A DNA stretch of 33,838 bases from assembly GCA_025201805.1 (NCBI GenBank), contig MU619311.1, positions 122,372-156,209 of the forward strand. Direction: 5' to 3'. A program made the translations under genes and the position numbers. Origin of the DNA: Parasitella parasitica NRRL 2501. Lineage: Eukaryota > Fungi > Mucoromycota. Positions 1 through 33,838 of this stretch are shown in pieces. The notes below the pieces were generated by a model. That model ran no database searches, was not told where the DNA came from, and saw nothing but the letters and a program-made list of their open reading frames with translations. How positions within the stretch are numbered: the stretch's first letter is position 1; each line of letters opens with the position of its first letter.

Positions 1-508
1 TCTGAATTTCAATTATTTTAAATGGGAGACCTCCAAGCTGGTTTCCCAGGCGAGTTTCCCAGCATACTTTTTTTAGATAACTCTTATTTATTTCCATTAT
101 TAACAGCCGCTTTTAGTGTATTACTACTGCTACACAAATTGCCGTAAAACGATAAAAAAAAAAGTTTCAAATGCAAATTCGAGGTTGCAAAAGATCATTG
201 TGCATTGAAAGCATTGTACAATACTTACAACCAGCCAGATTATATGCAGTAATCAAGTTCGGAGCATTGTTTTGCAAAATTCACTTTAAAGAAAAAGGTC
301 TTTTTGAGAACTACAACAGTGTTTGAAACATGACAAATTCAAAGACAAATAATGTTTCCAAAATTAATATATTTTTTGAATCATATCCTGCAAATTGTGA
401 GAAAGTTCTTTTACTGTCTGAATGGCTGGGGTTTTATGTACAAATGTTTTTAATTTGTCATTTTTCTTTTCTTCACCTCTTTTTACAACGTTTGATATAG
501 TAAATACC

Positions 509-754
509 ATGCGCACTTCTTTATTCTTGATTTTGGCTGTTGTTATTTCTACAGTTTTATGCACTGTACCTGCTGCTGTAGACAGTGATAGTAATGAGGC
601 AGCTCCCCGTCGAAGAATTTCGGCTAACCCCGATGAGTTGGTTGGGAAGCAAGATTCTTTTGAAAACGTCAACGTTGATAAGCATTTTATCAGCAACAAA
701 GACTCAGATGAAGGCCCTTTCATCAAGGTTTCTGACAACGATATGAAAGAGTAA
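509..754 (+). CDS. Small putative secreted protein (81 aa), unknown function
   Basis: ATG at 509 (ATACC ATG) is in frame with ORF 422..754. The N-terminus MRTSLFLILAVVISTVLCTVPA looks like a signal peptide and is followed by an acidic hydrophilic body. No family recognised. Confidence 0.55.
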   Translation: MRTSLFLILAVVISTVLCTVPAAVDSDSNEAAPRRRISANPDELVGKQDSFENVNVDKHFISNKDSDEGPFIKVSDNDMKE

Positions 755-965
755 ATATCCGACACGAATATATCCAATATGTATGCTAATAACGTGCAAT
801 AGACAAGTCGAAGATGACTCTGCTTTTGTTCAAATCTAAAGTCAAAAATCATTGAATAAAATAGCCTTTTATTGATACAGTATCCAACTTTTCTAATTGC
901 TTGTATATATAATGATGATGCTAATGAGATAGTGGATGGACACAGTCTTTCTGCACACATAAGAT

Positions 966-2332
966 CTATTTTCTTTCACAACCTGTGCGAGTGACCAATT
1001 CAGCAGGGCAGGTAACTTGCTTGAATTTCATTGAAGGGTTATCAGTGTTCTTGAACCAGTTGAATCTATAAATTATTCCTTTGTTAATTGAAAACTATAT
1101 CAGCACATTTTCTCTTAATTTTATATTTACCTCCATTTGCAACCAGCTTGAAGAGCAGAAGGAAGAGCAGAACAATCAGACAAGGCGCCAACGCCACCAT
1201 ATCGGGCGCCCCAGCCATCAGAAGGAGCTCCCCATTGGGAGGCACATCCGTTAAAGATACCAACACCACCGCCGGGCATCTGGAGGTCAAAATGATTAGA
1301 GCCTAAATCACCACCGGTGTTGGTAACTTGAACAACCATCTTCTTTCCAGAAACAGCGCCTGAGGTAAAAGTCAATTCATAACAACCACAGCACCAACTA
1401 GCTTCGTTGGAGCCTGCAATGGAAGCAGCAGCAAAGCCATAAGCAAGATTATCATTGACAGCCCAAGGTTGGTTGTTGTTGCACATAAAGCCGGACCCAC
1501 CATCACAGCCGCTGACAGCGTTGGAGTCTAGTAAAGAGATGCCGTTGGAGGCACAAACATCAACAGGAGCAGAGACGGAAGCTTTGCCGGGCCAGCTGCA
1601 AGAGGCTTTACAACAATCCCAATAGCGGGTAGTAGAACCGCTACCAGAGGCTCCTCCAGAAATTTCTTTATAGCCAACAGAAGTAGAAGTGGAAGCAGCG
1701 GAGGTGGTTGTCTTTGTAGTCGTTGTAGTTGATTTAGTAGTGGTAGTTGATTTGGTAGTGGTAGTAGCTTTGGTAGTGGTAGTAGCTTTGGTAGTGGTAG
1801 TAGCTTTGGTAGTGGTAGTTTTGGAGGCAGTGGTAGTAGTCGCAATTGATCTAGTTGTAGTCTTAGTCTTGCTGTTGGAACCAGGAAGACACTGGGAGTA
1901 GTACTTGTTGCCTTCTTGAGCGACACAAGTAGAGCCTTTATTACAACAAGTAGGTCCACTCCAACCAATACCTATTAAATTATAGTGATTAAATTCCTGT
2001 AGATGAGAAAAGAGATGCGAGCCATTTACCACCGCATTGGCCATAGACAGAACTACACGAAGATGATGAGGATGAATTCTTGGAGTTAGGAATACACTGA
2101 GAGTAGTATTTGTTATTCTTTTGCACGATGCAAGTTGATCCAGCATCACAACATGTAGGCCCATTCCAGCCAATGCCTATCAGATGTGTAAATGGCTCTT
2201 GTGAAGCTTCGTTCCGTTATTTGAACTCTTACCACCACACTGGCCGTAAACAGAGCTGCAGGAAGCAGCTTCAGCGGAAGAGCTAATTGCAAGTGCAACG
2301 GCAATTGAAATGATAGCCACAGTGAACTTCAT
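966..2332 (-). CDS. Secreted GH45 endo-1,4-beta-glucanase with two N-terminal CBM1 modules (MCE/RCE type)
   Basis: Exons 2332-2233, 2176-2030, 1971-1131, 1065-966, joined by GT-AG introns. Signal peptide [22 protein letters not shown]. Two CBM1 modules ([19 protein letters not shown]...NKYYSQC) and a Thr/Lys linker. GH45 motifs [14 protein letters not shown] and [13 protein letters not shown]. Ends WFKNTDNP...[14 protein letters not shown]. Confidence 0.96.
1730..1818 (-). repeat. 18-bp coding tandem repeat ([12 protein letters not shown] units) in the GH45 linker
   Basis: Repeated GCTTTGGTAGTGGTAGTA-like units on the + strand; translation [31 protein letters not shown]. Confidence 0.85.
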
Positions 2333-4064
2333 AGTTTTGTTTTATATTCTGGTGGAAGGAGTGGAAGGGTGATTTGAGGAATAACGTTTAGTTAGAAGCG
2401 ACATTTATATATGATATTTCTGACACAAGAAAACGTGCGTGTTTCTACTCATTAAATATTATTTATTGCCTCAATTTGTCGACTATTCCTCGGATTTTTC
2501 ATCTGGCTCTCTCCGGGTTCTTTGGTGTTACATTCATGTCTGCTTCCACAAGTCTGGACAATGTCATTTTCTTGCTTGAATACATCAACTTTAATATACC
2601 TGTGCCACTTCGTATATTGAAAATTAATTCAATTTATCAATATGCTATATGCTGTGTAATCTGAAAACAGGGGAAAGCAATATTAAGCTCCACTTTATCG
2701 TTTGTAACTTCCGTTTTAAAATGTCTTGTGTAAAAGTTGATTTCTACTTGATGCGATATCAGCCCATGTCCGTATGAATAAAGCAAATAAAACACGTAAC
2801 CAATACATTAGATAATATTGCGTACAACAGATGCTGCGTAAACATCTATCTGATATTTCTAATTAAATATATACCAAATAAACCTGCTTGCTAAATCACC
2901 AATTGGAAGAATCAAAAACGTTGCGGAGCATTTCAAATTAGTTTTCATAGCCTCTTGGTAGAGAGCCTTTAACGGAAGCTGACAGCAAATTGATACTGGC
3001 AGACACAGATTTTCACTAGTATGATGGTTCTGAGAACAAGGCGAGTTTGGAAAAAAGATGTATTTCGTTCGCTTAAAATTTGACAAGGATATTAGACATT
3101 GCAGATTACAAATGCAGACTTGCTTTGAAACATCGGATACTTTTAAACTACTAATGCCTAGTATTGAAGCTGTAAAAAAAGCTGCATGTTATATATTTGG
3201 AAAAGAAATTTACGAGAAAATCGAACATGTAACGAACCCATAAAGCTCATTCCAAGACTTGAAGTTGAGACTCGATAGCACAGCAATCAAAGACACATCT
3301 ATTGGTTGTACATAACTTTTACATTTATGCATATATTTAATGATTTTAATCCCAAGTAGAGTGAGGTGAGTCGAACAATTCGTGTTTGAAGCTCGTGTCA
3401 AGAGTGGATCATCTCATTTCACATAATAGCGACCTATCCAATGTGTTGATTCTAAAATATTGCTGTAAAAAGTCTCTCATCAAGTCTAAATTTAGTCTGG
3501 AAATAATTAAATCTCAAGACTAACTCATCTAAATACTGTTAAGCTTGCCAAATTAGATTTATTTTCGTCATTTTTATTGATATATTAGTTTCTTTGTCTC
3601 TTGATCAGCAAAAAAGATGGAATATCCTTGAAGTGGTATTGCTTTTCTTTTTTTTTTTAAAAAAAAAAGAAAACTTTACTGTGGATTTAAAGGTGCATGG
3701 TACGTCAGATCTATGTTCCCTTATCACTATAGATGTGCTTCTTGTGTTTATTGTTACCAAGTACATGGACTTATGCTCAAATAATGTAACAAATGTCTAG
3801 GAATGACGGTAAATGTACCCCTGTTCCCGCGAGAATATTTTTACATGCAATGGCGCTGAAAAACAATATAGTCATGGAGTCATGAGACTTGATGATATAT
3901 ACCTGAGCACCGCACACAAAAGATTGAACATAGCATCCGGTAAATGACAACATATAACGCCAGATATAGAGCAACAAAGCTGATATTGTACAAAACAAAT
4001 CAAAAGAGTTTTGGTATTGATCATCTACTGACATTCCATTCATTTCAATTATTATTATTATTAT

Positions 4065-4099
<35 letters not shown>

Positions 4100-5862
4100 N
4101 NNNNNNNNNNNNNNGCTAATCTGACACTGTAAGAAAATGTTGTCATGGTATACAGATACTTTTATACGCAGTAAGCATGAGCGCATGTATAAATTTGTCT
4201 TGACGTATGCATGCATGGTGGCTGTTGAGATAATATGATACTATCACTCTTGAATACAATGATGAGTAGTCCATTTATGGTAGTAAGTAACAACAGTAAA
4301 GTTACCGTGTGCACGTATGATTATCTACACATCGCTTGATGACACAGAGATTAATCACCTGTAATTGCATCATGGTCTGTCGCAGCAAGTGCTTTTTGTA
4401 TGATCCATCATAACCAGATCTCTAATGATCTTCTTGAATATTCTTTATAATAATATGTCTTTGAATAACGTTGAACTCAATTCACTCGTAAGTCTTATGT
4501 CAAAAACTTACCTATTTAGTCACAAAAAAACAGACAACGCGCACACACAAGCATACTATTGCGAGGCTGCCGTATTTACTACTCATGTAAACTTTTTCTC
4601 TGAATACATCATTTGAGAGATATGAAAAAAACGTTTGAACATCACGATGGCTATTGAAATGTGATGTGCAGTCTATTGTCGATTTGATTTGCTTCTCGAG
4701 TTTGTAATCATCCTCGTATTATACAGTAATTATCCTTAGGAGATGATTGGATTGCAAATTAGCTTTGGTAAATGTAAACTTTGCTTTTTTCAAAAGGTAA
4801 ACAGTTGTCTGTGAAATGTGCCTGCTGCGATAGGAGATGGCTAGCTACACAATATTACACACGTTATAAAATAGACCACTAAACTCCTCTTTTCTGATTG
4901 TGTGATACAAGTCGCACTATCATGGTATAATTCTCTGCATAGGTGATCCGGATAAGTGATAAGAACGTAACAAATGGGTCGTATCTGTATGGCGTAATGA
5001 CATGGCATCGAGACCCGCCGCATATTTCCAATCTGCAAATTTGAGCTTTATACGGAAATCATCATTTTCGTCATATATAACCTACTAATTCAGAACCCTG
5101 GCATTTAATTATGCATGCATCTTAATTGCACCATCTACATGTATGATTGATGGAATATTGCAATATTATCAATAATACTGTCAAATTAGACCAGTTGTAA
5201 AAGTGGTTTTCTGCCAAGAGCAGCTTAGCATTGAAAAAGGACAATGTAAGCGAATATACGGCGATGCACGAGTCTATCCAGACATTGGCTACAATATGTA
5301 TACTTATTTAAATGCAAAGTGGTCAAGTGAACTATATTGACAAAAAATTAACTGCATTGCATATAACGTGAGTCAATGTAGCGGCCGTGGATGTTCTTGA
5401 CAAAGTGTACATGTGCGCCGTATCTATTTATCCAAAGCTAATAATAAATGCGAATCTTTCTCAAGATGATACCATAGACACCTATTTTACATGATGATCG
5501 ACAAGTACACTTTTTTCGATGCATATTTAGACCTAGTGACATTGTTAATTGACCTATCAGCCATATACATGCAAAAAGAAAAGATTAATAAGGACAATAT
5601 AGCTGCAACTTGAATGGCTTTGCAATTCATCATATGTTAACAGTTATACCACATCATACGCTAGTGGCGTTTCCAACCAAATGTTTTTAATGCGAACCTG
5701 GAGTATTTTTAATATACCCTAAATAAATCGATGCATTGAAGCCGTTCAGATCATGACCTTAATAAAAATAAAAATACAAAAAAAAAAGTATATAAATACA
5801 CAAACACATCCAATACAGTAACCTTTTCATTCATCTTATTTTTTTCCCCACTATATCTCTTT

Positions 5863-6795
5863 ATGTCTATGAATTTTGACTCACCTGCTTCGACCAGCAG
5901 TATGCAATATCCTTCATCGAAGCAAATGTCCATTTCATCCCTCACCTCTTCTCCACTTCCAACCTCAAATAATTTGATTGCCAAATTACCAGTCGACATA
6001 TCATCCCCTCCTTTGACTCAAAAATCGCCCAATACACTCGGCCGCCCTTACTTTATGACAATGCCAGATTCGCCAGAAAGCCCAAGCTTCAATGAAGCTG
6101 CTGTGGTAGCTCCTGCAAACAGCTATTTTGCACCAAAGCAGCCCGACCGTCATCCATTGTCACAGACTGCAGACAAACATGAGCGTCGATACCATCCCTA
6201 CTACCAATGTGACACGGCCGCAACATCCGATGCTGCGAGCAAACGAGCCAATGAATACAGCTACTCTGCTGACCGGTCATCTTCCATCTCATCCGCCACA
6301 TCCATGTCAGTGCCTCTTTTATCTCTCAAAGAGCGCAGACAGCGCAACAAAGTCGCTTCTGCCAAGTACAGAGGAAAGAAGAAGGAGGAATACGAGAATA
6401 TGCAGCAGCAAGTCTCCGCACTGCTGAAGGACAACGAAGTCTTGCAGAGACAACTGGACCAAGTCAGACGAGAGAACAACAAGCTGAAATCAACATGCGA
6501 TAAGCTCCGTGGTAAGATGCTCGCAAAAAAGATGCTTAAAGAGATGCTGCAACGGCGAGGAACCATTGATCGTCAGCGTGACAATGATGATGACGATATT
6601 TTAGATAACGATAACGATAGCGACAATGAAGACAACCATACTGAATCGTACCTGTATCTTGGACGCAGCAATGGTGCTTATTGTTCTGGTAACAGCAGCC
6701 CTTTTTTGAAAAGACTCTATGACATTGATTTCAGCGATGACGACGATTGTAGTAGTAATCAGCCCAAATCGAATGATCGCACTCGACCCTTTTAA
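5863..6795 (+). CDS. bZIP transcription factor
   Basis: Single-exon 310-aa ORF. Basic region ERRQRNKVASAKYRGKKK is followed by a heptad zipper (MQQQVSALLKDNEVLQRQLDQVRRENNKL). Ser/Pro-rich N-terminus and acidic C-terminus. Confidence 0.9.
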   Translation: MSMNFDSPASTSSMQYPSSKQMSISSLTSSPLPTSNNLIAKLPVDISSPPLTQKSPNTLGRPYFMTMPDSPESPSFNEAAVVAPANSYFAPKQPDRHPLSQTADKHERRYHPYYQCDTAATSDAASKRANEYSYSADRSSSISSATSMSVPLLSLKERRQRNKVASAKYRGKKKEEYENMQQQVSALLKDNEVLQRQLDQVRRENNKLKSTCDKLRGKMLAKKMLKEMLQRRGTIDRQRDNDDDDILDNDNDSDNEDNHTESYLYLGRSNGAYCSGNSSPFLKRLYDIDFSDDDDCSSNQPKSNDRTRPF

Positions 6796-7356
6796 CTATG
6801 AACCGCCCCTTTTTTTTTCCTTTTCTTTTTTTTTCAAATTCCACTCCTTTATGACATATAATAGCCTGCGCAAACAATTATGACAAGAACTTTGATATAT
6901 ACCTATAACTCTTAAACTTAAGAAAGAAACATACAAGCAATATTACGTAAACCCTTTATGATGAAGCTAATAAAAAGCATATAATTGAACCCTAAAAACG
7001 ATCTACCAGCAAGCTGTATGTAATTTTGACATGCATTGTTGGCATTGTGAGTGCTATGATGCTACAGTATGTGCATGTTCTCGATTTGCAACAATTCTAA
7101 AGCGTTGGTAGATTCTTGATGCAGGAGATCCGCTCTCATCGTTTAAAAGAAAAAAAAAAAAGAAAAAAAAAAACGCACAGCTACAATAGCAATTTCATTA
7201 CATCCAATCGCAATGCTCGCGTGTTCTACTCACCTTGAAAGCCATACTGATGCATCCTCCTTTAAAAATTTCAATGGACGGGTCTCACAAGAAACTAAAA
7301 ATAAAAAACACCATGTTTCTGATAACACATACTTCTTTTCTTCTGCTTCTTGTTCA

Positions 7357-8480
7357 ATGATCCTCCTGAAAGGTGTGCTGATTGCTTCGGTCCTGTATCC
7401 AATTGTAAACGCTGATGGCACAGTTTCACCGCGAGCAGCGTCACTAAATATCACTCAGACATGGAATGCGCCTTTCCCCCCGTCCAGTGCCATCTCAGCG
7501 TCTGTTGATTATATCATTGAAAATTGGTTCACTTCTAGCAAATCTGTTTACGGCTCAAACGACGTCAGTTTTGTGCCGGATCCTTTTGAGGCCAACAGCA
7601 CAAGCAGCGTCGTCAAGGTGCTCTATCCTGCAGGCTCGTATGCTCCTGTAGCAACTAAAAACAACAGCAATGGCACAGTCGGAGGACTTGAATTTTTTTC
7701 TGTTCCTGACGGTGGAGCAACGTATAACACTGCTCTTCTGAGCTATGATCTTGCGTTTGATCCTAGCTTCGATTGGGTCAAGGGCGGAAAACTGCCTGGC
7801 ATATTTGGCGGTGAGCAGCACAACCCAAACTAGACGTCGTTTGTAAATCTAACGGCTTGATGATAGGCTCTCCTGGAGACGGATGTGCAGGTGGTCTGAA
7901 GGCTACAGGCTCCAATTGCTTTTCAGTTCGTCTAATGTGGAGAAGCGCAGGTAATTATGAAAAAAAACAATGTTTACAATCAGCTCACCTTGCTTGTGAA
8001 ATGAAAAAAAAAGGCGCTGGCGAAGCTTATGCGTACATTCCAACTTCTGACAGTCTGTGCCAAACAAAGCAAGTCGTTTGTAACAGTGATTACGGTACAT
8101 CGTTTTCCCGTGGTATCGTCCAGTTTTCAACGTCGAAATGGACCCGCATGGAAATCTACATCAAGCTAAACTCTGGCTCCCATGCCAATGGTATCCTGAA
8201 AGTATGGCAAGACGGTTCATTGATGATTAACCAGCAGGCAATCCAATTTAGATCGAGTGATACTGTAGGTATTTCAAGTATGATGTTTAGTACCTTTTTC
8301 GGTGGAGGGTCTGCTGATTATGCAACAAGCGTTGATACTTACACATACTACAAGAATATCCAATTCAGTACTGGAAATACACCTGATTCAGCTGTTAGTA
8401 GCTCTGCCCTATCTTTGAGCGTACCCAATCTTTTGCTGTATGCTATTACTGCGCTCGCTCTACTAGCCTGCGGCGCTTGA
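7357..8480 (+). CDS. Polysaccharide lyase family 14-like protein, secreted and probably GPI-anchored
   Basis: Exons 7357-7810, 7867-7950, 8014-8480 (GT-AG introns). Signal peptide MILLKGVLIASVLYPIVNA. PL14 motifs YPAGS, FDWVKGGKLPG, FSVRLMWR..GAGEAYAY and FSTFFGG. A Ser-rich spacer precedes a hydrophobic C-terminal tail. Confidence 0.85.
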
Positions 8481-9961
8481 TCTATCGAGTTACAATTTAT
8501 ATGCTAGACTTATATATTTATACAACCAAAATTGAAATTTTATATACTGCTAAACGCAAAGATGCATGTAGCCTGACAGAAGCCCCTTTTTTCTTTCACA
8601 AAAACAAAAGAGGCTGAATGCCAATGATTTTTTGAGAGGGAGACGAGATCATAACACAACTATCACAGTCGAATAACTGAAAAAATTACACATGTACATT
8701 GGTACCGCCTATCCTCCTTGATCTAATTAAACTATTCTTAAGATGACATCTTAATGAAGAGACTCTAGTCCCCAAGAGTTCAACCTTGTACATAGCAGCA
8801 TACTGCCGCCAAGGTTAGACTGTACTTGGTCGATACAAAGACACCAATTCCAAATAATCTGTGGTTTTTACCAAACAATTACAAACTGTTACCTGAGTTT
8901 GGTGTTTATCTTTCTATACTTTCGTCTTTTCGACTAGCCCATACTTTGTTGATGGCGCGTATAGTGTGTTATAAAGAATAATTATATGTTAGATATCAAC
9001 TATGAAAATAGTCCTAAAAGCAATTGTCATTTTAAAAGAAGAGAACGGTGCAAGAAGCCGAACTTTCGAGCGTAGACATGACACACAATTTTATTACGTA
9101 GTATAGATCAGAAGCATTGACTGATAGCTCCAACACCAGGCAGGGTGAGCAAGGTATATCACATAGTCTACATGAACAAAACGAGCCAGGTGGAAAAAGT
9201 ACAACTAAAAGATGTTTTGAACTCATCGCTACGTTATTTCTATGCTTGAAAGAACAAGGATATGACAAAAGAAAGCTCTGGTTTGACAACTATGCCGAAA
9301 CAAGAGACTTTCACTGTTCTGTTGAGCTTTCCCAAGTTGTAATAAAAAACCGAACATCTCTGTAAATGATCAAAAAATTCTACTGATTGTGCTTTTTTAA
9401 AAACCTAGTATGCTTATCAGCATTTTGACAAGCACTCTCGTCACTTCTGTCCCCTCGAGCAAAAATGGAATGCTTTAATAATTGCTTCAAATTTGTTTTC
9501 ATTGGCAATGGCACCTCTAACATGCGTTTGCTTTGCTCCTGCGCAATACAACTATTTTTTCCAAATCGACAAACCCTTAAGACTGACTTTATTATTATGA
9601 GCCACTGCACCAACATACATGAATGTGGTTCTCAAAGTCGTTTCATCTGTCAACACATGAAAAATAACTGAATCTATTCCATCTCAAACATTTACAAATC
9701 TACCTGGACTTACCCTCTCAGTGTAAAAATACTCCATTCAACAGAATTGGAACTGTAAAACACTAAACAAACCTCATACTACCGAACTTTTTCATCCATT
9801 TGCATTTCAAATTGCTAGTTCTTTGTAAAGTATGTATATTTTAATATTATTCTTCATAAAAAAAAAGACCCTCAGACGAATGAATATAGTACTACATTAT
9901 ATACATCTAAATCCAAAAAACGCCCAGGTTCCTTTGATGTTGCTGTCTGAATGACGATAAT

Positions 9962-10403
9962 TTAATTTTCCTCTGGGACAATAACGAATTGTGGTGTATT
10001 GTAATATTTAGTATTGTTGTAGACAGATTCTCCAGCCTTCCAATCCTTAACATCCTTCATAATTTCTTCCTCACGAGCCTTTGCTGCTTCAGTTCGACGA
10101 TAAGTATCACGGTCAGCTTCAGCAGTTAAGAGTGGGATAAGATTGATGCGAGCCCAAAGGTTTTCACGCTTTAATTCCCTGAATTTTTTTTTTTTTTTAG
10201 ATGTTAGCATTCAGACAATAACGGCACATGCCAATCGCTTTGTACCTTCTTTCAACGTTTCGTTGGAAAACTCTATAAAAACCAAAACCGCAAAAGGCAG
10301 TGACACCTGCAAGGATGACCATACCAGATGGGCCACGTTTAGGCAAGTAGCGACGGTATTTGACTTCGGGAAATCCTTCGGCGGGAGGCAAGTCTTGAGC
10401 CAT
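9962..10403 (-). CDS. NDUFA13: Mitochondrial complex I accessory subunit NDUFA13 / GRIM-19 (B16.6)
   Basis: Exons 10403-10246 and 10178-9962, intron GTACAA...TTCAG. Protein MAQDLPPAEGFPEVKYRRYLPKRGPSG, a TM helix, then RELKRENLWARINLIPLLTAEADR and EEEIMKDVKDWKAGESVYN, all hallmark GRIM-19 motifs. Confidence 0.93.
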
Positions 10404-12574
10404 GTTCTATTATTTGTATTAAATTACGAAGAGTGGGGAGTAAATGTATTGTTGAAAGGTTTTGATATTTTAAAATTATGGGGTTACAAACTGCCCTTCC
10501 TTGCTTTGAACTGGTATCGTGACGTCAGCAATTGCGATCGATTGTGAGCGATTGGGTATACCTCTATCAAGGCTGCATTGAGCATGCTAAGTTTAAAAGC
10601 ATAAACATTAGCTTGAATAAATTCAAGCTTATAATTCGACAGCATGGTCATTTAAAATGCTTATCATAGAGAACATTTACAGAGCACAGCTCACACTGCG
10701 CTGAAAATTAACTATTCAGCGAGCGATGAAGATGAGACTCACGTAGCCAGTTCTCTATTCATAAACCATAAAAAAAAAGGACAAAATGGCAACCATAAGT
10801 ACCTGTTCAAGTAATATTTTTGCAATTTAAGCGTTATATGCTAGTGGAAATTTCATATCAATGCTTGTTTTATATGCACCTCCTATTACTAACAAAATTT
10901 GACCAAATTGTTTGTATACAAACAAAATGTAACAATTTACATAAAATATGGACCAGCATTGACACTGAAGATTCTTATATTTGTACAATCATTTGTAGAA
11001 AGATGTATCATGATGAGAATTGTAAATTTGTTTTTATTGTATATTCGCCTCCAAGTATACAAAAACTGCTCACAGGGCTGACAATTTTACGCTTTAGCGG
11101 GGATGAGTAGGACAAGTCATTTACCAGTAAACACTCTTTACTAAGGACCTGCTTCTCTGTAGGTTGATGAAATTTAAATTTCGTTGGCGCAACGTCTAAA
11201 CTAACTGACATGTGTCATTTCCAGAAAAAATGCAAATTTGTATCAGAAACAATGCATTGAGCGACAGCAACTGGTACACATTTAAACGATAGGTTTAGAT
11301 AATAAAAACAGAAAAACATCTCAGAATAAATTTCCAATATTTGGTTGATTTATACGATATAATGGACTTGGTACCTTGGCAAGAAGAACCTTTTAGAGAG
11401 AATTGATAGCATCGATAGCGCTATCAAACGCGCTAAAAGAAAAAGGATTTTATTCAGGTGTTATAGTTCAATAGTGTCCTAATCTATTCAAATCCTATTA
11501 ACTTTATCAACATAAATTTCAAAATTTCAAGATTGATAGTGTTCAGATATTTTGCATATATAATGATTGTAATCTACATGATATTAGTGGTGATAAAAGC
11601 ATACATATTAGGTTTGATTTCGCAACGCATTTTTAAGCTTTACCGTTGGCTTTACAATAAGCAGCAGAAATGAGTCAAAGTAGAAGACGGCCGCAACGTA
11701 ATCATTGGTCTTGATAAAGTTTAACATGCATGCTCCTAATCGAGTAATGTCGACTTTTGCTACTTTGTCGATCGTTTTAGTGAGTTTTTATGATATAATT
11801 TGAAAGCAGCTTATCTGATTTAGTTAAAACAAAATTTCTTTATTTTCTAATGTGTAGTTTCTCCTTTATGACCTCGTGTGTCTCTTTGGCGTGTAGACAT
11901 CAATAAGATTAATGGGGAAAAAAAATAGCAGGCTATGACTAAATCATCTGCCCCTATTGATGCTCACTCGAAAAGATTATCTGTCAAGTAACCTCTATTT
12001 GTGAAAAGGTTTTCCCACAAATGTTTGACAACTGGATGTTTTATGTGTAACAATACAACATTTCATACATTTACCATGACTCACTTTTATTCAATGTTAC
12101 AATTTAAGATACACATATTACATCACAGCATTTCAGTCCATGGTAATCCTGCATAATAAAGTCCTTCAAACAAGGCTACTCTAACAGTGAGCGACACCGC
12201 AAAGTCTACTTGACTTGTTGGAAGCTACATACTGAATCTTTCAAGCCGGTGAGTTATTTTTTTTTTATTAGCCAAACTCTGTTTCACAATTGATTAAAAA
12301 GCAAATCATTGCTGCGGTAATTGACCGATTTTATACAATAGCACAGAGTGCTATGGATTTATTGCACGACTCGATTGACTATAGATAGCAGAATAACAGA
12401 GCTTTTGGTATTTCTACAAAAAGAGCCAGCATGAGTGGATCAAGAGGTCTTCCATCAAGACATTTGTTATCAGATTTGCGACTCCCGGCTATTTAAACTT
12501 TGTTTTTTTTTTTTTTTTTTTTTTTTTTTCAAACTGCTTTTTCCTCTCAACATCCTCCTAATACATTGAACATT

Positions 12575-15500
12575 ATGGAGCCATCAGTACCGACAATTTT
12601 TTGGTACTCTGGTGGGCTAGTCATAGCTGCATGTGTCAGTGCAATTGCACTTTCCGTTCAGCGAGGAGTCTATCACAAGCAAATTCAACTACAAGACAAT
12701 TCAATTGAGCACCATTTGAAGACGGATGTAGCAAGAGACTCCAGTGTCCCTTATGCTGACTCAAATCGTTTGAATCGCATCACTTATGAAACCATCTTAC
12801 TAACGGCATTAGCTGCCTTGGATCTCAAAAGAGATGTCGAGCAGCAAGTGCTTGCTAATATGTGGACTATCTCGTCCTCCATATTCATACTCATCTCCTG
12901 GCTGTATGCCTCGGTGCTCGCTGCGATTTCTCGCCGTTATCAGCTCCCTAACCGCTGGGGATGGGTGTTGAATGTCCATCTATGCGCTTTGTACACTGCT
13001 GGCTGGATTGTTTCTATTGCCAAGCTTTGGCAAGTCACCGTTCTTGATTTGTCTTGGCCAGAGTGTCTTCCGTTCCTGCTGCCTGTTATCTTGGGACTCG
13101 ATCTTGTGTTTGTGACATTTACCGTAAAGCAGGGTCCACCGTTCCTGGACGAAAACTGTCGACAAGTCTCCAGCATCAATGTCGAATCTATTTTCGGCAT
13201 CCTGTTCATGAACTGGTGCACCAAAGTCGTCGATGTTGTCATCTGCAAAAAGTCGCTGCTCACTGACAAGGATTTACCGACTATGACGCCCAGCTTTCGA
13301 GCTTACAACATCTTCTACACATTTGGTGCCTCGCGCGGAAAAGACTTGATCACAAGATTGATCACGGGTAACTCCAAGGCTCTCTTACTGCAAGTCGCAC
13401 TGTCAATCGTATCGGCCATGCTTTATTATGCTCCTGCGTTCTTCATGAATCGTCTGCTCCAGTTTTTGCAAGACTACAATGACGGCGTTCAATTTGAACA
13501 TCCCATTCAGTATGGCGTTTTGATCGTTTTGGGAATGGGCATATCTATTGTTGTACTGGGTATTTTTGTAGGTCAACAGTGGTACTATGGTACGTATGAC
13601 ACATTGTCTTTATTTTATAGCTGTGTGCTGCATTGGCTGATTTCGATCTACTTGACATGTCTATAGCTTCTTGCGTGCTCCAGTCCAAGGTCAGGACGAT
13701 GCTCCATGTCGAAATTTACAGAAAGTCTCTTCGCCGCCGTGATCTTTCAGTGGCAGGTTCAAAGGAGCAAGACGACAAAAAAGAGGCTGAGGATGATGCG
13801 TCTGCCTCCACTGGTGCAATCGTCAACCTAATGGGTACGGATGCTAGTCGCATTGCTGATTTTAGTGCCCTGTGGTTTGTTATCATCGCTGCCCCTGTGG
13901 AACTAGCCATAGGCATATACTTTTTATACCAGCTTATGGGCATGGCCTGTATTTATGGTCTCTTGGTTATGGTAGTTATTCTCCCCATCAACCATTTCAA
14001 CTCGAAGTATTTTGCAAAGACGCAAGACCGCCTAATGAAGGCTCGTGATAAGCGTGTATCGCTTATGACCGAAGTATTACAAGGCATCCGTCAGATCAAG
14101 TTCTTTGCTTGGGAATCAAACTGGGAGAAACGGGTGATGGAGGCTAGAGGCGCTGAATTGCACCAACTGGCCATCACTTACCTCAACGGTGTATTCTTTT
14201 CTCTTGTCTGGCAGGGGTAAGTTGTTGTCGAGTTGATCGGTGTTAACGCGCACTAAAACAACCCGTATCTAGTGCACCCATCTTGGTTACTCTGGTCTCG
14301 TTCTTTGTATTTACAAAGATCCAGGGCAATGCACTGACCGCGCCTATCGCATTCACTGTCATCAGTATCTTTAGCGAACTTCGCTTTGCACTCAACGTCA
14401 TCCCTGAAACGATGATTCAAGCCATCCAAGCCTACAGCAGCATCAAACGTATCCAAAAGTTTTTGGATGAAGATGAGATTGAGTCGGTTGTGGCCCAAGA
14501 CCCCCACCAAATAGTCGATTTGAGCTTCGACCGGGCCACCATCGGATGGAAGGCGCCTACAGTCGCTTTTAATGTCGAGAATGTCGCTGAAGAGAGCTTT
14601 ATACTCAGGGATATAAGCGCCAAGTTCCCCAACAACGAGCTCAGTTTGATCAGTGGGGCCACTGGCTCTGGAAAGACCCTCATGTTGCTTGGCTTACTTG
14701 GTGAAGCTGTTTTGATTGATGGTGCCATCGCTTGTCCTCGCGTTCCCCTTGCAGAGACCATCGAATACGGAATTGACCATGTTTCTGCAGATATCAGTCT
14801 TGATGACTGGATCCTTGACCGTGCTTTAGCCTACGTCTCGCAATCGCCATGGTTGCAAAATGCCTCTATTCGCGACAACATTTTGTTTGGGCTGCCTTAC
14901 ATTGAAGCACGCTACAAGGAAACTTTATCTGCATGTGCTTTGGATAAGGACATGTCGATCTTGGAGGACGGCGACCGTACCGAAATTGGCGAAAAGGGCA
15001 TTACTCTGAGTGGCGGCCAAAAAGCTCGCGTAGCCCTTGCCAGAGCAGTGTACTCGCGTGCCAAGAATGTATTGATGGACGATGTCTTGAGTGCAGTTGA
15101 CGCTCACACAGCCAAGCATTTGTATGAACAGTGTCTTATGGGCCCCTTGATGAGGGATCGTACCCGTATTTTGGTCACTCATCACGTTCGCTTGTGTCTC
15201 AAAGGGTGTGGTCTTCTTGTGCATATTGAGAGTGGTCGTGCTAGACACGTTGGCTCTCCCGCTGAGCTACGCCAGTCTGGTCTACTGGCCCAAATTATTG
15301 AAGAGGAAGATCACGAAGCAGAGCAAGAAGATGCTGCTAACGAAACGACCCTCAAAGAAAACAACCCTGCCAATGCTGACGCCCAAGACTTGGAAGAATC
15401 TGCCGCTCGTACTTTGATTGAAGAAGAGGGACGTGCCTCTGGGGCTGTCAAGTTTAGATTGTACAAAATTTACTTTGGCATGGTGGGCAAGACTTTGTTC

Positions 15501-17498
15501 TGGATCACCATGTGCTTAATTGTATTTGGCGGACGAGGACTTGAAATTGGCGAAAGCTGGTGGGTCAAAACATGGGCTCAAGCTTATGATCGTTATTCTC
15601 ACAGACAAGGGCATGACAATGCTACTTTCACGTTATTCACCAACGCATCAAGTCCTGGCGCATACTCTTTTGGCATGTATATGATGTCTGGTTATCAGGC
15701 AAATGCCATCCCTATCAATGGAAAACCAGCCTACGATGGACCCTCTGACGGGCAAATCCATCTCAACTACTATTTAGGCATATATTGTATCATTACTATG
15801 AGCAATGTTGTGGTAGGTGCTCTTCGTTACGGTTATCTCTACTGGGGCGCTCTTCGTGCAAACAGGAATTTATATGCTGAACTTCTCCACCGTGTTTTCC
15901 GTGCCCCTCTTCGTTTCTTTGACACTACACCCATGGGTCGCATCCTCAATCGTTTCTCCAAAGACTTTGAGTCTGTTGACTCCAGAATCCCTACAGATTT
16001 TATGATTTTCTGGATTAACTGGCTAGTGATCATCTCATCTGCAGTTACAGTGTGCTGTGTCCTCCCTACGTTTATTCTTCCTATGGTTGTCGTCACAGCT
16101 GTCAATATTCTCATCGGTATGAACTATGTGAGAAGTTCTCGCGAACTGAAACGTCTTGATTCTGTCACTCGGTCTCCTCTATTCTCCAACTTTACAGAGA
16201 CTATCTCTGGTGTTGCTACTATCCGTGCTTTTGGTGCATCCCGACGCTTTTTACGAGTCATGATGGATTGCATTGATGCTAATGTACGTCCATTCTTCTA
16301 CTCCTGGGCCGTCAATCGTTGGGTGAGTGTCCGCTATTCTATTTCCTCAGCTGCTATCAATTTTGCTGCTTGCGCTTTTACTTTATGGAACTTTGGTAGA
16401 CTCGACGTTTCTTTGGCAGGCTTTGGCTTGAGCTTTGTTTTGATGTTTACTGACAGTATGTTTTGGGGTGTCCGTCAATACACTAATCTTGAAATGAGCT
16501 TCAATGCCATTGAACGAATTGTTGAATTTATGGAAATGGACCAGGAAGCACCTGCCATTACCAAGTTGCGTCCTCCGCCTCAGTGGCCGATGCAAGGTGC
16601 GATAGAAGTTAGCGACCTGGAGATCCGGTATGCTGCTGATCTGGACCCTGTCATCAAGGACCTCTCCTTTTCTGTCAAGCCCCGCGAGAAGATTGGCATT
16701 GTTGGTAGAACTGGCAGTGGTAAATCCACATTGGCTCTTTCATTCTTCCGTTTTGTTGAAGCTTCAGCTGGCTCTATTGTGATTGACGGCATTGATATCA
16801 AAGACTTGGGCACTGAGGATCTTCGCTCCAGCTTGACCATCATTCCTCAAGACCCCACTCTATTCTCTGGAACGCTCCGTTCAAACATGGACCCCTTTGA
16901 TCAGTTTGAAGATGAAGCTATCTATGCTGCGTTGCGTCGGGTTCACTTGCTTTCTGATGTAGATAACCCATCAGCTGCTAGTAGTGTTTATAGTAGCAAT
17001 AACAGCACAAACGAGGTCAATGCCAATGTATTTAAGGATTTGTCCACAATGGTGAGCGAGGGCGGCAAGAACTTTTCTCAAGGTCAGCGGCAGCTGCTGT
17101 GTCTCGGCCGTGCTCTACTCAAGAGAACTGGCATTGTTTTGATGGATGAAGCAACTGCAAGCGTTGATTTCGAGACTGATAAAGCTATCCAAAAGACGAT
17201 TGCCACCGAGTTTTCGGACAGTACTATTCTCTGCATTGCACATAGATTACATACGGTCATTGAATATGATCGCATCCTCGTCCTTGATCAGGGACGGATT
17301 CAAGAATTTGACAAGTAAGTACAACATAGAATTACATTGCTTTTTCTCTTTTTCATTTAATATTGACTGTTTGAGCATAGTCCTTACACCCTGATTAACA
17401 ACCCTGGGTCTTCTTTTTATAAAATGTGCCGGAACTCTGGCGAATTTGAGCAATTGTATGAACTCGCCGAATCGAAACACCAAATTTTTAATGTGTAG
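12575..17498 (+). CDS. Full-size ABCC (MRP/Ybt1/Bpt1-like) ABC transporter
   Basis: Exons 12575-13589, 13667-14216, 14273-17314, 17381-17498. Architecture: N-terminal TM extension, TMD1, NBD1, TMD2, NBD2. NBD1 has GATGSGKT, LSGGQ and VLMDDVLSAVD. TMD2 has FFDTTPMGRILNRFSKD. NBD2 has GRTGSGKS, FSQGQ, LMDEATASVD and IAHRL. Confidence 0.95.
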
Positions 17499-17745
17499 AA
17501 GCTGTCTTGTATATTGAATGAAATAAATCATATTTATATAAAAATGTGCTTTATCACTGGATTTGAATGATCACTGTATATTGTATGCGTAAATCTGACA
17601 TCCCCATCAATACCACCAGAATCACTCATCACATAAGCCCCCCCCCCCTTTGCAAATACAACTACTACAATATCTAATTCTAATTCTATTATCTACATTA
17701 CTTACAGAAAAAAAAAAGTCTAAATTGTTGGTGCGCAACATCAGG

Positions 17746-20450
17746 CTACCAAAAGCGGTTTTGCTGTTGCTGCTGCTGTGATTGTTGCTGCTCGTATCGT
17801 TGCTGTTCGTATTGTTGCTGTTCATATTGCTGCTGCAATTGTAGCTGCCTTTGCTGTGGCTGTATCTGATCCATCCCAACAGCTGATAGTCCCTCGTTGT
17901 TATTTTGAGGTTGCTGATCTGGCATTTGCTGCTGCTGGCTAAAATAGCTGTTCCATTCATCAATATCAAACGACATGGGCACGCCCCAGAAAGCAGTGCC
18001 GATGGGATCAAAAGGTCGATCGCCAGTATCGTAACTAATACTAGGCTGGCCCCCTCCTGCTCTTGTAGTGGGGGTCGATGCAAAAGTGTTATTAGGTGGC
18101 GTGGTATTATATGCAAGTGATGTGGATTGTGCGCTTGTTGTATTATTGCTATTATTGTACGGTGAATCTGCTGTTATACTCTCATTTTTGATACTGACAG
18201 GGATATTGCTGGCGTACTGTGTAAAGTATTCAGGAAACTTGTGTTCTGTGCCGCGTTGTGCATCAATAGGGTTTCTAAATTCCAAAGGTGATGGCAGTGG
18301 CGCTTCGTTGTTGAGTGGCATAATGGGGGAATTGGGCACAGCAATAGACAGTGGCTCTGGCGGCTTCAATGTGTCGCTGGTAGCTACAGGTCTATTATAG
18401 CCTTCGTCCACATTTTCTAAATTGATGTCTCGTAAACCTGCCAATTCACCCAAGATGTTACAATGGCGAGCAGATGTGATCCATGTCTTTTCCACTTCGT
18501 CCATGGCGCGAATGATCTTGTTGATACTGATCTTTGCCTCAAAGGCAAACATAGAGTCTGATGATAGCGCATCGTTGATAAAGATAATGCCAGCTGTAAA
18601 CATAAAGTATAATGCATAGTTGTTGACATTCTTGAGTCTGCCTTCCGCCATTAAGCATTCGACAATGTCCAAGATCTTGTTGGCGGAAAACGTACAAATT
18701 GAGGCTGATGGGAACACAGAGGGCATCTCTGTCTGTGTAGGTCCTGGGATAAAAGGCCGATGAAGCAGTATCAGACTAGTGTAGAACAGCATGTGGATTT
18801 GGCAGATCTCTAGCTTTGGTGCTGGTGCTTTTTCGGCCATGCGTGTATTTGGAGGTCGATATTGAAGACATGGCGGTAAGTTGGTCATCCATTTGTTGAG
18901 CGCGCGGTCAAGTTTGGAGATCACTGTGTCAGGAGATGCCATCATTGAAATTTGCTTCCTACCCTTTACCATGTACAGTTGGCAAAGAATCTCGCCTAGA
19001 ATCTCACATAGTTTGATCAGCTGATGGAATTCTTCCATGATTGTTGGTTTGTTATTTTTATCATCCTCATCCACCTCAGACGGGTAAGGCGTGTCTAAAT
19101 CGCGCGCATCAATCATAGGAGCTCTTCCATGCATAGCACAGGTCAATCGATCCACTACAAAACTGCAATAAAACACTCGTTTTCTTTCCTCTTTTTCGGC
19201 ATCTGACAGATTCCAAGTATCACAGTTTCTATTCAACCCTAAATTCTGACACATTCGGAACGCCTATCGAATCAAATATCAGTATCTGAAAAGATCGCCA
19301 TAGGTGAGGATCTTGAACTTACTAAACCACTGTAGAGCCAACCACGAATGTTTTTGAGAGCGCCATTTTGATGACTACTAAGCAGTAACAAAGATTGCAC
19401 AGTAGACACCTTGAAGTCATCCCATTCAAAATCCAGTAATATCCTAGCTCTTTCCAAAAAGATATCACCAGCAGTATCACGCAAAGCCGGATCAGATCTC
19501 ACTCTCAAGTCGGGCGATATACGAGACGCGACACAGTAAATAGCATTCAACAGCAGCGGCGGAGGAGGTGTTTGATTGGACTCGAGTGACGCCAGGAATG
19601 ACTTTTTGTGCAAGAGTGGCAACAATGGATAGAAATGGGTAAAGTACAAATCAAGCAAGTGTTTCGATAAATCAGGAGAAGGTAATTCAAAGGGATCGAC
19701 GGCTAAAGGATTTGGCAGAACGTTTTGACCGTCAGGACGCTTTGTACGATGATAGCCTCTGGAATTAAAATGGAATGCACCATTTTGAAAATTCTTGCTG
19801 CCTCTCAACATGTAAAAACCAGAAGATTTGCCATAATAACGTAATTGGCCGCTTTCGTCGATAGACAGATTTCCAAGAGTTTCGTTAGCGTTTTCTTCGC
19901 TGGAGTTCGCTTGCGGAATATGCTCATCATCATTGGAAGCAGAAATAGAAGGTGCGTCGTGTAACACAGCTTCGTTGGAATGATGAATTTGGTCATCATG
20001 GCCATCTTTGCGAGCAGGGCGAGGTCGAACTAGTTCACCGTAAGCAGTTTCCAAAGGAGAATTCAATTCAGCTAATATAGCCTGAGAGCGAGGGTCGTCT
20101 TCTTGGATAATGCTACCCAGCAATGCCTCTAGTCTATGCAACCTTCCTTCAATAGCTTCAATATAACCTTTTGGGGGGCCTCTCTAGAATAAGCAATATG
20201 ATTAAATTGTAATGCAATGCATTGGTTGCTATGGTTACCAACCTTCTTGGTCGATTCTTTGTATGTACATGGCAACCCTAATGATACACAATTGCTGCAT
20301 ACTGCTTGAGCACCATCACATTTGACTTTTTTCTTTCTGCACTGCTCACTAGATAAAATCAAATGTTGAGTAAATCAGGGCTGCAATGGAGCTGTTCTGG
20401 TATTACCATGCTTTACTAACACGCTGTCGTTTACTATGTTCATCCGGCAT
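17746..20450 (-). CDS. Zn(II)2Cys6 transcription factor with fungal-specific TF (middle homology) domain
   Basis: Exons 20450-20407, 20348-20243, 20183-19323, 19263-17746. Spliced N-terminus reads KRQRVSKACEQCRKKKVKCDGAQAVCSNCVSLGLPCTYKESTKKRGPPKGYIEAIE. Middle domain has LYFTHFYPLLPLLHK, AFRMCQNLGLNR and EERKRVFYCSFVVDR. Gln-rich tail. Confidence 0.94.
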
Positions 20451-20473
20451 ATTTTCACGCTTTCAATTGATTT

Positions 20474-20475
<2 letters not shown>

Positions 20476-20542
<67 letters not shown>
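20476..20542. repeat. Poly(A)/poly(T) tract (~67 nt)
   Basis: Uninterrupted A run ~25 bp upstream of the Zn2Cys6 start codon. The length may be an assembly artefact. Confidence 0.85.
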
Positions 20543-20545
<3 letters not shown>

Positions 20546-20716
20546 TGCTTAAACAGAGACACGGATGTATGACATTGATTGAAACTCCAAAAAATGTTTG
20601 GGCAAGAATTAATTTTATTACATTTATGCCGAGAAATTTGATATTGTGATGTATTTACATTTCATTTAGAAAAAATCAAGTACAACTGAGAGAAGAAAAC
20701 CGTCAGCCAGCGAAAA

Positions 20717-21712
20717 TTACCGCTTAGAATAACCAGCACAGGTCCACATGATCAGCTTCCAGACAACTGCAATGCCAGCTAAACCTGCCACCACAATACC
20801 ACCATAAAACAGACCGTTATGAAGAACAGTATTACATAAAGTACCGCATGCATCCTGAGCGGCCTCCGTTATGCTGCTACATTGATTGCTGCATTTATCT
20901 GAAACCACTTTGGACGCTATGATCATGGCAATCCCAGCTGCCACAAACGCACAGCTAATCAATAGGCAAAAGAACGAACAACATGTAATGGCTGGATTGT
21001 AGCAGCAGCAATTGCAGCCACGCCTTCTTTGTTCTTGTGGAGGCCTGTATCTGTAGGAATCTGCTTCCTTCTCGGGCGCAATTGTCGGTTTAGCCATATA
21101 TGGCTCGTATTGTAGCTGTTGTTGTTGTTGTTTTTGCTTTTTTTCTAATTTCTTTTGTTCCTTCTTACTTAAAATGGGTTTTTGTACCATCGGCGTCTTT
21201 TCTGCTTCTTCATAATCTTCTTTGGCAAATGAGTTTAACGGGATCACTTGGTTCGGTCTAGAAGTGATCACATCTGACGCTGCTGTTGCTCCGGGCGATG
21301 ATGATGATTCGTTATGGTATGGTGTAGGCTGATGGCTGTGTCGAAGGTATTCTTCTCTTTCCTGTCTTAGGTATTCATCAAGCGATTGTCCATGAGGATC
21401 GTGGTAGTCATTTATACCTTGCACCTGTCTTTCCTCGTCTAAAGTATGGCCATACATCTGAGGCTGGTAGTAGTTGTTTACAACAGGTGGCGGAGGTGGT
21501 AAGGGCGTGTATGTCTCTGGCTGGGTTTGTGCCATGATGGGTGGTTGTGGAAGTGGTGTTGAATACTCAGGATATGATGGCTCTGGGGAAAAAGCGGCAG
21601 GGCTGGTGGTAGGCGGATGTTCTGCTACTGGATCTTGAAGAGGAGGTGGGGGAGGATACTGGCCAGCAAATGGATCTGGATGATTTGAATTGCTGTTGTT
21701 GTGAGAATACAT
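20717..21712 (-). CDS. Uncharacterised Pro/Gln-rich protein with a Cys cluster and two C-terminal TM helices
   Basis: Single 331-aa ORF: disordered Pro/Tyr/Gln-rich N-terminus, RRRGCNCCCYNPAITCC, a hydrophobic helix, a Cys-containing loop and a second hydrophobic helix. Confidence 0.8.
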   Translation of the reverse strand: MYSHNNSNSNHPDPFAGQYPPPPPLQDPVAEHPPTTSPAAFSPEPSYPEYSTPLPQPPIMAQTQPETYTPLPPPPPVVNNYYQPQMYGHTLDEERQVQGINDYHDPHGQSLDEYLRQEREEYLRHSHQPTPYHNESSSSPGATAASDVITSRPNQVIPLNSFAKEDYEEAEKTPMVQKPILSKKEQKKLEKKQKQQQQQLQYEPYMAKPTIAPEKEADSYRYRPPQEQRRRGCNCCCYNPAITCCSFFCLLISCAFVAAGIAMIIASKVVSDKCSNQCSSITEAAQDACGTLCNTVLHNGLFYGGIVVAGLAGIAVVWKLIMWTCAGYSKR

Positions 21713-24073
21713 TTTTTTGTTGAAATAAAATATAAAAGAAATGAAAAGGCAAACAAAGATAAAACGGATGCGGAAGAATTTTATATTTTATTGTATTCAT
21801 ATTTATTTTTAGAATTCATTATATATAGACAAAAGATATTATAACCTTTTCTTGGCGATATATCACAACTTTTCCTTGTTCTGGCTGGGGTTTTTCTCAA
21901 TCTATAAAGATGCATCACACAATAATACTTTCAGCCTCATTGTGCAGCAAATCTTGGAAGTAAGAATCCATGAAATGGCCACCGATGACTTCATTTAATA
22001 CCAAAAAAGCAGAAGAAACAAATAGGGGAACAATAAAACTGCAAGTCTGTCAACTTCAAGTTACGGTATGAGAACTTTGCATTTTTGCTTAACTCTTTAC
22101 GACTGACTAGAACTGCTCAACTGGATTGAGCAGTGGAGAGTAGAATAGTAAATAAGCATAGCGACATCTTTTTAGTATCCGGGATAATGATTATTTGATA
22201 TGCTCTTTAACCATTATCATGGACAAGAAAGAATTAAAACGAAATTCATTCTATTGCGTGGAAACAGACGGGGGAAGATAATAGGTTGCTACGCAGTCGT
22301 AGAGACTATGATCCATGGGAATACAAAAGATCACTGAACTAATGGGTGTAGTGGCTAGTGATAGATTTGCGTTTGCGAGATGTTTTGGGATCAATATTTG
22401 CAAGTAGCTTGTATGCGAACAGCTTGTATTATAATCTTCATGACCTCGTCCAGTTGCCTTTGTATTCTATTTTGCAACTCTCTTTTCATACCCTTCCGCC
22501 TCATAAATTGCGTAGAATCTTTTGCTGATTCCACGACGAGCACAGTTGATGCTTAACGGATATCAATAGGTGAAAGATGTCTTACAGCATGAATTCATTG
22601 TATACAATTTTTATCAAATCGATTCAACGGCAACCTCGTGTTATTACTTATGCTTTGAACTCGTTGTCAATTTCAACCAGGAGACACTATTGATAAATTC
22701 TACCGGACAACATGCACATGAGTAAAATGCCATTTGCATCATACTCTGCAACGATATCCTCATTTCCGTTCGACATCTTTAGAAGAGACCCACATAGAAG
22801 CTTCCATGTCGCTTGAATCAAAAATACTGGGATTTCCATTGTTGAAACGACATCGCATTGCTTCAACTGGAAATCCCCGTCTTTTCTATCGTCTTTATTT
22901 ATTACTTTTATTAATATTTTTTCCTCATGTTTGCTTTGTACGTTTTCAAAGTTATCAACATCAGCAGAAGAATAATCCAGAACGCTTTTTGATTGACCAT
23001 TTTTGATGACCTGTTTTGGAGGAAATTTGGTCGATTAATAGTTTCAGCCCATCAACGCATTATGTCCTGAGAACCCAAGGACCTTTTCAAAATTGAAAAA
23101 TTGCAATGTAATATATTCTTTATTGCAGCTAGAACATACCTTCCGGATTGCGGGCAAACTCCAGTGAATGTGAGTGCAACATACTTTTCTAAGCACCTTT
23201 TTATTACGGAAACATGATCATTGCTATATGAGCACAACTTGATGCGCAAAATCAGTTTTTTTTTCTTCTAAATAATCATAAGTAACAGATATTTAGTCTT
23301 AACTTCTGCTAAGAGAACCGTAGAACTGCAATGCTGTAGAGGTTGTCCAACGAATGTTTTTGATCCTATAGGAAACAGCAGCTAGCTTATTAAAGTTTGA
23401 TGGTAATGGCTCAAATTTTAACACTTCATACAAACTAACATAAATAAATTATAATACAGTGTACAGCTGAGCAAACCTTACATTCACATCATAGTTGCTG
23501 AGTCGTAAGTATGTTACATCATTAGATTGGCGAATCGAAAAATTGAAGAATGAGCGTTCAGCCTGCTGTCGTTCTAACACTCAAAAAGAGAGAAGTGAAT
23601 GGTAGATTTTGGTTGTAATCTTCCGCCGGCAGCATTTGGCTCATCAAAAGAGACCCCAGCAAAGTTAAATGCTTGCAATATGCCACTTTGAAATTGCAAC
23701 AGCATATGCAAGGACTTTAATATTTACTTATCGAATATCATGAAGACAATGATATTTCTCAAAGTATATCTTACTTGGCAATCACTTCCAGTCGGCTTCG
23801 TACCGATTGAGAGAGGCGACACTAAAGATTAGTGTGAGAATGGATATTATGGGTTTTATGGGTTTTGGAGAAGTCATCCACCAACTCTTCATTTTAGGAA
23901 GTCCAGAATTCATTTCTCGACATTTTGAGGATCTCTTTATCTTCACAATAGTCTAGGGTAATCAAGCCCACGTCCTCAAAACATTAAAGGGTGGAAGAGC
24001 AGAGCAAGTAGCATTTAAATCGACACCTGAGTTGCAGGAATCGGAGAGTATTGTTGTAAGATTGATCTCTTTA

Positions 24074-24212
24074 CAGTTGACGAAACTAGGTTGGGCCAAT
24101 GAAAATAAATTTTGGTCATTTCCAAATTGAGTTGGGACACGATTACAAAAATGGGTCACCAATACGAAAATGGGACAACAAGATGAAAATGGGACATGAG
24201 TACGAACATGGA
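24074..24212 (+). repeat. Left TIR (core 24074-24136) plus four 19-bp subterminal repeats
   Basis: Core CAGTTGACGAAACTAGGTTGGGCCAATGAAAATAAATTTTGGTCATTTCCAAATTGAGTTGGG. Units: ACACGATTACAAAAATGGG, TCACCAATACGAAAATGGG, ACAACAAGATGAAAATGGG and the degenerate ACATGAGTACGAACATGGA. Confidence 0.92.
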
Positions 24213-24224
24213 GACAATGTTAGT

Positions 24225-24305
24225 ATCTTTCAGAAGAGTCAGAATTGTTACAGCTTCTTACCTGCAATATCTTTAAGTTGCTGACTCACCGGAGTGAGCA
24301 ACAAC
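24225..24305 (-). ncRNA. Candidate Fanzor omegaRNA scaffold (boundaries uncertain)
   Basis: Minus-strand sequence across the Fanzor stop codon has three stems: GUUGCU-CAC-UCCG-GUG-AGUC-AGCAAC, GAGUCAG (24287-24281) pairing with CUGACUC (24242-24236), and an inner UUGCAG-GUAAGAAG-CUGUAA. The position matches where TnpB/Fanzor omegaRNAs are encoded. Confidence 0.5.
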
Positions 24306-26603
24306 AACCACATTGGAGGTGGCGGTATGTCTTTTGAAGACCTGGGGGCGGCCATTTCCACACCAAATTGATGTGGCAATGGTGAGCATGTTCTTCGAGG
24401 CCATGGCATCGCGATTCCAGTAAATGTTGCAAGTTTTACACTTCAATACCTGATAGATTTTGGTTTCTTCGTTGTCATGGCTTATCTTGAAATTCTCCAG
24501 ATCTTCTTTGAGACAGTTGTTGCAGATCTATGAATAATCGGTTTTAGCTGAAAGTGCAATATGTGAATTATGTGTGTTTTTTCCTTAATAACCTTCGATG
24601 TTTTGAACTCATTAATATCTACAAGTAATAGTTCACCAATTCTTTCTCTTGCTTGTAGTTGCTTGTATATTTTGTTCGAAACACCATGTCTTAAACCTCT
24701 GAACTTTATATGATCTTTGTTTTTTAATCCGTCACCAAAGACCACCAGAGGCATCTTACTTTTGTCACCTACTTCAAAACAAGCCTTGTTTTTTCTGTTG
24801 TAAGTTACAAAAATAACANNNNNNNNNNNNNNNNNNNNNNNNNNNNNNNNNNNNNNNNNNNNNNNNNNNNNNNNNNNNNNNNNNNNNNNNNNNNNNNNNN
24901 NNNNNNNNNNNNNNNNNNNNNNNNNNNNNNNNNNNNNNNNNNNNNNNNNNNNNNNNNNNNNNNNNNNNNNNNNNNNNNNNNNNNNNNNNNNNNNNNNNNN
25001 NNNNNNNNNNNNNNNNNNNNNNNNNNNNGAAGTATCAAAGCCGTAGAAATCAAACAACGTATTCATGAGCTGCAACATGTAGGCTACGTACAGAACAAAT
25101 TGCTCCACAGATGCAGTTTTAGGCGAAGGAATGTCTGTTTCAATCTTTTCAATGCCTAGTTCTTGTTTGTGTTTCTGTTGCTTATTCTTGTTACACTTCC
25201 ACCCATATTATAGTATTCGATTGTCTGGGAAAATTCCGGTCAGGTTCTGGGCATCAATCTTTATGAACCGCCAGTGTAATGAGGGATTTGGGAATAAACT
25301 AAAACGTCTTGGAAGCGGGGGCTTCGTTGAGTCGGCCTTGTCCTTTTGAGCAGCTTGGGTCCTGTTTATATCATCGTATTTGTTGAGGATATACCGTAAT
25401 GCCGGTAAAATTTTGAAGGGTTCATTGTTTAAGCTTTCTTTAGTCAGTGGAAGCGTGGACATGCGATTTTTGACCTCTAAAATCAAAGGATTTAAGAAAC
25501 TTGTAAGATTACTGGCCACATCCGGATCAAATAGGGCAAGAATATCAACAGATACAGATGAAGGTTGGAAATGTGTAAGCACTTGGTCGTATACGTGATT
25601 ATATACCAATTTCTTGATACAGCCGATCTTCGCATCCTAGTTTATGTAATTTTAGTATAACAATTTGAGAAATTGAACATGTATATTGAAGTGCTTGTTA
25701 TTATGGTACTCTGTCTTCAGTGTATATATGTAGTAGTTACATGTGATGTTTTCAAAATTTTCAATATAGTAGTAGTTGTATGTTGTTGCGACAGTCTTGC
25801 ATGCAGTAGACAGAGATTGTCCATAATTCTTTAATCCATTTTCTGAAACAAACAAGCTACCATTTGTAGTAGCAGACAAATTAACAAAAGAGCTCGCAAG
25901 TTGATTCACATCTAGGTTCTGGCCTGCAGGTCGTTCCTTTTTCGTATCTTTGTAAGCCTGCAGATTTGGCTTTACTGTATCTGCGCTGCCCTTAATAACT
26001 CTTGAAATAGTATACCAAAAATTTTGATCAAAGAAGCCATTTGTCAGCTTGGTTGGATGTTGCACAATAAAATGGTTTACAAATAGTTGAGCTTTGAACA
26101 AGACTTCACGGACAAAGCTTGATATGTCCTTGACTTTTTTTTAAAGCATTGGCTTTGTTTGGAGTATCATTACAAAGAGTTTCAAATGGGACAGAGAGAG
26201 TGTATCTTTGATGGGATCCAAGTCTGATTTGTAGACGTCCCGGTAGCTTTGGATTATAGTTTTTTGCATTGGGAACTTCTTGCAGAGCTATGCCCTTCCT
26301 CTTGACAAGAGCTACAATTATTCTTAGAGGATGATGCTGCTGAAGTACTAGCTTGGCGACTTTTCTTTGCATTCCTTTTTGCTGTTATTAAAGCAGAAGA
26401 ATCATTCCTCTTGGTAGCTTTAAATGCATTAGCTTGTAAAACCTTGGAATCACATAAAAAGTTTCTTTTTACTTACATGTTCTCTTTGGGGTCTGAGTGG
26501 TAGAGTTTTCCTTCTTGTTATCAGATTCGACCTCCTCTAGCTTTGTACGTTTCTTGAGGATGATGAACTTCTCCACTTCAGGGTAAATAGGTATGCGTGG
26601 CAT
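24273..26603 (-). pseudogene. Fanzor1 (eukaryotic TnpB/Cas12-related RNA-guided endonuclease), disrupted copy
   Basis: Removing intron 24592-24528 gives MPLVVFGDG...LLLVDINEFKTSK|ICNNC...IYQVLKCKTCNIYWNRDAMASKNMLTIA...GRPQVFKR...* (stop 24275-24273). This contains the RuvC-II Glu, a CxxC...CxxC zinc ribbon and the RuvC-III NRD. Upstream pieces: FKAQLFVNHFI, YYIENFE, RFSLFPNPSLHWRFIKID, EYYNMGG and GIEKIETDIPSPKT...LFDFY, plus an N-terminal CSSCQEEGHSSARSSQC knuckle. Frameshifts and an N gap (24819-25028) are present, RuvC-I is not found, and the 5' end is uncertain. Confidence 0.88.
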
Positions 26604-27252
26604 TGGTCAATTGAAAAGAAGTAAAAAGAGTTCAAGACAACATTTGTCTGTCAACTAGATCAAATCTTGTCAACCCGATCGAGAGATTTACACTTGAGAC
26701 AACTCCGAAAGGGAATGCACACACATGGATCCCACCTGTTGATATATTCTCTAATCCAATTACTGATATCGCCCGGCTGTCAATGTTGTTATATTGTATA
26801 TCAAGGCCAGACTCTGTTTTTAATAAATTATAAGTACCTAGCTAGTTTTCATTGAGAATATCCTCATTCAGATTTTAACTGAAATGAATCTATACAAAGC
26901 TTTCGAAGTACTACTTGTCAATCTACTTTTCTATCTATTTACCAACTTAATTAATCAACAAATCTGTTTGATTTTTTCGATCGCGATACTGATGTATATC
27001 ATACTTTTTTTTTTCTTTTTTGGTAAGAGCACCCATTTTGGCATTGGGTATAACAATAATAGAAAAACAAGATAACATATTCAATTCATTTTTAGACCTG
27101 AGCAGTTTTGACTTTGGCACTTGGATCATAAAGTACTAGAATATGATACAAGTTCTATAAAGGGTTGCTGTTTTCAGGGCTGCGCCCTTAAATTGAACCA
27201 AGAAAAAAACCCTTTGAATCTGTTCGGTATAGTTCCACAGTTGTGTTCGTGT

Positions 27253-27409
27253 CCCGTATTCTCTTATGTGTCCCATTTTCATGTTGATGGCCCACTTTCA
27301 TATTAACGTCCCATTTTCATCTTGTTGTCCCATTTTCGTATTCGTGACCCAACTCAATTTGGAAATGACCAAATTTATTTTCGTTAGCCCAACCTAGTTT
27401 CGTCAACTG
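27253..27409 (-). repeat. Right TIR (core 27348-27409) plus five 19-bp subterminal repeats
   Basis: Reverse complement reads CAGTTGACGAAACTAGGTTGGGCTAACGAAAATAAATTTGGTCATTTCCAAATTGAGTTGGG. Units: TCACGAATACGAAAATGGG, ACAACAAGATGAAAATGGG, ACGTTAATATGAAAGTGGG, CCATCAACATGAAAATGGG, ACACATAAGAGAATACGGG. Confidence 0.92.
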
Positions 27410-28470
27410 TAATATCAACAAACTAAAAAAGTACTTGACTCTTAAATTTAAAATAATCATCACTGTCTCTTGTTTTAAATGCGTCAGTTTCTTTTTGGTT
27501 TCTCTGTCTGTTCTCTTAATCTGTCCTTTGCCATAATCTTAAACTACCAATAATGATGATAAAACGTGAAGTTGGTATTGGATAAAATCAACCGGGTCTA
27601 TTGCATTAGAGTCTCCATAATAGTGCAATGAGTTAAATGGCAGAAAAGGTTATTTAAATCTTCAATCAATTTTGATAATAAAACTTCGATAAATGACTGA
27701 AGCCTGTTCATCGTATTTCGTGATGATTTTAGTTCAAGTGAATTTACGTTTGCATAACAGCTACATGAGTCGTGACATAGTTTGCTTCATTCTAAAAATT
27801 CTTGGCTGAATTTTACTGACAAGATTGGGATTATTGTCCAATAACAGATATAACCGATAATTCAATGAACAAACAGGAAAATTCAGTTACATATAACTTT
27901 TATATACGATACTTGCCGGTTAAATCATCAAAACAACTCAGTATTGGTTGTATCAATATGGATGTCATCGTTTTGTTTGTTGGCTGCACCAAGTCTAGAC
28001 GGTTGTAAGGGTTATTACTGTTTTGCTATTCCAGAAATCTTATTTGAACCTTTAAAGTGAATAAGGGAACAAATCGCTAACCCTTAATTTTACATCATTT
28101 TTTTTATTACATTGAGGAATGCAAAATAAAATATTCATAATGATGCGCATTTTATAGATCTCAAGCAATTTTTATTATATGAAGTAACATATACTGCTGT
28201 TTGATTTTCTGTTAATGCAAAATAAAAATGGGCTTTGTTGTCGACTACCCCCCCCCCATTGAAATAAAAAAGGGAAAACTCTAATTAAAAGCCTGGTAAC
28301 ACATCTGAAATAAGGGGGATTCTACCATAAACAAGCCTCACTCATTGTTGCACTCATTCAAATCAATGTTACACATTTGATTAAAACTAAAAAAACATAA
28401 ATTCTCTTTTTTCTTTTTCCTTTCACTGCTACTCCTTTATATTCTTTATTCATCTTTCTTTGAACACACC

Positions 28471-30281
28471 ATGGCTGAACATTGCCCTACATTGGGCGGT
28501 TTAAGTGAAAATGGATTGTATGTAGACATAGTAATTCAAATGGATCTCGACTAACAACAGACAAAACGCATAGTAACCCAGAGTTCGATTTAAAGCAGCT
28601 AGTGTTAGATCCAAAGTACGTTCCTTTAAGCATCGCTATAACAACCAGATACTGGTATTAAAGTCTTTTTTTTTTGTTTTTGCATTTCAGCAATACAATG
28701 CATGTATGGGGCTGGCTAGTATCAGGATTTCTCGTCTTGGTAACAGTAACTATAGCATCTCATACAATCAATGAACACCTCCATCACTACTGTACACCAG
28801 ATATACAACGCCATAAAGTTAGAGTCATCGCATATCCTGCAGCATATGCCATATTAGCTTGGTTGTCCTATTTAAAATATGATTACGAAACAGTGATTCT
28901 TTTTTTCGCTCGTTTGTTCGAATCGTTTGCTGTTTACAATTTGTACATGTGTCTGCAATCCTATTTACAACCGTACAGATTAAAAAATCAAGGTAAAAAA
29001 GAACCCAGTACTACCAAAGTTTTTGGGTTATACAACTTCAAACTGTAAGTGCTTTGGCTGACTTTTTACACATCTGACCCTAATTACTTCATATGCGTAT
29101 ACATAGTCAATCAAAGTGGGGTCTTCACTTTCGAGTGATTACAGACATTCTTGTGCTTCAGTTCCCCATTTGGTAATATGGACTCACCATGTAAAGAATG
29201 ATGAGCGCAATTAATTTGATTTTAATCATCTAGGAACATCATAGCTTCTCTAGTTTCAATGTTCACTCAAATCAAGGGCGTTTATTGCGATGGCCAATTA
29301 AGCCCTCATGGAGCATACGTTTATCTGGCGACGATCCAGTTTATATCTCTTTCTATTATTCTCATGGCACTTTTTACTTACTTGTCAGTATTTAACGACG
29401 AATGGAAGGAAGGAAATATTCGAGCTCATGGCATGTTTTGGTGTGTAAAAGGGCCCATTATGGTCATTTTCTATTTTGGGGACATATTGCTGGCAATATT
29501 GGATTACTTTAGTGTGATAAAGGATAAACCAGCAAGTACCCCAGGAGGTACTTTCTGGTCTGCAGCAGCAATTAAAAACGGGTATTATGTTTTGATCATC
29601 TGTGTATGTATGGCCGTCGTTGCTATGCTTATGCAGATTTATTTTGGATTAGACGCCAAGGAATACCAAACAGAAGAATCTGAATTCAGCTATTTTGAGG
29701 CATTGTCAGATGGATTTTTAGCTTATATACCGCAATTTTTAAAGAACGTCTTCATGTGCGGTGGAGATACTGTCGTTTTGGCAAAGAAGCGCTTGAAACT
29801 CAGAAAAGAAAGGCAACCAAGCGATGATGAACACGACTTATTATCACATACCCGTCCTGATCTGGAAGCTGCAACTGCACTTGAAAGCACTAAATCGATC
29901 CAAGAATATCTGGCCCAGCCTGCTCCATCACTACAGAGTAACAAACTGTATGATGAGGATGGCCGATATCAGCAATCCTATCAACATAATTTTAATGCCT
30001 TGCCATTGGAACCTCTAGGTGTCAAGCCAAAGTCAACATTTCAAGATGAAAAACTACTACATGTGCCACAAAACAATAGCACGGGCGAAGTTGATGACCT
30101 TGCCATTGTGCAGCAACAACAATCAATACCATCACCTTCAATACAACAACACCAATCAGACATAGCTATACCTCCTCCTCCCATGCAGTCAAGGACACTT
30201 AACCGCAACGACGAGCCTTCTGTAGAATCTATCCATCAACACTCAAGTCATTTCACTCCTCATGACCTTGAACGTAAATAA
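28471..30281 (+). CDS. TMEM184 / organic solute transporter alpha (OST-alpha) family membrane protein
   Basis: Five exons: approx. 28471-28517, 28574-28615, 28691-29045, 29107-29172, 29233-30281 (GT-AG introns). Motifs HLHHYCTPDIQRHKVRVIAYPAAYAILAWLS, RLFESFAVYNLY, VLQFPIW, GVYCDG and FWCVKGPIMVIFY. About 7 TM helices and a low-complexity tail. Confidence 0.88.
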
Positions 30282-30429
30282 GCTTGTAAATAATAAAAAC
30301 TATTCAGAAACGTGAGTTTCCCCGCTAAAACCCTGATTCTTCCCAGATAATTATTTATTCCGTCTGCTATTTTAGTTTTAGTAAAACATCATAACAAATT
30401 TCCCTTTTTTTCCCCGTCATTTCAATACA

Positions 30430-31086
30430 ATGTCTGATTCTATCAAAGATCTCGTAAAAACCATCATCAGCCAAGAAGAAAGCTGCCAATTCACCTCATT
30501 TACTTCTGAAGATGCTCTTAGTTTAGGCCTCGCTCTCTTGGAAAATGTTAAACCATTTAAGAAATCCGTCGTCATTGACATTACTTTAAATGGTCATCAA
30601 CTTTTCCATTATGCTATGAATGGCACCTCCAAAGACAATGATGAGTGGGTCCGTCGTAAAAAGTAAGTGCTTACGGGCTACACACAACTAAAGATTGTAC
30701 ATGTTAACAAAAATATTCTTATTATAGTAATACTGTCAACCGTTTTGGTCATTCCAGTTTTTATGTTGGCCGCTATATTGCCAGCCAGGGTAAATCTATT
30801 GAGGAAAAGTACTTTGTAAGTTCTGAAATTTCAACGTATCTACCAACAAATACTGATTATTGTGTAATGCGTAGGTAAGTGAGAAAGATTATGCTACCCA
30901 TGGTGGCGCTTTTCCCTTAAAGATCAAAAATGTTGGCGTTGTTGGTACCATCACTGTTTCTGGTCTTGCACAAGAGGTAGGTTCGACTAAATTATACACT
31001 AGAGTTTGATATGCTGATTTTGTATGTAACAGGATGATCACAATCTAGTTGTTAAAACTGTTGAAGAGTATATCTCTAAAAACTAA
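30430..31086 (+). CDS. UPF0303 / YBR137W-like (GlcG/HbpS, DUF336 fold) protein
   Basis: Four exons with GT-AG introns (first intron after VRRK at ~30663; stop TAA 31084-31086). Motifs [10 protein letters not shown], [28 protein letters not shown] and [35 protein letters not shown]. Confidence 0.85.
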
Positions 31087-33601
31087 TATTACAATACAAG
31101 GAAGAATTTGCAAATGGAAACAAAATACCGCTTTCGAATGAGGAAATCCTGAAAATCAGTCATATGTATATGTTTATCTGTCTCCAGTCAATACATTATT
31201 TCAAAATCTCTTTTTTTTTTTATTATTATGTGTGCGATACATTGATTAATATTCTACACCAATCTGGCGAGGAAATTAAGGGTAATGGTAAAGTTTCAAC
31301 GCGTTACAACATGAAAATAAATTTCGAGTCGACATCTTGGCTATCAATTCGAAGCTTTTCTAAAAAAAAAAAAAATACTCATTCCATGCCTTGATCTTCA
31401 ATTGACAATAGAAGGTGTTCATGGGCAAAGTTTCTACGTACGAGGATAGACAATGAATTTAAACCTAGTATAATAGGATTTCCAATTGATCTCAAATCGA
31501 CCTTCAAATTTTCATTTTCGAATAATTCAAGGAAACAATGGATTGTTGATCAGTAATGTAGATGATAATTCAGATTGTAATAGTTTAAAGGTTTTTTTAA
31601 AGTCTCTTTTAGAAAAGGTCTCATCACTCTGAGTATTGTTATCTGAAGTGAATCTTGGGTAATCCTGATTTACACAAATCCACAAACCTTATGGTAGTAA
31701 GTCCTGTGGAATAAGATATTCGTAGAGAAAAAAGAACAAAAAAACAAGGTAAGTCAACTAGATAACATATAGATTTATTATTTGATTCTGACTGGGTAGC
31801 TCTAATCCTCACAACTTGATGTCCTATTAATATAGTTTCTAGAATCACACCTTTTATATCATTTCTAGTATATTCTTATTTAGTCTATATTAATAATGAA
31901 ATATATCTGAGTGTATATGTAGCATGTTTGCAGCGTTGCACATATTGTACAAGTCTGCTGTGCATAATGTATCGGTAGCTAGTATCATAGATATAAGCAG
32001 AAGTCTTGTAGTGATTATTCGGAAACTGAAGGTACATATATGAAGCATAAATCTTATACGCCTTGAGCTTGCAGTAGAAACTAAATCTAATAATTGTCTA
32101 AGACTCATTTTAGAATACAAGTATAAGTATTTGTATATAGAGCTATCCATTCTAATGGCCCCATCTGTAGACTACATCTTAAAGTGTAAATCTGCACATT
32201 ATTGTACATCTTTAATGCGCACATATGAAATTACTGTTGTATCCATAGAATACCATGGTTACCACTATTTCAACTCAGTTGTCATGGCAACCGTTCCTGA
32301 TCGGATCTAAGGTTAAATTGCATCGATTATTCTATCTAGTAAATAGAAGTATTCAATAGAATGTCTTGTATAAGAAACTGTTGCTTGGACCGATTTTACC
32401 TGATATAGGATTTAAAACTAAGCGATTACTCAATACGAATATACAACACACAACAGAGATATAACCAAAGCTACCAAAACTAATGGTTATGGGAATAAAG
32501 ACTTTTGCTTATTTGTTTAACTATGATAACTTATATAATATTTATATGGGGGGTGTTCTGATCGTTTGACTACTATGTGGGGGAGGCAAAGAGACGACCT
32601 GGTATGCGCCACCACACAACAAAACCATCTATTTGGGTTCTACTTATTCTAAATTGCGAAGCTCAACTTATCGATGAATGATTCACATTCATAATGATTA
32701 GCTGATTAAATATAGAAATAGGTCTTGCTCTGACTACTACTGTGTTATAATCTTGTTTGACAATTAAATGTCAAACATGACCTGATTGTGTTTTATAGAT
32801 TGATTTAGATATGATCTGCCATAATTATAGACAGAAGATCATGACAATGTACTTCAATTGAAGATTGAAGATTGTCCAATGATGTGATGTGATACGCTTG
32901 TGTAAATTGGAGAATAAAGTCTCTGTTTCAAATCAAGAAGGTTATTCCTGTAAGTAACACAGATCTGAGCACCAGGATAAAGGTTAAGGCACTGTCAGAT
33001 CAAAGACGTGAAGCCCTTGCTATATAACCTCATATCATACCCTGTCAAGTAGATTGCCACTGTAAATTAGTCTTGTCAATTAGTAATCTAAATAAGTCAC
33101 CATAAATTTATGTAGTTGTAAAAAGTATAAATAGCAGATGCAATTTCGATCTTAAATAATAAAGTATTTTTAAGTTTTCGTATCTCGTTAACATTTGGTT
33201 TTTTATTATCTTTTTTAACCATATCACATCTTTTAGATAATGGATTTACATATTTGTATCTGACAAAATTGTCAGTGTTGAGAGAGAATTAGATATTGAT
33301 TACGAACTACAAGATATGATACAAGTTTTAAGCTCATACAAAAAAGAAAAGAAACGTAGGTTCAAACCTAGAATATCCCATCGACTAGAAATATGAGACA
33401 AAGGTTACATGTCATATTGCACAAACTATCCCTTTATAATATTGATACAAACACAAAACAAAAAACACACCTTTTTATTTTATTACAACTTCTAATATAA
33501 TATTGCCTATTGTATTATATTTAAATCTACTATTTCTGTGTAAATACATTACACCTTTCAAATACTACATAACCATATTTGTATCTGACAAAATTATTAT
33601 T

Positions 33602-33673
33602 TCCTTGATGGTCTAGTGGCTAGGATTCGACGCTCTCACCGTCGCGGCCGGGGTTCAATTCCCCGTCAGGGAA
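33602..33673 (+). tRNA. tRNA-Glu (anticodon CTC), intronless
   Basis: 72 nt. Acceptor stem TCCTTGA/TCAGGGA, D-arm GGTCTAGTGGCTAGGATT, anticodon arm CGACG-CT-CTC-AC-CGTCG, T-arm CGGGG-TTCAATT-CCCCG. A T-run Pol III terminator follows immediately. Confidence 0.96.
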
Positions 33674-33838
33674 TTTTTTTTAGTAGTTGTGTCGTGGGCA
33701 GATTTATACAGAATTTCCGAAAATTATTGGTGTGTCGTGTGTAGTGTGCAGAGATGTGTTAGTTTTGTGCTGCTTTATTAAGTGTATATAAAATATGAGT
33801 AAGAGATGAAAGATAGATCTTTATTCTTTTGTATTCAA

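What the first reader, a model, noticed from the sequence alone, without database searches (positions are those of the whole stretch)
24074..27409. Fanzor1 RNA-guided nuclease cassette inside a transposase-less, TA-targeting TIR transposon
Seen in sequence: both element ends are intact (TA|CAGTTGACG...CGTCAACTG|TA), and the only recognisable cargo is a spliced minus-strand gene with TnpB-type RuvC-II (INEFKTSK), a CxxC/CxxC zinc ribbon and RuvC-III (WNRD). Established: Fanzors are eukaryotic OMEGA-family relatives of TnpB/Cas12, use an omegaRNA encoded downstream of the ORF, and occur in diverse DNA transposons including in Mucorales. Inference: this is a non-autonomous Tc1/mariner-like Fanzor family mobilised in trans, and possibly an undescribed lineage. 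The ORF track shows it only as unrelated fragments.
Basis: partly seen in the sequence, partly recalled or inferred. Interest (0 to 1): 0.92.

Follow-up and report, generated by a model that had tools for sequence, protein, structure and literature searches.

The report
Dead Fanzor1 transposon copy in Parasitella
This is a broken copy of a roughly 3.85-kb cut-and-paste transposon that carries an RNA-guided nuclease gene (Fanzor1) but no transposase; this kind of element has been known in pin moulds since 2013, and the family is shared almost unchanged between a parasitic mould and Mucor species.

Summary
Window 24074-27409 is a TA-flanked element with about 140-bp inverted ends. A spliced minus-strand gene carries the Fanzor1/TnpB motifs RuvC-II, C4 zinc ribbon and RuvC-III.

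The family has about 29 copies in this 32.8-Mb genome. All 18 copies with both tips readable have TA on each side at unrelated sites.

The window copy is dead:
- A 410-bp deletion removes the RuvC-I aspartate.
- Two 1-bp insertions and a 4-bp deletion shift the frame.
- A 16-bp deletion removes a splice donor.

Other copies bridge the N gap collinearly with 246-248 bp (216 bp in one). That stretch holds a K/R-rich exon end and the start of an intron.

No transposase fits in the element. One Tc1-like element elsewhere shares the tip and the subterminal 12-mer, so it is only a candidate partner.

A complete copy in Mucor flavus is 95% identical in DNA, while an orthologous host gene is 68% identical. 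This indicates horizontal transfer.

Such transposase-less TA/long-TIR Fanzor1 elements were described in Mucorales in 2013, and another Fanzor1 of this species has a solved structure. It is a new member of a known kind.

Earlier scan notes on other DNA of this genome propose that splicing builds the guide RNA. The splice signals exist here, but I could not test them with reads.

The parts
24072..24073 (.). TA target-site dinucleotide, gene-proximal side
   Evidence: all 18 copies with both tips readable have TA on each side.
24074..24216 (-). Gene-proximal terminal inverted repeat. Tip is CAGTTGACGAAACTAGGTTGGG; 19-bp subterminal repeats (GAAAATGGGACA) lie at about 24137-24196.
   Evidence: I1-I5, D2; 78 tips against 0 for the control.
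24086..24261 (-). Candidate 176-nt spliceosomal intron in the 3' UTR. Donor CAG|GTAAGA at 24261-24256, TACTAAC at 24225-24219, first downstream AG at 24087-24086. Splicing would leave 12 nt of the tip plus flank. Not tested with RNA.
   Evidence: Sequence. Signals invariant in 18 copies. AG-free 131 nt: P=0.008, or 0.05 after collapsing the repeats. Prompted by earlier scan notes.
24263..24420 (-). Structured RNA stretch over the ORF 3' end and stop codon; candidate omegaRNA scaffold
   Evidence: MFE -50.9 kcal/mol, z=-2.47. The TIR stretch is unstructured, z=+1.22.
24273..24527 (-). Exon 5 plus stop codon: zinc ribbon CNNC...CKTC, RuvC-III WNRD, C-terminal GRPQVF
   Evidence: SpuFz1 8GKH C-terminus, E=1.6e-4. 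E=9e-16 to P0097..
24528..24592 (-). Intron 5 (65 nt, GTTATT...CATAG)
   Evidence: Sequence. The same junction is used in the public models P0162, P0160 and P0161.
24593..24794 (-). Exon 4: ...MPLVVFGDG...LLLVDINEFKTSK (RuvC-II glutamate beside the TS motif)
   Evidence: E=1e-15 to P0097..
24795..25028 (-). 3' end of intron 4 (24795-24818), then the assembly gap (24819-25028). In other copies the gap is 246-248 bp and holds the K/R-rich end of exon 3b and the intron-4 donor.
25029..25223 (-). Remnant of exon 3b (IEYYNMGG...GIEKIETDIPSPKTAS...FDFYGFDTS), with a 4-bp deletion near 25184
25223..25224 (-). Junction of a 410-bp internal deletion. Lost: intron 3 and the RuvC-I motif TVDPGRRD, both present in L027, L036 and L041.
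25224..25636 (-). Remnant of exon 3a (DAKIGCIKK...PLPRRFSLFPNPSLHWRFIKID...)
25637..25705 (-). Remnant of intron 2. A 16-bp deletion at about 25705 removed its GTAAGT donor.
25706..26417 (-). Exon 2: CCHC knuckle CSSCQEEGHSSARSSQC and the N-terminal helical region. Two window-specific +1 insertions in A-runs at about 26265 and 26142.
   Evidence: E=1e-19 to P0097.
26418..26476 (-). Intron 1 (59 nt, GTAAGT...AAAG)
   Evidence: Sequence; same junction as in the M. flavus model P0001.
26477..26603 (-). Exon 1 (MPRIPIYPEVEKF...)
26604..27266 (-). Non-coding 5' region of the element, presumed promoter. About 60 bp is missing at 27105|27106 relative to other copies. No ORF with a transposase domain.
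27267..27409 (+). Distal terminal inverted repeat
27410..27411 (.). TA target-site dinucleotide, distal side

Best explanation
Window 24074-27409 is a decayed copy of a multi-copy, roughly 3.85-kb non-autonomous Tc1-like DNA transposon of Parasitella parasitica. Its only gene is a six-exon Fanzor1 (TnpB-like, RuvC plus zinc-ribbon) nuclease.

Shown:
- The element's anatomy, copy number and TA flanks.
- The Fanzor1 identity of the gene.
- The lesions that make this copy non-functional.
- The lack of a transposase.
- Near-identity with copies in Mucor species.

Inferred from established knowledge of Tc1/mariner and OMEGA systems:
- A Tc1-family DDE transposase made elsewhere binds the GAAAATGGGACA subterminal repeats and cuts and pastes the element into TA sites.
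- In intact copies, the Fanzor protein loads an omegaRNA transcribed from the 3' end of its gene towards the gene-proximal end. The guide of that RNA is the host flank.
- The protein then cuts element-free copies of the site, so that repair restores or spreads the element.

The family moved horizontally between Parasitella, a mycoparasite of Mucorales, and Mucor species.
For: Element:
- TIRs and repeats.
- 78 tips against 0 for the control.
- TA on each side of all 18 copies with both tips readable, at unrelated sites.
- Star-like tree with a median end branch of 0.011.

Fanzor1 identity:
- P0162, which equals window exons 4 and 5, scores 34.4 bits on PF07282 (cut-off 26.3).
- Exon 5 matches the SpuFz1 C-terminus at E=1.6e-4.
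- P0161 matches SpuFz1 at E=3.4e-10 over two stretches, including DPG.
- Four exon pieces are collinear with the 690-aa paralog P0097, E=1e-15 to 2e-29.
- Foldseek's best hits are SpuFz (3.5e-8), PpFz and GtFz, followed by Cas12f and TnpB.

Dead copy: lesions listed against L041 and L027.

No transposase:
- The complete 3857-bp copy L041 is filled by the gene plus about 860 bp of 5' and about 200 bp of 3' non-coding DNA.
- No DDE_3 hit lies inside a copy, except a nested insertion on C185.

Candidate partner: C125 element L058:315-5634.
- It has TA flanks, a 21/24 tip match and the same subterminal 12-mer.
- It carries HTH_Tnp_Tc3_2 plus a near-threshold DDE_3 match (28.0 bits, cut-off 28.6).
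- Its ORF has one frameshift.

Horizontal transfer:
- 95.2% identity over 3120 nt to the M. flavus copy.
- The neighbouring host OSBP gene is 68% identical and ribosomal L23 exons 87%.
- The same 90% protein cluster holds M. circinelloides 1006PhL and M. atramentarius.
Against: - No empty site was seen, so TA could formally be part of the element rather than a duplication.
- No transposase with matching ends is shown to be intact. The only candidate is single-copy and frameshifted.
- No copy in this assembly can be read end to end, because almost all have large N gaps. An intact Fanzor gene in this genome is therefore not demonstrated.
- dN/dS between copies is 0.25-0.99. Only the catalytic exons look constrained.
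- No RNA data could be laid, so expression, the introns and the omegaRNA all rest on sequence signals and public gene models.
- The AF2 model is only moderate (pLDDT 70, pTM 0.37, TM about 0.30 to SpuFz).
Confidence: 0.88

Rival explanations
1. The element belongs to another TA-targeting or TA-tipped superfamily (pogo, Zator, Sola or a new one), not to Tc1. It would be moved by a different transposase, or the TA would be part of the element with no duplication.
For: No empty site was found. Eleven other Tc1-like transposase families sampled in the genome have unrelated ends. The one matching element shares only the 24-nt tip (21/24) and a 12-mer motif; blastn found no longer similarity.
Against: CAGT tips with TA are the Tc1 hallmark (established knowledge). 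The only transposase found between related ends carries HTH_Tnp_Tc3_2 plus a near-threshold DDE_3 match. Bao & Jurka class equivalent Fanzor1 elements as Mariner/Tc1.
Confidence: 0.08
2. The near-identity with Mucor flavus and M. circinelloides reflects vertical descent under strong constraint, or contamination of assemblies, and not horizontal transfer.
For: Only two host loci were compared. The catalytic exons show some constraint, with dN/dS of 0.25-0.40.
Against: Non-coding parts of the element are as similar as the coding parts: 92-97% across TIRs and the 5' region. Element dS is 0.03-0.10, while the syntenic host gene is only 68% identical. The copies sit in long host contigs with different TA sites in each species. 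The M. flavus copy falls inside the Parasitella polytomy.
Confidence: 0.05
3. The window copy is intact, and the apparent lesions are assembly errors of a collapsed repeat.
For: The two +1 insertions lie in A-runs. The assembly handles this repeat badly, with N gaps in nearly every copy.
Against: The 410-bp and 16-bp deletions lie in ordinary sequence inside contiguous contig stretches, not at gap edges. The public annotation calls only a 138-aa protein here.
Confidence: 0.05

Closest known systems
ROr-3 (Rhizopus oryzae) and SPu-1 (Spizellomyces punctatus) Fanzor1 elements of Bao & Jurka 2013 (PMC3627910, Additional file 1)
   Same: Multi-copy fungal elements with TA duplications and TIRs (133 bp in ROr-3). 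Each carries a Fanzor1 gene with introns and no transposase. They are treated as Mariner/Tc1-type and moved in trans.
   Different: A different protein family. None of six diagnostic peptides or the tip sequence of this family occurs in the held supplement text, parts of which were cut when stored. This element is longer (3.85 kb). Its protein is estimated at about 800 aa from summed exon lengths, not computed from a joined model. It has five coding introns and an N-terminal CCHC knuckle.
SpuFz1, Spizellomyces punctatus Fanzor1 (PDB 8GKH, 9CEU-9CEZ)
   Same: Best sequence and fold match. DPG RuvC-I, E-x-K-T-S RuvC-II, C4 zinc ribbon, YWNRD RuvC-III and the GRPxVF tail all align. SPu elements also have TA duplications.
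   Different: Only about 20% identity. The N-terminal half has no detectable sequence match in the PDB. SpuFz1 is intronless (one exon in Bao & Jurka's table).
PpFz1, Parasitella parasitica Fanzor1 (PDB 9CF0/9CF1; Xu et al. 2024, PMC11423790)
   Same: Same host species. A Fanzor1 shown to cut DNA in vitro. The authors also raise transposon-mediated transfer during mycoparasitism.
   Different: A different paralogous family. There is no phmmer match, and the Foldseek E-value is only 4.9e-3 at 16% identity.
Bacterial IS200/IS605 TnpB with omegaRNA
   Same: Same RuvC plus zinc-ribbon core. The presumed logic is the same: a guide RNA from the element's end targets the element-free site. This is inferred here.
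   Different: Here the gene has spliceosomal introns and an NLS-like run, and it rides in a eukaryotic cut-and-paste TIR element moved by an unrelated DDE transposase.

Membership tests
Fanzor1 (eukaryotic TnpB-like OMEGA nuclease) | RuvC-I aspartate (D in the DPG motif) | tested here: not met
   The window copy lost it in the 410-bp deletion at 25223|25224. The family has it: TVDPGRRD in L027, L041, P0160 and P0161, aligned to VIDPNKRD of SpuFz1. The family is therefore a member; this copy is a pseudogene.
Fanzor1 (eukaryotic TnpB-like OMEGA nuclease) | Acidic RuvC-II residue next to the [TS][TS] motif, followed by a C4 zinc ribbon (Pfam PF07282) | tested here: met
   DINEFKTSK|ICNNC...CKTC in window exons 4 and 5. 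P0162, which equals these exons, scores 34.4 bits on PF07282 against a cut-off of 26.3.
Fanzor1 (eukaryotic TnpB-like OMEGA nuclease) | RuvC-III RD motif and Fanzor1-type C-terminus | tested here: met
   IYWNRDAMASKNMLTIATSIWCGNGRPQVFKR aligns to SpuFz1 residues 995-1027 at E=1.6e-4.
Fanzor1 (eukaryotic TnpB-like OMEGA nuclease) | Fold of the RuvC/TNB core like solved Fanzor, TnpB or Cas12f structures | tested here: met
   AF2 model of family member P0161 has pLDDT 70. The Foldseek hits with E at or below 0.001 are SpuFz chains (E 3.5e-8 to 2.3e-7, probability 1.00), then PpFz and GtFz, with Cas12f, Fanzor2 and TnpB at non-significant E-values. TM-scores are low, about 0.30.
Fanzor1 (eukaryotic TnpB-like OMEGA nuclease) | omegaRNA encoded at the 3' end of the gene, with its guide at the element boundary | tested here: inconclusive
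   The ORF 3' end folds better than shuffles (z=-2.47), while the TIR stretch does not (z=+1.22). No Rfam family matched. No RNA reads could be laid.
Fanzor1 (eukaryotic TnpB-like OMEGA nuclease) | RNA-guided DNA cleavage | not testable with these tools
   This needs biochemistry on an intact copy.
Tc1/mariner superfamily, non-autonomous member | TA target-site duplication | tested here: met
   TA on each side of all 18 copies with both tips readable, with unrelated flanks. Caveat: no empty site was available.
Tc1/mariner superfamily, non-autonomous member | Terminal inverted repeats with a Tc1-type CAGT tip and internal transposase-binding repeats | tested here: met
   The role of the 19-bp repeats as binding sites is inferred.
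Tc1/mariner superfamily, non-autonomous member | DD(E/D) transposase encoded in the element | tested here: not met
   None in the complete copy L041:4137-7993 or in any readable copy. The element is therefore non-autonomous, not a standard Tc1.
Tc1/mariner superfamily, non-autonomous member | A transposase-bearing element with matching ends in the same genome | tested here: inconclusive
   L058:315-5634 (C125) has a 21/24 tip match, the same 12-mer motif and a Tc1-like transposase with one frameshift. It is single-copy.

The most novel reading that the evidence does not exclude
In this family the guide RNA would be made by the spliceosome. A canonical donor (CAG|GTAAGA) lies 11 nt after the stop codon. 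A TACTAAC box follows, and then 131 nt of TIR without a single AG. Together these would remove 176 nt (24086-24261), which is almost the whole gene-proximal TIR. That would join the structured RNA at the ORF 3' end to the last 12 nt of the element and the host flank. The signals are invariant in 18 copies. A sister Fanzor family with related ends has the same AG-free zone. The transposase-bearing relative has five AGs in the corresponding stretch. Earlier scan notes report this splice for other Fanzor families of this genome. I found no paper describing it.
Probability: 0.3. Interest if true: 0.75.

Novelty: new member of a known kind. Interest (0 to 1): 0.33.

Why it matters
As given, the finding is ordinary. 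Fanzor1 genes in TA-flanked, transposase-less TIR elements of Mucorales have been catalogued since 2013. Another Fanzor1 from this same species has been solved and shown to cut DNA. This copy is dead.

Two side results have some value:
- The family is about 95% identical between Parasitella parasitica, a mould that fuses with Mucor hosts, and Mucor flavus. M. circinelloides and M. atramentarius hold members of the same 90%-identity protein cluster. This is a concrete case for the transposon transfer that Xu et al. 2024 only speculated about.
- The family carries a clean set of splice signals that could cut the long TIR out of the guide-RNA precursor. If RNA data confirm it, this would explain how a Fanzor can use a guide next to a 140-bp transposase-binding end.

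Tried and rejected
- Read laying. I therefore have no data on expression, introns, empty sites in other isolates or the content of the gap.
- Spliced model. I did not send a joined model to any tool. I searched exons by reference and used the natural public proteins P0160-P0162 instead.
- PDB phmmer. The 320-aa middle piece and exon 4 alone found nothing.
- Pfam. Single exon pieces gave only a sub-threshold PF07282 hit. Pfam found nothing in the N-terminal two thirds.
- Empty site. Both 400-bp flanks are unique in the genome.
- Bao & Jurka supplement. Neither diagnostic peptides nor the tip sequence occur in the held text, some of which was cut when stored. I cannot say whether Repbase already holds this family.
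- Other transposases. Twenty-three further Tc1-like transposase loci have no similar ends, apart from a Fanzor copy's own tip at the nested C185 insertion.
- Rfam. Only chance-level matches on the opposite strand.
- Further fetching.
- dN/dS. Comparison between copies is too noisy to show selection.
- Earlier findings. Searches by sequence and by some word sets gave nothing.
Full report
**Observation.** Window 24074-27409 begins with CAGTTGACGAAACTAGG and ends with its reverse complement, each next to TA. Inverted similarity extends about 140 bp. It includes four or five 19-bp subterminal repeats with the core GAAAATGGGACA at each end. On the minus strand the three-frame translation shows ...LLLVDINEFKTSK, then a GT...AG interval of 65 nt. 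After it come ICNNC...(22 aa)...CKTCNIYWNRD...GRPQVFKRH... and a stop at 24273-24275.

**More than chance.** The 24-nt tip, allowing three mismatches, occurs 78 times in the 32.8-Mb genome against 0 for the reversed control. About 57 of these ends carry this family's tip, which means about 29 copies. The first 745 bp of the element match more than 20 places at 93-99% identity. In all 18 copies with both tips readable, the tips abut TA on each side and the flanks are unrelated. Paired ends lie 3.6-3.9 kb apart. Nearly all copies hold large N gaps, so this short-read assembly did not resolve the repeat.

**The assembly gap.** Copies L031, L032 and L033 join the sequences on the two sides of 24819-25028 with 248 bp. 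The Mucor flavus copy joins them with 246 bp, and L036 with 216 bp. The sides are therefore collinear parts of one element. In the readable copies the missing stretch encodes ...SKVRWLNYLSSQQVIEESVNILINGGKKYNKGKRKKTRANRKRRRKNR...TRSKR. That is the end of exon 3b with an NLS-like run. The 5' part of a 68-nt intron follows, whose 3' end (TAACTTACAACAG) is visible at 24795-24818. The two sides are in different frames there. The ORF that seems to run through the N is an artefact of a gap length divisible by three. What this copy itself holds in the gap is unknown.

**Which organism.** Members of a 90%-identity protein cluster are annotated in Parasitella parasitica on contigs of 201480, 170121, 236291, 113850, 43492 and 156209 bp. 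These are exactly the lengths of C53, C68, C36, C108 and C185, and the last matches the end coordinate of the window's contig C75. P0162 (KAI8640236.1, 138 aa, 'hypothetical protein') is identical to the window's exons 4 and 5 joined at TSK|ICNNC. The genome is therefore P. parasitica. This is an inference from those matches.

**What the gene is.** I did not send a joined model to any tool. I searched exons by reference and used natural public proteins.
- Exon 5 alone matches the C-terminus of SpuFz1 (PDB 8GKH) at E=1.6e-4 and, weakly, mimivirus Fanzor2.
- P0162 reaches 34.4 bits on Pfam PF07282 (Cas12f1-like TNB; cut-off 26.3).
- P0161, a 346-aa member of the same cluster from M. circinelloides 1006PhL, matches SpuFz1 at E=3.4e-10 in two stretches. 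One holds TVDPGRR against VIDPNKRD (RuvC-I). The other covers RuvC-II, the zinc ribbon and RuvC-III.
- An AF2 model of P0161 (pLDDT 70, pTM 0.37) finds SpuFz first (E=3.5e-8). PpFz and GtFz follow, then Cas12f, Fanzor2 and TnpB. TM-scores are low, about 0.30, so this supports the call without being strong on its own.
- Four exon pieces align collinearly with P0097, a 690-aa M. flavus paralog that passes PF07282. The alignment includes a shared N-terminal CX2CX4HX7C knuckle.
- A HMMER scan of 1.84 billion representatives with the 320-aa middle piece found 296 relatives. Those I looked up are all mucoralean: Mucor, Parasitella, Cokeromyces, Gilbertella and Apophysomyces.

**State of the window copy.** I aligned it to the complete M. 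flavus copy (L041:4137-7993, 3857 bp, TA-flanked, no N) and to L027. The window copy has these lesions:
- Two private +1 insertions in A-runs of exon 2, at about 26265 and 26142.
- A 16-bp deletion that removes the GTAAGT donor of intron 2, at about 25705.
- A 410-bp deletion at 25223|25224 that removes intron 3 and the RuvC-I motif.
- A 4-bp deletion at about 25184.
- About 60 bp missing in the 5' non-coding part.

It is a pseudogene. L027 has one nonsense codon, and L041 has frameshifts of its own. No copy in this assembly can be read end to end. Several 3' halves are open and annotated. dN/dS between copies ranges from 0.25 in the catalytic exons to about 1, as expected for copies that decay after insertion.

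**No transposase; a candidate partner.** The complete copy is filled by the gene (about 2.8 kb with five coding introns) plus about 860 bp upstream and about 200 bp downstream. Nothing else of any size is open. The genome has more than 170 DDE_3 matches. None lies inside a copy, except a nested Tc1-like insertion in the C185 copy. Of 24 Tc1-like loci inspected, only the C125 element (L058:315-5634, TA-flanked) has related ends. Its tip matches 21 of 24 nt, and it has the same GAAAGTGGGACA/GAAAATGGGTCA subterminal motif. It encodes a Tc1-like transposase (HTH_Tnp_Tc3_2 plus a near-threshold DDE_3 match) with one frameshift. This is a lead, not a demonstrated partner. A second Fanzor family of about 4.4 kb with the tip CAGTCGACG shares about 77% of the 140-bp TIR. 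That suggests one transposase lineage serves several Fanzor cargos.

**Horizontal transfer.** The window copy and the M. flavus copy are 95.2% identical over 3120 nt, including non-coding parts. The M. flavus copy falls inside the unresolved radiation of Parasitella copies. The host genes that flank the M. flavus insertion have syntenic orthologues on Parasitella contig C28. The oxysterol-binding-protein gene is only 68% identical over 2.8 kb, and ribosomal L23 exons are 87% identical. The spacing there also leaves no room for the element. Horizontal transfer is the economical reading. It is common for Tc1/mariner elements in Mucoromycotina (bioRxiv 10.1101/2025.06.16.659975). P. parasitica fuses with its mucoralean hosts, and Xu et al. 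2024 speculate on Fanzor-linked transfer.

**Likely mechanism.** The first step is inferred from Tc1/mariner and OMEGA biology. A Tc1-family transposase made in trans moves the element between TA sites. In intact copies, Fanzor with an omegaRNA from the gene's 3' end would cut element-free sites that match the flank-derived guide, which favours retention or spread.

The RNA over the ORF end folds better than shuffles (z=-2.47), while the 200 nt of TIR downstream do not (z=+1.22). Eleven nt after the stop there is CAG|GTAAGA, then TACTAAC. The next AG comes only at CCTAG, 12 nt from the tip, after 131 nt without one. The chance of that is P=0.008 by shuffling, or 0.05 after collapsing the repeats. 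These signals are invariant in 18 copies, although so is most of the neighbourhood. The sister Fanzor family shows the same AG-free zone, whereas the transposase-bearing C125 element has five AGs in the corresponding stretch.

Earlier scan notes on other DNA of this genome (s1-688513, s1-688532 and others) state that such a splice is seen in transcripts of other Fanzor families. I keep it as the novel case and not as a finding.

**Comparison with what is known.** Bao & Jurka 2013 (PMC3627910) defined Fanzor1 and listed TA-flanked elements with and without Mariner transposases in Mucorales and chytrids. Examples are ROr-3 (2862 bp, 16 copies, 133-bp TIR, TA, no transposase) and SPu-1. Jiang et al. 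2023 (PMC10530073) report Mariner/Tc1 associations and intron gain. PpFz1 of P. parasitica is solved and active, but it is a different family. This family's peptides are absent from the held part of the 2013 supplement. The verdict is a new member of a known kind, seen here as a dead copy. The scan has met Fanzor elements in this genome before, on other DNA.

Noticed in passing
L054-L057 (G000 C39:33219-37625, C42:125456-129829, C56:81368-87244, C9:390610-394996): A second Fanzor-carrying family of about 4.4 kb with tip TA|CAGTCGACGAAACTAGG. Its TIR is about 77% like this family's. It encodes a different Fanzor (GLDPGIRD, EYYQLCGF).
   Followed up: partly
L058:315-5634 (G000 C125:67264-72583): A 5.3-kb TA-flanked element with a related tip and the same subterminal 12-mer. 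It holds a Tc1-like transposase with one frameshift, other DDE_3 fragments and two unexplained ORFs (3886-4518 and 4606-5226) with no Pfam match.
   Followed up: partly
G000 C6:288606-288788 and C9:221993-222213 (L059, L060): Pairs of TIR tips only 183 and 221 bp apart. These are MITE-like derivatives of the sister TIR family.
   Followed up: no
L061:7550-8885 (G000 C185): A Tc1-like element (37% identical transposase N-terminus) is nested in the TIR region of another copy of this Fanzor family.
   Followed up: no
L076:5635-5865 (Mucor flavus, paralog P0097): After the stop codon of this independent Fanzor family come GTATGT, ACTAAC and CCAG|GTAAGC, the last exactly at the inner edge of the 92-bp TIR. 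A CCCAG then lies 8 nt from the tip. This could be a one-step or recursive removal of the TIR from the transcript. Untested.
   Followed up: partly
P0011, P0012 (Mucor circinelloides gene models): Public gene models fuse an unrelated N-terminal part to fragments of this Fanzor (RuvC-I region, or a C-terminus with internal deletions). These are either mis-annotations or exonised transposon pieces.
   Followed up: no
window 26257-26330 (-) and P0097 residues 63-79: A conserved CX2CX4HX7C knuckle lies near the N-terminus of both Fanzor families. Pfam zf-CCHC is only sub-threshold (E=0.18).
   Followed up: partly
G000 C28:127055-134006: This is the syntenic orthologue of the M. flavus insertion site (L23 and oxysterol-binding-protein genes). 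The spacing leaves no room for the element, so it is a cross-species 'empty' locus.
   Followed up: no
window 4100-4114: A second, 15-N assembly gap in the window.
   Followed up: no
   Followed up: no
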